The notes beneath the pieces were generated by a model. That model saw only the letters and a program-made list of their open reading frames with translations, was not told the DNA's origin and did no database searches. Shown here piece by piece: positions 1 to 64,000 of a stretch of DNA of 64,000 nt (its first letter is position 1; every line of letters begins with the position of its first letter). The stretch covers positions 2,476-66,475 of the forward strand of contig JAFXHN010000057.1 in the NCBI GenBank assembly GCA_017536365.1, in the 5' to 3' direction. Position numbers and translations under genes: made by a program. This DNA is from Bacillota bacterium. GTDB taxonomy: Bacteria > Bacillota > Clostridia > Peptostreptococcales > Anaerovoracaceae.

Positions 1-106
<106 letters not shown>

Positions 107-156
107 AAAAAAATTAATAAATTTCTAATATAAACGTTGATTTTTTCAACAAAGTA

Positions 157-185
157 TTGACACCCATTAAGATTTACGGTATTAT
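157..185 (+). promoter_or_regulatory. sigma-A type promoter for the ilv-leu leader
   Basis: TTGACA (157-162), 17-nt spacer, TATTAT (180-185). Confidence 0.5.
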
Positions 186-191
186 CACATA

Positions 192-465
192 AGTAATTTA
201 ATAAGTTAAGGCGATGACAAGAATCAGTTTGAAAAAGGCCTCTTCAGAGAGCTGTTGGTTGGTGAAAAACAGTGTGGACATTCAAACGGCTCCTCTTCGA
301 GCCATTGGACCGAACAATTATTTTAGTAGGCTCCAACGGGTTCTCCCGTTACAGAGATAGATATTCACAGGATATCGATAAAGCGGGTGTAAGTTTTTTA
401 CATCAAGAAGAGTGGTACCGCGGATTACCCCGTCTCTTTGTTATTAGAGACGGGGATTTTTTTTC
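192..465 (+). promoter_or_regulatory. T-box riboswitch leader upstream of ilvB
   Basis: Stem I elements AGAGAG (246-251) and GGTTGGTGAAAA (257-268). Conserved T-box sequence AAGAGTGGTACCGCGG (408-423) lies directly before and overlaps the 5' flank of an intrinsic terminator (428-464). Confidence 0.8.
428..464 (+). terminator. T-box leader intrinsic terminator
   Basis: CCCCGTCTC (428-436) pairs with GAGACGGGG (447-455), followed by a T8 run (457-464). Confidence 0.85.
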
Positions 466-537
466 TTAGAGGGTACATCATAGCTGAGATAAAAATGAAA
501 TGAAATAAGAGTAAAATAAGAGAAAGGAATTCGACAA

Positions 538-2211
538 ATGATTAAAACAGGCGCACAAATCGTTATGGAGTGTTTGCTGGAACAGGGCGTTGATACAGTG
601 TTCGGATATCCGGGCGGAACTGTAATAGACCTTTATGATGCATTATATGAATACTCTGATAAGATCCATCATGTGCTGACTGCACATGAGCAGGGGGCAT
701 CTCATGCAGCAGACGGATATGCAAGATCCACAGGAAAACCGGGTGTAGTGATCGCAACTTCAGGCCCGGGTGCAACAAATCTGGTAACAGGACTGGCAAC
801 AGCAAATATGGACTCTATCCCTATGGTCGCTATCACAGGAAACGTAAATATAAACAATCTGGGAACAGACGCATTCCAGGAAGTAGACATCTACGGCGTA
901 ACATTCCCGGTCACAAAGTACAGCTTTATCGTTAAAGATCAGAAAGACATTGCTGATGCATTAAGAAAAGCGTTCTACATAGCTCAGGAAGGAAGACCTG
1001 GTCCGGTACTGGTGGACATCCTTAAGAATGCGCAGTCAGGAACAACAGAATTCGAACCTGCAGTGCCAAAAGAAATTTTACCTAAGAACGATAAACTCAC
1101 AGGCGAATCAATAGAAAAAGCCATCGATATCATAAACGAAGCTAAAAGACCTATGATCTTTGCCGGCGGCGGTGTAAATCTGTCAAATGCAACAGACAGC
1201 CTTATGAAATTCGCAAACAAGATCGGTTCACCTATCTCTCTCTCAATGATGGGTCTTGGCGGATGCCCTGCAGATTATGAATATTTCACAGGAATGCTGG
1301 GAATGCACGGAACAAGACTTTCATCAACTGCGGTTACAAACTGCGACCTCCTCATTTTAGCGGGAGCAAGAATGTCAGAGAGAGTAACAGGAAATGCAAA
1401 GACCTTTGCTACTCATGCAAAGATACTCCATCTGGATGTTGACGCGGCTGAGATCAATAAAGTAGTAGACTCTACAACAAGTGTCATCGGAGATTTGGAT
1501 ACAGTTCTTTCTATCCTTGCAGAAAAGGTTGAAGAAAAGACCGATATGGCTTGGAGAAAGCAGATCCTTAAATGGAAAAAAGAATATCCGGTAGTAGTAG
1601 AAGAAAGAGGAAAGATAGCTCCTCATAATCTTGTAAGAACAGTTGCTGAAAAAATGCCTAAAGATACTATCGTAGTAACAGACGTAGGACAGCATCAGAT
1701 CTGGGCGGCTCAGCACTATCCAATAAACAACCCAAGATCATTCATATCATCCGGCGGTCTGGGAACTATGGGCTTCGGTCTCGGAGCGGCTATAGGCAGC
1801 AAGAGCGGTAACCCTAACAGAAAAGTAGTTCTCTTTACAGGAGACGGCAGCTTCCAGATGAACTGCAATGAGATCGTTACAGCTGCAACACAGGGTTTGG
1901 ACATACTGATCGTTCTGGTAAATAACGGCGTTCTCGGTATGGTAAGACAGTGGCAGAAGCTGATGTACAAGCAGCATTACAGCCAGACAACTCACAACAG
2001 AAAGATCGATTACGTAAAACTTGCTGAAGCTTTCGGAGCGACAGGTTTTGACGTTACAACTATGGATGAACTCGAAGCGGCGATAGACGCATCAATGGAT
2101 ATCAAGGGTCCTGTTATCATCAATGCAATGATAGACAAAGACTTCAGTGCACTTCCAATGGTTCCTCCGGGAAACAAGTATAACGAGCAGATATTTAAAA
2201 TAGAAGTATAG
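538..2211 (+). CDS. ilvB: acetolactate synthase large subunit
   Basis: 557-aa ORF. ThDP-enzyme motifs GYPGG, GLGTMGFGLGAAIG and GDGSFQMN. A small-subunit gene follows. Confidence 0.9.
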   Translation: MIKTGAQIVMECLLEQGVDTVFGYPGGTVIDLYDALYEYSDKIHHVLTAHEQGASHAADGYARSTGKPGVVIATSGPGATNLVTGLATANMDSIPMVAITGNVNINNLGTDAFQEVDIYGVTFPVTKYSFIVKDQKDIADALRKAFYIAQEGRPGPVLVDILKNAQSGTTEFEPAVPKEILPKNDKLTGESIEKAIDIINEAKRPMIFAGGGVNLSNATDSLMKFANKIGSPISLSMMGLGGCPADYEYFTGMLGMHGTRLSSTAVTNCDLLILAGARMSERVTGNAKTFATHAKILHLDVDAAEINKVVDSTTSVIGDLDTVLSILAEKVEEKTDMAWRKQILKWKKEYPVVVEERGKIAPHNLVRTVAEKMPKDTIVVTDVGQHQIWAAQHYPINNPRSFISSGGLGTMGFGLGAAIGSKSGNPNRKVVLFTGDGSFQMNCNEIVTAATQGLDILIVLVNNGVLGMVRQWQKLMYKQHYSQTTHNRKIDYVKLAEAFGATGFDVTTMDELEAAIDASMDIKGPVIINAMIDKDFSALPMVPPGNKYNEQIFKIEV

Positions 2212-2225
2212 GAGGGATAAATAAG

Positions 2226-2735
2226 ATGGAAGAAAGAAGATATGTATTGTCCCTGATCGTACAGAATAAAGCGGGTGTTTTGAGCAGGATATCAGGACTG
2301 CTCACAAGAAGAGGTTTTAACATAGATTCAATTTCCGCTGCAGAAACGGAAAAACCGGATATCTCTTTGATAATCATCGTATTCCAGGCTGATGCTCATA
2401 CCGCGGAACAGATCATGAAGCAGCTTGAAAAACAGGTAGACGTATTTGAGATAAGAGAGCTCAGATCACCAGAATCTGTAACAAGAGAGCATGTTATGAT
2501 CAAAGTAAAGGCCGCGCCTGATGAAAGAAATTCAATAATCGCAGTAGCGGGGATATTCAGAGCAAGCATCATAGACGTTTCTCCGGAGACTATGATAGTT
2601 GAGCTTACGGGAGAATCATCAAAGACTAAGGCTTTTATCGAAGCAATAAAACCATACGGAATAATCCAGGTAGCAAGATCCGGCATAATAGGTATGTCAA
2701 GACTCGAAGCGCCTGTTTTAAAAGAGATGTTTTAA
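2226..2735 (+). CDS. ilvN: acetolactate synthase small (regulatory) subunit
   Basis: 169 aa. N-terminal ACT-domain signature LSLIVQNKAGVLSRISGLLTRRGFNIDS. Position directly after ilvB. Confidence 0.88.
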   Translation: MEERRYVLSLIVQNKAGVLSRISGLLTRRGFNIDSISAAETEKPDISLIIIVFQADAHTAEQIMKQLEKQVDVFEIRELRSPESVTREHVMIKVKAAPDERNSIIAVAGIFRASIIDVSPETMIVELTGESSKTKAFIEAIKPYGIIQVARSGIIGMSRLEAPVLKEMF

Positions 2736-2770
2736 TGTTGTAAATTTATACATGATCAGGAGAGAAAAAT

Positions 2771-4435
2771 ATGAGAAGTGAAAATGTAAAAAAAGATTAT
2801 ACAAAAGCCCCGCACAGAAGCTTATTCAGAGCTATGGGGTATGTAGATGAAGAACTGGATAGACCGCTTATCGGCGTTGTTAATTCACAGAATGAGATCG
2901 TACCGGGTCACGTTCATCTCGACACAATAGCAAAAGCTGTTAAAGAAGGTATCAGAGCAGCGGGAGGAACACCTATAGAAGTTCCTGCTATAGCAGTATG
3001 TGACGGTATAGCTATGAACCATATCGGAATGAGATATTCTCTCGTATCAAGAGAACTCATAGCAGACAGCGTGGAAACAATGGCTATCGCTCATCAGTTT
3101 GACGGTCTGGTGCTTATCCCTAACTGTGATAAAACAGTTCCGGGTATGCTTATGGCAGCAGCAAGGATCAATATTCCTACAGTTGTAGTATCCGGCGGAC
3201 CAATGCTGGCAGGCGATTATGACGGAAAGAAGATCAGTCTCAGCCAGATGTTTGAAGCAGTAGGCTCAAAGAGCGCAGGATTGATCACAGATCAGCAGCT
3301 TTGCATGATGGAAGACAATGCTTGTCCTACATGCGGATCCTGTTCAGGTATGTTCACAGCAAATTCAATGAACTGTCTTACAGAAGCTGTAGGAATGGGG
3401 CTCCCGGGAAACGGAACTATCCCTGCAGTAGCTGCAGCAAGAATAAGACTGGCAAAACAGGCTGGATTCAAGATCATGGATCTCGTTAGAGAAGACATCA
3501 AGCCTAGAGATATAATGACAGAAAAAGCATTCAAAAATGCTCTTACAGTTGATATGGCATTAGGATGTTCAACAAACTCAATGCTTCACTTACCTGCCAT
3601 CGCAAGAGAAGCAGGAGTAAAGATCGACCTGGAATCAGCAAACGGAATGAGTGCAGTAACGCCTAACCTTTGCAAACTGGCTCCGGCAGGATTCCACTTT
3701 ATGGAACACCTTAACGCTGCAGGCGGTGTTTATGCAGTAATGAACGAGCTCAGCAAGCTTGGCCTTCTTGAAGAAGACGCAATGACAGTAAACGGAAACA
3801 CAATAGGCGAAGCTATTGCGGATTGTCCTGTATTGAATTACGACATCATCAAATCTGTAGAAGCTCCTTACAGCAAAACCGGCGGTATTGCTGTGCTCAA
3901 AGGAAACCTTGCAGCAGAAGGCTGTGTAGTAAAAAGATCAGCCATTGCTCCTGAAATGCTGGTACATGAAGGACCTGCAAAGGTATTCGACAGTGAAGAA
4001 GAATCAATGGAAGCTATACTCGGCGGCGGCATCGAACCGGGCGACGTTGTTGTTATCAGATATGAAGGTCCTAAAGGCGGTCCTGGAATGAGAGAAATGC
4101 TTTCACCTACAGCATCTCTTGCGGGAAGAGGACTGGATAACTGTGTAGCTCTTATCACAGACGGAAGATTCTCAGGCGCGACAAGGGGTGCAGCTATCGG
4201 TCATGTATCACCGGAAGCAGCAGAAGGCGGAATGATAGGTCTTGTAAAGAACGGAGACATCATTTCCATCAATATACCTGAAGGAAAAATCGAACTGAAT
4301 GTAAGCGAAGAAGAATTAGCAGAAAGAAGAAAGACTTTCGTGCCGAAAGAACCATCAGTTAAGACAGGTATCCTCGCTAAATACGCAAGATTAGTAAGAT
4401 CAGCATCAGAAGGAGCCGTCTTAAGCGCAGAATAG
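2771..4435 (+). CDS. ilvD: dihydroxy-acid dehydratase
   Basis: 554 aa. Motifs [25 protein letters not shown] and [10 protein letters not shown]. Confidence 0.92.
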
Positions 4436-4444
4436 GAGAAAGAA

Positions 4445-5971
4445 ATGTCAGCACAGATCAAGATATTTGATACTACATTAAGAGATGGAGAACAGTCACC
4501 GGGCTGTTCAATGAACCTCAATGAAAAAATAGAAATGGCCAAACAGCTGGAAAAGCTGAAGGTAGATATTATTGAAGCGGGATTTGCAATAGCATCTCCG
4601 GGAGACTTCGAATCAGTAAGGACTATTGCGGAAACAGTACACGATGTTACTGTAGCCAGTCTTGCCCGTGCCGTAAAAGGAGATATAGACGCAGCTTGGG
4701 AAGCAGTAAGAGTAGCAAACAAGCCAAGGATCCATGTATTCCTTGCTACGTCTCCGATCCATATGCAGTATAAGCTTCAGATGACACCGGACGAAGTTAT
4801 AGCAAGAACAGCGGAGATGGTAAAATATGCTAAACACTACTGCGATGATATAGAATTCTCTGCAGAAGATGCTACAAGAAGCGAAAAGTTCTTCCTTTCA
4901 AAGGTAATTGAAACAACTATCGCAAACGGAGCAACAACAGTAAATATACCTGATACAGTAGGTTATGCTACACCTGATGAAATGTACAACCTTATGGTGC
5001 ACCTCAGACAGACCGTTAAAGGTATCGATAATGTGGACATCTCAACACATAACCACAATGACTTAGGTCTTGCTGTAGCAAACTCTCTTGCAGCTATCAG
5101 AGGCGGTGCAACACAGATCGAATGTACTGTCAACGGCATAGGAGAACGTGCCGGAAATGCAGCTCTCGAAGAGATCGTAATGGCTCTCAAAACAAGAAAA
5201 GACTGCTACAATGCGGATACAAAGATAGATTCGACACAGATCTACAGAACAAGCAAACTTTTAACAAGTGTTATAGGTGTTAGACCTGCTCCTACAAAGC
5301 CTATCGTAGGAAGAAATGCTTTTGCTCATGAATCCGGAGTTCATCAGCATGGCGTACTTGCCAACAAGGCAACATATGAGATCATGACTCCGGAAGATAT
5401 CGGTATCCCTTCAAATGCTATGGTGCTCGGAAAGCATTCCGGAAGACATGCATTTGTTGAAAGACTTAAGTATCTCGGTATCGAACTTCCTCAGGAAAAA
5501 ACAAACGAAGTTTTCAACAAGTTCAAAGAACTTGCAGACAGAAAGAAGATCGTATCCGACAGAGATATCGAAGCTCTTGTTGGAAGAAACTCCATCACTA
5601 TCGACGAAAAATACAAGCTCAAATATTTTGCTGTTAACAGCGCATCAGAGATCGGTGCAACAGCAACTATCTTACTGGAATGGGAAGGCGGATCAAGAAA
5701 ATTTGCTGCTATCGGAGACGGTATGGTAGAAGCTGCATTCTCATCCATTGATGATATCACAGGCATCTATCCTGAATTACAGTCATACGAGATACAGGGC
5801 GTTACCGGAGGTATTGACGCACAGGGTGAAGTTGCAGTAAGATTAAGAGTAGATGATATTACAGTTATTGGTACTGGTGTCAGCCTTGATGTTATCGAAG
5901 CCAGCATCAGAGCATACATAAACGGCATAAACAAGCTGATTTATGAAATGGAAAAGAGAGGTATAGAATAG
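4445..5971 (+). CDS. leuA: 2-isopropylmalate synthase
   Basis: 508 aa. Motifs [14 protein letters not shown] and [13 protein letters not shown], plus a C-terminal LeuA regulatory domain. Confidence 0.9.
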
Positions 5972-5972
5972 T

Positions 5973-7262
5973 ATGGGTATGACAATGACTCAGAAGATCA
6001 TAGCTGCTCACGGCGGCCGTGAATCTGTAAAAGCAGGCGAGCTTATAAGAGTAGATTTGGACTTCGTTCTGGGTAATGACGTTACTGCTCCTGTTGCTAT
6101 CAATGAATTCCAGAAAGCCGGATTCGACAGCATCTTCAGCAAAGAAAAGATCGCTTTCGTAATGGACCACTTCACACCGGCTAAGGATATCAATTCAGCA
6201 ACTCTCGTAAAGAAATCAAAAGAGTTTGCTGAAAAATACGGCATAGTGAATTTCTTCGATGTTGGTAAAGTAGGCGTTGAACACGCTCTTCTCCCTGAAC
6301 AGGGACTTGTTGGCCCGGGAGAGATCATAATCGGGGCAGACAGCCACACATGTACATACGGTGCGTTAGGCGCATTCTCAACAGGTGTAGGTTCAACGGA
6401 TATGGCGGCCGGCATGTACAGCGGTCAGGCATGGTTCAAGGTTCCTTCAGCTATCAAATTTGAACTGGTAGGAAAACCAAACCCATTCGTCAGCGGTAAA
6501 GACGTTATCCTTACTATCATCGGAATGATCGGTGTAGAAGGTGCAAGATATAAATCTATGGAATTTATGGGCGAAGGTCTCAAATATTTATCAATGGACG
6601 ACAGACTTTGTATGGCTAATATGGCTATCGAAGCCGGCGGGAAGAACGGTATCTTCGAAGTAGACGAAGTTACTCTCAAATACGTTGAAGGCAGAGTAAA
6701 CAGACCTTTCAAATATTACAAAGCAGATGAAGATGCAGAATATGACGAAGTGTACACTATCGATCTTTCAAAGATCGAACCTACAGTTGCATTCCCTCAT
6801 CTTCCTGAAAATACAAGACCTGTTTCAGAAGCAGGTGACGTTCCTATCCATCAGGTAGTTATCGGTTCCTGCACAAACGGCAGACTTGAAGACTTAAGAG
6901 CTGCTGCTATCGTTCTTAAAGGCAGAAAAGTAGCTGACGGAGTAAGATGTATCGTTATCCCGGCTACACAGGAAATCTATAAGAACGCATTAGAAGAAGG
7001 CTTACTGTCAATATTCCTCGAAGCAGGCTGCGCTATTTCAGCTCCTACCTGCGGACCATGTCTCGGAGGACATATGGGCATCATGGCTGACGGAGAAAGA
7101 GCTGTTGCTACAACAAACAGAAACTTCGTTGGAAGAATGGGTCATACAGGCAGTGAAGTTTATCTTGCAAGCCCTGCGGTTGCTGCTGCAAGTGCTGTTG
7201 CAGGCAAGGTTGCGGAACCAAAGGATATCGGCATGACCGATATGGAAAATTTCAGATATTAG
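5973..7262 (+). CDS. leuC: 3-isopropylmalate dehydratase large subunit
   Basis: 429 aa. Aconitase-family motifs [22 protein letters not shown] and CGPCLG. The start could be one of three nearby ATGs (MGMTMT). Confidence 0.88.
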
Positions 7263-7274
7263 GAGGGGATAGTA

Positions 7275-7754
7275 ATGAAAGCAAAAGGTACAGTATTTAA
7301 ATACGGTGACAATGTTGATACAGACGTTATCATCCCTGCAAGATATCTCAACATCACAGATATGAATGAGCTTTCAGCTCACTGCATGGAAGATATAGAC
7401 AAAGAATTCAGAGGAAAAGTTCAGCAGGGAGATATCATGGTGGCAGGAAACAACTTCGGCTGCGGATCTTCCAGAGAACATGCACCTGCAACTATTAAAG
7501 CTTCAGGTATCTCTTGTGTTATAGCTAATTCTTTCGCTAGGATCTTCTACAGAAACTCCATCAACATCGGTCTGGCTATTATCGAATGTCCGGAAGCTGT
7601 TGCAGCTATTTCTGCAGGAGACGTTGTAAGCGTTGATTTTATCAAAGGTGAGATCGTTGATGAAACAACAGGTCAGACTTTCAAAGCAGATCCTTTCCCA
7701 CCATTCCTTCAGGATATTATCGACAAAGGCGGTCTGCTAAAGGCCATCAAATAA
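7275..7754 (+). CDS. leuD: 3-isopropylmalate dehydratase small subunit
   Basis: 159 aa. [13 protein letters not shown] motif. Follows leuC. Confidence 0.88.
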
Positions 7755-7776
7755 CAGGGAACAGGAGGGTAATAAT

Positions 7777-8853
7777 ATGAAATTCAATGTTGCTGTAATT
7801 AAAGGGGACGGAATAGGCCCTGAGATCGTAGATGAAGCGATAAAAGTACTGGAAGCTGTAGGCAAAAAGTACGGCCACGAGTTTGCTTATACAGAAGCTC
7901 TCGCCGGCGGATGCTCCATTGAGACCCATGGCATACCTCTTACACAGGAAACTATAGATATTTGTAAATCAAGTGATGCTATCCTCTTAGGCGCTGTAGG
8001 CGGACCTAAATGGGATAACCTCCCGGGATATTTAAGAGCAGAAAAAGCTATCCTCGGACTCAGATCAGAATTAGGACTTTTTGCAAATCTGAGACCTGCT
8101 CTTATGTTTGATTCTCTTTCAGACGCATGCCCGCTTAAACCTGAACTGGTGGAAGGCGGTCTGGACGTTCTCATCGTTAGAGAGCTTACCGGCGGCGTAT
8201 ACTTCGGAGAAAGAGGAAGAAAATTCACTGAAGATATGGGAGAAATGGCATACGATGTAATGCCTTATACAGAAAAAGAGATCGAAAGGATCGGAAGAGT
8301 TGCTTTCGAAATGGCAATGAAGAGAAATAAGAAAGTGACAAGCGTAGACAAATCCAATGTTCTTGAAACATCAAGACTCTGGAGAAGCGTAATGCACAAC
8401 ATCAAGGATGATTATCCTGAAGTTGAATACGAAGATCTTTTCGTAGACAATACAGCTATGCAGCTGGTCATCAATCCAAAACAGTTCGACGTTATCGTTA
8501 CAGAAAACATGTTTGGAGATATCCTCTCTGACGAAGCATCAATGATCACAGGATCTATCGGAATGCTTCCATCTGCAAGCTTCGGCGAAGGAACAAGAGG
8601 TCTTTATGAACCTGTTCACGGTTCTGCTCCTGACATTGCAGGCAAAGGAATTGCAAATCCATTAGCTACTATCCTTTCAGTAGCTATGATGCTCAAGTAT
8701 TCTTTCGGACTTCTGGAAGAAGCAGTAGCAGTGGAAGATGCTGTAAAAGCCGTTCTCGAAGACGGATGGAGAACTGCAGATATCGCTAAAAAAGGCGAAA
8801 AAGCATTGAGTACTCAGGAAATGGGTGCTAAAGTAATAGAAAAACTTCAATAA
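7777..8853 (+). CDS. leuB: 3-isopropylmalate dehydrogenase
   Basis: 358 aa. Motifs [10 protein letters not shown] and [12 protein letters not shown]. Confidence 0.9.
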
Positions 8854-8936
8854 TATGCCTTGATCGATCTAAGCCGGAGAAAATACGACCGGAGGAAGCT
8901 TGGATCGTAAAATATAAAATACATATGGAGGAATAA

Positions 8937-9950
<1,014 letters not shown>

Positions 9951-9976
9951 AAACAAGCTTATATCGGATCAACAAA

Positions 9977-10003
9977 ATGCCTCGGTCTCCGGGGCATTTT
10001 TTA
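9977..10003 (+). terminator. intrinsic terminator ending the ilv-leu cluster
   Basis: ATGCCTCGG / CCGGGGCAT hairpin followed by a T-run. Confidence 0.7.
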
Positions 10004-10094
10004 TTGTTGTAAGTAGCGACGGCTGCGTGTTATGATGTTGAGAGAAACATACAGAGCTGTCCGGGTCAAACCGGAGGCTGAACGGAGGAAGAAA

Positions 10095-11405
10095 GTGTAC
10101 AGACTTACATCAAAACTGATAATTTACAGAAATATAGAAAAAGACAGCATATTATTTGAACTGGCAGATATATGCAGACGTTTTTACGAAGGAAACTATG
10201 ATAAAGAACAGCTTATAACCGATATTTTTGCGCAGATACACAGACTGCTGGAAGTGTCTACAAGATATGGATTTGATAAAAACCTATGGCACAATTATTT
10301 GGCATATTTGCTGGCTTCTACGGAAAACCCGTTTACTTTGGTTTCGGAAAAAGTGGGAGCAAATGAAGGTACAGTAAATCAATTTGCTAAAAATGATTTT
10401 GCGATCTTCAAGAAGCTCTTTGATTATGATTTTTCCGCAATGGAAAAGGAACTGGGCATAGACTGTTTTAACACTGTTCAGAATTATGAGGCAGTGGTAA
10501 AGAAAGAAAGGATATTCAACAAAAGCGTAAGCGAAAAAGTCCAGCTGCTCAGCAAACGTATAGAAGAAGCATCGGATGAAGCGGAGATGTATGATATCGT
10601 TACTGATTTTTACAAAACCTATGGCGTGGGAAAACTGGGACTGAATAAGGCTTTTCGTATATCTGAGAAGGAAGGAGATTCTATCCTTGAGGCGATAACC
10701 ACTACCGGAGATATGCTTCTCAGCGATCTGGTAGGCTATGAAGCTCAGAAAAAGCTTTTGATCGATAATACAGAAGCTTTTGTGGCAGGAGGAAAAGCCA
10801 ACAATGTACTTTTGTTTGGAGATGCGGGCACTGGAAAATCCACCAGCGTAAAAGCTATACTTAATGAGTATTATGATAAAGGTCTCAGAATGATCGAGAT
10901 CTATAAACATGAGTTTAAAAATCTTTCAAGAGTTATATCAGAAATAAAAAACAGAAACTACAGATTCATTATTTTTATGGATGATCTTTCTTTTGAAGAA
11001 TTTGAGATAGAGTATAAATATTTGAAGGCTGTGATAGAGGGCGGCCTTGAAGTAAAACCGGATAATGTGCTCATCTATGCCACATCTAATCGCCAGCATC
11101 TTATCAGGGAGACATGGACAGACAGATCCGATATTTCAAAAGACGAGCTTCACCGCTCCGATACGGTTCAGGAAAAACTGTCTCTGTCAGGCAGGTTTGG
11201 ATTAACTATAGGATTCCTTAAACCTACACCGAAAGAGTATTACAATATAGTTATCACCCTTGCAAGAAAATACCCTGAGATCGCTCTTACAGATGATGAA
11301 CTCAGGGCAGAAGCAAACAAATGGGAAATGCGTCATGGCGGATTGTCCGGTAGGACAGCCCAGCAGTTTATAAACCATCTTCTTGGAATGACATATCTTG
11401 GTTAG
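10095..11405 (+). CDS. AAA-type ATPase, DUF815-like
   Basis: Walker [10 protein letters not shown] and Walker [10 protein letters not shown]. The ORF is open from 10032, but GTG 10095 sits 5 nt after GGAGGA and is the more likely start. Confidence 0.65.
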
Positions 11406-11428
11406 AAAAGAATAAGGAGGTAATTGAA

Positions 11429-12355
11429 ATGAAAATATATAAAAGCGTAAGCGAGCTGATCGGCAGAACGCCACTGATCGAAGTGTGCAATATAGAAAAA
11501 GAACTTGACATAAAAGCAACTATCCTGGCAAAGCTGGAATATTTCAACCCTGCAGGAAGTGCAAAAGACAGAGTCGGCATGGCAATGATAGAAGATGCTG
11601 AGGCTAAAGGCCTGCTTAAACCAGGTGCTACTATAATCGAGCCCACAAGCGGAAACACAGGCATAGGCCTTGCATGTGTTGCGGCATCAAAGGGATATAA
11701 AGTAGTCCTTACAATGCCTGAGACAATGAGCATAGAAAGAAGAAATCTTCTTAAAGCTTATGGGGCTGAGATAATCCTTACAGAAGGAAGCTTGGGAATG
11801 AGCGGCTCTGTGGCAAAGGCTGAGGAACTGCAGAAGCAGATACCGGGAAGTATAATAGCAGGTCAGTTTGAAAATCCCGCAAATCCGGAGATACACAAAA
11901 GGACTACAGGTCCTGAAATTTGGGAAGACACAGATGGAAAAGTTGATATTTTCGTTGCGGGAGTAGGTACAGGCGGTACAATTTCAGGCGTTGGGGAATA
12001 CTTGAAAGAAATGAAGCCTTCAGTTAAAGTGGTTGCAGTAGAACCTGTAAATTCTCCGCTTCTGTCAGAAGGAAAAGCAGGACCACACGGATTACAGGGA
12101 ATAGGAGCGAATTTTGTACCAAAAGCACTAAACACTGAGGTGTATGATGAAATAATCCCTGTTGCAGAAGAAGATGCATATAAAATGGGAAAACTTATGG
12201 CTCATAAAGAGGGGATATTAGTAGGGATCTCCGCAGGAGCGGCACTTTGGGCTGCATGGCAGATTGCCCAGAGAAAAGAGAACGAAGGCAAGAACATCGT
12301 AGTGCTTCTGCCTGATACGGGAGAAAGATATTTATCCACACCAATGTTTGAGTAA
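11429..12355 (+). CDS. cysK: cysteine synthase A (O-acetylserine sulfhydrylase)
   Basis: 308 aa. Motifs NPAGSAKDR (PLP lysine), [11 protein letters not shown] and GTGGTISG. Confidence 0.9.
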
Positions 12356-12367
12356 CGGGAGTAAGTC

Positions 12368-13852
12368 ATGAAAAAGTATGTAGTGGCTCTGGACCAGGGA
12401 ACTACCAGTTCAAGAGCGATAATATTTAATAAAGATCAGGAAATAGTTGCAGTAAGACAGCAGGAATTTGAACAGATATTCCCTAAACCGGGATATGTTG
12501 AGCATGATCCGAACCAGATATTCGGATCTCAGATGGCTGTACTTCATGAGGCTATAGCAGCATCGGGAGTAAGTCCGGAGGATATCGCGGGGATAGGGAT
12601 AACCAACCAGAGAGAAACTACTATAGTGTGGGATGCAAAAACCGGAGAACCTGTTTACAATGCTATCGTATGGCAGTGCAGAAGGACTTCTGATATTTGC
12701 GAGGAATACAAGGCGCGGGGTGTAAGCGAAAAGATACGGCAGAAGACAGGCCTGCTTATAGATGCTTATTTTTCTGCCACAAAGATAAAATGGATACTGG
12801 ACAATGTTCCGGGAGCAAGAGAAAGAGCCGAAAAAGGAGAGCTGCTGTTCGGCACTGTTGACACATGGCTGGTATGGAAGATGACGAAAGGAAAGGTGCA
12901 TGTTACAGACCAGACAAATGCTTCCAGGACAATGCTGTACAATATTAAAGAACTTAAATGGGATAAGGAACTTTTGGAGATCTTCGATATACCTGCGGTG
13001 ATGCTTCCGGAGGTCAGAAGCTCCAGTGAAATATACGGTACATATAATATACAGGGTGTGGAAGTACCTATCTCCGGGATCGCAGGGGACCAGCAGGCGG
13101 CGCTGTTTGGCCAGACCTGCTTTGAAAAAGGTCAGGCAAAGAACACCTACGGCACAGGCTGTTTCCTGCTTATGAATATGGGAGAAGAATGCAATATTTC
13201 TGACGGGGGACTTCTTACAACTATAGGTATAGGCCTTAAAGACAGGATAAACTATGCAATGGAAGGCAGTGTATTCGTAGGAGGTGCTGTGATACAGTGG
13301 CTCAGAGATGAGCTAAAGGTAATAAGCAGTTCAAAAGAATCTGAAACAGCTGCTGTATCGGTAGAAGATAACGGCGGAGTTTATTTCGTTCCTGCTTTCA
13401 CAGGACTTGGGGCACCGTACTGGGATATGTATGCCAGAGGTGCGATAATGGGAATAACCCGAGGGACGACTGTTGCTCATATCGTAAGAGCGGCTGTAGA
13501 GTCTATGGGATTTCAGAGTATGGAGCTTCTTGAAGCTATAGAAAAAGAGAGCGGCATAAGGGTGGGATCGCTAAAAGTAGACGGCGGCGCCAGTGAAAAT
13601 GACTTTCTTATGCAGTTCCAGGCTGATGTTGCAGGGATAGATATAGTAAGACCTGTTATCAGAGAAACTACAGCCCTTGGGGCGGCATATCTTGCAGGAC
13701 TTTCTACGGGTATGTGGAAAAGCATCGATGATATATCAAGCAGTCAGAAGATAGACAGGATCTTCACTTTGGATGTGTCGGAAGAAAAGAAAAATGATAT
13801 GGTAGGAAAATGGAAAAAAGCCATCAGCAGGACACTTGACTGGGAAAACTAA
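12368..13852 (+). CDS. glpK: glycerol kinase
   Basis: 494 aa. Motifs [20 protein letters not shown] and GGASEN. Confidence 0.92.
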
Positions 13853-13857
13853 AAAAC

Positions 13858-13902
13858 ACCGCAGAAAGTTTAGTAAAATGAAACTTTCTGCGGTTCTTTT
13901 TT
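13858..13902. terminator. bidirectional intrinsic terminator between glpK and the convergent DUF1847-like gene
   Basis: 14-bp stem ACCGCAGAAAGTTT / AAACTTTCTGCGGT, flanked by an A-run and a T-run. Confidence 0.8.
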
Positions 13903-14536
13903 ATGGGAATAACTTTTTCTTGTAATAGAAGTCTGCGGCATAAAGAGCTGCTGCCGGGTTATGGCACAGTACGCGATCCTTTGTTACCGCTGTGGTGCAA
14001 GGTGCTTCTGCATATTTATAAAACAGGCTGTCATGACCTACACACAGACCTACAACTACATTCAAATCGGTTTTTTCGCTGTTTAAGATTTTGGCCTGAA
14101 GGATCGGGTTGCAGGTATTTACTCCCAGAGTCTCGCATTCTTCCGGTATACCTACTTCGTGTTTAGGTATGCAGGCAGCTTTGCAGCCTATACCGTACAC
14201 TTCAAAACCATGGTGTCTAAAAACTTTTGCCAGAGTACGGGATTCGTTTATGAGCCCTATACATGTGGCGATACCCAGTTTTTTCGCACCGGTGCGTTTT
14301 GCAAATTCTACTATCTCTTCTATCCTGGAGAGTTTGCAGTATCCATCGTATTCAACGGTGGCAGCTGCCACCAGATACTTCTGGTTTTCTTCTAAAAGAG
14401 AAAGCTCTTTTGCTTCATTTATAAGTGAGGAATTTTCTTCATTGGTCGTAGGGCAGAAAGCAGGAAATGTGCTGTTCATTTTGCTGCAGTTGGTATTTCC
14501 GCAGTCTATGCATGATCTTTTTATATTTTCATCCAT
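13901..14536 (-). CDS. Cys-rich metal-binding protein, DUF1847-like
   Basis: Start taken at ATG 14536 (MDENIKRSCIDCGNTNC...) with AAGGAG 8 nt upstream. The longer ORF to 14629 would run into the tRNA and its terminator. Family assignment is from memory of the CxxC-rich N-terminus. Confidence 0.55.
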   Translation of the reverse strand: MDENIKRSCIDCGNTNCSKMNSTFPAFCPTTNEENSSLINEAKELSLLEENQKYLVAAATVEYDGYCKLSRIEEIVEFAKRTGAKKLGIATCIGLINESRTLAKVFRHHGFEVYGIGCKAACIPKHEVGIPEECETLGVNTCNPILQAKILNSEKTDLNVVVGLCVGHDSLFYKYAEAPCTTAVTKDRVLCHNPAAALYAADFYYKKKLFP

Positions 14537-14551
14537 AATAAACTCCTTTGT

Positions 14552-14582
14552 ACTAAAAAGAAAATGCTGCGGCAACCCGCAG
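14552..14582 (-). terminator. intrinsic terminator downstream of tRNA-Arg
   Basis: GCTGCGG-CAAC-CCGCAGC hairpin (14565-14582), followed on the minus strand by a T-rich run. Confidence 0.6.
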
Positions 14583-14594
14583 CACCTTTTGATT

Positions 14595-14670
14595 TGGCAC
14601 CCCAGAGATGATTCGAACATCCGACGCACGGTTTAGGAAACCGACGCTCTATCCCCTGAGCTACTGGGGC
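14595..14670 (-). tRNA. tRNA-Arg (anticodon CCU), CCA encoded
   Basis: The reverse complement GCCCCAGTAGCTCAGGGGATAGAGCGTCGGTTTCCTAAACCGTGCGTCGGATGTTCGAATCATCTCTGGGGTGCCA folds by hand as a cloverleaf. It has a 7-bp acceptor stem, a GCTC/GAGC D stem, anticodon loop TTCCTAA and T loop TTCGAAT. Confidence 0.88.
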
Positions 14671-14703
14671 AAATACATGACTATTCTAACATTTATTTTG
14701 TGG

Positions 14704-14732
14704 TTGTACAAGATTAAAATAAGTGTTATAAT
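14704..14732 (+). promoter_or_regulatory. sigma-A promoter for tadA
   Basis: TTGTAC (14704-14709), 17-nt spacer, extended -10 TGtTATAAT (14724-14732). Confidence 0.55.
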
Positions 14733-14754
14733 CATTGATTAAGGACGGCAGACG

Positions 14755-15219
14755 ATGAATAAAGAATTTTTTATGAAAGAAGCCTTGAAAGAAGCTGAAA
14801 AAGCCTATGAAATCAATGAAGTGCCGATCGGCGCGGTAGTGGTTAAAGACGGCGAGATAGTAGGCAGGGGTTTTAATAAAAGAGAATCGGAAAAAGATCC
14901 TACAGCTCATGCGGAAATGATCGCTATAAGAGAAGCCTCTCGGAATCTTGGTGGGTGGAGGCTGCATCAATGCGATATGTATGTGACCGTTGAACCCTGC
15001 CCGATGTGTGCGGGGGCTGTGATGCTGTCACGTATAAAGAATTTGTATATTGGAGTACAGGACTCGAAAGGCGGAGCCTGCGGGTCGGTTTTAAATATTC
15101 CTCAGAATGAAAAATTCAATCACTATGTAAATATGGAATTTGGTATTCTTGAGGAAGAATGTCGGGATATCCTGCAGAAATTCTTTGTAAAACTAAGAGA
15201 AATGAGGAAAGCAAAATGA
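14755..15219 (+). CDS. tadA: tRNA-specific adenosine deaminase
   Basis: 154 aa. CDA zinc motifs HAEMIAIREA and PCPMCAGA. Confidence 0.9.
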   Translation: MNKEFFMKEALKEAEKAYEINEVPIGAVVVKDGEIVGRGFNKRESEKDPTAHAEMIAIREASRNLGGWRLHQCDMYVTVEPCPMCAGAVMLSRIKNLYIGVQDSKGGACGSVLNIPQNEKFNHYVNMEFGILEEECRDILQKFFVKLREMRKAK

Positions 15220-15890
15220 AAAAAAGATTTTTAAGAATACTTGCGGCAGTGCTGTTGATGAGTTTATTGATGACACAGAGTGTATATGCGGGAGGCCTGA
15301 CTATCGAAAGTATTTATCCGGCAGACGGAGACACCGGGATGCAGACCACTAATCAGATGGCGCGTATAGTATTCAGCAGCGGTATTGATGCAGAAGCAAA
15401 TGCGGAGCATTTTAAGATCCTTGATTCTGAAGGAAAAGCGCAGGAAATATTAGTATTGGATCAGCCGGAAGAACCTGAAAGAGTGAATCTGGTGCTTGTT
15501 GACGATCTGGTGGACAGCACTGAATATACTATAGTTATAGACGGTGCCGTAACAGATATGGAAGGTAATCAGCTTGGAACTACAAGCAAAACTACTTTTA
15601 AAACCAGAAGTCTTAAAACAGACGGCATAGTAACAACGGTTATGATGGTAGTGATGATGGTAGCTATAGTAGTATTTACGATAAGAGACCAAGCTAAGAA
15701 AGCAAGAGAAGCTGAAGAAGCCGCTGCAAAGAAGAGCGGAAAGAAAAAGGAAGAAAAAGTAAATCCATATAAAGATGCCAAAAAAGAAGCTGAGAGGATC
15801 AGAGCTCAGAAACAGAAGGAAAAGGAAAGAAAAGTTCGTGAGCAGATGAGAAAGAACGAAGCTAAAGCAAAGGCAAAGAAAAAGAAATAG
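15216..15890 (+). CDS. type I membrane protein with an Ig-like (SbsA/Big_5-like) ectodomain and a Lys/Glu-rich cytoplasmic tail
   Basis: ATG 15216 overlaps the tadA stop (ATGA). Signal peptide MKKRFLRILAAVLLMSLLMTQSVYA, one TM (IVTTVMMVVMMVAIVVFTI), then about 65 aa of K/E/A-rich tail. Confidence 0.55.
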   Translation: MKKRFLRILAAVLLMSLLMTQSVYAGGLTIESIYPADGDTGMQTTNQMARIVFSSGIDAEANAEHFKILDSEGKAQEILVLDQPEEPERVNLVLVDDLVDSTEYTIVIDGAVTDMEGNQLGTTSKTTFKTRSLKTDGIVTTVMMVVMMVAIVVFTIRDQAKKAREAEEAAAKKSGKKKEEKVNPYKDAKKEAERIRAQKQKEKERKVREQMRKNEAKAKAKKKK

Positions 15891-15900
15891 TAAAAAATGA

Positions 15901-15935
15901 GAGCCGATATTTTGAATATCGGCTCTATGTTTTTA
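15901..15935. terminator. bidirectional intrinsic terminator
   Basis: GAGCCGATAT / ATATCGGCTC stem between an A-run and a T-run, between convergent genes. Confidence 0.75.
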
Positions 15936-16394
15936 ATAACCTTCATTAACGTTAGGTGAAACTGAACATTGATTTTTAAGACTTGAAAGGATGACGTTTG
16001 TTTGAGATCTTTTTATACCGGGATATGTCTTTATCCTGTTCATGAGCTTTTCCAAAGAAGCAGTGTTCTTTGTAACGATCTTAAGGCTTACGTCGTATTC
16101 GCCTGTTATGTAATGACATTCCAGGATCTCAGGTTCTCCTTTAATAAATTCGTAGAACTCCTCTACACCTCTTGACTGTTCCAGGCACAGGTTCATTAAA
16201 ACTGACAGCTCCTTACCCAGATATTGCGGATTAAGGATCACTGTGTATTTTTCGATGATATCCGTGCTTTCCAGCTTTTTTAGTCGCTCACTTACTGCGG
16301 ACAAGGACATATTTACTTTTTTGCTTATTTCAGAGATTGATATCCTTGAATTGTCTTGCAGCAGTTCCAAAATTTTAACGTCTGTTATATCCAT
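15933..16394 (-). CDS. Lrp/AsnC family transcriptional regulator
   Basis: 153 aa from ATG 16394 (MDITDVKILELLQDNSRISISEISKKVNMSLSAVSERLKKLE...). HTH plus RAM/ligand domain architecture. The longer ORF to 16688 overlaps the glnS start. Confidence 0.8.
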   Translation of the reverse strand: MDITDVKILELLQDNSRISISEISKKVNMSLSAVSERLKKLESTDIIEKYTVILNPQYLGKELSVLMNLCLEQSRGVEEFYEFIKGEPEILECHYITGEYDVSLKIVTKNTASLEKLMNRIKTYPGIKRSQTNVILSSLKNQCSVSPNVNEGY

Positions 16395-16602
16395 AAAACT
16401 TACCACCTTATATTTTTTTTGAAGTATACCATATTTTTTGTAATTTGTGTAGTTTTTTTGAAAAATATAATGGTTTGCAGAAAAAATTTTCCTTGCGGAA
16501 AGATAAAAGAATAAAAATCTTCGATAAAGATTTCTTCTATGCGTTATACAAAGACGGTATTTTATGTTATAATCGTATATTATTATTTTTAGGAGGTTTC
16601 CA

Positions 16603-18261
16603 ATGGCAGATTTGGAATTTTCAAACTTTATACACAATATTATAGATAAAGACCTGGCTGAAGGCAAAAACGGAGGAGAAGTATACACTCGATTCCCGCC
16701 TGAGCCAAACGGTTATTTGCATATAGGGCATGCTAAATCTATATGCCTGAACTTCACAACAGCTCAAAAATACAACGGAAAATGCAATCTCAGATTTGAC
16801 GATACAAACCCGGTAAAAGAGGACACTGAGTATGTAGATTCTATTCAGGAAGACGTAAAATGGTTAGGCTTTGAATGGGACAAACTCCTGTTTGCTTCAG
16901 AATATTTCGATATCATGTATGAATGCGCTGTAAAGCTTATAAAAGAAGGAAAAGCATATGTATGCGATCTTTCTGCGGAAGAGATAAGAGAATACAGAGG
17001 CACTCTCAAAGAACCGGGAAAAGAAAGTCCTTACAGAAACAGAACTGTAGAAGAAAATCTCGATCTCTTTGAAAGAATGAAGAATGGGGAATTCCCTAAC
17101 GGTTCAAAGATATTGAGAGCAAAAATAGATATGGCATCTCCGAACATCAATATGAGAGACCCTGCGCTGTACAGGATCGCCCATGCGGAACATCATAAGA
17201 CTGGAAACAAGTGGTGCATTTATCCAATGTACGACTTTGCACATCCGCTGGAAGATGCGATAGAAGGAATAACTCATTCAATTTGTACTTTGGAATTTGA
17301 AGATCACAGACCTCTTTATGACTGGGTGATCAAAGAAACAGGATGGGAAAATCCTCCTCAGCAGATAGAGTTTGCAAGACTGAACCTCACAAATACGCTC
17401 ATGAGCAAGAGATATCTCAAGGCTCTTGTCGATAACGGAGAAGTGACAGGATGGGACGACCCAAGAATGCCGACTATCGCAGGTATCCGAAGAAGAGGAT
17501 ATACTCCTGAAGCTGTAAGAGATTTTTGTGAACGCATAGGAGTTGCAAAGGCTAACAGTACAGTTGAGATGGCAATGCTTGAGCACTGTGTAAGAGAAGA
17601 CCTTAAAGAAAAGACTGTTTCAAAGATGGTAGTAATGGATCCTATCAAAGTTACTGTAAGAAACTATCCTGAAGGTCAGACAGAGTATGTTGAGATAGAA
17701 AACAGTAAAAATCCTGATCACGGTTCAAGAATGGTGCCGTTCTCCAGAAATCTTTATGTTGACAGAACAGACTTTATGGAAGTTCCTGTAAAAGGATATT
17801 TCAGATTGTTCCCGGGAAACGAAGTAAGATTCAAGGGAGCGTATTTCCTCGTATGTGAAGAAGTGATCAAAGATGAAAGCGGAAAAGTTGTAGAGCTTAT
17901 CTGCACATATGATCCAGAAACAAAGTGCGGCGGAACATTCTCGGGAAGAAAAGTAAAAGGCACTATCCACTGGGTAGATGCTGAAACAGCAGTTCCAATT
18001 ACAGTGAATGCATACGATTATCTTTTGATGGCTGACGAAAACGGAAAACTTCTTGAAGATGAAAACGGAAGACCTGTAGTTAATCCGGAGTCTCTGGTAG
18101 TATATCATGCATTTGCGGAACCGTCCGTTCTTGAAATGCCGGAAGATGAAAGATGTCAGTTCTTCAGACACGGATACTATATTAAAGATACAAAACTGAG
18201 CACAGAAAATGCTCCTGTATATACAAGGATCGTTGACCTTAAGAGCTCATGGAAAAAATAA
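16603..18261 (+). CDS. glnS: glutaminyl-tRNA synthetase
   Basis: 552 aa. Class I motifs HIGHAKS and LMSKR, with GlnRS-like length and C-terminal anticodon-binding domain. Confidence 0.88.
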
Positions 18262-18282
18262 AAAAACCGGAAGGCAGCAGTT

Positions 18283-19065
18283 GTGATTAAAAATGTTTTG
18301 ATGACAATTGAATATGACGGAACAGGATTCTCCGGCTGGCAGGTACAGCCGGAGAGCCGTACTGTTCAGGGAGAAATACAGAAAGCCTTAAAGAAGATCT
18401 GCGGGCAGGATATAAAGATAGACGGCACCAGCAGGACTGACGCAGGCGTTCATGCTTTAGGTCAGAGAGCTTCTTTTAAAGCGGATTTCGGGATCCCTGT
18501 AGAAAAACTGGCATTTGTGATGAACAATATGCTTCCGGGCGATATCAAGATCATAGAGGCAAAAGAAATGCCTTTGGATCATCATGCCCGTTTTGATGCA
18601 AAAGGAAAAGAATACATATATAAGATAATGAATTGCGCTGAAAAGGATGTGTTTAAGCGTAATTTTTATTATTTCTTCGACAAACCTCTTGATGTGGATA
18701 AAATGAGAGAAGCGGCAGGCTGTCTTGTAGGGACCCATGACTTTGCTTCCTTTATGGCAATGGGCAGCACACCTCAGGAAACTACGGTAAGAACGATCTA
18801 TTCATATGATGTGACAGCAGAGACTAACGAAAGCGGTTCTAAAGAGATAAGTCTTATCGTAAAGGGTGATGGTTTTTTATATAATATGGTAAGGATCATG
18901 ACCGGAACCTTAATTGAAGCGGGGACAGGAAAAATAAGACCGGAAGAAATCGCCGATATTATTTTGGCGAAAGACAGAAGCCGGGCAGGAAGGACCGCTC
19001 CGCCTCAGGGTCTTTATTTGGGAGAGATATACTATAATGCAGAGGAATTGGAAAGAAGGGGATAA
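18283..19065 (+). CDS. truA: tRNA pseudouridine(38-40) synthase
   Basis: 260 aa (GTG start). Motifs YDGTGFSGWQVQ and RTDAGVHA. Confidence 0.88.
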   Translation: MIKNVLMTIEYDGTGFSGWQVQPESRTVQGEIQKALKKICGQDIKIDGTSRTDAGVHALGQRASFKADFGIPVEKLAFVMNNMLPGDIKIIEAKEMPLDHHARFDAKGKEYIYKIMNCAEKDVFKRNFYYFFDKPLDVDKMREAAGCLVGTHDFASFMAMGSTPQETTVRTIYSYDVTAETNESGSKEISLIVKGDGFLYNMVRIMTGTLIEAGTGKIRPEEIADIILAKDRSRAGRTAPPQGLYLGEIYYNAEELERRG

Positions 19066-19068
19066 GAT

Positions 19069-19488
19069 ATGGAAAACAGTTTAAAGAGAGAACCGGTTGA
19101 AAAGCTCAGGATCGGAGCTTTGTGTTCGGATTGCACAGATCCTACGGCGAAGGTGATGACATCTTATGTTTTTGATTTAGAAAATATCATAAATTTAGGG
19201 ATGTTTGAAAAAGCACAGATATCTGCCGAGGTTCTTGTAGAACAGGGAAAAGACCCTGATGAAATAGGAAAAAACACAGTTTTTCCTGCAGCAGAGGAAA
19301 GGCTGAGGCTATATAAAGACAAAGAGATCGATAAAATAGACCTTTTGAAGTCCCTTCAGGCTGCGGATACAGCTGTGAAAGTGCTGAGAAAAGAAGCTCC
19401 TGACGAGGGAGAAAACAGCAGATGGAAAGAATGGGACAGTTTTCTTAAGAAAACGATTTCGGAATACTATGGTTTTGTATTGCCATAA
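19069..19488 (+). CDS. hypothetical protein
   Basis: 139-aa ORF tightly packed between truA and the deaminase gene. No family recognised. Confidence 0.45.
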   Translation: MENSLKREPVEKLRIGALCSDCTDPTAKVMTSYVFDLENIINLGMFEKAQISAEVLVEQGKDPDEIGKNTVFPAAEERLRLYKDKEIDKIDLLKSLQAADTAVKVLRKEAPDEGENSRWKEWDSFLKKTISEYYGFVLP

Positions 19489-19541
19489 GGATATGTTTAG
19501 GAGTAAAATATAATATTATAATGATTTACGGAGGATGAAAT

Positions 19542-19979
19542 ATGAGACCTGACTGGGATCAGTATTTTCTGGAGATTGCCCATGTTGTAAAGACGCGTTC
19601 CACCTGCATAAGAAGACAGGTGGGAGCTGTAATAGTTAAAGATCGCAGGATAATAGCTACGGGATATAACGGAGCTGCCAGCGGAGCGCCGCATTGTGAA
19701 CAAGTAGGCTGTCTTAGGGAAAAACTTGGAATAAGATCCGGAGAACGACACGAGCTTTGTGTCGCTATACATGCGGAACAGAATGCCATAGTTCAAGCTG
19801 CAAAGTACGGTACATCCATAGAGGGAGCTACACTGTACTGCACTCATCAGCCTTGTGCCATTTGCGCCAAAATGCTTGTAAATGCAGGTATAAAAAGGAT
19901 AGTTTTCAACGGGACCTATCCTGATCAGTTTGCAGAAAAGATTTTGAAGGAAGGAAATATAGAAATATGCGAAATCTGA
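19542..19979 (+). CDS. comEB: dCMP deaminase (ComEB family)
   Basis: 145 aa. Motifs HAEQNAI and PCAICAK. N-terminal WDQYFLEIA is typical of dCMP deaminases. Confidence 0.85.
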
Positions 19980-22156
19980 TAGTAGTGCTTGTCATTGCTT
20001 TTGTGGTTTCCTGGATAATGACCCCGATATGTATAAAGCTGGCGCCAAAAGTCGGAGCTATAGATATCCCAAAAGATGACAGAAGGATGCATACAAAGCC
20101 TATACCGAGGTTCGGAGGACTGGCGATGTATCTGGGAACGGTCACTGCTATATTACTGGCTGTTCCGTTAAATGAAAAAATAATAGGTATACTTGCGGGA
20201 GGCACGCTGATTTTCCTTGTGGGTATATATGACGACATAAAGAATATGTCTGCAAAGGTCAAGCTGCTGTGTCAGATAGCGGCAGCGCTTATAGTGTTTG
20301 CCACCGGAACGAAGATAGCATTTATCCAGAATCCTTTTGCTGAAGGAGTAAATTACTTTTTCCTGTCGCCTGTTATGATGGGAATAATAACAGTGATATG
20401 GATAGTAGGGATCACGAATGCTATAAATCTTATTGATGGCTTGGACGGCCTTGCTGCAGGAACTGCTCTGATAGCATCGATGTGCATGGCTTACGGAGCG
20501 TATTTGAGCGGGAATTTGGGAACCGCGATCCTGATGCTGGCTCTTGCGGGAGCGACGCTGGGATTTCTGCCTTTTAATTTCAATCCTGCAAAGATCTTTA
20601 TGGGGGATGCAGGCTCGCTGTTCTTAGGATTTATGCTGGCCAGCATATCCATAGAAACTTTAAAAGGAACTACACTTATAGTAACACTGGTGCCGTTGAT
20701 CGCTCTTGGTCTGCCTATATTCGATACTGCGTTTGCTATAATCAGAAGAGCGGTAAATGGAAGACCTATAATGGAAGCTGATAAAGGACATCTGCATCAC
20801 AGGATAATGGCTAGAGGAATGGGCCAGAAGAGGACGGCTATAATCCTTTATGCTATAAGCGGTGTACTGGGGATCTGTGCAGTGCAGTTCGGCCAGGGAA
20901 ATAAAACCGATGCATTTTTCCTCATGATAGTGGCGGCGGCGATGATATATGTATTTGCCCGTCCTGTACCGGACGGAAGGTCTCAAGAGGAGATAAAGAT
21001 GGAAGAAGTATTGGGAACAGTGGAAGAAAAAGCTGAAGGAAAGATTAGAGTCATGTCTGTTTTCGGGACAAGACCGGAAGCCATCAAAATGGCTCCTTTG
21101 GTAAAAACTCTCGAAGCGGATGAAAAAATAGAATCTGTGCTTTGTGTGACGGCGCAGCACAGAGAAATGCTGGATCAGGTGCTGGATCTTTTCGAACTGA
21201 CACCGAAATATGATTTGAATATCATGAAACCTAATCAGACGCTGAGCATGATAACAGCCAACGTGATCAACGGATTGGACAAGATCGTGGATGCGGAAAA
21301 ACCGGACGTTATCCTTGTCCACGGAGATACTACAACAACTTTTGCGGCATCTCTGTCAGCATTTTATCACAAGACCAAAATAGGTCATGTTGAAGCGGGA
21401 TTAAGGACCAATGATAAGTATTCTCCTTATCCGGAAGAAATGAATCGTGTTATGACGGGTCATATGGCAGACTTCCATTTCGCACCGACAGAAAATAACA
21501 AGAAAAATCTGCTTAGGGAAGGTATTTCTGAAGACAGCATATATATCACAGGCAACACAGTTATAGATGCGCTTCTTGAAGTGGCGGGAAGAGAATATGT
21601 ATTTGAAGAAGAAACTTTAAAGAATATAGATTTTGAAGGAAGGCGAGTCATAACCGTTACCTGTCACAGAAGAGAAAATCTTGGAGAAAATATGGTAAAC
21701 ATCTTCAGCGCTATCAGAGATATAGCTCTGAAATATGATGATGTCGAGATCATTTATCCGGTGCATCTTAACCCTGCGGTAAGAAAGACGGCAAACGAGA
21801 TCCTTGACGGGGTAGAGAGAGTGCATCTCATAGAACCTCTTCAGTATCAGCCGTTTGTTAACCTTATGGCGAGATCATATTTTATCTTAACAGATTCCGG
21901 CGGTATGCAGGAAGAAGCTCCGGCTCTCGGCAAGCCTGTTCTGGTGGTAAGAAAGGAAACGGAAAGACCTGAGGCAATAGCTGCGGGAACAGCAAAACTT
22001 GCAGGCGTAAACAGAGATGATATATTCGGAATGGCCTGTGAACTTTTGGACAGCAAAGAGGCTTATGAAAAAATGTCAAAAGCAGTAAATCCTTATGGAG
22101 ACGGAACAGCTTCCGCACAGATAGCTGCCGCACTGAAGGGATATTTCGGGATATAA
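19967..22156 (+). CDS. fusion protein: MraY/WecA-family UDP-GlcNAc:undecaprenyl-P GlcNAc-1-P transferase (TagO-like) plus UDP-GlcNAc 2-epimerase (MnaA/WecB-like)
   Basis: Single 729-aa ORF. Residues 1 to about 335 are polytopic membrane with [13 protein letters not shown]. From about residue 363 it reads [22 protein letters not shown] and [11 protein letters not shown] (non-hydrolysing epimerase). Confidence 0.85.
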
Positions 22157-22327
22157 AATCGTTGGGAACGGCATAGAATTTTTTTAATAGAGATGTGCCG
22201 CAGCTCTTAAAAATTTCATTACATGAGAAAAAAGAAGAAAACAATAGAACGTTCATAAAAAACTGAAATTTGACTTTTTCCGTATACAAAAAATATGTAA
22301 ATATTGCTGTTAATATGGGAAATAAAT

Positions 22328-22356
22328 TTGTACAATGTAGAAAATTGTGCTAAAAT
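22328..22356 (+). promoter_or_regulatory. sigma-A promoter of the atp operon
   Basis: TTGTAC (22328-22333), 17-nt spacer, TGcTAAAAT (22348-22356). Confidence 0.5.
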
Positions 22357-22386
22357 AACAGGTAGCGCAGAAACGAGGTTGGTCGT

Positions 22387-22614
22387 ATGAAAGCAAAGGA
22401 CAGAATGGGGATCGCCAGAGCTTTTGCAATGGTTTCTCAGATCGGCATCACCATGATAGTGTGTGTTTTCGGGGGTGTTTGGATCGGAAACTGGCTGGAC
22501 GAAAAGCTGGGCACACCGGGAATATGCCTGATAGTATGTATTTTCATTGGCATAATAGCCGGATTTATGAATGTTTATAAATTACTTACAAAGGGAATGG
22601 GTAAGAAAAAATGA
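22387..22614 (+). CDS. atpZ: AtpZ/AtpI-family small membrane protein
   Basis: 75 aa, two TM helices, motif GGVWIGNWLDEKLGT. First gene of the atp operon. Confidence 0.7.
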   Translation: MKAKDRMGIARAFAMVSQIGITMIVCVFGGVWIGNWLDEKLGTPGICLIVCIFIGIIAGFMNVYKLLTKGMGKKK

Positions 22615-23024
22615 ATGGTTTGTCTGCAGATTTAAGAAAAACAATTAGCATTGCATCTATCATAATAGCAGTGATAATGTGCGTCATCTGTCTTATTTTT
22701 GTAAATTCATGGCAGACAATGGTATTAGGGATCCTGTATGGAACCTTGATCGCCATCATTAATTTCACTATTATGGCAAAAGCCGGCGAAAAAGCTATAG
22801 AAATGACGCCGGAAAAGGCAAAGACCAAAATGACACTTAACTATGTGCTCAGGTACGGAATATACATCGTCACACTGATCATTGCTGTTAAAGTGTCTTT
22901 TCTGAGCCCTATAGGAACTGTTTTAGGGTTCTTCACATCAATTTTGGCTCTCTACTTAACACAAGTTTTAGATACACCGGGGAATAGAGATAAACTAAAA
23001 AAACTTTTAAGAAGGGCAAAATAA
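22611..23024 (+). CDS. atpI: ATP synthase subunit I
   Basis: 137 aa, four predicted TM helices. ATGA overlap with atpZ. Position before atpB. Confidence 0.6.
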   Translation: MNGLSADLRKTISIASIIIAVIMCVICLIFVNSWQTMVLGILYGTLIAIINFTIMAKAGEKAIEMTPEKAKTKMTLNYVLRYGIYIVTLIIAVKVSFLSPIGTVLGFFTSILALYLTQVLDTPGNRDKLKKLLRRAK

Positions 23025-23068
23025 CAGGATGGCTAGTTTGAGTGACATTCTGAGAAAGGAGGACGTTA

Positions 23069-25112
<2,044 letters not shown>

Positions 25113-25151
25113 TAAAAATACTTATTATGTAGTTAATTAAGGAGGACATAA

Positions 25152-25421
<270 letters not shown>

Positions 25422-25494
25422 GATCTGCTTATAGGACGAAAATTTATAAGATAAAGCAGAAAAATAGCAAGCATAAGAAAGGAGGACCTTGCAA

Positions 25495-26007
25495 ATGGAA
25501 GTATATACTGGTCTTGTAAGCTTCGGTTGGCCTTGGTTTTTCCAGATAGCTAATACTTTGATCTTAGTTGCTCTTCTTGCTAAATTCTTGTTCAAACCAG
25601 TTAACAAGATGCTTGAAAAACGTAAGAACACAATCGCTAACGATTTATCAACAGCAGAAAACCAGAGAGTTGAAGCTGAAGCGTTAAGAGCTGACTACGA
25701 AAAGAAGATCAAAGAAATCAGAATCGAAGCAGATGCTATTCTCAAAGAAGCTAGAAACAAAGCTGATGAGAGAGCTAAAGAAATCATTCAGGAAGCCAGA
25801 GATAAATCAGATGATATAATCGAAAAAGCACAGGTTGAGATCGAAAGAAATCAGCGTAACGCTTATAACGAACTTAAAGATGAAGTGGCTGCAATGGCTA
25901 TTATGGCTGCTGAAAAAATCATCGGTGAAAAAATGGACGATGAACTTAATGAAAAACTCGTTGTTAAGTTTATTGAAGAGGCGGGGGATGTTAAATGGCA
26001 GAACTAA
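25495..26007 (+). CDS. atpF: F0 ATP synthase subunit b
   Basis: One N-terminal TM helix then a long charged helix. ATG 25495 is preceded by AAGGAGGA. Confidence 0.85.
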   Translation: MEVYTGLVSFGWPWFFQIANTLILVALLAKFLFKPVNKMLEKRKNTIANDLSTAENQRVEAEALRADYEKKIKEIRIEADAILKEARNKADERAKEIIQEARDKSDDIIEKAQVEIERNQRNAYNELKDEVAAMAIMAAEKIIGEKMDDELNEKLVVKFIEEAGDVKWQN

Positions 26008-26537
26008 CCGCAAGAATTTACGGAGAATCTTTATTGGATGTCAGTGAAGAATTAGGTGTAACAAATGCTATTCAGACAGAGCTTGCAGAACTTAAAGTTC
26101 TTTTTGAAGAAAATCCTGATTTTTACGCATTCTACACATCTCCAAAAGTCTCAAAGGACGTTAAAAAAGAAGTTTTCAAATCAGTCTTTGATCAGAAACT
26201 TTCACCGGTAGTACTTAACTTCTTAAATGTACTTATTGATAAGAGAAGAACAAACGAGTGTTTTGAAATTATCAGAATGTTCGACTCTCTTGTAAATGAA
26301 AAGAACGGTATCGTTGAAGGTATTGCAAGAGTTGCAAAACCTTTATCTGAAGAAACTGTTTCTAAGCTTGAAAAGAAGCTTTGCGAAGTTACCGGTAAAA
26401 ATATCAAGCTGAAAATCTTAGTTGATCCTGCAGTGGTAGGCGGACTTAAACTTAAAGTTGGTGACAGTGTAATAGACACATCAGTTGCTACTCAGCTTAG
26501 AGAAATGAAATCTTCAATAGATAATATTATGATCTAA
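25995..26537 (+). CDS. atpH: F1 ATP synthase subunit delta (OSCP)
   Basis: 180 aa. Position between b and alpha. OSCP-like C-terminus VDPAVVGGLKLKVGD. Confidence 0.85.
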   Translation: MAELTARIYGESLLDVSEELGVTNAIQTELAELKVLFEENPDFYAFYTSPKVSKDVKKEVFKSVFDQKLSPVVLNFLNVLIDKRRTNECFEIIRMFDSLVNEKNGIVEGIARVAKPLSEETVSKLEKKLCEVTGKNIKLKILVDPAVVGGLKLKVGDSVIDTSVATQLREMKSSIDNIMI

Positions 26538-26558
26538 ACAGAATAGAGGTGATTTACA

Positions 26559-28070
26559 GTGGACTTAAGGCCTGAAGAAATAAGAGCCGTGATTAAGAAC
26601 CAGATCAAGAACTACGGCGTTACATTAGAATCAGCCAACGTTGGTACTGTAATTCAAGTAGGGGACGGTATTGCCAGAATCCACGGCTTAGAAAAATGTA
26701 AAGCCGGCGAACTCCTTGAATTCCCTAACGACGTTTACGGAATGGCACAGAACCTTGAAGAAGACAACATCGGGGTTGTACTTCTCGGTTCAGATATGCT
26801 CGTAAAAGAAGGCGATGTAGTTAAAGCAACAGGTAGAGTAGTAGAAGTACCTGTTGGTGAAGAATTAATCGGTCGTGTTGTTAACGCTCTTGGTCAGCCT
26901 ATCGACGGCAAAGGCGCTATCAATACAACAAAAACAAGACCTATCGAATATCCGGCTCCTGGTGTAATCGAAAGAAAATCAGTATTCCAGCCTCTCCAGA
27001 CAGGTATCAAAGCGATCGACTCAATGATTCCTATCGGAAGAGGACAGCGTGAATTGATCATCGGAGACAGACAGACAGGTAAAACAGCTATCGCTGTTGA
27101 CACAATCATTAACCAGAAGAAAGAAAACGTAATCTGTATCTACGTTGCTATCGGTCAGAAGGCTTCAACAGTAGCACAGATCGCTCAGACATTAGCTGAT
27201 CACGATGCTCTCGAATACAGCATCATCGTATCTGCAAGTGCCAGCGAACTTGCTCCTCTTCAGTACATCGCTCCATATGCTGGATGCGCAATGGCAGAAG
27301 AATTCATGTACCAGGGTAAAGACGTATTGATCATTTACGATGACCTTTCAAAGCATGCTGTTGCTTACAGAGCAATGTCACTGCTTCTTAGAAGACCTCC
27401 AGGACGTGAAGCTTATCCTGGTGACGTATTCTATCTCCACAGCAGACTTCTCGAAAGAGCAGCTAAATTATCAGATGAAAACGGCGGCGGTTCAATCACA
27501 GCTCTCCCAATCATCGAAACACAGGCTGGCGACGTATCAGCTTATATCCCAACAAACGTAATTTCAATCACAGACGGTCAGATCTATCTTGAAACTGAAC
27601 TGTTCTTCTCAGGTCAGAGACCAGCGGTTAACTCCGGTATCTCTGTATCCCGTGTAGGCGGTGACGCTCAGATCAAAGCTATGAAACAGGTAGCTGGTAA
27701 GATTCGTCTTGAATTAGCTCAGTATAGAGAACTTGCAGCGTTCTCACAGTTCGGATCAGACCTGGATAAAGATACACAGGCTCGTCTTGCACAGGGTGAA
27801 AGACTCATGCAGGTATTAAGACAGCCTCAGTACGCTCCAATGGCTGTAGAAGCTCAGATCATGATCATCTTCGCAGTTATCAACAAGTACCTTGCAGACA
27901 TTCCTGTAAACAAAGTTGGTAAATTCGAAAAAGATTTCCTCGAATTCATGGATTCACACCATGCAGAAATCGGCAAAACAATCGTTGCTGAAGGAAAGAT
28001 CACTGACGAAACAGAACAGAAATTAAGAGCGGCTATCGAAGAGTTCTTACCTCAGTTCTCAGTAGAGTAA
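26559..28070 (+). CDS. atpA: F1 ATP synthase subunit alpha
   Basis: 503 aa (GTG start). Walker A GDRQTGKT. Confidence 0.95.
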
Positions 28071-28100
28071 AATTTAATTGAGAAAATGGAGGTGAACTAA

Positions 28101-29015
28101 ATGGCAGGCGCTGGAATGCGAGATATCAAACGCAGGATCAAGAGTGTTAACAGCACAAGACAGATCACAAAAGCCATGGAATTAGTTGCATCTTCAAAAC
28201 TCCGTAAAGCAAGAGAAAGAATGGAAGTTTACAGACCATATTTCAATGCGGTATCAGGAGTAGTAAGCGAGATCCTTGGAAAATCAGAAGGATTCAAGAG
28301 TGAATACGTTGAAGGCGCAAGAGAGATCAAGAAAACCCTTTACATAGTAGTTGCAGGGGATAAAGGTCTTTGCGGCGGTTTCAATACAAACACTTTTAAA
28401 CTTCACACAGCGGTTGAAAAGGAAAAAGAAACAGAAGCTTGCATTATTCCGATCGGCGTAAAGAGCGTTGATTATTTCGGAAAAAGAAATTATGAAATTG
28501 TCAGATCCTATCAGGGTATCGGAGAAACGATCACATATGCTGAAGCAAAAGACCTTTCTGACGAAGTACTCAGAATGTACAGAGACGGCGAGATCGATGA
28601 AGTTTATGTTATCTATACACAGTTTGTCAGCATGATTTCACAGCAGACCAAAGCTGCAAGAGTTCTTCCTATTTCAAAGGCAGACTTTGAAGAAAATATC
28701 GAACAGCTTACTGAAGAATCAGAAAGCGTTGTTGGTGAAGGAACACCTGAACTCTTTGAAGTAACTGTGTTTACTCCTAATGAAGAGGACTTCTTCAACC
28801 TGTTCGTACCTCAGTACGTTGAAAGCATGATCTACGGCGGATTAGTAGAATCATATGCGAGTGAACAGGCTGCAAGAAGAACTGCAATGGAAAATGCTTC
28901 GGACAATGCGAAGGAATTAATAGATCAGTTAACATTGTTCTACAACAGAGCAAGACAGGCTGCAATTACTCAGGAAATCACTGAAATTGTCGGCGGTGCT
29001 GATGCGTTACAATAG
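28101..29015 (+). CDS. atpG: F1 ATP synthase subunit gamma
   Basis: 304 aa. N-terminal IKRRIKSVNSTRQITKAMELVA and C-terminal ITQEITEIVGGA. Confidence 0.92.
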   Translation: MAGAGMRDIKRRIKSVNSTRQITKAMELVASSKLRKARERMEVYRPYFNAVSGVVSEILGKSEGFKSEYVEGAREIKKTLYIVVAGDKGLCGGFNTNTFKLHTAVEKEKETEACIIPIGVKSVDYFGKRNYEIVRSYQGIGETITYAEAKDLSDEVLRMYRDGEIDEVYVIYTQFVSMISQQTKAARVLPISKADFEENIEQLTEESESVVGEGTPELFEVTVFTPNEEDFFNLFVPQYVESMIYGGLVESYASEQAARRTAMENASDNAKELIDQLTLFYNRARQAAITQEITEIVGGADALQ

Positions 29016-29024
29016 ATTTAATGA

Positions 29025-30428
<1,404 letters not shown>

Positions 30429-30439
30429 GAGGTGGCAAA

Positions 30440-30721
30440 ATGGCAAAACCATTTCATCTCGAAGTAGTTACTCCGGAAAAGAGATTATTTGATGGCGAAG
30501 CTGATATGGTCGTAGTAAGGACTGTAGATGGCGATGAAGCGTATCTTTATGACCACATTTTTACAAATGCTATCATTGGTAAAGGTCTTCTTAAGATTAG
30601 AACTGATGAAAACAAAATGCAGGTCGCAAACTGTGAAGGCGGTTTTGTAAAGGCAAACGAATCAGGCGTTACAGTAGTAGCCAAAATTGCCGATTGGCGT
30701 GAAGAAACAGAAGAAGATTAA
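30440..30721 (+). CDS. atpC: F1 ATP synthase subunit epsilon, beta-sandwich domain only
   Basis: 93 aa. Last gene of the operon. N-terminal LEVVTPEKRLFDGEADMVVVRTVDGDE is typical epsilon. No C-terminal helical hairpin is encoded before the stop and terminator. Confidence 0.8.
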   Translation: MAKPFHLEVVTPEKRLFDGEADMVVVRTVDGDEAYLYDHIFTNAIIGKGLLKIRTDENKMQVANCEGGFVKANESGVTVVAKIADWREETEED

Positions 30722-30736
30722 TTCTTTGTATGTTGT

Positions 30737-30765
30737 CCCCCATTCTTTGAATGGGGGATTTTTTT
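30737..30765 (+). terminator. atp operon intrinsic terminator
   Basis: CCCCCATTC / GAATGGGGG stem followed by a T-run. Confidence 0.85.
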
Positions 30766-30887
30766 AGTTTAAGGAACAGCGTTATAGGACTTCAATCGTC
30801 TTGTATATTAGTGTGTGTTTATGGTATAATTACCTATTATGATTCGGAGAGGGTTCCATTCGCCTCTCTTACGAAGGAGGAAAAATC

Positions 30888-32846
30888 ATGGAAAAAAAGA
30901 CATTTTACATTTCAACACCAATTTATTACCCAAGCTCAAATCTTCATATCGGCCACACATACTGCACAGTAGCGGCAGACGCAATGGCTAGATTCAAAAG
31001 ACTTCAGGGCTATGATGTAATGTTCCTTACAGGAACTGATGAGCACGGCCAGAAGCTTCAGAGAATAGCTGAACAGAACAATATGAAGCCGATCGAATAT
31101 ATCGATAAGATCGTTGACGGAGTTAAAAAATTATGGGCTACCATGGAGATTTCTTACGACGATTTCATCAGAACAACAGAAGAAAGACACGTAAAAAGAG
31201 TACAGAAGCTCTTCATGCAGATGTACGAAAAAGGCGATATCTATAAAAGTTCATATGAAGGACTTTACTGCACACCATGTGAATCCTTCTGGACAGAAAC
31301 ACAGCTCGTAGACGGCAAATGCCCTGACTGCGGAAGACCTGTAGAAACAATGAAGGAAGAAGCATACTTCTTCAAACTTTCAAAGTATCAGGACAGACTG
31401 CTCGACCTGTTCGAAAACAATCCTGAATTCCTTGAGCCTGAATCAAGAAGAAACGAAATGATCAATTTCGTTAAACAGGGGTTGGAAGATCTTTGTATTT
31501 CCAGATCAACGTTTGACTGGGGTATTCCTGTACCTATTGATGAAAAACACGTAATATATGTGTGGCTAGATGCACTTTCCAATTACATCACAGCGCTCGG
31601 ATATCCTGATGAACCTGAAAAGTACAACAAGTACTGGCCTGCAGACATTCATCTCGTAGGTAAGGAGATCGTAAGATTCCATACTATCATTTGGCCTGCA
31701 ATGCTTATGTCAGCAGATCTGCCTCTTCCAAAGAAAGTTTTCGGTCACGGCTGGATCCTTCTTGAAGGCGGCAAAATGTCAAAGTCCAGAGGAAATATCG
31801 TAGACCCTGTAGTTCTCATTGAAAAATACGGAGTAGATGCGCTTAAGTATTTCCTTCTCAGAGAATATTCCTTCGGAAACGACGGAGTATTTACAAACGA
31901 AGTACTGCTGAACAGACTTAACTCTGACCTTGCAAACGACCTTGGAAATCTCGTAAGCAGAACAGTTTCCATGATCGAAAAATACGACGGCGGAATAATT
32001 CCTGAACACAATGTACCTGGAGATTTTGACGAAGATCTTATAGCTGTAGCAACAGGTGCAGCTGCAAAGGTAGAAGCTTATATGAATAAGATGAACTACA
32101 GTGCAGCATTGGATGAAATTTGGGCTATCGTTAGAAGAACAAATAAATACATCGATGAAACAACACCTTGGATCCTCGCTAAAAACGAAGAAGATAAGGG
32201 AAGACTCGATACAGTAATGTACAATCTTGCTGAAGCAATAAGAATAATCTCTGTTCTTATCCTTCCATTTATGCATCACACATCCAAAGAGATCTGGAGA
32301 CAGCTGGGCATAGCTGAAGGCGAAGGTACAGGATGGGAAGATACATTCAAGTTCGGTCTCACAAAGGTTGGCGCTAAGGTTGAAAAAGGCGCTCCTCTCT
32401 TCCCGAGAATAGATATTGAAAAGGAACTTGCGGCTCTTATGAATATGGAAGGCACCGGCAATGCTCCTAAGCAGGAGGAAAAAAAGGAAGAGAAGAAAGA
32501 AGAAAAGAAAGAAGCTGAACCAAAGGCAGAGATCACAATTGATGATTTCGATAAGGTGGAGCTTAAAACAGGTAAGATCCTCGAATGCAAAAAGCATCCA
32601 AAGGCTGACAAGCTTCTCGTTTCACAAGTAAAAGTAGGGGAAGAAGTAAGACAGATCGTTTCAGGCGTTGCGTCATATTATACACCTGAAGATATGGTAG
32701 GAAAGACTGTTGTCGTAGTTTCCAACCTTAAACCTGTAAAACTCAGAGGCGAAATGTCTCAGGGAATGATCCTCTTTGCAGACGATGCAGACGGTTCTCT
32801 CAAGTTCGTTACAACTGATGCTGCTGATGGATGCTTAGTGAAATAG
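30888..32846 (+). CDS. metG: methionyl-tRNA synthetase with C-terminal tRNA-binding (Trbp111-like) domain
   Basis: 652 aa. Motifs HIGH (NLHIGHTY) and KMSKS, a zinc knuckle CTPCE...CPDCG, and a K/E-rich linker before the C-terminal OB domain. Confidence 0.92.
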   Translation: MEKKTFYISTPIYYPSSNLHIGHTYCTVAADAMARFKRLQGYDVMFLTGTDEHGQKLQRIAEQNNMKPIEYIDKIVDGVKKLWATMEISYDDFIRTTEERHVKRVQKLFMQMYEKGDIYKSSYEGLYCTPCESFWTETQLVDGKCPDCGRPVETMKEEAYFFKLSKYQDRLLDLFENNPEFLEPESRRNEMINFVKQGLEDLCISRSTFDWGIPVPIDEKHVIYVWLDALSNYITALGYPDEPEKYNKYWPADIHLVGKEIVRFHTIIWPAMLMSADLPLPKKVFGHGWILLEGGKMSKSRGNIVDPVVLIEKYGVDALKYFLLREYSFGNDGVFTNEVLLNRLNSDLANDLGNLVSRTVSMIEKYDGGIIPEHNVPGDFDEDLIAVATGAAAKVEAYMNKMNYSAALDEIWAIVRRTNKYIDETTPWILAKNEEDKGRLDTVMYNLAEAIRIISVLILPFMHHTSKEIWRQLGIAEGEGTGWEDTFKFGLTKVGAKVEKGAPLFPRIDIEKELAALMNMEGTGNAPKQEEKKEEKKEEKKEAEPKAEITIDDFDKVELKTGKILECKKHPKADKLLVSQVKVGEEVRQIVSGVASYYTPEDMVGKTVVVVSNLKPVKLRGEMSQGMILFADDADGSLKFVTTDAADGCLVK

Positions 32847-32856
32847 AGGCGATAGA

Positions 32857-33627
32857 ATGGCCGGATTATTTGATTCACATACTCATCTGAACAATGAGTG
32901 GATATTGGAAGATATCGATGCGATCTGTAAAAGAGTAGAGGAAAACGGACTGGAATATGTGATGAACGTAGGCTTTGATCTGGAGAGTTCTTTACTTGCT
33001 GTTAACCAGGCTCAGAAGTATGACTGGTGCTATGCGGCAGTAGGCTGTCACCCTCATGATGTAAAAGGAATGGATGATATGACGCTCCTTATGTTCAAAA
33101 ACCTGGCAAGAAAGCCAAAGGTCATGGCGATAGGAGAGATCGGTCTGGACTTTTATTACAATCATTCACCTCAGGATATGCAGAGGGAATGGTTTAGAAA
33201 ACAGATACGACTGGCAAAGGAAATAGGTAAGCCTATCATCATTCATGATAGAGATGCTCATGAGGAGACTATGCAGATCCTCAAGGAAGAGGATGCTTTT
33301 CCGGGAGGCGTTCTGATGCACTGCTATTCAGGAAGTGCTGAAATGGCTAGACAGTATGTTAAACTGGGGGCTATGCTTTCCATTCCGGGAACGATAACTT
33401 TTAAGAACAACAGAAAACAGAGAGAGGTAGTGGAAACTATCCCTCTCGATCACCTCATGATAGAGACGGATGCGCCTTATCTAACTCCGGAGCCTTTCAG
33501 AGGAAAAAGAAACGAGCCTTCTTATGTAAAATATACGGCTCAGAAGATAGCAGAGATACTTAACTGTGATTTCGACACGGTGGTTGAGGCGACTAATGCA
33601 AATGCCAGAAGATTCTTCGGGATATAG
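32857..33627 (+). CDS. tatD: TatD-family metal-dependent hydrolase/DNase
   Basis: 256 aa. Motifs DSHTHL, GEIGLD and ETDAPYL. Confidence 0.85.
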   Translation: MAGLFDSHTHLNNEWILEDIDAICKRVEENGLEYVMNVGFDLESSLLAVNQAQKYDWCYAAVGCHPHDVKGMDDMTLLMFKNLARKPKVMAIGEIGLDFYYNHSPQDMQREWFRKQIRLAKEIGKPIIIHDRDAHEETMQILKEEDAFPGGVLMHCYSGSAEMARQYVKLGAMLSIPGTITFKNNRKQREVVETIPLDHLMIETDAPYLTPEPFRGKRNEPSYVKYTAQKIAEILNCDFDTVVEATNANARRFFGI

Positions 33628-33727
33628 GTCGTAAACTGTCGTAAAATTATTGTGAACAGACTCCATATATCGACATTATATCGGACAAACCTTTGATATA
33701 CTTCAAACAAAAAGTTTGGAGGTAGTT

Positions 33728-35116
33728 ATGGAAAACGCTGTCAAAGATTTATTAAAAACCGGTAAAGTGTTAAAAAAGGAAAAGTCTGTTTCAAAAATCG
33801 ATTATAGAATTATATTTTTTGCTGCGGCAGCTTTTCTTGTAGGGGGAGCTGCCGTTTTTGGTGTGGTTTCTCCCAGCAGTATAACATTTTTTTCGCTGGC
33901 TATGATCATACTTATAAGTACATATTTAATGTGTAAAGCGCTTATAGTCTGGGAGGAAGGCAGGACTACAGATCTCGATCGAACAAGGCAGATATTAGTG
34001 GATGGAAAGACTGCTTTTGAAAATCTGTCTCATGTTTACGGGCGAAATCTGTGCAAAAAAAATGTGGTAGAGATAGACGAGCTGAAAGCCTTGTTTAAAC
34101 TGCTAAACGAAGAGGTATGCAGCGGATGCTCCACCAGAAAAAACTGCTGGGAGATTTATTCCGGAAGGACGGAACAGTACATAAGAAACCTTCTCTCTTA
34201 CGCAGAGAAGGGCGAGGAAGAACTGATGCGGTCCGCGGATAGAAAAAACGGTTTTCTATGTGAGAACAGAGAGGCTATGAGCATTTATACCAAGAGCATT
34301 TGGACACAGCTGGAAGCAGAATATAAATGGAAGAAGAAGATGGAGTCCAGCAGAGAAGCTTTGGCAGCTCAGTATGAAGGCAATGCAGAGGTTTTTTCCA
34401 AAGCTTTGAGAGCCATTGGAAGCAGCAGACCAAATTTCAGCAGTAATATTATTGAGACTGTAAAAATAGGCATTTCCAAATATGCAAAAGACGGGGTTGT
34501 CTGCGGAGACAGCTGTGCCGGTACAAAATTAGACGATGCAAACTATCTTTTCCTCCTTAGTGACGGCATGGGCAGCGGCAAGAAAGCAGCAGGAGAGAGT
34601 ATGCTGACAGTAAATACACTTTACCAGCTGCTCAAGGCCGGATTTGAACCGGATGTGGCGTTAAGCGCGTTGAATGCTATACTGGTCATGAAATCGGAAG
34701 AAGAAATTTTTTCAACAGTGGATGTAGCTACTCTGAATGTAAAGAGCGGGGTAATAAACTTTTATAAAGCAGGGTCGGCAGACGCTTATATCAAAAGAAG
34801 CGGTATAGTGGAAACTATAAAAAGAGGGAGCCTGCCTATGGGTATAGTAGAGAAAGCAAAAGCGGAAAATGTTATAAGGCGCCTCAGACCTTCCGATATG
34901 GTAGTGCTGGTTTCTGACGGGATAGCGGAAGCCGGTTCGGGAGATGTCGGCAGTGGAACAGATGCTGAGGAAAACGGCTGGATAGAAAAAACTCTTATGG
35001 AGTTAAAATCTTCAGACCCTCAGACTGTTGCAGATCTTTTGCTGGGAAAAGCTTTGGAGAGGTATGGAGATGGTGAAAAAGATGATATGTCTATTCTTGC
35101 ATTTACAGTATCTTAA
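33728..35116 (+). CDS. SpoIIE-family PP2C-type phosphatase with a short two-TM N-terminus
   Basis: The C-terminal domain has GDSCAG...LSDGMGSGKKAAGES...VLVSDGI...DDMSILAF. ATG 33728 follows GGAGGT. It sits upstream of tilS, where spoIIE sits in Bacillus. Confidence 0.7.
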   Translation: MENAVKDLLKTGKVLKKEKSVSKIDYRIIFFAAAAFLVGGAAVFGVVSPSSITFFSLAMIILISTYLMCKALIVWEEGRTTDLDRTRQILVDGKTAFENLSHVYGRNLCKKNVVEIDELKALFKLLNEEVCSGCSTRKNCWEIYSGRTEQYIRNLLSYAEKGEEELMRSADRKNGFLCENREAMSIYTKSIWTQLEAEYKWKKKMESSREALAAQYEGNAEVFSKALRAIGSSRPNFSSNIIETVKIGISKYAKDGVVCGDSCAGTKLDDANYLFLLSDGMGSGKKAAGESMLTVNTLYQLLKAGFEPDVALSALNAILVMKSEEEIFSTVDVATLNVKSGVINFYKAGSADAYIKRSGIVETIKRGSLPMGIVEKAKAENVIRRLRPSDMVVLVSDGIAEAGSGDVGSGTDAEENGWIEKTLMELKSSDPQTVADLLLGKALERYGDGEKDDMSILAFTVS

Positions 35117-35220
35117 ACTGAGTCTGGAGAGATACTTAGCGGGGCTTGTCATAAGGGGGATAAAAACTGATTGATTATTTCGATCTCTGTTCGTATAATT
35201 GATTCAGAGAGGTTTTAAAT

Positions 35221-36585
35221 ATGAACAGGATCATTGAAAAAATCAAGAATACCGTAGAAAAATTTGAACTTATCAATAGTGGAGATAATGTAGTGGTGGG
35301 CTTTTCCGGAGGCCCGGATTCCACCTGTTTACTGCATAGTCTTTGGACTTTAAAAGATCATTTTGGGATAGATAAAATAGCCGCGGTGCATATAAATCAT
35401 ATGTATCGCGGAGAGGATGCATTCAGTGACGAGAAATTTTGTGAGGATTTCTGTAAAGAGAAGGGCATCCTTTTTTTTGCGTATAGATTTGATGTGGAAA
35501 AGCTTGCTGTTGAGTGGAAGACAAGCTCTGAGGACGCAGGCAGGACAGTAAGGTATGACTCCTTCAGAGCAGTGGCAGATAAACTGGGCGGAGCCAAAAT
35601 AGCTGTTGCTCACAATCGTCAAGACCAGGCCGAGACACTTCTTATGAGACTGGCAAGGGGAACCGGCACAGAAGGGCTTTGCGGTATAGATTATATAAGA
35701 GACGGTCAGATAATACGTCCGATATTGACTTGTGACCGGGAAGAAATTGAAGAATACTGTAGGCAGGAGGATCTTAGACCGAAGAGAGATCACACAAATT
35801 TAGAGCCTATATACACCAGAAATGTAGTTAGGCTGAAGCTGATCCCGTATATAGATGAGGTAATGGGATGCAGTATAGTAGATTCTTTAGCGGCGCTTTC
35901 AGACATAGCAAAAGAAGACAAAGACTTTATCGGGGGTTTTGTGGATGAGGTTATGAATGAATTTGTTATCGAAGGAGATCGGGGCTATTTAAATAGAGAT
36001 ATATTAAAAGGGCTTCATCCTGCTGTAAGAAAGCGGGTGGTGGTAAAAGCTTTCGGAAGAGTAGGGCTTATGAATGATATAGGTTCGGTGCATTTGGCGG
36101 GAGCAGAGGCTTTGCTGCTTTCTGACAAAACCTCGTCCGACTTAGAGTTTCCTCATAAGTTTATGATGAAGTGCAGGTATGACAGGGTATATTTTGAAAA
36201 AGTTCATAAAAAAAACACACAAGACTTTTCGATAGAATGTAGAATCATAGAAGAACCTTCAGAGGTAAGGCAGTACCTTAAAACAAAAAAGAGCCGGACC
36301 GATACAGATTTCCAAATCTTCGATCAGGATAAGATATCAGATGCGGCCAAACCTGTGCTAAGAAACAGACAGTCAGGGGATGTCATAACTCCGAAGGGAT
36401 TCAAAGGCACCAAAAAGTTGAAGGAATATTTTATCGATCGTAAAATAGACAGGGATATTAGAGATACTATTCCTTTGGTATGTATAGGGAATAAGGTTTT
36501 GTGGATATACGGGTATGAAATAAATGAAAAGTTTCTGCCGGATGACAGCTCTGACAGGCTGCTCATAGTAAAGATTAACGCGTAA
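35221..36585 (+). CDS. tilS: tRNA(Ile)-lysidine synthase
   Basis: 454 aa. PP-loop VGFSGGPDS. Confidence 0.88.
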   Translation: MNRIIEKIKNTVEKFELINSGDNVVVGFSGGPDSTCLLHSLWTLKDHFGIDKIAAVHINHMYRGEDAFSDEKFCEDFCKEKGILFFAYRFDVEKLAVEWKTSSEDAGRTVRYDSFRAVADKLGGAKIAVAHNRQDQAETLLMRLARGTGTEGLCGIDYIRDGQIIRPILTCDREEIEEYCRQEDLRPKRDHTNLEPIYTRNVVRLKLIPYIDEVMGCSIVDSLAALSDIAKEDKDFIGGFVDEVMNEFVIEGDRGYLNRDILKGLHPAVRKRVVVKAFGRVGLMNDIGSVHLAGAEALLLSDKTSSDLEFPHKFMMKCRYDRVYFEKVHKKNTQDFSIECRIIEEPSEVRQYLKTKKSRTDTDFQIFDQDKISDAAKPVLRNRQSGDVITPKGFKGTKKLKEYFIDRKIDRDIRDTIPLVCIGNKVLWIYGYEINEKFLPDDSSDRLLIVKINA

Positions 36586-36651
36586 TTTACATTGAAATAG
36601 ACTGTTATATATGATAAAATATTTTGTACTTCATATATAAGGAGGAGAATA

Positions 36652-38745
36652 GTGAACAAGAAATCATTAAGAGGAATAGGCCTTTATTTCGTAATATTTC
36701 TTATAATCCTTGCTACTGTGTTTATTTATTACGATGAACCGGAAGAGGAGATAAAAGAAATACCGTTTTCAGAAATGATAAATGAATTGTCAGACCAGAA
36801 TCTTATGACCATTCATATGGATAATACAGTATTAACGGGGACATTGAGAGACACGGGAGAAACCGTAGTGGCATATGCTTCGACGGAGATGGAAGCAAAT
36901 GTGGTATTTAGTAAATACGTATTGCCTCAGGTAGAGGAAGGACTTTTAGAAGTGTCTTCCGACGAACCTAAGCAGACTTCATGGTTTATGTCGATGCTCC
37001 CGACATTCCTGATACTCATCGTTTTCCTTGGAGTATGGTTCTTCTTTATGAATCATTCACAAGGCGGAGGCGGAAAGGTAATGGGCTTTGGCAAGAACCG
37101 GGCTACGCTTCATAAGGACGAAGACCTTAAGAAAGTAACCTTCAAGGATATTGCGGGACTTGAAGAGGAAAAAGAAGAATTGGCAGAAATAGTAGATTTT
37201 CTGCGAAATCCGCATAAGTACATCAATCTGGGCGCAAGGATACCTAAAGGAGTGCTTTTGGTAGGCCCTCCGGGAACAGGTAAAACATATATTTCTAAAG
37301 CTACTGCCGGAGAAGCAGGAGTTCCGTTCTACAGCATCAGCGGATCTGATTTCGTTGAAATGTTCGTAGGTGTTGGTGCTTCCAGAGTTAGAGACATGTT
37401 TGCTGAAGCGAAGAAAAATCATCCTTGTATCGTATTCATAGACGAGATCGATGCTGTGGGAAGAAAAAGAGGCGCAGGCCTTGGCGGCGGACATGATGAA
37501 AGAGAGCAGACTCTCAACCAGCTCTTGGTAGAAATGGACGGCTTCGGTGAAAACGAAGGCATCATCGTTATTGCTGCAACAAACAGACCTGACGTTCTTG
37601 ATCCGGCACTTCTCAGACCGGGAAGATTTGACCGTCAGATCGTTATCGACATCCCTGACCTTAAGGGAAGAGAAGAGATCATTGCTGTTCATTCAAAGAA
37701 CAAGCCTTTGGCAGACGATGTAAACGTACAGATCCTTGCAAAGAGAACACCTGGATTTACACCTGCAGATATAGAGAATATGCTTAACGAAGCAGCTATT
37801 TTAACTGCAAGATATAATATGAAGAGTATCGATATGGATACTATCGAAACTGCGATTACTAAGGTAATAGCAGGTCCGGAAAAGAAGAGCAGGATAATAA
37901 ACGAAAAAGAAAGAAGACTCACTGCTTACCATGAAGCAGGTCATGCTGTGGTGGCAACTCTTATGCCGGATACAGACAAGGTGCATCAGGTAACTATCAT
38001 TCCTAGAGGAAGAGCCGGCGGATTTACTATGACCCTTCCGGAAGAGGATAAGAGCTACATCACAAAGGGTGAAATGTTCAACCAGATCATTCATCTTCTG
38101 GGGGGACGTGTTGCGGAACAGCTGGTGCTGGATGATATCAGCACAGGTGCAAGCAACGACATCGAAAGAGCTACAAATATCGCAAGAAATATGGTAACAC
38201 GCTATGGCATGAGCGATAAGATCGGCCCTGTGAACTACAGTTCAGAAGACGAAGTATTCCTTGGAAGAGACTTCTCAACTAAGAAAAATATCTCTGAAGC
38301 TGTTACAAGTGAAATAGATCATGAGATCAGAAGCATTATTGAAGAAGCATATGCTAAAACTTCAGAGCTTTTAAGCGAAAATATGGATAAACTCCATGTT
38401 GTCGCGGAAGGTCTCTTAGAGCTTGAAACTCTCGATGCGGAACAGTTCGAAAGACTTTTCAACGGGGAAAGCGTTGAAACTCTTAAGGCTGAGTACGATG
38501 AAAAGAGAGAAAAACAGCTGAAAGAAAGAGAAGAAGCACGAATCAAAGCTGAAAAAGAGCTTGAGATAACCAGAAAGATCCTTGCAGGTCAGGTGGATCC
38601 AAAGACCGGAAGATATGTATATCCTCCACAGCAGGCGCCGAACCCTGTAAGAGATCAGAAGCAGGCAGAAGATAGCTGGGAAAGAGATCTGTTCCCGGGC
38701 GTTGACGAAGCCGAAAAATCTAAGGAACCTAAGCAGGAGGAATAA
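36652..38745 (+). CDS. ftsH: ATP-dependent zinc metalloprotease FtsH
   Basis: 697 aa (GTG start). Walker A GPPGTGKT, zinc site HEAGHA, two N-terminal TM helices. Confidence 0.95.
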
Positions 38746-38746
38746 C

Positions 38747-39529
38747 ATGTTATTAGCTTTCGATGTGGGAAACACAAACATCGTTATCGGAGTATTTGAC
38801 GGAGAAAAGCTTATTAGGTCATGGAGAATGAAAACAGACAAAAATAAGTCCGTTGATGAATATGGAATGCTCATAAATCAGCTGTTCCAGTATGATGGGA
38901 TAGATATGAGATCCGTAAGTGATGTTATAATTTCCACGGTAGTACCACCGGTACTTTACACACTTCAGCATCTTTCAAGAAAGTATTTCAACAGAAAGGC
39001 TATCGTAGTAGGGCCTGGAGTCAAGACCGGAATGGTGATCAAATATGATAATCCTAAACAGATAGGTGCAGACAGGATAGTAAATGCTGTAGCTGCGTAC
39101 CACAAATACGGCGGACCGCTGATCATAATAGATCTGGGAACAGCGACAACATTCTGTGCAGTAAGCGAAAAAGGTGAGTACATGGGCGGAACCATTGCTC
39201 CGGGACTTAAAATATCCAGCGAAGCTCTGGTAGAAAAAACATCAAAGCTTCCTAAAGTAGAGATAGAAGAACCGGGCAAAGTTATCTGCAAGAACACTAT
39301 AGAAAGTATTCAGGCAGGTTTGGTCTATGGTCACGTAGGTCTTGTTGAATACGTTGTAAATCGTATGAAGAAAGAGCTTGCACCGGGGCAGGAAGACAAA
39401 GTAACAGTTATAGCAACAGGCGGCATGGCCAGCCTGATAAGCGACAGCACACCGTGCATCGATCATATCGAAAGAGAATTGACTCTGGACGGGTTAAGGC
39501 TTATATATAAGAAAAACAGACAGGTATAA
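38747..39529 (+). CDS. coaX: type III pantothenate kinase
   Basis: MLLAFDVGNTNIVIG start 1 nt after the ftsH stop. Motif DRIVNAVAA. The longer ORF from 38702 overlaps ftsH. Confidence 0.88.
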   Translation: MLLAFDVGNTNIVIGVFDGEKLIRSWRMKTDKNKSVDEYGMLINQLFQYDGIDMRSVSDVIISTVVPPVLYTLQHLSRKYFNRKAIVVGPGVKTGMVIKYDNPKQIGADRIVNAVAAYHKYGGPLIIIDLGTATTFCAVSEKGEYMGGTIAPGLKISSEALVEKTSKLPKVEIEEPGKVICKNTIESIQAGLVYGHVGLVEYVVNRMKKELAPGQEDKVTVIATGGMASLISDSTPCIDHIERELTLDGLRLIYKKNRQV

Positions 39530-39548
39530 TCGTAATAAGGTAATAGAC

Positions 39549-39581
39549 CTCGCGTTTGCAGTATGCAGGCGCGAGTTTTTT
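39549..39581 (+). terminator. intrinsic terminator after coaX
   Basis: CTCGCG...CGCGAG hairpin followed by T6. Confidence 0.65.
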
Positions 39582-39675
39582 ATATTTGAGTTTAAATATG
39601 TAGGGATATTTGAGAAAGGGAGTTTTGTGATAAAAGACGGGCGGAATTAACATATTGGATAGAAATATAAACAAA

Positions 39676-39939
39676 GTGTTAACCGTTTAACACTAGAATT
39701 AAATTTTGAAAGAAAATGTTAAAAGATTTAACACAATTGGTGGAGAAATTGGAAAAAATGTTAAGCAATTAACATATAAGAGAAAAATCAGGATAAAGTG
39801 TTAAAAGAATTAACACAAAATTGAGAAAAACAAGAAAAGTGTTAAAAGGTTTAACAAAAAATGTGAAAAACTGAGTGAAGTGTTAACGAGTTAACACAAA
39901 TATAAAGAAATATTAGAAAAGTGTTAAAAAGCTTAACCC
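39676..39939. repeat. phased tandem array: seven 18-19 bp palindromes GTGTTAA-N4/5-TTAACAC at a 40-42 bp period
   Basis: Copies at 39676-39693, 39716-39734, 39758-39775, 39798-39816, 39839-39857, 39880-39897 and 39921-39939. They are separated by A-rich linkers of about 22 nt with similar composition. Confidence 0.9.
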
Positions 39940-40044
39940 AATAGACGTTTGCTTAGCAAATGTTGTTAAAAATCAAATCTAAGGATGAAGCGACGTTTGT
40001 AATATACGCATATAGGGAGTTTACATAAAGCCAAATGGAAAAAT

Positions 40045-40073
40045 TTGACAATTCGTGAACGCTGTTATAGTAT
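40045..40073 (+). promoter_or_regulatory. sigma-A promoter for the orphan nuclease-like gene
   Basis: TTGACA (40045-40050). The -10 is either TGtTATAGT (spacer 15) or TAGTAT (40068-40073, spacer 17). Confidence 0.5.
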
Positions 40074-40101
40074 AAAAGGAAAAGGGGAAAGGTGATAAAC
40101 A

Positions 40102-40932
40102 ATGAGAGAGATTATTATCAATGAAATGGAAAGGTACAGAAAGATTTTACAGGAGGACATGGAGGAAGTAAAATTATTATCGACAGATGGGATAACTACG
40201 AAGGTCATAAAAAATGAATTGTATTTTTATAAGAGAGAATATGATCCGAAAACGAACAAAAGAAAATACCGGTGCTTAGGAAATGTCAAGAGCTTGGATG
40301 AGGCATATATTTGTGAGATTTTACGAAGGGATCATTTAAATGAAAGAATAAAGGTAAATAAAAAGAATCTTGAATTGCTAACCAAGATCGTTCCTTTGTT
40401 AAAAAAAGAAGGTTATGGGAAAATCTATAGCCGTGTATCCAAAGCGGCAAAATTTTCGTATGCAACGAAACAAGATCACAGCATAGAGAGATATAAAGGC
40501 AGAGAAGTTGAGGCTTTGATTTGGCTCAGTAAAAACAATGATACTGTTACATTTCGCAATGATGAATTGCTGCATATGACGGCAAGGGGCTTAAGGGTAC
40601 GATCAAAGTCAGAGTTACTGATTGCTTCCGCTCTTGAGGAAAGGAGGCTTCTTTTTAAGTATGAACCGGAAATAAAAGGAGGATCAAACTCTGTTTTCAG
40701 ACCGGATTTTGTTGTTCTTAGACCTGGAGATATGAAGGAGATATATTGGGAGCACTTTGGCTTGATGAATGATCCGGAGTATGAAAAGAAGGCGATGGAA
40801 AAATTGATAAAGTATCAAAAGATGGGCTATTGTTTATGGGATAACCTGATCATTTCATTTGATTCAGACAAAGGATCCTTTAATATGCAGAGTATAAATA
40901 GAATTATTGACATGTTTATATCAGTGGAATAA
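40102..40932 (+). CDS. hypothetical protein with C-terminal PD-(D/E)XK-like (T7 endonuclease I / helicase-IV-N-terminal-like) domain
   Basis: 276 aa. The C-terminal half RSKSELLIASALEERRLLFKYEPEI...FRPDFVVL...IYWEHFG matches the S.SE...L....I.YEYE...PDF...E..G pattern of this nuclease fold. The N-terminal 150 aa are unassigned. Confidence 0.6.
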   Translation: MREIIINEMERYRKILQEDMEEVKLLSTDGITTKVIKNELYFYKREYDPKTNKRKYRCLGNVKSLDEAYICEILRRDHLNERIKVNKKNLELLTKIVPLLKKEGYGKIYSRVSKAAKFSYATKQDHSIERYKGREVEALIWLSKNNDTVTFRNDELLHMTARGLRVRSKSELLIASALEERRLLFKYEPEIKGGSNSVFRPDFVVLRPGDMKEIYWEHFGLMNDPEYEKKAMEKLIKYQKMGYCLWDNLIISFDSDKGSFNMQSINRIIDMFISVE

Positions 40933-40957
40933 AGGATAAGATGGTCAGCCAAAACAA

Positions 40958-41313
40958 TTCGCCGTATACGAAGAAACTAACTTCAAATTCGCTGCAAACG
41001 AAAAACAAAAAAACCGGGACAATGCCGGGTGGTTTTCGTTTAAGGCGAACGATGGGAGGAGAGGAAGAATAATGTACGAAGAAATGTTGGATAACGCGCC
41101 GCAAAATTCGTTTAAACCGAAGGGCGCGCCCTGTTTTTTTGTTTCGTTACAGGCGAAAAAGAGCTCGGCGGGGCAAATGTTTCGTTTAAGACGAAAGCAA
41201 AAATAGGAAAAGAAAAATGTGAACATAAACAATTCGTTTAAACCGAACATTAAAAAAATGAAAAGCGAAGCAAGGGCTGGAGCGCTTGCTTTTTATAATT
41301 CGCTTATAACGAA
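40958..41313. repeat. eight dispersed copies of a 15-bp inverted repeat TTCG-N7-CGAA (consensus AATTCGTTTAAACCGAAC)
   Basis: Copies at 40958-40972, 40988-41002, 41035-41049, 41107-41121, 41143-41157, 41181-41195, 41233-41247 and 41299-41313. Copies 4 and 7 are identical. Spacing is irregular (30-72 bp). Confidence 0.85.
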
Positions 41314-41443
41314 CAACAAAAAGAGATAAAGGTCTTTGACGCGAGGATCAAAATGATATTGATAGGGAAAGGAAGAATTGTATATATGGACAAAAAGTGT
41401 TATAATATAATGCCTAAAAAATAAGAATCAATTAAGGAATAAT

Positions 41444-42400
41444 ATGAAGATCGGAAATATAGAATTTGAGAATCCTTTTATCCTTGCGCCTATGGCGGGG
41501 ATAACGGACAGCACTTTCAGACTGCTGTGCAGGGAGATGGGATGCAGTCTTTCCTATTCGGAGATGGTAAGTGCAAAAGCTCTGTACTACAAGGACAAGA
41601 ATACAGAGCGGCTATTGAAAGTCACAGAAGAGGAACTTCCAATAGCCTACCAGGTCTTCGGCTCGGAGCCGGAAGTCCTGGCTTTTGCAGCAGATCGCCT
41701 ACGAGAAGAAAAAAACTGCATACTGGATATAAATATGGGCTGTCCTGTTCCTAAAGTGGTAAAAAACGGAGAAGGCTCCGCCCTCATGAAAGATCCGGCG
41801 CTGATCAGGGAACTCGTTTCCGCAGCTGTAAAGCATGCGGGGAAACCTGTAACAGTAAAAATGCGCTTGGGCTGGAATGACGAGAATATAAATGTAATAG
41901 AATGCGCCGGAGAAGCGGAAGCTGCGGGAGCCGCAGCAGTTGCTGTCCATGGAAGGACCAGAGAGCAGTATTACAGCGGCAAAGCAGACTGGGCATGGAT
42001 CAAAGAAGTAAAGAAACAGCTCAGTATTCCTGTGATTGGAAACGGTGATATTTTTAAGGCGGAAGATGCTCTAAGGATGATGGATGAGACCGGATGCGAC
42101 ATGGTCATGGTGGGCAGAGGAGCATTGGGAAATCCTTGGATATTTAGAGAATTAAAATCTCTGTGGGGGAATAATATAGAAGAAAAACCGCCGGCTTTCC
42201 AAGAGATCATTGAACTGATGAAAAGACAGCTCGACATGATGGAGAAAGAAAAGGGAGAATATGCGGCCGTAAGAGAAATGCGAAAACACGTAGGATGGTA
42301 TATCAAAGGTGTTCACGGTGCGGCTTCTATACGCCAGAACGTTAATAAAATTGATGATATAAGGGAATTAAGGTCATTCTTGACAATTTTAGCCCGCTAA
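41444..42400 (+). CDS. dusB: tRNA-dihydrouridine synthase
   Basis: 318 aa. Motifs LAPMAGITD, DINMGCP and GNGDI. Confidence 0.88.
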   Translation: MKIGNIEFENPFILAPMAGITDSTFRLLCREMGCSLSYSEMVSAKALYYKDKNTERLLKVTEEELPIAYQVFGSEPEVLAFAADRLREEKNCILDINMGCPVPKVVKNGEGSALMKDPALIRELVSAAVKHAGKPVTVKMRLGWNDENINVIECAGEAEAAGAAAVAVHGRTREQYYSGKADWAWIKEVKKQLSIPVIGNGDIFKAEDALRMMDETGCDMVMVGRGALGNPWIFRELKSLWGNNIEEKPPAFQEIIELMKRQLDMMEKEKGEYAAVREMRKHVGWYIKGVHGAASIRQNVNKIDDIRELRSFLTILAR

Positions 42401-42449
42401 TTTATTATGTAGGGTATAATATTTTTTATTGAGGAAGGGAGTTCATGAG

Positions 42450-42929
42450 ATGGCTGAAGAACTGATTTTAACCAGGGAAGGTTATACGAAAATTGAACAG
42501 GAACATGAGTATTTAGTATCTGTTAGAAGAAAAGAAGTTGCCGAAAGGATCAAGGAGGCGATCTCATACGGAGATATCTCTGAAAACTCCGAATTCGATT
42601 CTGCAAAAAATGAACAGGCAGAATTAGAGGAAAGGATCCTCAAGCTTGAAAATATGATGAGAAATGCTACAGTTATCGAAGATGATGACATCAATCTCGA
42701 AGTAGCAAACGTAGGTCTGACTATTAAAGTTAAAGATTTAGACTTTGATGAAGACATAGAATTCTCTATCGTAGGATCTTCAGAAATAGATCCAAGCAAA
42801 AATTTGATATCAAACGAATCTCCTATAGGCAAAGAGCTTATGGGCAAAAGAGTCGGCGATATAATAGAAGTTACAGTTCCTGACGGTTCTGTGATCAAAT
42901 TTGAGGTATTAGAAATTTATAAAAAGTAG
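42450..42929 (+). CDS. greA: transcription elongation factor GreA
   Basis: [12 protein letters not shown] start preceded by AAGGGAG. Acidic tip motif [11 protein letters not shown]. Confidence 0.9.
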
Positions 42930-42937
42930 GTGGGAAC

Positions 42938-44428
42938 ATGGCAGAAGAACAAAAGAACGTAGTCCAAGAAGAAAATTTATCAGAAGTATTGCAGGTAAGA
43001 AGAGACAAGCTGGCTAAACTTCAGGCCGACGGAAGAGATCCGTTCGTGGTAGAAAAATACGATGTAACAGCATACAGCCAGGATATCAAAGAAAACTTCG
43101 ATGATTACGAAGGTAAAAAAGTTTCTATTGCCGGCAGAATCATGGCAAAAAGAAGAATGGGCAAAGCTTCATTTATCGATATTCAGGATAAAGACGGCAG
43201 GATCCAGTCTTATGTTAGAAAAGATGCTATCGGTGATGTAGAATATGAATATTTCGTAACATATGACATCGGTGATATCGTAGGTATCAAAGGTGAAGTT
43301 TTCAGAACAAAACACGGTGAAGTTTCAGTTAAAGCAGAAGAGATCCTCCTCATGAGCAAATCTCTCCAGGTGCTTCCTGAAAAATTCCACGGGCTTACAG
43401 ATACAGAGATCCGTTACAGACAGAGATACGTTGACCTTATCGTAAATCCTGATGTAAAGAAAACTTTCGTGCTTAGAACACAGATCGTTAAAGAGATCAA
43501 GAGATTCATGGATGAAAGAGGATTCCTTGAAGTTGACACACCTATCCTCGGCACAATTGCCGGCGGTGCAGCAGCTCGTCCATTCATCACACATCACAAC
43601 ACACTTGACATCGATATGTACATGAGAATCGCTAACGAACTCTTCCTTAAGAGACTAATCGTAGGCGGATTTGACAGAGTATATGAAATGGGCCATATGT
43701 TCAGAAACGAAGGTATGGATCCAAAGCATAATCCTGAATATACAGCTATCGAAATGTACCAGGCATATGCTGACTATGAAGATATGATGGAACTCACAGA
43801 AAGCCTCATTTCAACAGTTGCTGAAAGAGTTCTCGGAACAACAAAAGTTAACTATCAGGGCACAGAAATCGACTTCAAACCTCCTTGGAAGAGAGCTACA
43901 ATGATCGAAATGGTAAGAGAATACGCAGGCGTAGACTTTGACCAGATCACAACAGACGAAGAAGCAAGAGCTATCGCTAAGGAAAGAGGAATTGAAGATG
44001 CGGACAAGCTCAACAGAGGTAAAGCTATCGCTGCATTCTTTGAAGAATACTGCGAAGAACACCTTGTTCAGCCTATCTTCATCACACAGCATCCGGTTGA
44101 AATTTCTCCACTCGCAAAGAGAAATCCTAAGGATCCTGCAATGACAAACAGATTTGAAGCTTTCGCAAACAGATGGGAAATTGCAAACGCATTCTCTGAA
44201 CTTAATGACCCTATCGATCAGAAACAGAGATTTATCGATCAGCTCAAAGAAAGAGAAGCCGGCGATGATGAAGCTCATATGATGGACGAAGACTTTGTAA
44301 ATGCTATCGAAGTAGGCCTTCCACCAACAGGAGGTCTTGGTGTAGGCGTTGACAGAGTTATCATGCTCCTCACAAACGCAGCATCCATCAGGGATATTAT
44401 TTTGTTCCCAACAATGAAGCCGCTTTAA
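42938..44428 (+). CDS. lysS: lysyl-tRNA synthetase (class II)
   Basis: 496 aa. N-terminal OB domain, and class II motifs FRNEG and GLGVGVDR. Confidence 0.93.
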
Positions 44429-44470
44429 GAAAAAACTAAGACTTATAGCAGAGTTAGCGTAAGTATTACA

Positions 44471-44503
44471 CCCCCTTTGCCGGGAAAGGCAGAGGGGGTT
44501 TTC
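44471..44503 (+). terminator. intrinsic terminator after lysS
   Basis: CCCCCTTTGCC / GGCAGAGGGGG stem followed by TTTT. Confidence 0.8.
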
Positions 44504-44572
44504 TGTGAAGAGCAACATTGATATTGATAATGTGATAGTATATTATAGTATTAAAAAATATGATGTTCAAAA

Positions 44573-46231
44573 ATGAAAATCTTTTCGAAGGGAGAGCGGG
44601 CGTTGAAACATAGTTGCTTAAAAAAAATAATTACTGTCTCAATGGTTTTTGTTTTGACATTTACGTTGCTGACTTTTACTTCTTGCGAATCTGAGACGCA
44701 TGACACCGAGCTGATGAGCTTTGAGTTTACCCTTACAGATCAGGATGTGGAAGAAGCTCTTGCGTTGACAGAACAGCTGGAAGTATATATTGAAGAAGAA
44801 AACAATTCGAAGATAGTTTCTACGGCGAAGCTGCTGCAGGATAAAAGAGATTACATTGTTCATCAGAGCCTTGTGGGAAAAATCAATTATTATTCAGATT
44901 TGGAAGATGATCAGGCTTATGAAACGTATGCTTCCGCGGAGGATGCCAATTATACGGTGCGTGAGGAAAGCCTGCGTGTACTGAAAAAACTTTACCGATC
45001 GGATCTGCCGGCAAAAGATAAAGTTTTCGAAGATTGGACCGAAGCGGAAATAAAGACACTTGAGGTTTCCGATGAAGATATCGCTGCGATCGAAAAACAA
45101 CAGGATGAATTGCTGCAGGAATATCTTGCCTTAGATAACACTGATCCGGAGACCTGGTCGACGGCACAGGAAGAGATTTATTTAGAATTTGTACACAGCG
45201 GACAGCAGCTTGCTTTTTTGTATGGCCATGACAATTATTACAATTATGCTGCAAATGAAATATATAACAGAGGATACAGCAAAGATCAGAGAGAATCTTT
45301 TCGTGAAAGTGTAAAAGAACAGATATTGCCGTTGTATTTAGAAGTGGAGGCTTTATATCAAGAAAAAAGGGATCAGCTCACCGAGGATCAGGAAGCACTG
45401 TTTTCCTCCTTAAGAAAAGATACTTGCTTGCAGTCAAACGAATATCTGGCGGGATACATCGAGAGTTATCCTGAGGAAATGAAAACTATTATGAATTATA
45501 TTTTCGACCGGGAAGCGGTGGTATACAGTGAATCGGAAAATGCATATGGAATAGCGTATACAAATTATTCTAATTATTGCGATCAGCCTTTTGTGTTTTT
45601 GGGAAACGGCTGTCAGGACTTGCTTACATTTGTACATGAGCTTGGACATTACGTGTCGTTTTATCATTTTGCAGATGATGAACTCCCATATGACACCTGT
45701 GAGGTACAGTCTCAAGGCGGTGAATGGCTGCTTCTAAATTATCTTGACGGAAAGCTGGATGCAGAAGTTTATGAAGCATTTTTACTGTGGCGTTTGAGAT
45801 ATGGTTTGGATATCATCACCCTCAGTACACTGGTAGACGAATTCGAGGAAGAAGTTTATACACGAGCTGAACTTGCTTCACCGGATGAATTTGAAAGTAT
45901 TTTTGAGGATGTGGTGGATAGCTATGAAGGCATCGAAGAATTATATTCTATAGATGAACTTTACACCTATGCTCAGCGTGTATCGATAGAAGTGCCGGTT
46001 TATTACTTAAGCTATGCGACAAGCGAAGTGGCATCAATGTCGTTTTATGCAGTGGCAAACGAAGAAGGATATGAAATTGCACAGGATATATATATTGACC
46101 TCTGTTTGAAAACACCAACCGACAGGACGTTTTCCGATACGCTTATGGATGTGGGACTTCCGGACCCATTTGAGGAAGAAAATATAGTAAAGATAAAAGA
46201 AACCTTTGAAAATGTATTTGAGGCAGAATGA
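44573..46231 (+). CDS. putative lipoprotein zinc metallopeptidase (M3/oligoendopeptidase-like, HELGH motif)
   Basis: 552 aa. Signal/lipobox-like ...LLTFTSC and zincin motif FVHELGHY. The start may instead be TTG 44603. Family assignment is tentative. Confidence 0.55.
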   Translation: MKIFSKGERALKHSCLKKIITVSMVFVLTFTLLTFTSCESETHDTELMSFEFTLTDQDVEEALALTEQLEVYIEEENNSKIVSTAKLLQDKRDYIVHQSLVGKINYYSDLEDDQAYETYASAEDANYTVREESLRVLKKLYRSDLPAKDKVFEDWTEAEIKTLEVSDEDIAAIEKQQDELLQEYLALDNTDPETWSTAQEEIYLEFVHSGQQLAFLYGHDNYYNYAANEIYNRGYSKDQRESFRESVKEQILPLYLEVEALYQEKRDQLTEDQEALFSSLRKDTCLQSNEYLAGYIESYPEEMKTIMNYIFDREAVVYSESENAYGIAYTNYSNYCDQPFVFLGNGCQDLLTFVHELGHYVSFYHFADDELPYDTCEVQSQGGEWLLLNYLDGKLDAEVYEAFLLWRLRYGLDIITLSTLVDEFEEEVYTRAELASPDEFESIFEDVVDSYEGIEELYSIDELYTYAQRVSIEVPVYYLSYATSEVASMSFYAVANEEGYEIAQDIYIDLCLKTPTDRTFSDTLMDVGLPDPFEEENIVKIKETFENVFEAE

Positions 46232-46249
46232 ATGCCGAATGAAAGAAAA

Positions 46250-46278
46250 CCCCGCATTTTATGCGGGGTTGGTTTTTT
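46250..46278. terminator. bidirectional intrinsic terminator between convergent genes
   Basis: CCCCGCAT-TTT-ATGCGGGG hairpin with A-rich and T-rich flanks. Confidence 0.8.
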
Positions 46279-46282
46279 ATCG

Positions 46283-47185
46283 TTATGTGTTTATAAGCTG
46301 CTGCATATCATCCGGCAATGGGCTTTCGAAATGCATTGGTTCACCGCTGACCGGATGGGTAAACTGCAAAGTGGCACAGTGCAGCGCCTGCCTGCTGATC
46401 AGATGGCAGCTGCCTCCGTATAATGAATCGCCCAGAAGGGGATGCCCCAGAGATGCCATATGGACTCGGATCTGATGGGTGCGGCCGGTCAACAGTTGAA
46501 GCTGAATCAATGAATAAAATCGTGTGCCGGATCGAAAAGTGTTTAAGGTTTTATACAATGTAACGGCTGGCTGACCGTCGGGATGAATCTGGCGCCGGAT
46601 ACGGCTGTTATCTATACGTCCGATGGGTTTGTCAATACGACCTTCCGGTGGTGAAGGGATCCCTTCCGCAAGTGCAAGATAAGTTTTGGTGATGGTCTGT
46701 TCCTGCTGTACCAGGCTGAGCAGATGATGTATATGCCGATGTTTTGCCGTAAGGACCAGCCCGGATGTATCCAGGTCCAGTCGTGTTGCAAAATGAACGG
46801 CTGCCATATGACGGGTCTGTTCATAATGATGAACAATGGCGTTAGCCAGCGTTTCGGAAGGATGCCTTTTGGATGGAATGATAGAGATGCCTGCCGGTTT
46901 TTCTGTAACCAGGAGATATTCATCTTCGTAGATGATAGAAAGGGGCATAGCATTGCCCTTCATCTGGTAGTTAACTTTTTCCGGTGGATACTGTACAGTG
47001 ATCCTGTCGCCGGGCTGTACGATGTAACGTACGGTTTCCGTTTTGCCGTTTACCAGAATTGCACCGCCGGACTTGATATCAGTCAGAGCAGTTTTGGAAA
47101 TATTCTGTTGTATAAGAAAGTCGCGCAGCAGAATATTACGGTCACATTCTGATGCGGTAAACTGCAAGGTGAATGGTTTTGTCAT
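46283..47185 (-). CDS. RluA-family (RluD-like) pseudouridine synthase with N-terminal S4 domain
   Basis: 300 aa. Motifs ATRLDLDTSGLVLTA and LLTGRTHQIRVH. Codon usage is visibly GC-richer than in neighbouring genes. Confidence 0.85.
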   Translation of the reverse strand: MTKPFTLQFTASECDRNILLRDFLIQQNISKTALTDIKSGGAILVNGKTETVRYIVQPGDRITVQYPPEKVNYQMKGNAMPLSIIYEDEYLLVTEKPAGISIIPSKRHPSETLANAIVHHYEQTRHMAAVHFATRLDLDTSGLVLTAKHRHIHHLLSLVQQEQTITKTYLALAEGIPSPPEGRIDKPIGRIDNSRIRRQIHPDGQPAVTLYKTLNTFRSGTRFYSLIQLQLLTGRTHQIRVHMASLGHPLLGDSLYGGSCHLISRQALHCATLQFTHPVSGEPMHFESPLPDDMQQLINT

Positions 47186-47240
47186 TGATCCTATCCTTTG
47201 CTTTAAACTGATAATTTATTATATCACAGGATGATACCTG

Positions 47241-47429
47241 ATGTATTGCCGCGCCATTTTTATATGTAAAAACTTTCAAACCTGTGTTGCTCCCGACTAC
47301 ATTCTCTGCGAAAAAACTGTTAAAGATGAATTCGTATCAGAGGCAGTAAAACATATCAAGATACAATATGGTGAAAATCCTCTTGAAAATAGAGATTACG
47401 GAAAAATCATAAATAAAAAACATACTTGA
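47241..47429 (+). pseudogene. remnant of an aldehyde dehydrogenase gene (catalytic-Cys region only)
   Basis: The 62-aa ORF contains FQTCVAPDYILCEKTVKDEFVSEAVKHIKIQYGENPLENRDYGKIINKKH. This matches the class-3-like ALDH segment GQTCVAPDY...YGE......DYGRII. The rest of an approximately 450-aa enzyme is absent. Confidence 0.6.
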
Positions 47430-47473
47430 AGATTTTTTTATGCATCGTATAATCGTAACAAAGGAGAGAAAAA

Positions 47474-48133
47474 ATGAAAGAATATATTGATCAGCTTTTA
47501 GAATATCCTTTGTTCGATGGAATAAAAGAGGAAGAATTGGGCCCGATGCTGGGGTGCTTAGGCGGACATATAAAAACATTTAAAAAAGGCGAGTACATTT
47601 TTCTGGAGCAGGAAGTGGTAAACCATATAGGACTTATAATCAGCGGAAGTATCGACATGGTCAAAGAAGACGTATGGGGCAATAAGACCATAATGGTAAG
47701 GATAAAGGAAAGAGATCTGTTTGGAGAATCCTTTGCCTGCGGCCTGAATCAGTCTTCCATAGTGACATTTTGTGCATCTTCGGATTCAAAGATAATGTTC
47801 CTTCCTTTTCAGAGGGTAATGCACTCCTGCAGCAGGTCCTGCGGGTTTCACCACAGACTGATAGAAAACATGGTCTTTGTTATAGCGGCAAAGAACAAGC
47901 AGCTTATGGAAAAGATAGAAGTAGTATCTAAAAAGACATTGAGAGAAAAGATCCTTGCATATCTTTCCCAGCAGGCTCAGGTTCAAGGAACCGAATACTT
48001 TGAGCTGCCTTTAGGCCGGGTGGAAATGGCGGAATACCTATGTGCAGACAGAAGCGCTTTAACAAGAGAATTGAATCTTATGCAGGCTGAAGGGCTGATA
48101 GATTATCACAGGAACACCTTTAGACTGCTGTAA
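47474..48133 (+). CDS. Crp/Fnr-family transcriptional regulator (HcpR-like by context)
   Basis: 219 aa. N-terminal cNMP-binding-like barrel and C-terminal HTH (RVEMAEYLCADRSALTRELNLMQ). Directly upstream of hcp. Confidence 0.8.
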   Translation: MKEYIDQLLEYPLFDGIKEEELGPMLGCLGGHIKTFKKGEYIFLEQEVVNHIGLIISGSIDMVKEDVWGNKTIMVRIKERDLFGESFACGLNQSSIVTFCASSDSKIMFLPFQRVMHSCSRSCGFHHRLIENMVFVIAAKNKQLMEKIEVVSKKTLREKILAYLSQQAQVQGTEYFELPLGRVEMAEYLCADRSALTRELNLMQAEGLIDYHRNTFRLL

Positions 48134-48143
48134 TGGTAATGAG

Positions 48144-48172
48144 CCTCGTTTCGTAAAGAAGCGGGGTTTTTT
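48144..48172 (+). terminator. intrinsic terminator after the Crp/Fnr gene
   Basis: CCTCGTTTC / GAAGCGGGG stem (two G-U pairs) followed by T6. Confidence 0.6.
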
Positions 48173-48187
48173 GTTGAAGAAAGGCAA

Positions 48188-48205
48188 ATGTTGCTTTTGC
48201 AACAT
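48188..48205. promoter_or_regulatory. perfect 7-4-7 palindrome ATGTTGC-TTTT-GCAACAT, candidate Crp/Fnr (HcpR) operator of hcp
   Basis: Centred at 48196.5, about 42 bp upstream of the start site implied by an extended -10 TGtATATTA (48224-48232). Confidence 0.5.
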
Positions 48206-48281
48206 ATCCAAAACCGACTCTCCTGTATATTAAACCTACAAGAAATACAGAATATCACATCGAATAAAAAGGAGAGTTAAT

Positions 48282-49883
48282 ATGGATAATAAAATGTTTT
48301 GTTTTCAGTGTGAACAGACAGCAGGCTGCACAGGATGTACAGGAGCAGCAGGAGTATGCGGGAAAAAAGCAGATACTGCAGAGATACAGGATAAAGTAAC
48401 AGGGGCGCTCATAGGTTTGGCAAGAGCCGTAGAAGGAAATGAAGATTCGGTAACATATGAAACTGACAAACTGATCCTTGAAGGTCTCTTTGCAGCTGTA
48501 ACAAATGTGGATTTTAACAATGATACTTTAAACGATCTTTTGAGCAGGATAAATGCAGAAAAGGAAAAACTCGTTCCTCTTTGTGAAGAGTGCGGTGCAC
48601 CTTGCGGCAGAAACGAAGATTTTGATATGAAGAAATTATGGTATGCTCATGAGGATATAAGATCCTTGAAATCTCTTATCCTGTTTGGGATCAGAGGGAT
48701 GGCGGCATATGCTTATCACGCAGATGTGCTGGGATATTCAGATCCTCAGATCAGCAGTTTCTTCTACAAAGCTTTGTATGCAGTATGTCAGGAGGATTGG
48801 GGAATGGAGGAACTTCTTCCTATAGTAATGGAAGTGGGAGAAGTAAATCTTAAATGCATGGCCCTGCTTGATCAGGCTAACACAGAGACCTTTGGAACAC
48901 CGGCACCGGCGGAAGTGACTTTAACTGTTGAAAAGGGACCTTTCATCGTCATCACAGGACATGATCTTTATTATTTAAAACAGCTTTTGGAACAGACAAT
49001 AGACAAGGGTATAAACGTATACACACATGGAGAGATGCTTCCGGCTCATGCTTATCCGCTTCTCAGAGAATATCCTCATCTTAAAGGCAACTTTGGAACT
49101 GCATGGCAGAATCAGCAGAAGGAATTTGCAGACATACCTGCGCCGATACTGTATACAACAAACTGTCTCATGCCGCCAAAGGCAAGCTATGCAGACAGGA
49201 TCTTCACAACAGAGGTGGTATCCTTTCCTGGAGCGGTACATATCGGAGAGGACAAGGATTTCAGCCCTGTGATCGAAAAGGCGCTTGAACTTGGGGGATA
49301 TCCGGAAGATGTAAGATTTACGGGTATTAACGGAGGAGATAAGGTGACTACCGGCTTTGGCCATGGTTTTGTGCTTTCGGTAGCGGAGACTGTTGTTGAG
49401 GCTGTGAAGAGCGGTTCTGTAAAACACTTCTTCCTCGTAGGCGGCTGTGATGGAGCTAAAGCAGGCAGAAACTACTATACAGATTTCGTGAAGAATACAC
49501 CGGAGGATTCCATAGTTCTTACTTTAGCTTGCGGCAAATATCGTTTCAATGATCTTGACTTGGGAACTATAGGGGGACTGCCAAGACTTATGGATATGGG
49601 GCAGTGCAATGATGCTTACAGCGCGATCAAAGTAGCAGTGGCTCTTTCAGAAGCTTTTGAGTGTTCTGTAAACGAACTGCCTCTTTCAATGGTACTTTCA
49701 TGGTATGAACAGAAAGCTGTATGTATACTTCTTACACTGCTTTACCTTGGGATCAAGGACATCCTTCTCGGGCCTTCACTTCCGGCTTTCGTGTCACCAA
49801 ATGTGCTGTCATTCCTTGTGGAGAACTATAATATTGCACCGATATCAGACCCGGAAACAGATATGAAAAAACTTTTGGGATAG
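48282..49883 (+). CDS. hcp: hydroxylamine reductase / hybrid-cluster protein
   Basis: 533 aa. N-terminal Cys cluster CFQCEQTAGCTGCTGAAGVCGK. Confidence 0.92.
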   Translation: MDNKMFCFQCEQTAGCTGCTGAAGVCGKKADTAEIQDKVTGALIGLARAVEGNEDSVTYETDKLILEGLFAAVTNVDFNNDTLNDLLSRINAEKEKLVPLCEECGAPCGRNEDFDMKKLWYAHEDIRSLKSLILFGIRGMAAYAYHADVLGYSDPQISSFFYKALYAVCQEDWGMEELLPIVMEVGEVNLKCMALLDQANTETFGTPAPAEVTLTVEKGPFIVITGHDLYYLKQLLEQTIDKGINVYTHGEMLPAHAYPLLREYPHLKGNFGTAWQNQQKEFADIPAPILYTTNCLMPPKASYADRIFTTEVVSFPGAVHIGEDKDFSPVIEKALELGGYPEDVRFTGINGGDKVTTGFGHGFVLSVAETVVEAVKSGSVKHFFLVGGCDGAKAGRNYYTDFVKNTPEDSIVLTLACGKYRFNDLDLGTIGGLPRLMDMGQCNDAYSAIKVAVALSEAFECSVNELPLSMVLSWYEQKAVCILLTLLYLGIKDILLGPSLPAFVSPNVLSFLVENYNIAPISDPETDMKKLLG

Positions 49884-49994
49884 AAGAGGGGAATACCTGT
49901 AAACTGTTGAAAAATCAATATTTAATGGTATAATTCTAATATATTTTAAAAAGCATAGAGTGAAGAATAAGGCTTAAAAGGAGGTATACTTTAT

Positions 49995-50588
49995 ATGAAA
50001 AAGAAATTATTGGCGTTAATGATGGTGCTTGCTTTAGTGATGATACCTTTGGCTGGCTGCGGAGGCTCAGATGAAGCTAATGATACTGTTGAAAATACAG
50101 ACACACCTACAGAATTCTATTATTCATTTCAAATCTACGGTATAGATGAGGCGATGCTGGCTATCACATTTGTTGATGAAAACGGAGAGCCGTATGTAGA
50201 AGAAACAGGATCTTACGGATGGTTTGGAACACCGGAAATGACTATAGGTCAGATGATGGAAGAATGGGATATCCAGTCTATTGAACCTAAATGTGATGAA
50301 TATGAATTCCTGGGATGGAAAGCAGTAGAAGAAGTTGTCGAGACTGATGAATCAGGGGTTGAAAAATTCGTACAAAAAGAACTATATGACGGAAAAGTAT
50401 TTACACTTGAAGAAGTGAAGACTTTAGAATTACTGCCAACAGATATCTATTTCAACTCGGTTTGGGATCTGGTATGCGGCGGCTGTGAAGAACGCAAAAT
50501 TTGCGATGTATACTACATAGACGATGAACGTTATTTCGTATGCAAAGACTGCTATGAAGAATTTGCAACAGGTATGGGATTGATATAA
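49995..50588 (+). CDS. hypothetical lipoprotein with C-terminal Cys-rich motif
   Basis: Signal peptide plus lipobox LAGC. C-terminal CGGCEERKIC...CKDC. Confidence 0.55.
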   Translation: MKKKLLALMMVLALVMIPLAGCGGSDEANDTVENTDTPTEFYYSFQIYGIDEAMLAITFVDENGEPYVEETGSYGWFGTPEMTIGQMMEEWDIQSIEPKCDEYEFLGWKAVEEVVETDESGVEKFVQKELYDGKVFTLEEVKTLELLPTDIYFNSVWDLVCGGCEERKICDVYYIDDERYFVCKDCYEEFATGMGLI

Positions 50589-50601
50589 CAGTAAAAGAAA
50601 G

Positions 50602-50638
50602 CCCTATCTATGGTCAAACATAGATAGGGTGTTTTTTT
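50602..50638. terminator. bidirectional intrinsic terminator
   Basis: CCCTATCTA / TAGATAGGG stem followed by T7. Lies between convergent genes. Confidence 0.75.
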
Positions 50639-50648
50639 GAATATAAGG

Positions 50649-51014
50649 CTAAAGCTTTGCCACATGTTTTTTTAATGCATCGAAGCTTTCTTCGCTGATC
50701 ACGTGTTCCATCCTGCAGGCATCTTCCGCTGCAACTTCAGGATCCACTCCAAGTGCAACAAAGAAGCTGGTTATGATCTGGTGACGTTCAAGTACGCTTT
50801 CGGCGATCTTGAGCCCCGTATCTGTTAAAGAGATATTGCCTCCGTTATCAACGGTTATATATTCCTTCTGTCGGAGATTTTTCATGGCAACGCTTACGCT
50901 GGGTTTGGAGAAATTAAGCTCTGTGGCAATGTCGATAGAACGAACATATCCCTGACGCTTGGATAGGATCAATATGGTTTCTAAGTAGTTTTCTGCCGAT
51001 TCATGTATCACCAT
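50649..51014 (-). CDS. DtxR/IdeR/MntR-family metal-dependent repressor (no SH3-like domain)
   Basis: 121 aa. Motifs ENYLETILIL and KPSVSVAMKNL (HTH), plus the metal-site region ACRMEHVIS. Confidence 0.85.
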   Translation of the reverse strand: MVIHESAENYLETILILSKRQGYVRSIDIATELNFSKPSVSVAMKNLRQKEYITVDNGGNISLTDTGLKIAESVLERHQIITSFFVALGVDPEVAAEDACRMEHVISEESFDALKKHVAKL

Positions 51015-51111
51015 TTTTATACTCCTCTAATACAAATATTATGTATTTAGAATTTATCATAATGTGACGGAAAAGAAAAGAAAATATTGAAAAAAATAGG
51101 GACACAGGATA

Positions 51112-51140
51112 TTGACAATATTAAACGGTTATGTTAGACT
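51112..51140 (+). promoter_or_regulatory. sigma-A promoter of the feo operon
   Basis: TTGACA (51112-51117), 17-nt spacer, TAGACT (51135-51140). Confidence 0.5.
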
Positions 51141-51153
51141 AACTGCAGTTAGT
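51138..51153. promoter_or_regulatory. 16-bp perfect palindrome ACTAACTGCAGTTAGT, candidate DtxR-family operator
   Basis: Overlaps the -10 and start site of the feoA promoter. TTAG/CTAA-rich arms resemble IdeR/DtxR boxes. The divergent repressor gene is adjacent. Confidence 0.55.
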
Positions 51154-51188
51154 TGATACTAATCGATAAATCTGTTATGGAGGATGTT

Positions 51189-51404
51189 ATGGATTTAAAG
51201 AAAGTTCATACAGGTGAAGAATATATAATTAAAGAAATCTTAACTAATGATGAGGAGCTGGATGCATTCCTTTTCTCGCTAGGGTGTTATTCCGGAGAGC
51301 CGATAACAGTGGTTTCACATCTGAGAGGCGGATGTGTAGTGTCCATTAAAGATGGAAGATATTCCATAGACAATGCACTGGCAAAAGCTATAATAGTACA
51401 GTAG
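51189..51404 (+). CDS. feoA: FeoA-domain protein
   Basis: About 71 aa from ATG 51189 (MDLKKVHTGEEYIIKEI...). SH3-like FeoA pattern. Upstream of feoB. Confidence 0.8.
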   Translation: MDLKKVHTGEEYIIKEILTNDEELDAFLFSLGCYSGEPITVVSHLRGGCVVSIKDGRYSIDNALAKAIIVQ

Positions 51405-51407
51405 GTG

Positions 51408-51440
51408 TTGTGGTGAGGCTGTCACCACAATATATTTTTT
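51408..51440 (+). terminator. terminator-like hairpin between feoA and feoB
   Basis: TTGTGGTGA / TCACCACAA stem, 5-nt loop, then TATATTTTTT. Confidence 0.45.
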
Positions 51441-51531
51441 CAAAGGAGTTAGTCATAACTACCTCAAGCAAACTCATACATATATAGAAATAAGACAAGT
51501 TATCAAACGTATTTTACAGGAGGATAATAAA

Positions 51532-53519
51532 ATGCGAATTGCTTTGATCGGTAATCCAAACAGTGGCAAGACAACGATGTACAATGCGCTTACCGGAAGA
51601 AATGAAAGAGTGGGAAATTGGGCAGGAGAACTGTAGATAAAAAAGAAAGCAGTATAAAGAAAAGCTTTTACAGCGGTTCAGAAGAACTGGTGGCAGTAGA
51701 TCTGCCGGGAGCTTATTCAATGTCTCCGTTCACATCTGAAGAAAGCATCGCAAGCGGATATGTAAAACACGAAAATCCGGACGTAATGATCAACATAGTA
51801 GATGCTACGAATCTCAGTCGAAGCTTGTTTTTCACAACACAGCTTATGGAACTTGGGATCCCTATGGTGGTGGCTCTTAACAAAAGCGACGTAAACGAAA
51901 AAAGGCAGACAAAGATAGATGCAGTAAAGCTTAGCGAAAAACTGGGATGTCCTGTGATCGAAACCGTCTCTATCACAGCGTCTGACAAAGGACTTGCAAA
52001 GCTTGTAGAGTCAGCTGTGGCGCAAAAAGGAAAAGTTCAGACAGCCCCTTACGTGCAGGATTCGATCGACCTTAATGACAAAGCTCAAGTTAAAGAAGCT
52101 GACAGAAAGCGTTTCGAATATGTAAACAGGCTTGTAAAAGAAGTTGAAACAAGAAAAGTACTTACAAAAGACAGAAATATAAACGACAAAATAGACGTAG
52201 TCTTAACAAACAAATGGATAGGTATACCTATCTTTGCGGCGGTAATGTTTCTTGTATTTCACATTTCGCAGGCTACGCTGGGACCTTGGATAGCGGATTA
52301 TCTCGTGGGATGGATAGAAGTATTCCAGGGTGTGGTGGCAGAAGCTGTTGCAGATGCATCTCCATTCCTTCAGTCTCTTCTCGTTGACGGCATGATAGGC
52401 GGTGTAGGTGCGGTAATAGGATTCCTGCCGCTGGTAATGGTAATGTACTTCCTTATAGCTATACTTGAAGACGTTGGTTATATGGCCCGTGTAAGCGTGG
52501 TTTTGGATCCTATATTTAAAAGAGTAGGCCTGTCCGGGAAATCAGTTATTCCTTTCGTTATCACAACTGGATGTGCTATCCCGGGTATCATGGCCAGCCG
52601 TACCATCAAAAACGAAAGAGAAAGAAGAGCAACGGCAATGTTGGCTCCATTTATGCCGTGCGGAGCAAAGCTTCCTGTAATCGCATTGTTTGCCGGAGTA
52701 TTTTTCGGAGATGCGGCGTGGGTAGGTACACTTATGTACTTCGTTGGTATCGTGCTCATATTCTTTGGGGCTTTACTTGTGAATAAGATCGCAGGACACA
52801 AGACCAGAAAATCTTTCTTCATCGTGGAACTGCCGGATTACAAGGCTCCAAGCGTGAAAAGAGCGTTTCTCTCAATGTGCTCCCGCGGATGGGCATACAT
52901 AGTAAAAGCAGGAACTGTTATCCTTGTGTGCAATACCGTTATTCAGATCATGCAGACATTCGATTGGAGACTGCAGGTGGTGGAAGAAGGTATGGAGCAT
53001 ACTTCTATCCTGGCAAGCATTGCTTCGCCGTTTGCTGTACTTCTTATCCCTCTCGGCTTTGGTGCATGGCAGCTGGCGGCTGCAGCGGTTACAGGCTTTA
53101 TAGCTAAAGAAAATGTTGTTGGAACATTAGCTGTAGTATACGGGATCACAAACTTTATAAACACAGAAGAACTTGTTCTCATGGGCGGTGCAAATGAAGT
53201 TGCGGCAATGCTTGGCCTTTCGTCAGCAGCGGCACTGGCCTACCTGATGTTCAACCTTTTTACACCTCCTTGTTTCGCGGCTATCGGCGCTATGAACTCT
53301 GAGATCAAGAGCAAGAAATGGCTGTTTGGAGGTATCGGTCTTCAGCTTGGAACGGGCTACACTGTGGCATTCCTCGTATATCAGACAGGAACACTTATAA
53401 CAGAAGGTACACTTGGTACAGGTTTTATTCCGGGGCTTATCGCGGTTGCGGTTATGGCAGCGTTTGTTATCTGCCTCATAAAGAAGGCAGACAGAGATGC
53501 TGCTAAGGAATATGCGTAA
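51532..53519 (+). pseudogene. feoB: ferrous iron transporter FeoB, interrupted by a 1-nt frameshift after the G1 motif
   Basis: ATG 51532 gives MRIALIGNPNSGKTTMYNALTGRNERVGNWAGEL, then TAG at 51634-51636. The rest (RTVDKKE...DLPGAYS..., 633-aa ORF to 53519) is in the -1 frame. The join is at about 51627-51630. Confidence 0.85.
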
Positions 53520-53549
53520 ATAAATAACATGTTTTAGGGAGATGCAGGT

Positions 53550-53753
53550 ATGAAAGATTTGATCATAATAGCACTGGTACTAATTATCGTAGCAGGAGCG
53601 GTGTTCTATATAATAAAGGCAAAAAAAAGCGGCGTGAAATGTATCGGATGTACGGCGGCTGCAAGCTGTTCCAGAAATCCCGGTTCCGTAGAAGGCTGCA
53701 GCTGCAGCAACGGTCCGGAGGGCTGCGGATACCATACCGATGCTGAAGAATAA
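53550..53753 (+). CDS. FeoB-associated Cys-rich small membrane protein
   Basis: 67 aa. One TM helix then a CIGC...C...CSC...C tail. Directly after feoB. Confidence 0.7.
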   Translation: MKDLIIIALVLIIVAGAVFYIIKAKKSGVKCIGCTAAASCSRNPGSVEGCSCSNGPEGCGYHTDAEE

Positions 53754-53939
53754 ATATTTAAGTTATCAATAAGCGGGATCAGGGAGGTCCCGCTTTTGGA
53801 TATTTTTGAAGGGATGTGGGATAATATTTGTATTTTAATAAGGATATTTGATAAAGAAGACGATTAATCCGTTCCAATTATCCTGAAGTGGTGGTATAAT
53901 AGATAAGATTTAATAAAACAGAGCAGGAGAGATTTTGAA

Positions 53940-55334
53940 ATGAAGGATATTCAGATCAGACAGATATTCAGAAACACAGACGAGTATGCAGGAAAAGAAA
54001 TAACAGTAAGAGGTTGGGTAAGGACCAACCGCAGCTCAAATAAATTTGGATTTATAGAACTCAATGACGGTACTTTCTTCAAGTCAGTACAGGTGGTTTA
54101 TGAACAGGAATTCATCACAAACTTCGAAGAAATTTCAAAAGCTCCGATAGCAGCGGCTTTAATGGTCAAAGGAACACTTGCTTTAACACCTGGCGCAAAA
54201 CAGCCTTTCGAAATCAAAGCATCAGAAGTAGTGATCGAAGCTGATTCTGCAGCGGACTATCCTCTCCAGAAGAAGAGACACAGCATGGAATTCCTCAGAG
54301 AGATCGCTCACCTCAGACCAAGAAGCAATACCTTCTCCGCAGTTTTCAGAGTAAGATCTTTGGTTGCATATGCTATCCATAAGTTCTTCCAGGACAATGA
54401 TTTCGTATATGTGCATACACCTATCATTACAGGCAGCGACTGCGAAGGTGCAGGTGAAATGTTCAGAGTAACAACTCTTGATATGGAAGCTCCTGACAAG
54501 AACGAAGACGGCAGCATCGATTACACAAAAGATTTCTTCGGTAAAGAAACAAGCCTTACAGTATCAGGACAGCTTGAAGCAGAAACCTTTGCTATGGCGT
54601 TCAGAAACATTTATACTTTCGGGCCTACATTCAGAGCAGAAAACTCAAACACAGCAAGACATGCTTCTGAATTCTGGATGATCGAGCCGGAAGTTGCCTT
54701 TGCGGACCTCAACGACAATATGGATCTTGCAGAAGCAATGATCAAATACATCATAAAATTCGTTATGGAAAAAGCTCCTGAAGAAATGCAGTTCTTCAAC
54801 AGCTTTATTGACAAAGGTCTCCTTGACAGACTGGACAACATCGTAAATTCTGACTTTGCAAGGATCACTTATACAGAAGCGGTAGACCTTCTTCTGAAAG
54901 CAGATAAAGAGTTCCAGTATCCTGTTGAATGGGGTATCGACCTTCAGACAGAACACGAAAGATATATTACAGAAGAAATATATAAAAAGCCTGTATTCGT
55001 TACAGATTATCCAAAGGATATCAAGGCCTTCTATATGAGACTCAATGATGACAACAAGACTGTTGCGGCTTGTGACCTTCTCGTGCCGGGCGTAGGAGAG
55101 ATCATCGGAGGTTCTCAGAGAGAAGAACGTTACGACGTGCTTACACAGAGAATGGAAGAAATGGGACTCAACGAAGCTGATTACTGGTGGTACCTTGACC
55201 TTAGAAAATACGGCGGAGTTAAACACGCAGGATACGGTCTTGGCTTTGAAAGGATCATTATGTACATCACAGGTATGTCAAATATCAGAGACGTACTCCC
55301 GTTCCCAAGAACACCTAAGACAGCAGAGTTCTAA
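53940..55334 (+). CDS. asnS: asparaginyl-tRNA synthetase
   Basis: 464 aa. Class IIb OB domain, motifs FRAENS and GYGLGFER. Confidence 0.92.
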
Positions 55335-55356
55335 AAAACTCCCTGAAATGAACGAA

Positions 55357-55383
55357 ACAGCGCCTTTTGGTGCTGTTTTTTTT
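55357..55383 (+). terminator. intrinsic terminator after asnS
   Basis: ACAGCGCC-TTTT-GGTGCTGT hairpin followed by a T-run. Confidence 0.7.
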
Positions 55384-55501
55384 ACGGAACCCCTTGAAAT
55401 TGCTATTTACGACACTTGTTTTAAATGATATAATATACAAGTGTTACTTTTAGGACGGACAAAATTTAAATAAAATATATATTCAGGAGGAATCACAAAT
55501 T

Positions 55502-57427
55502 ATGAAGGGCTATAATGGCGACACAATCAGAAACGTTGCGCTTTTAGGACATGGCGGATGTGGTAAAACAACATTTTTAGAAGCAGCACTTCTTTCAACA
55601 GGAGTTATCAGCAGACTTGGTAAAGTTGAAGACGGAAACACAGTATCCGACTACGACAAAATGGAAATCGAAAAAGGTTATTCCATTTCTGCATCTATCG
55701 TTCCGGTTGAATACAATAAAGTAAAGATCAACTTCGTTGATACACCGGGCTTCTTCGATTTCGTAGGCGAAGTAAATTCAGCAATGGCAGCAGTAGACGC
55801 AGCTATGATTTTAGTAGACGCTTCTGCAGGTATCCAGGTTGGTACAGAAAAAGCTTGGAATTCATGCAAACACTTTGATATGCCGAAAATGTTCGTGCTC
55901 ACAAAGACTGACAAAGAAAACGTTGATGTAGACGCAGTTATCGATGAACTCAAAGCTAAGTTCGGAACATCAGTAGTAACACTTGATGATCAGGATGCTC
56001 TTATCGAAGTAATCGCTGAAACAGACGAAGAACTGATGGAAAAATACTTCGAAGGTGAAGAATTCACTGAAGAAGAATTCAATAAAGGATTAATGAACGG
56101 CTTTGCTTCAGGAAACATCGTTCCTGTTCTCGTATGTTCATCAACAAAAGGCGAAGGAATAAAAGAAGTTCTTGACGCTGCTATCAAATACGTTCCTGCT
56201 GCAGGCGCACATGCTGCATACAAGACAGTAGACGGTAAAGAAGTAGCTGCAGATCCAAACGGCAAACCTGTTGGATTCGTATTCAAGACTATCGCTGACC
56301 CATTCCTCGGAAAGATCAACCTCGTGAAGATCGTAGCAGGTAAATTCACAACAGGTATCGAATTATACAACTCAAGAGCAGAAAAAGCTGAAAAACTCGG
56401 CTCAATGTTCTATTTAAGAGGAAAGACACAGGGCGAATGTCCATCAGCAGTAGCAGGCGACATCGTTGCTGTAGCTAAATTACAGTATGCACAGACAGGC
56501 GATACACTTTGCGAAAAAGCTAACCCTGTTGAACTTCCTGGCGTTGAATTCCCACAGCCTGCACTCTTCATCGCAATCGAACCAAAAGCTAAGGGCGAAG
56601 ATGAAAAAGTTGGTACAGGTATCCACAAGCTCATGGAAGAAGATCCATCATTAAAACTCGAAAGAAACGTTGAAACAAAACAGACATTACTCGGCGGCCA
56701 GGGTGAGATCCAGTTAGGAATAATCACATCTAAACTTAAGGATAAATTCGGCGTAGAAGTACAGAGCATCCCACAGAAGATCGCTTACAGAGAAACAATC
56801 AAAGGAAATTCAGACGTTCAGGGTAAACATAAGAAACAGTCCGGCGGCGCAGGTCAGTACGGTGACGTTCATATCAGATTCAGCCCATCACAGGAAGAAT
56901 TTGAATTCTCAGAAGAACTCTTCGGCGGATCAATTCCTAAGAACTACGTTCCAGCTATCGAAAAAGGTCTCATCGAATCAATGCAGAAGGGCCCTCTCGC
57001 AGGCTGCAAGGTAGTAAACATCAAGGCTGTATTATATGATGGTTCATACCATGATGTAGACTCCAACGAAATGGCATTCAAGATCGCTGCTTCATTAGCA
57101 TTCAAGAAAGGTATCGTAGAAGCGAAACCTTGCCTCCTCGAACCTGTTATGAAAGTAGAAATCAACGTTCCTGATGAATACATGGGAGACGTAATGGGCG
57201 ATATGAACAAGAGAAGAGGCAAGATCCTCGGTATGGAACCACAGGCTGGCGGCGGACAGAAGCTTATGGCTGAAGCTCCACAGGCTGAACTCTTCGACTA
57301 TGCTATCGTGCTTAGATCAATGACACAGGCTAGAGGAAGCTTCGTAATGAACTTTGAAAGATACGAAGAAGTTCCTGCACACCTCGCTGACAAGATCATC
57401 AAAGAATACCAGGCAGAACAGGAATAA
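55502..57427 (+). CDS. EF-G / ribosomal-protection-type translational GTPase paralog with degenerate G motifs
   Basis: 641 aa. G1 is GHGGCGKT. G3 is DTPGFFDF (canonical DTPGH.DF). G4 is TKTD (canonical NK.D). EF-G-like domains II-V are present (EELMEKYFEGEEFTEEEF, QSGGAGQYGDV, HDVDSNEMAFK). Confidence 0.8.
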   Translation: MKGYNGDTIRNVALLGHGGCGKTTFLEAALLSTGVISRLGKVEDGNTVSDYDKMEIEKGYSISASIVPVEYNKVKINFVDTPGFFDFVGEVNSAMAAVDAAMILVDASAGIQVGTEKAWNSCKHFDMPKMFVLTKTDKENVDVDAVIDELKAKFGTSVVTLDDQDALIEVIAETDEELMEKYFEGEEFTEEEFNKGLMNGFASGNIVPVLVCSSTKGEGIKEVLDAAIKYVPAAGAHAAYKTVDGKEVAADPNGKPVGFVFKTIADPFLGKINLVKIVAGKFTTGIELYNSRAEKAEKLGSMFYLRGKTQGECPSAVAGDIVAVAKLQYAQTGDTLCEKANPVELPGVEFPQPALFIAIEPKAKGEDEKVGTGIHKLMEEDPSLKLERNVETKQTLLGGQGEIQLGIITSKLKDKFGVEVQSIPQKIAYRETIKGNSDVQGKHKKQSGGAGQYGDVHIRFSPSQEEFEFSEELFGGSIPKNYVPAIEKGLIESMQKGPLAGCKVVNIKAVLYDGSYHDVDSNEMAFKIAASLAFKKGIVEAKPCLLEPVMKVEINVPDEYMGDVMGDMNKRRGKILGMEPQAGGGQKLMAEAPQAELFDYAIVLRSMTQARGSFVMNFERYEEVPAHLADKIIKEYQAEQE

Positions 57428-57446
57428 TTTCCAAATAAGATATTTA

Positions 57447-57494
57447 AAGGTGTTACAAAAGCCGAAAGGCTTTTGCAGCACCTTTTTCTTTTTG
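57447..57494 (+). terminator. intrinsic terminator with long (about 17 bp) stem
   Basis: AAGGTGTTACAAAAGCC-GAAA-GGCTTTTGCAGCACCTT followed by TTTTTCTTTTT. Confidence 0.8.
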
Positions 57495-57495
57495 C

Positions 57496-57524
57496 TTGAT
57501 ATTTATTTTTCTATAGCATATAAT
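57496..57524 (+). promoter_or_regulatory. sigma-A promoter of ctsR-clpC
   Basis: TTGATA (57496-57501), 17-nt spacer, TATAAT (57519-57524). Confidence 0.6.
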
Positions 57525-57526
57525 AA

Positions 57527-57543
57527 AGTCAAAGAAAGTCAAA
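57527..57543 (+). promoter_or_regulatory. CtsR operator (direct heptad repeat)
   Basis: AGTCAAAGAAAGTCAAA matches the CtsR box A/GGTCAAA-N4-A/GGTCAAA. It lies directly downstream of the -10. Confidence 0.8.
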
Positions 57544-57569
57544 ACTTTTAGCGAAAAGGAGGGAGAAGC

Positions 57570-58028
57570 ATGGCAAAAATGAGTGACCTGATCGAGGTGT
57601 TCATAAAAGAGCTCCTGGATGACAGCGTAGGAGATCCGGTAGAGATCCAAAGAAACGAGCTGGCGGGATACTTTAAATGTGCTCCATCCCAAATAAATTA
57701 CGTTCTTACGACGAGATTTTCTATGGATAAAGGATATTTGATAGAAAGCCATCGCGGCGGCGGAGGGTCTATCAAGATAATAAAGCTCCAGTTATCTCAG
57801 GAGGATTTCTTTGCGAATTTATTAAAGGAAATAGGGGACAGCATCACAAAATTGAAAGCAGACCAGATAACAGATCTGGTACAGGGAAAAGAGCTTATTT
57901 CTGAGCGGGAAGCTAAGCTTATAAAAGCGGCTACAAGCGACAGGTCTATAGCCGGACCGGTGAACATAAAAAATGAAATAAGAGCAGGCATACTGAAAGG
58001 GATGCTTTTATCAGTGTATGAAGGATAG
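57570..58028 (+). CDS. ctsR: class III stress gene repressor CtsR
   Basis: 152 aa. Motifs SQINYVLTTRF and ESHRGGGGSIKI (glycine-rich thermosensor loop). Confidence 0.92.
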   Translation: MAKMSDLIEVFIKELLDDSVGDPVEIQRNELAGYFKCAPSQINYVLTTRFSMDKGYLIESHRGGGGSIKIIKLQLSQEDFFANLLKEIGDSITKLKADQITDLVQGKELISEREAKLIKAATSDRSIAGPVNIKNEIRAGILKGMLLSVYEG

Positions 58029-58048
58029 AGAAAAGGAAGGGGATAAAT

Positions 58049-60487
58049 ATGGAAATATACGGAAAATTTACTGAAGGTGCCAAAAGGGCCATTGAAATAG
58101 CCAAGAATGAAGCGGCATCTATGGGACATAGTCTCATAGGGAGCGAACACCTGTTTTTGGGGATACTCAGACAGGAAAGCCCGCTTTCCGCAGCTTTTGA
58201 AAACGCTGGCATCACACCGGAGATCGTAAAAAACAGAGTTATAGATCTGGTGGGCGACGGAAGCGGAACAGCTACAAAGCTGCTGGGATTCTCTCAGAGG
58301 ACCATGCAGATTTTTGAGATAAGTCATCTTACCTGCAAACAGATGGGAAAAGAGGTAATGGGAATAGAACATCTGATGGTAGGGATCATCAGAGAAGGCA
58401 AAGGTATTGCAGTGAAGATCCTCAACGATATGAATGTGAACCTGGTTCAGCTTGAAAAAGATATCCTTGAGATCAGTAAAAAAACAGACAAAGAAGAAAA
58501 ACAGGCAAAAGAAAACGAGAAGAGCGTTCTCAGAAAATACGGTATAAATCTTACTGAGGAAGCACGCACAGGTAAACTGGACCCTGTTGTGGGCAGAGAA
58601 AAAGAAATAGAAAGAGTGATCCAGATCTTAAGCAGAAGGACCAAGAACAATCCATGCCTTGTGGGAGAACCGGGGGTAGGAAAAACTGCTGTGGCAGAGG
58701 GCCTTGCTCAGAAGATCTGCAGCGGCGATGTGCCGGATAATCTTAGAGGCAAAAAGCTGATTTCTCTGGATATGCCGGGGATACTTGCCGGGGCAAAATT
58801 TCGAGGAGAGTTCGAAGATCGTATGAAACAGGCTTTGAACGAGGCAAAAAAAGATGGGAAAGTCATCCTGTTTATAGATGAAATGCACACCATAATTGGA
58901 GCGGGCGGCGGAGAAGGCTCTATCGATGCGTCTAATATTTTAAAGCCTGCATTGAGCAGAGGAGAGGTACAGGTCATAGGTGCCACTACTTTTACTGAAT
59001 ACAGAAAAAAGGTAGAAAAGGATCCTGCGCTGGAAAGAAGATTCCAGCAGGTCCAGGTGGACGAACCTACTTTGACGGATGCGGTGGCAATACTTTCTGG
59101 ACTTAAAGAAGAGTATGAAAAACATCATAATGTAAAGATAACAGACAAGGCTATATTCTCAGCGGTAAGTTTGTCCTCAAGATATATACCGGACAGATTC
59201 CTGCCGGATAAAGCAGTAGACCTTATGGACGAAGCGGCAGCCAGGATAAAACTGAAGACATACATCAAACCGGATGGTGTCATAGAGCTGGAAGACGAGC
59301 TGACTGAGGTTCTGGCAGCAAAGGAAGAAGCTATACAGAAACAGGATTTTGAAGTGGCCGCTACATTAAGAGACAGAGAACAGCTTTTAAATGCCAAAGT
59401 GCAGGCTGCAGAAGCTGAGATGAAAGAAATGTATGCAGATAAAGCTGTGGTCACGGAGGAAGACATCGCATCCATAATTTCGGGCTGGACAGGGATCCCG
59501 GTGGAAAAGCTGAACCAAAGTGAAACAGAGAAACTTTTGAATATAGAAGAAACATTGAAAGCAAGGATAATAGGTCAGGAAGAGCCTATAATTGCAATAT
59601 CAAGAGCAGTAAGAAGAGCCAGAGTGGGATTAAAGGATCCTAAAAGACCGGTGGGCTCATTCCTGTTCCTCGGACCTACGGGAGTAGGAAAAACAGAACT
59701 GTGCAAAGCATTGGCGGAAGCTCTCTTCGGAGATGAAAATGCCATCATCCGTCTCGATATGTCAGAATACATGGAGAAACATTCAGTGTCAAAAATCATA
59801 GGATCTCCTCCGGGATACGTAGGATATGAAGAGGGAGGACAACTCTGCGAAAGGATAAGAAGAAAGCCTTATTCAATAGTCCTTCTTGACGAGATAGAAA
59901 AGGCTCATCCTGATGTTTTCAATATCCTGCTTCAGATGCTGGAAGACGGCAAGCTTTCGGATTCAAAAGGCAAAATAGCGGATTTTAAAAATGCGGTTAT
60001 CATAATGACTTCAAACGTAGGAGCGCATTCTATAAAGAAACAGAAATCTATGGGATTCTCTGCAGGAAACGATCTGGACGAGAAGATGAACGCTTACGAA
60101 AAGATGAAGGACAATATAATGGAACAGCTGAACAAGACCTTCAGACCTGAATTTTTAAACAGACTTGATGAAGTGATAGTTTTCCATAGTCTTGATAAGC
60201 CGGAGATCAGAAAGATCATCGATCTCATGGTGGAAGACCTTAAGAAAAGAGCCGGCAAGCTTAAAATGAGCCTTGAGATAACAGAAGAAGCAAAAGATCT
60301 GATATTCAGAGAAGGATTTGACGAAAAATATGGTGCAAGACCTTTGAGAAGGACCATTACAAGACTCATAGAAGACAAGTTTGCGGAAGCTATCCTTAAA
60401 GGAACTCTTGCGGTAGGAGATAATGCCATAGTAGATGTTAAAGACGACAAGATAGTCTTTGTAAAAGGAGAGGGAAATAATGGCTAA
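58049..60487 (+). CDS. clpC: ATP-dependent Clp protease ATP-binding subunit ClpC
   Basis: 812 aa. Clp_N repeats, two Walker A sites (GEPGVGKT, GPTGVGKT), and a UVR-like FEVAATLRDRE motif. Confidence 0.93.
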   Translation: MEIYGKFTEGAKRAIEIAKNEAASMGHSLIGSEHLFLGILRQESPLSAAFENAGITPEIVKNRVIDLVGDGSGTATKLLGFSQRTMQIFEISHLTCKQMGKEVMGIEHLMVGIIREGKGIAVKILNDMNVNLVQLEKDILEISKKTDKEEKQAKENEKSVLRKYGINLTEEARTGKLDPVVGREKEIERVIQILSRRTKNNPCLVGEPGVGKTAVAEGLAQKICSGDVPDNLRGKKLISLDMPGILAGAKFRGEFEDRMKQALNEAKKDGKVILFIDEMHTIIGAGGGEGSIDASNILKPALSRGEVQVIGATTFTEYRKKVEKDPALERRFQQVQVDEPTLTDAVAILSGLKEEYEKHHNVKITDKAIFSAVSLSSRYIPDRFLPDKAVDLMDEAAARIKLKTYIKPDGVIELEDELTEVLAAKEEAIQKQDFEVAATLRDREQLLNAKVQAAEAEMKEMYADKAVVTEEDIASIISGWTGIPVEKLNQSETEKLLNIEETLKARIIGQEEPIIAISRAVRRARVGLKDPKRPVGSFLFLGPTGVGKTELCKALAEALFGDENAIIRLDMSEYMEKHSVSKIIGSPPGYVGYEEGGQLCERIRRKPYSIVLLDEIEKAHPDVFNILLQMLEDGKLSDSKGKIADFKNAVIIMTSNVGAHSIKKQKSMGFSAGNDLDEKMNAYEKMKDNIMEQLNKTFRPEFLNRLDEVIVFHSLDKPEIRKIIDLMVEDLKKRAGKLKMSLEITEEAKDLIFREGFDEKYGARPLRRTITRLIEDKFAEAILKGTLAVGDNAIVDVKDDKIVFVKGEGNNG

Positions 60488-61859
60488 AAAGGCTCAGACT
60501 GTTTTCGTTTGCAGTGAATGCGGGTACGAAAGCCCTAAATGGATAGGACAGTGTATCTGCGGTGCCTGGAATTCCTTCTCGGAAGAGAGGATATCGGATA
60601 CATCCGCCTCCGGCGCAATGGCTGCAAAAAACAGGGGCAGAAAGACGGCGAAGCCGGCCTCTATTAAAAATATAACCTCTTCAGAGGAAGAGAGGCTGGA
60701 CACCGGAATAGGTGAACTCAACAGAGTTTTAGGCGGAGGGATCGTAAAAGGATCTCTTACCCTTATTTCCGGTGAACCGGGTATAGGAAAATCTACCATA
60801 ATACTTCAGACAGCAGCGGCTATTGCCAATAAATACGGAAAGGTACTGTATGTCAGCGGAGAGGAATCACAGGAGCAGATAAGGATAAGAGCTGACCGTA
60901 TAGGTGGTCTGGCGGAGGATCTGTTTGTACTTTCAGAGATGGAAGTCGAAGCAATAGTGGACACCATTGCTCAGGAAGAACCGGTTTTCTTTATAATTGA
61001 TTCCATTCAGACGCTGTATTCCAATCAGCTTACATCTGCTGCTGGCAGCGTGTCTCAGGTCAGAGCATGTACTGCCGAGATAATGAGGATAGCAAAGGAA
61101 AAGAATATCCCGGCGTTTATAGTTGCTCATGTTACCAAATCCGGAGAGTTGGCAGGCCCTAAGATAGTCGAACATCTGGTGGATACAGTGCTCAATTTTG
61201 TGGGAGAGAGAAATCATGGCTTCAGGATCCTGCGTTCGTTTAAAAATAGATTTGGGAACACCAGTGAGATCGGAGCCTTCGAGATGAGTCAGGAAGGTTT
61301 GAAGGAGATAAACGATCTTTCTTCCAGCCTTTTGGAGGAATCTTCTCAGGGTGAAGGAGGAGCAGTTACCACTGCGGTGTACGAAGGATCAAGACCGCTG
61401 CTTCTGGAAGTGCAGGCTTTGGTGGTAAATTCCGGACTGGGATTTTCAAGAAGGAGCAGCATCGGCATAGATCAGGGAAGACTGAATATGATAATTGCAG
61501 TCCTGGAAAAGAAAACAGGGCTGAATCTTATGAGCAGCGATGTGTATGTGAATGTGGCGGGAGGAATAAAACCTGAAGGTACAGGGATAGATCTGGCTGC
61601 GGCTATTGCGATTTATTCTGCTGCTGCCGGCAAACCTGTACGCTGCAAGGAGACCTTGATCGTTGGAGAATTGGGTCTTACCGGTGAACTGAGAGGTGTT
61701 CCTCAACCTGAAAGAGTGGCCGGTGAAGCAGTGAGGATGGGCTTTAAAAGGATCATTCTTCCTATGAAGAATAAACAAAAATGGACAAGCAAAGAGGAAA
61801 TAGAGGTTTTGGGCGCGGCAAATATTATGGAAGCGGTCAAAATAGCACTCCAGGATTGA
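60480..61859 (+). CDS. radA: DNA repair protein RadA/Sms
   Basis: 459 aa. Zinc finger CSECGYESPKWIGQCICGAW, Walker A GEPGIGKST, KNRFG motif and a Lon-like C-terminal domain. Confidence 0.93.
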   Translation: MAKKAQTVFVCSECGYESPKWIGQCICGAWNSFSEERISDTSASGAMAAKNRGRKTAKPASIKNITSSEEERLDTGIGELNRVLGGGIVKGSLTLISGEPGIGKSTIILQTAAAIANKYGKVLYVSGEESQEQIRIRADRIGGLAEDLFVLSEMEVEAIVDTIAQEEPVFFIIDSIQTLYSNQLTSAAGSVSQVRACTAEIMRIAKEKNIPAFIVAHVTKSGELAGPKIVEHLVDTVLNFVGERNHGFRILRSFKNRFGNTSEIGAFEMSQEGLKEINDLSSSLLEESSQGEGGAVTTAVYEGSRPLLLEVQALVVNSGLGFSRRSSIGIDQGRLNMIIAVLEKKTGLNLMSSDVYVNVAGGIKPEGTGIDLAAAIAIYSAAAGKPVRCKETLIVGELGLTGELRGVPQPERVAGEAVRMGFKRIILPMKNKQKWTSKEEIEVLGAANIMEAVKIALQD

Positions 61860-61911
61860 CATACGTTCAAATTCTAAGGTATACTGAAAGTTAATAGTGG
61901 AGGTAAACGGT

Positions 61912-62406
61912 ATGTTCGAGGTAGGCGATAAAGTGGTCTATCCTATGCATGGTGCTGGGGTGATCGAAAGGATCGAAAAAAAGAAAATTCTCGATGATGA
62001 ACGGGAATATTATATGATGAAAATACCTTTCGGAGATATGAACGTTATGATCCCTGTTGACAACAGCGAAAATATCGGTATGCGCAGTGTGGTTTCTGAT
62101 GAAGAGATAGATGCGGTCATGGCACAGATGGGACAGGGGATCACGGAAATGCCGGACAACTGGAACAAGCGCTACAGAGAGAACGTTGCAAAACTCAGAA
62201 GCGGAGATATTTTCAATGTGGCGGAAGTTGTAAGGAACCTGATGATATCCGAAAAGTCAAAAGGTCTTTCTACGGGGGAACGAAAGATGCTTTTGAATGC
62301 GAAACAGATCCTTATAAGTGAAATGGTATTGGTTAGAGGAATTGCGATAGAGGAGGCAGAGACACAGATAGAAGATGCTGTGTTTGGCGAGGCAGTAAAA
62401 GTATAG
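61912..62406 (+). CDS. carD: CarD/CdnL-family transcriptional regulator
   Basis: MFEVGDKVVYPMHGAGVIERIE... start preceded by GGAGGT. Confidence 0.85.
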   Translation: MFEVGDKVVYPMHGAGVIERIEKKKILDDEREYYMMKIPFGDMNVMIPVDNSENIGMRSVVSDEEIDAVMAQMGQGITEMPDNWNKRYRENVAKLRSGDIFNVAEVVRNLMISEKSKGLSTGERKMLLNAKQILISEMVLVRGIAIEEAETQIEDAVFGEAVKV

Positions 62407-62407
62407 T

Positions 62408-63535
62408 ATGAAAAATAAATTCTACAGATTTTTAATAACGGTGGTAGGTGCGATATTAGGTTATTGTTTAGGGACTGTTATATATATGCTGGCGGCATCC
62501 ACTTATGAAAGCGGAGCGGAATATCAGGCGTCGGTATTTGAAATAGCAGTGCCGGTTTGCAGTGCATTTTTTGTCGGGGCACTGGCATACCTGTATGCGC
62601 CCAGACTCAGAAAAAACTGGAGCCAAATGGGCAACCGTTTAGAGAAGGATATGGAGAGGATCTCCGTTGTGGAACTCATCGGAGGTATAATAGGTCTCCT
62701 GATAGGTCTTTTGGCGGCATTTCTTCTGAGCGCAGTATTTAAAGAGATACACTATCTGTATCTAGGTATGGCGCTTACTATATTGGCATACATATTATTC
62801 TGTACGTTAGGGGTTTATATTGGAACTAAGCTGGCAAGGATAAGGATAGAGCCTAAGCTGAGTTCGGAAGAGAAAAAGAATCCTTTTATCTCGGGGAAAC
62901 ATGGCAAAGGAAAAGGCGGCAAAGGAAGCAGTGAAGCTTCAGCTAAGATCCTGGATACCAGTGTACTTATAGACGGAAGGATAATAGACATACTTAAAAC
63001 CGGATTTATTGAAGGCAAGATCATAATACCTGAATTTGTGCTTACAGAATTAAGACATCTTTCTGACTCCGCGGATCATATGAAAAAGATCAGAGGCAGA
63101 AGAGGCTTGGAAGTATTAAAAGATATACAGGCATATTACGGTATAGAGATATATAATACTTACAGTGATAAAGACTGGAATGGTGTGGAAGAGGTGGACA
63201 TCAAACTTCTTAGGCTTGCACAGAAAATGAATGGCAAGGTAGTTACAAACGATTTCAACCTTATCCAGGTGGCTGAGATACAGGAGATCCCTGTCCTCAA
63301 TATAAATGATGTGGTGAAGGCATTAAGGCCGGTAATCATACCGGGAGAATCAATGAAGCTCCAGGTGGTCAGAGAAGGAAGAGAGAATAATCAAGGAGTA
63401 GGTTATCTTGATGACGGTACGATGATCGTCGTAGAAGGGGGCCGCTATTTAATCGGTCAGGAAGTAAATGTTGAAGTGACCAGTGTGCTTCAGACTGCTT
63501 CAGGCAGAATGATATTTGCCAAACCCAAAAGATAG
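62408..63535 (+). CDS. yacL: PIN/TRAM domain membrane protein (YacL-like)
   Basis: 375 aa. N-terminal TM helices, PIN region (ILDTSVLIDGRI) and a C-terminal TRAM-like beta domain. Synteny radA...yacL-ispD as in Bacillus. Confidence 0.75.
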   Translation: MKNKFYRFLITVVGAILGYCLGTVIYMLAASTYESGAEYQASVFEIAVPVCSAFFVGALAYLYAPRLRKNWSQMGNRLEKDMERISVVELIGGIIGLLIGLLAAFLLSAVFKEIHYLYLGMALTILAYILFCTLGVYIGTKLARIRIEPKLSSEEKKNPFISGKHGKGKGGKGSSEASAKILDTSVLIDGRIIDILKTGFIEGKIIIPEFVLTELRHLSDSADHMKKIRGRRGLEVLKDIQAYYGIEIYNTYSDKDWNGVEEVDIKLLRLAQKMNGKVVTNDFNLIQVAEIQEIPVLNINDVVKALRPVIIPGESMKLQVVREGRENNQGVGYLDDGTMIVVEGGRYLIGQEVNVEVTSVLQTASGRMIFAKPKR

Positions 63536-63603
63536 AATATGAGCAGACCTTGAGAGGCATAATGGGGGCGGACATTGATCCGCCCGTTTATTTTGGAGGG
63601 ACT

Positions 63604-64000
63604 ATGTTTAACGGGAAAAGAGTCAGTATAGTTATCGCTGCCGCAGGAAGCGGAAAAAGGATGAGGACCGGAGATAAAAATAAAGTGTACATAGAGCTTC
63701 AGGGAAAAACTATACTTGAGAGAGCTTTTGACGTGTTTGAAAGCAATGAAAAAGTGGACAGAATAATAGTTGCCGTGAAAATGGACGAACTGGAGTTTTG
63801 CAGAAAAGAAGTCCTTCCGAAGGAAAAACACGATAAACTAATGGATGTTATCCCGGGAGGATCGGAAAGGTGTCATTCTGTATACAATGCTCTTGAAAGG
63901 CTGGATGAAGAGGATATAGTTCTTATCCACGATGGAGCAAGGCCTTTTGTTGACAACGAGATCATAGATAAATGCATTGAAGCTGTTTATGAACACGGAT
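63604..64000 (+). CDS. ispD: 2-C-methyl-D-erythritol 4-phosphate cytidylyltransferase, N-terminal part (runs off the window)
   Basis: My translation from ATG 63604 is MFNGKRVSIVIAAAGSGKRMRTG...VIPGGSERCHSVYNAL...IHDGARPF. This ORF is not in the supplied track because it has no stop inside the window. Confidence 0.85.
   Translation, partial: MFNGKRVSIVIAAAGSGKRMRTGDKNKVYIELQGKTILERAFDVFESNEKVDRIIVAVKMDELEFCRKEVLPKEKHDKLMDVIPGGSERCHSVYNALERLDEEDIVLIHDGARPFVDNEIIDKCIEAVYEHG

What the first reader, a model, noticed from the sequence alone, without database searches (positions are those of the whole stretch)
39676..39939. Phased 41-bp array of seven GTGTTAA-N4/5-TTAACAC palindromes upstream of an orphan nuclease-like gene
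**Seen in sequence**
- Seven near-identical 7-bp inverted-repeat arms start at 39676, 39716, 39758, 39798, 39839, 39880 and 39921.
- The period is 40-42 bp, about four helical turns, so all copies would lie on one DNA face.
- The A-rich linkers between them are themselves similar (...AAAAT.GAGAAAAA...AGAAAA).
- Degenerate half-sites flank the array (about 39645 and about 39961).
- The arms are conserved in sequence, while the centre varies in both sequence and length (4 or 5 nt).

**Interpretation**
- The arm/centre pattern fits a hairpin or cruciform (RNA or ssDNA) at least as well as a rigid dimeric dsDNA operator.
- The array has no coding potential.
- It is not explained by the coaX terminator or by the promoter at 40045.
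- Phased iterated palindromes of this kind are typical of plasmid/phage centromere (parC/parS-like) or iteron regions, or of cooperative repressor arrays.
- Alternatively the region could be a multi-hairpin ncRNA.
- Which of these applies cannot be decided from sequence alone.
Basis: partly seen in the sequence, partly recalled or inferred. Interest (0 to 1): 0.65.

Follow-up and report, generated by a model that had tools for sequence, protein, structure and literature searches.

The report
Phased DNA-site array of an orphan nuclease
The palindrome array is real, and it is most likely the private, helically phased DNA docking platform of the uncharacterised nuclease gene next to it; this array-plus-nuclease pair recurs in thousands of gut and rumen bacteria and I found no description of it.

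Summary
The array is confirmed. It has seven exact palindromes with a 40-42 bp period, where 0.01 are expected by chance. It is not a stand-alone feature.

- **The neighbouring gene.** The 276-aa gene belongs to a large unannotated family (4,094 clusters at 50% identity). It has a basic, fast-evolving N-terminal alpha-beta3-alpha domain and an invariant PD-(D/E)xK nuclease domain.
- **Repeats upstream across the family.** In 67% of 119 homologous loci the 450 bp upstream carries its own repeated motif, against 8% in control regions. The motif differs in every lineage.
- **Evidence for double-stranded DNA.** Repeat spacings from 27 lineages fall on multiples of 10.5 bp. Inverted half-sites sit 28-31 bp apart, and arm mismatches show no G·U bias.
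- **Re-framing of the unit.** The unit is better read as eight TTAACAY-N22/23-RTGTTAA units (39647-39969). The variable N4/5 "centre" is the junction between units.
- **Sister strain.** The flanking proteins are 95-99% identical, but the nuclease is only 63% identical (N-domain 41%). Its array arms differ by a symmetric change (GAGTTA/TAACTC).

Best explanation: a cognate, cooperative dsDNA binding array for the adjacent nuclease, acting in autoregulation and/or sequestration. The physiological role is unknown.

The parts
39549..39575 (+). coaX intrinsic terminator. It marks the left edge of the variable cassette; homology to the sister strain L001 ends at 39581.
39647..39969 (.). Whole array: 16 half-sites forming 8 units of TTAACAY-N22/23-RTGTTAA, joined by 4-5 bp junctions, with a 40-42 bp period.
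39647..39682 (.). Unit 1 (TTAACAT-N22-GTGTTAA). Its left half-site has no N4/5 palindrome partner.
39687..39722 (.). Unit 2
39728..39764 (.). Unit 3 (N23)
39769..39804 (.). Unit 4
39810..39845 (.). Unit 5
39851..39886 (.). Unit 6
39891..39927 (.). Unit 7 (N23)
39933..39969 (.). Unit 8, degenerate (TTAACCC-N23-TTGTTAA). Its right half-site has no palindrome partner.
   Evidence: read directly
40045..40073 (+). Sigma-A-type promoter of the nuclease gene (TTGACA-17-TAGTAT, 10 of 12). The motif ATGGAAAAA-TTGACA is conserved in the close relatives L001, L086, L087 and L089.
40084..40095 (+). Ribosome-binding region (GGGGAAAGGTGA), 6 nt before the ATG.
   Evidence: read directly
40102..40401 (+). 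Nuclease gene, residues 1-100: helix, basic three-stranded sheet (residues 27-65, pI 9.8), then a long helix. This is the proposed array-reading domain. It is 41% identical to the sister strain over residues 1-65.
40402..40536 (+). Residues 101-145: short helices modelled with low confidence (linker).
40537..40932 (+). Residues 146-276 plus the stop codon: PD-(D/E)xK nuclease domain (VRSKSE...PDF...WEHFG). It is 81% identical to the sister strain.
39582..41375 (.). Variable cassette between conserved flanks. Only 40035-40947 (promoter plus gene) aligns to L001, at 71%. The rest does not align.

Best explanation
**What it is.** The array is the cognate double-stranded-DNA binding platform of the 276-aa protein encoded just downstream.

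**Anatomy of the array**
- Each unit has two inverted 7-bp half-sites (TTAACAY ... RTGTTAA) about 29-30 bp apart, centre to centre, across an A-rich 22-23 bp spacer.
- Eight units abut through 4-5 bp junctions.
- This gives a period of about 41 bp (four helical turns), so all 16 half-sites face one side of the helix.

**Proposed mechanism**
- The protein's basic, fast-evolving N-terminal alpha-beta3-alpha domain reads the half-sites, probably as one dimer per unit.
- Neighbouring dimers, being in helical register, assemble cooperatively into a one-sided nucleoprotein filament 76 bp upstream of the gene's own promoter.
- The most likely consequence is a high-capacity operator or sink that sets the expression and the free concentration of a potentially dangerous PD-(D/E)xK nuclease (autoregulation and/or sequestration).
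- The pair forms a dispensable, rapidly diversifying cassette of the kind seen in conflict systems (defence or addiction).

**Shown here**
- The array exists.
- The gene family is associated with upstream repeats that co-vary with the protein.
- Spacings are quantised in helical turns.
- Half-site spacing is conserved.
- The N-domain has diverged much faster than its neighbours.
- The C-terminal domain has the nuclease fold and invariant catalytic residues.

**Inferred**
- That this protein is the binder.
- Dimer stoichiometry and filament formation.
- Autoregulation and sequestration.
- Any physiological role.
For: **1. Association**
- An 8-mer or its reverse complement recurs 3 or more times in the 450 bp upstream of the homologue in 80 of 119 loci.
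- The far-upstream control gives 8 of 96 (Fisher 7e-20) and the downstream region 30 of 128.
- TRF finds arrays in 28 of 121 upstream regions against 4 of 89 controls.

**2. Co-variation**
- Every lineage has its own unit sequence.
- Sister strain L001/L003 has FtsH, CoaX, DusB, GreA and LysS 95-99% identical, but the nuclease is 63% identical: residues 1-65 at 41%, the nuclease domain at 81%.
- Its array keeps the 42-bp period, but its arms differ from the window's by a two-fold-symmetric substitution: GAGTTA/TAACTC against GTGTTA/TAACAC.
- Half-site similarity tracks identity of the sheet region (Spearman 0.17, Mantel p 0.019) more than identity of the nuclease domain (0.10, p 0.10).

**3. 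Double-stranded DNA rather than RNA**
- Repeat spacings from 27 lineages (41/42, 52, 63-65, 72-74, 83-86, 94-96 bp and more) fit a repeat of 10.5 bp best. Mean cosine is 0.67-0.73, and 0 of 20,000 jittered nulls reach it; with distinct values only, 19 of 20,000 do.
- Inverted half-sites lie 28-31 bp apart in 20 of 50 recurrent distances (binomial 2e-10), independent of the period.
- Arm mismatches are G·U 9, A·C 16 and other 32, which is what chance gives.
- In the window the promoter lies between the array and the gene. No promoter-like site precedes the array and no terminator follows it.

**4. The protein**
- The sheet region is basic: 10 K+R in 39 residues.
- The C-terminal domain has the alpha-beta-beta-beta-alpha-beta core and invariant E171, D202, E217, H218 and K169.
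- It matches the C-terminal nuclease domain of the PADLOC defence candidate PDC-S68 (E 1e-27), and PD-(D/E)xK structures such as Bax1, Can2, DrdV and MunI.

**5. Dispensable cassette**
- A strain with the same CoaX protein as L001 has only a deletion scar holding two fragments of the gene.
- More distant relatives have coaX directly followed by dusB.
Against: - No binding experiment exists.
- The N-terminal domain has no significant structural match to any known DNA-binding fold (best E 0.19). Its alpha-beta-beta-beta-alpha topology also recalls dsRNA-binding domains.
- Arrays are purine-rich on the gene's sense strand in 17 of the 19 arrays with a clear strand bias (8 more lie between 0.45 and 0.55). 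A symmetric dsDNA site does not require this.
- In the 73/74-bp class the array ends 21-66 bp before the start codon with no recognisable promoter in between, so there it must be transcribed or contain the promoter.
- About a third of family members show no repeated 8-mer upstream.
- Three N4 copies resemble the clostridial Rex box with two mismatches each.
- The canonical lysine of the (D/E)xK motif is a phenylalanine (F219), so catalytic activity is not certain.
- Why a nuclease should sit on an array beside its own gene is not explained by any tested fact.
Confidence: 0.6

Rival explanations
1. Type III toxin-antitoxin-like RNA. The array is transcribed into a repetitive RNA, which is cut into units that bind and neutralise the adjacent nuclease, as ToxI does for ToxN.
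For: - Tandem repeats lie directly upstream of a probable toxic nuclease, and the repeat sequence co-varies with the protein.
- Arrays abut the ribosome-binding site in the 73-bp class.
- Arrays are purine-rich on the sense strand.
- The N-domain topology is alpha-beta3-alpha, as in dsRNA-binding domains.
Against: - Repeat spacings are quantised at 10.5 bp, which has no meaning for RNA.
- There is no G·U enrichment in the arms.
- In the window the promoter lies downstream of the array, none is found upstream, and no terminator separates array and gene in W, L020, L059 or L107.
- As RNA, the window array would fold into 4-5-nt-loop hairpins while the other classes would have 20-nt loops. As duplex DNA, all classes share a single geometry.
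- The protein is not of the ToxN/CptN/TenpN type.
- No Rfam family matches.
Confidence: 0.12
2. The array is the nuclease's substrate rather than only its dock. Programmed nicks or breaks in the array would drive local recombination, repeat turnover, or replacement of the cassette.
For: - The catalytic residues are invariant.
- The array and its flanks are hypervariable between near-identical strains.
- Arrays break assemblies and differ between samples.
- A deletion scar is present in a conspecific strain.
Against: - No methylase or other self-protection gene is nearby.
- Arrays are long and homogeneous, which is hard to reconcile with repeated cleavage.
- Nothing here tests cleavage.
Confidence: 0.08
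3. The array is bound by a different host factor, and the neighbouring gene is only a passenger. The candidates are the redox repressor Rex, whose clostridial box is TTGTTAANNNNTTAACAA, or a nucleoid protein.
For: - The three N4 copies (39676, 39758, 39880) match the Rex consensus with 2 mismatches each.
- The A-tract-rich phased DNA would suit nucleoid proteins.
Against: - Four of the seven copies have N5 spacing.
- The orthologous array in L001 has GAGTTA/TAACTC arms, although the host proteins are 95-99% identical.
- Upstream repeats follow this gene family across five phyla, each with a different motif.
- No redox or fermentation gene is adjacent.
Confidence: 0.06
4. A relic of a plasmid or phage maintenance region: a centromere of the sopC/parC type, or an iteron origin.
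For: The array has a 41-43 bp period of units carrying 7-bp inverted arms, as in F sopC (recalled from the literature, not tested). It lies next to a gene for a probable DNA-binding protein.
Against: - There is no ParA/ParM/TubZ, ParB/ParR or Rep family protein.
- The locus is chromosomal housekeeping synteny in three independent contexts: coaX-dusB, plsY-gpsA, and after comEC.
- Only 18 weak hits covering just the C-terminal domain were found in 2.9 million viral contigs.
Confidence: 0.05
5. Generic REP/MITE-like repetitive filler with no specific function.
For: It is short, palindromic, AT-rich, intergenic and variable between strains.
Against: - No copy lies outside the array in 64 kb.
- Position relative to one gene family is strictly conserved, and spacing is helically quantised.
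Confidence: 0.02

Closest known systems
F-plasmid sopC / SopB centromere, and similar phased centromere arrays (recalled from the literature, not tested here)
   Same: Tandem units of about four helical turns, each carrying 7-bp inverted arms. They are bound cooperatively by a protein encoded alongside, and all sites lie on one face of the helix.
   Different: SopB is a ParB-type protein that works with the SopA ATPase on a plasmid. Here the partner is a solitary PD-(D/E)xK nuclease with a novel N-domain, there is no NTPase, the setting is chromosomal, and the half-sites are read about 29-30 bp apart.
Type III toxin-antitoxin systems (ToxIN, CptIN, TenpIN)
   Same: A tandem repeat array lies immediately upstream of a toxic nuclease gene, and the repeat sequence is specific to its cognate protein.
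   Different: Those repeats act as RNA, are 36-45 nt long, and sit between a promoter upstream and a terminator downstream. The toxins are ToxN-type endoribonucleases. Here the spacing is quantised in DNA helical turns, the promoter follows the array, and the fold differs.
Two-domain restriction endonucleases with a separate recognition domain (Type IIE/IIS, e.g. EcoRII, FokI; recalled from the literature)
   Same: A sequence-reading domain is fused to a PD-(D/E)xK cleavage domain, and behaviour depends on binding several sites.
   Different: No methyltransferase is present. The recognition sites are concentrated in a phased array beside the enzyme's own gene. The N-domain is unrelated to theirs.
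PADLOC phage-defence candidate PDC-S68
   Same: The C-terminal 125 residues are homologous (E 1e-27 to 2e-32).
   Different: PDC-S68 models are about 1,200 residues long. The window protein has 276 residues with a different N-terminus, and no array is known for PDC-S68.
Clostridial Rex operator (TTGTTAANNNNTTAACAA; PMC4600107)
   Same: The core TGTTAA-N4-TTAACA is identical in three copies.
   Different: The outer bases differ, four copies have N5 spacing, the motif changes in the orthologous array, and the regulon context is wrong.
Autoregulated DNA-binding proteins with site clusters upstream of their own gene (iteron/Rep; B. subtilis RTP with its inverted repeats; recalled from the literature)
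   Same: Multiple cognate sites sit just upstream of the binder's own promoter.
   Different: Those have far fewer sites and are not nucleases. They also lack the lineage-by-lineage replacement of site and reader domain seen here.

Membership tests
PD-(D/E)xK nuclease superfamily (C-terminal domain) | alpha-beta-beta-beta-alpha-beta core | tested here: met
   AF2 model (pLDDT 86): H169-180, E184-187, E203-206, E213-219, H225-240, E249-253.
PD-(D/E)xK nuclease superfamily (C-terminal domain) | Conserved acidic catalytic residues on helix 1, strand 2 and strand 3 | tested here: met
   E171, D202 and E217 are invariant in 30 sequences.
PD-(D/E)xK nuclease superfamily (C-terminal domain) | Lysine two residues after the second acidic residue | tested here: inconclusive
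   That position is F219. The invariant K169 or H218 could substitute.
PD-(D/E)xK nuclease superfamily (C-terminal domain) | Similarity to known members | tested here: met
   PADLOC PDC-S68 C-terminus E 1e-27 and HEAT_CxxC_PD-DEXK E 6e-6 to 2e-3. Foldseek hits to Bax1, Can2, DrdV and MunI at E 0.004-0.3. No Pfam or NCBIfam hit.
PD-(D/E)xK nuclease superfamily (C-terminal domain) | Metal-dependent nuclease activity | not testable with these tools
   Needs a biochemical assay.
Type III toxin-antitoxin | Tandem direct repeats directly upstream of the toxin gene | tested here: met
Type III toxin-antitoxin | Promoter upstream of the repeats, so that the repeats are transcribed | tested here: inconclusive
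   The consensus scan finds no site between 39576 and 39646; the only strong site is at 40045, downstream of the array. The scan is crude and there is no expression data.
Type III toxin-antitoxin | Terminator between the repeats and the toxin gene | tested here: not met
   None in the window, L020, L059 or L107.
Type III toxin-antitoxin | ToxN/CptN/TenpN-type endoribonuclease toxin | tested here: not met
   No such Pfam or PADLOC match. The domain is PD-(D/E)xK.
Type III toxin-antitoxin | Repeat RNA is processed and inhibits the toxin | not testable with these tools
   Needs an experiment.
Plasmid/phage centromere (sopC/parC/parS type) | Array of repeated protein-binding sites | tested here: met
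Plasmid/phage centromere (sopC/parC/parS type) | Adjacent ParB-, ParR/ParG- or TubR-type centromere-binding protein | tested here: not met
   No family or fold match.
Plasmid/phage centromere (sopC/parC/parS type) | Partner NTPase (ParA/ParM/TubZ) in the locus | tested here: not met
   The neighbours are ftsH, coaX, dusB, greA and lysS. No conserved partner gene occurs across the family.
Plasmid/phage centromere (sopC/parC/parS type) | Carried on a plasmid or prophage | tested here: not met
   The setting is housekeeping synteny. Viral hits are few.
Iteron replication origin | Direct repeats of 17-22 bp next to a Rep initiator gene | tested here: not met
   The units are inverted half-sites with a 41-bp period, and no Rep family matches.
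Rex regulon operator | 18-bp palindrome TTGTTAA-N4-TTAACAA | tested here: inconclusive
   Three copies match with 2 mismatches each, and four copies have N5 spacing.
Rex regulon operator | Motif conserved at orthologous sites in close relatives | tested here: not met
   The L001/L003 array has GAGTTA/TAACTC arms.
REP/MITE-like dispersed repeats | Many dispersed copies with no positional conservation | tested here: not met
   There are no copies outside the array in 64 kb, and position upstream of one gene family is conserved. The whole genome was not available.
CRISPR / TIGR-type guide arrays | Conserved repeats separated by unique spacers, with Cas/Tas genes nearby | tested here: not met
   The spacers resemble one another (D1-D3), and no such genes are present.

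The most novel reading that the evidence does not exclude
The array and the gene together form a previously unrecognised class of conflict system. In it, a helically phased DNA array acts in cis as the 'antidote' or storage lattice for its own site-specific nuclease. The array and the protein's reader domain co-diversify lineage by lineage. Release of the nuclease, for example when phage attack or loss of the locus disturbs the lattice, would then cut DNA. This would be a DNA-level counterpart of the RNA-repeat antitoxins of type III systems. It is spread over more than 4,000 protein clusters in five phyla.
Probability: 0.2. Interest if true: 0.9.

Novelty: new variant of a known kind. Interest (0 to 1): 0.74.

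Why it matters
- **Scale.** A family of at least 4,094 clusters at 50% identity has no name and no Pfam or NCBIfam model. It occurs in Bacillota, Fibrobacterota, Spirochaetota, Bacteroidota and Chloroflexota.
- **A sequence-only handle.** Each member can be paired with a predicted DNA site. That gives dozens of natural protein-site pairs for working out how a new alpha-beta3-alpha domain reads DNA.
- **A clear test.** Swapping specificity between the window and L001 alleles is a clean experiment.
- **If it is a defence or addiction module.** A non-coding DNA array would then join the list of antidote or sensor components.
- **If it is only an autoregulatory operator.** It is still an unusually clear natural example of helical-turn quantisation in protein-DNA assemblies.
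- **A practical point.** These arrays break metagenome assemblies, so the family is under-sampled.

Tried and rejected
- **Protein family searches.** Pfam, NCBIfam and PDB sequence searches of the protein gave no usable hit. PHROGs gave only marginal 'Holliday junction resolvase / endonuclease' matches.
- **Fold search of the N-domain alone.** Nothing was significant. My lead that it resembles the lambda-Int/Tn916 arm-binding or AP2 fold (recalled from the literature) was not confirmed.
- **RNA routes.** Rfam at gathering and at E-value thresholds found nothing relevant. RNA folding gave strong z-scores on both strands (-5.1 and -7.4), as any palindrome array would, so it does not discriminate.
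- **Exact-palindrome scan of the first 89 loci.** It found arrays only in the nearest relatives. This was misleading until TRF and k-mer statistics revealed the lineage-specific arrays.
- **Search for a conserved partner gene downstream.** None was found. The 138-aa ORF of L001 has no trace in the window.
- **Viral-contig scan for the palindrome.** It returned single chance sites only, plus one contig with seven dispersed sites.
- **Literature searches.** Searches for PDC-S68, for repeat-plus-nuclease TA systems, and for 73-bp repeats near comEC found no description of this module.
- **Promoter scans of other arrays.** They could not place the promoter in the 73-bp class.
Full report
**Observation**

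The region reads as described. (G/A)TGTTAA-N4/5-TTAACA(C/T/A) starts at 39676, 39716, 39758, 39798, 39839 and 39880, and a seventh copy at 39921 has one arm mismatch. TGTTAA-N4/5-TTAACA matches six times in the 64-kb window, all within the array, against 0.01 expected from shuffles. Tandem Repeats Finder reports periods of 41 and 82 bp. No ORF of 40 aa or more crosses the array. The coaX terminator lies at 39549-39575, and a TTGACA-17-TAGTAT promoter lies at 40045-40073.

**Genomic setting**

The window is a Clostridia-type chromosome with the gene order tilS, ftsH, coaX, [array and a 276-aa gene], dusB, greA, lysS. The nearest named CoaX relatives are Aminipila and Anaerovoracaceae, at about 71% identity.

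**The neighbouring protein**

- It has no Pfam, NCBIfam or PDB sequence match.
- An AlphaFold model (pLDDT 86) shows two parts. The N-terminal part is a helix, a three-stranded sheet and a long helix. The C-terminal domain has the alpha-beta-beta-beta-alpha-beta core of PD-(D/E)xK nucleases.
- In an alignment of 30 homologues, G163, V166-E171 (VRSKSE), D202/F203, W216-H218 and G220 are invariant.
- The C-terminal 125 residues match the C-terminus of the PADLOC defence candidate PDC-S68 (E 1e-27). Weaker matches are to solved PD-(D/E)xK nucleases such as Bax1, Can2, DrdV and MunI.
- The sheet region is basic (pI 9.8), while the nuclease domain is acidic (pI 5.8).
- The N-domain alone has no significant structural neighbour.
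- The family is very large and unnamed. A profile search finds 4,094 clusters at 50% identity with E ≤ 1e-30, almost all 255-300 residues long with both domains.
- Members come from Bacillota, Fibrobacter, Treponema, Bacteroidaceae and Flexilinea, and some genomes carry two copies. Viral contigs contribute only 18 weak hits covering just the C-terminal domain.

**The array belongs to the gene**

The closest homologue (P0002, 64% identity) sits in the same coaX-dusB gap in another metagenome. It is preceded by an array with the same period (42 bp) but a different sequence, TTTGAGTTA-N7-TAACTCAAA, in at least nine copies.

I then fetched 169 homologous loci and compared regions:

| Test | Upstream of the gene | Far-upstream control | Downstream |
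|---|---|---|---|
| TRF array | 28 of 121 | 4 of 89 | 13 of 120 |
| 8-mer (or reverse complement) recurring 3+ times in 450 bp | 80 of 119 | 8 of 96 | 30 of 128 |

The 8-mer test is alignment-free, with Fisher p of 7e-20 and 5e-12 against the two controls. Each lineage has its own unit sequence. No partner protein gene is conserved. The conserved module is therefore an array plus a solitary gene.

**Double-stranded DNA or RNA?**

Four results favour double-stranded DNA.

- *Helical quantisation.* Same-orientation repeat spacings from 27 lineages (under 70% protein identity) cluster at 41-42, 52-54, 62-65, 72-74, 83-86, 94-96, 104-107, 116 bp and beyond.
  - The best-fitting repeat is 10.5 bp (mean cosine 0.67-0.73).
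  - None of 20,000 jittered nulls reaches that value. With distinct values only, 19 of 20,000 do.
  - Spacings inside single arrays also differ by 10-11 or 21 bp.
- *Conserved half-site spacing.* Inverted half-sites lie 28-31 bp apart, centre to centre, in 20 of 50 recurrent distances (binomial 2e-10). This holds whether the period is 52, 63, 73 or 83 bp.
- *No wobble signal.* Arm mismatches are G·U 9, A·C 16 and other 32, against 857 Watson-Crick pairs. That is the proportion chance gives.
- *Promoter position.* In the window the promoter lies between the array and the gene. No promoter-like site precedes the array, and no terminator follows it. L059 has the same layout.

RNA folding gives strong z-scores on both strands and so does not discriminate. 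No Rfam family matches.

**Re-framing the window array**

The family-wide 29-30 bp geometry appears in the window as TTAACAY-N22/23-RTGTTAA.

- Seven such units match exactly, against 0.04 expected.
- An eighth, degenerate unit lies at 39933-39969.
- The conserved A-rich 'linker' is therefore the intra-unit spacer, equivalent to the A-rich 20-22 bp between the arms in the other classes.
- The variable 4-5 bp 'centre' is the junction between units.
- Half-site spacings alternate 11-12 and 29-30 bp. They sum to about 41 bp, or four turns, so all sixteen half-sites face one side.

**Co-evolution and turnover**

- Between the window and L001, the FtsH, CoaX, DusB, GreA and LysS proteins are 95-99% identical. 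The nuclease is 63% identical: 41% over residues 1-65, 51% over 66-145, and 81% over the nuclease domain.
- At the DNA level, homology stops at the coaX terminator (39581) and resumes at 41376. Only the promoter and gene (40035-40947) align, at 71%.
- The window and L001 arms differ by a symmetric change, GTGTTA/TAACAC against GAGTTA/TAACTC.
- Across 26 lineages, half-site similarity tracks identity of the sheet region (Spearman 0.17, Mantel p 0.019) better than identity of the nuclease domain (0.10, p 0.10). This is weak but in the predicted direction. Proteins sharing LRAVKHG-YQYFIR share GGCTA half-sites.
- A strain with the same CoaX protein as L001 has only 253 bp between coaX and dusB. 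That stretch contains two fragments of the gene, so it is a deletion scar. More distant relatives have coaX directly followed by dusB.
- Other family members lie between plsY and gpsA, or just after a gene whose C-terminal residues I recognise by eye as comEC-like; that gene was not searched.
- The cassette is therefore dispensable, sporadic and fast-evolving.

**Interpretation**

The best-supported reading is that the array is the cognate duplex-DNA platform of the adjacent protein. The basic N-terminal domain would read it, with probably one dimer per unit and neighbouring dimers in helical register, 76 bp upstream of the gene's own promoter. That this protein is the binder is inferred from association and co-variation. 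Stoichiometry, filament formation, autoregulation and sequestration are also inferred. What the nuclease cuts, and why it should be parked beside its own gene, remain unknown.

Several features suggest a conflict-type role in defence or addiction, but nothing here tests it:
- the rapid diversification of the cassette;
- its dispensability;
- the sharing of its nuclease domain with a defence candidate.

**Caveats**

- Arrays are purine-rich on the sense strand in 17 of the 19 arrays with a clear strand bias; 8 more lie between 0.45 and 0.55.
- In the 73/74-bp class the array ends 21-66 bp before the start codon with no recognisable promoter in between. A transcript-level role is therefore not excluded.
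- Three N4 copies resemble the clostridial Rex box TTGTTAANNNNTTAACAA (PMC4600107). The N5 copies and the changed orthologous array argue against Rex.
- About a third of family members show no upstream repeat by my test.

**Comparison with known systems**

- It works most like phased centromere or operator arrays such as F sopC/SopB (recalled from the literature), but it fails the membership tests for partition loci and iteron origins: no ParA, ParB, ParR or Rep, and a chromosomal setting.
- It resembles type III toxin-antitoxin loci in layout and in co-variation. It fails on terminator, toxin fold and, above all, the DNA-helical quantisation.
- I found no description of this module in the searchable literature.

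I rate it a new variant of a known kind (a protein with a cognate phased site array). There is a real chance (about 0.2) that it is a new class of DNA-array-controlled nuclease system.

Noticed in passing
window 40958-41313: A second, different palindrome cluster lies in the non-coding gap before dusB. TTCG-N7-CGAA (often AATTCGTTTAAACCGAA) occurs 8 times at irregular 30-72 bp spacing, with one more copy inside the nuclease gene at 40455. The window holds 13 copies against 0.71 expected. The cluster is absent from the sister strain L001. By eye, it is interleaved with three terminator-like hairpins and a 44-aa ORF (41072-41206) that has a strong ribosome-binding site.
   Followed up: partly
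L308 4844-4959: The 'empty' coaX-dusB site in a strain with the same CoaX protein as L001 is a deletion scar. It keeps a 43-bp fragment from the start of the nuclease gene and an 83-bp internal fragment.
   Followed up: yes
L005 726-2135; L087 1-100 and L088 1-60: Group II introns (RT with RVT_1/GIIM, or the intron 3' end) are inserted just upstream of two different family members. In L005 the insertion lies right after the upstream gene's terminator, compared with the uninterrupted L004.
   Followed up: partly
L001 4407-4505; contigs of P0003-P0007: The L001 scaffold has a run of N inside the array. The closest homologues sit on 1-2 kb contigs that end near the gene's 5' side. These arrays appear to break short-read assemblies.
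   Followed up: partly
L001 6012-6428: A 138-aa ORF with no Pfam hit lies between the nuclease gene and dusB in the sister strain. It has no trace in the window.
   Followed up: partly
L197 (IMGVR_UViG_3300037308_000046) 1881-8213: A viral contig carries seven dispersed exact GTGTTAA-N4-TTAACAC sites. This may be an operator set of a phage regulator, and it looks unrelated to the array.
   Followed up: no
L133 1880-2210: The 85-bp array units contain CCCGGTTCGAGCCCGGG, a stem-loop resembling a tRNA T-arm.
   Followed up: no
L038 1400-5300 (Butyrivibrio sp. JL13D10 chromosome): The locus around this family member holds at least six separate tandem-repeat arrays (periods 17-69 bp), both upstream and downstream of the gene.
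   Followed up: no
window 205-440 and 14595-14670: A T-box leader lies ahead of the first large ORF, and a tRNA-Arg(CCT) lies on the minus strand. Both are ordinary features.
   Followed up: no
arrays of many loci (e.g. L020, L076, L107, L001): The units often contain Shine-Dalgarno-like purine runs (AAGGAGG, AGGAGGTG, GGAAAAAGGTGAT) on the sense strand. This adds to the unexplained strand bias.
   Followed up: no
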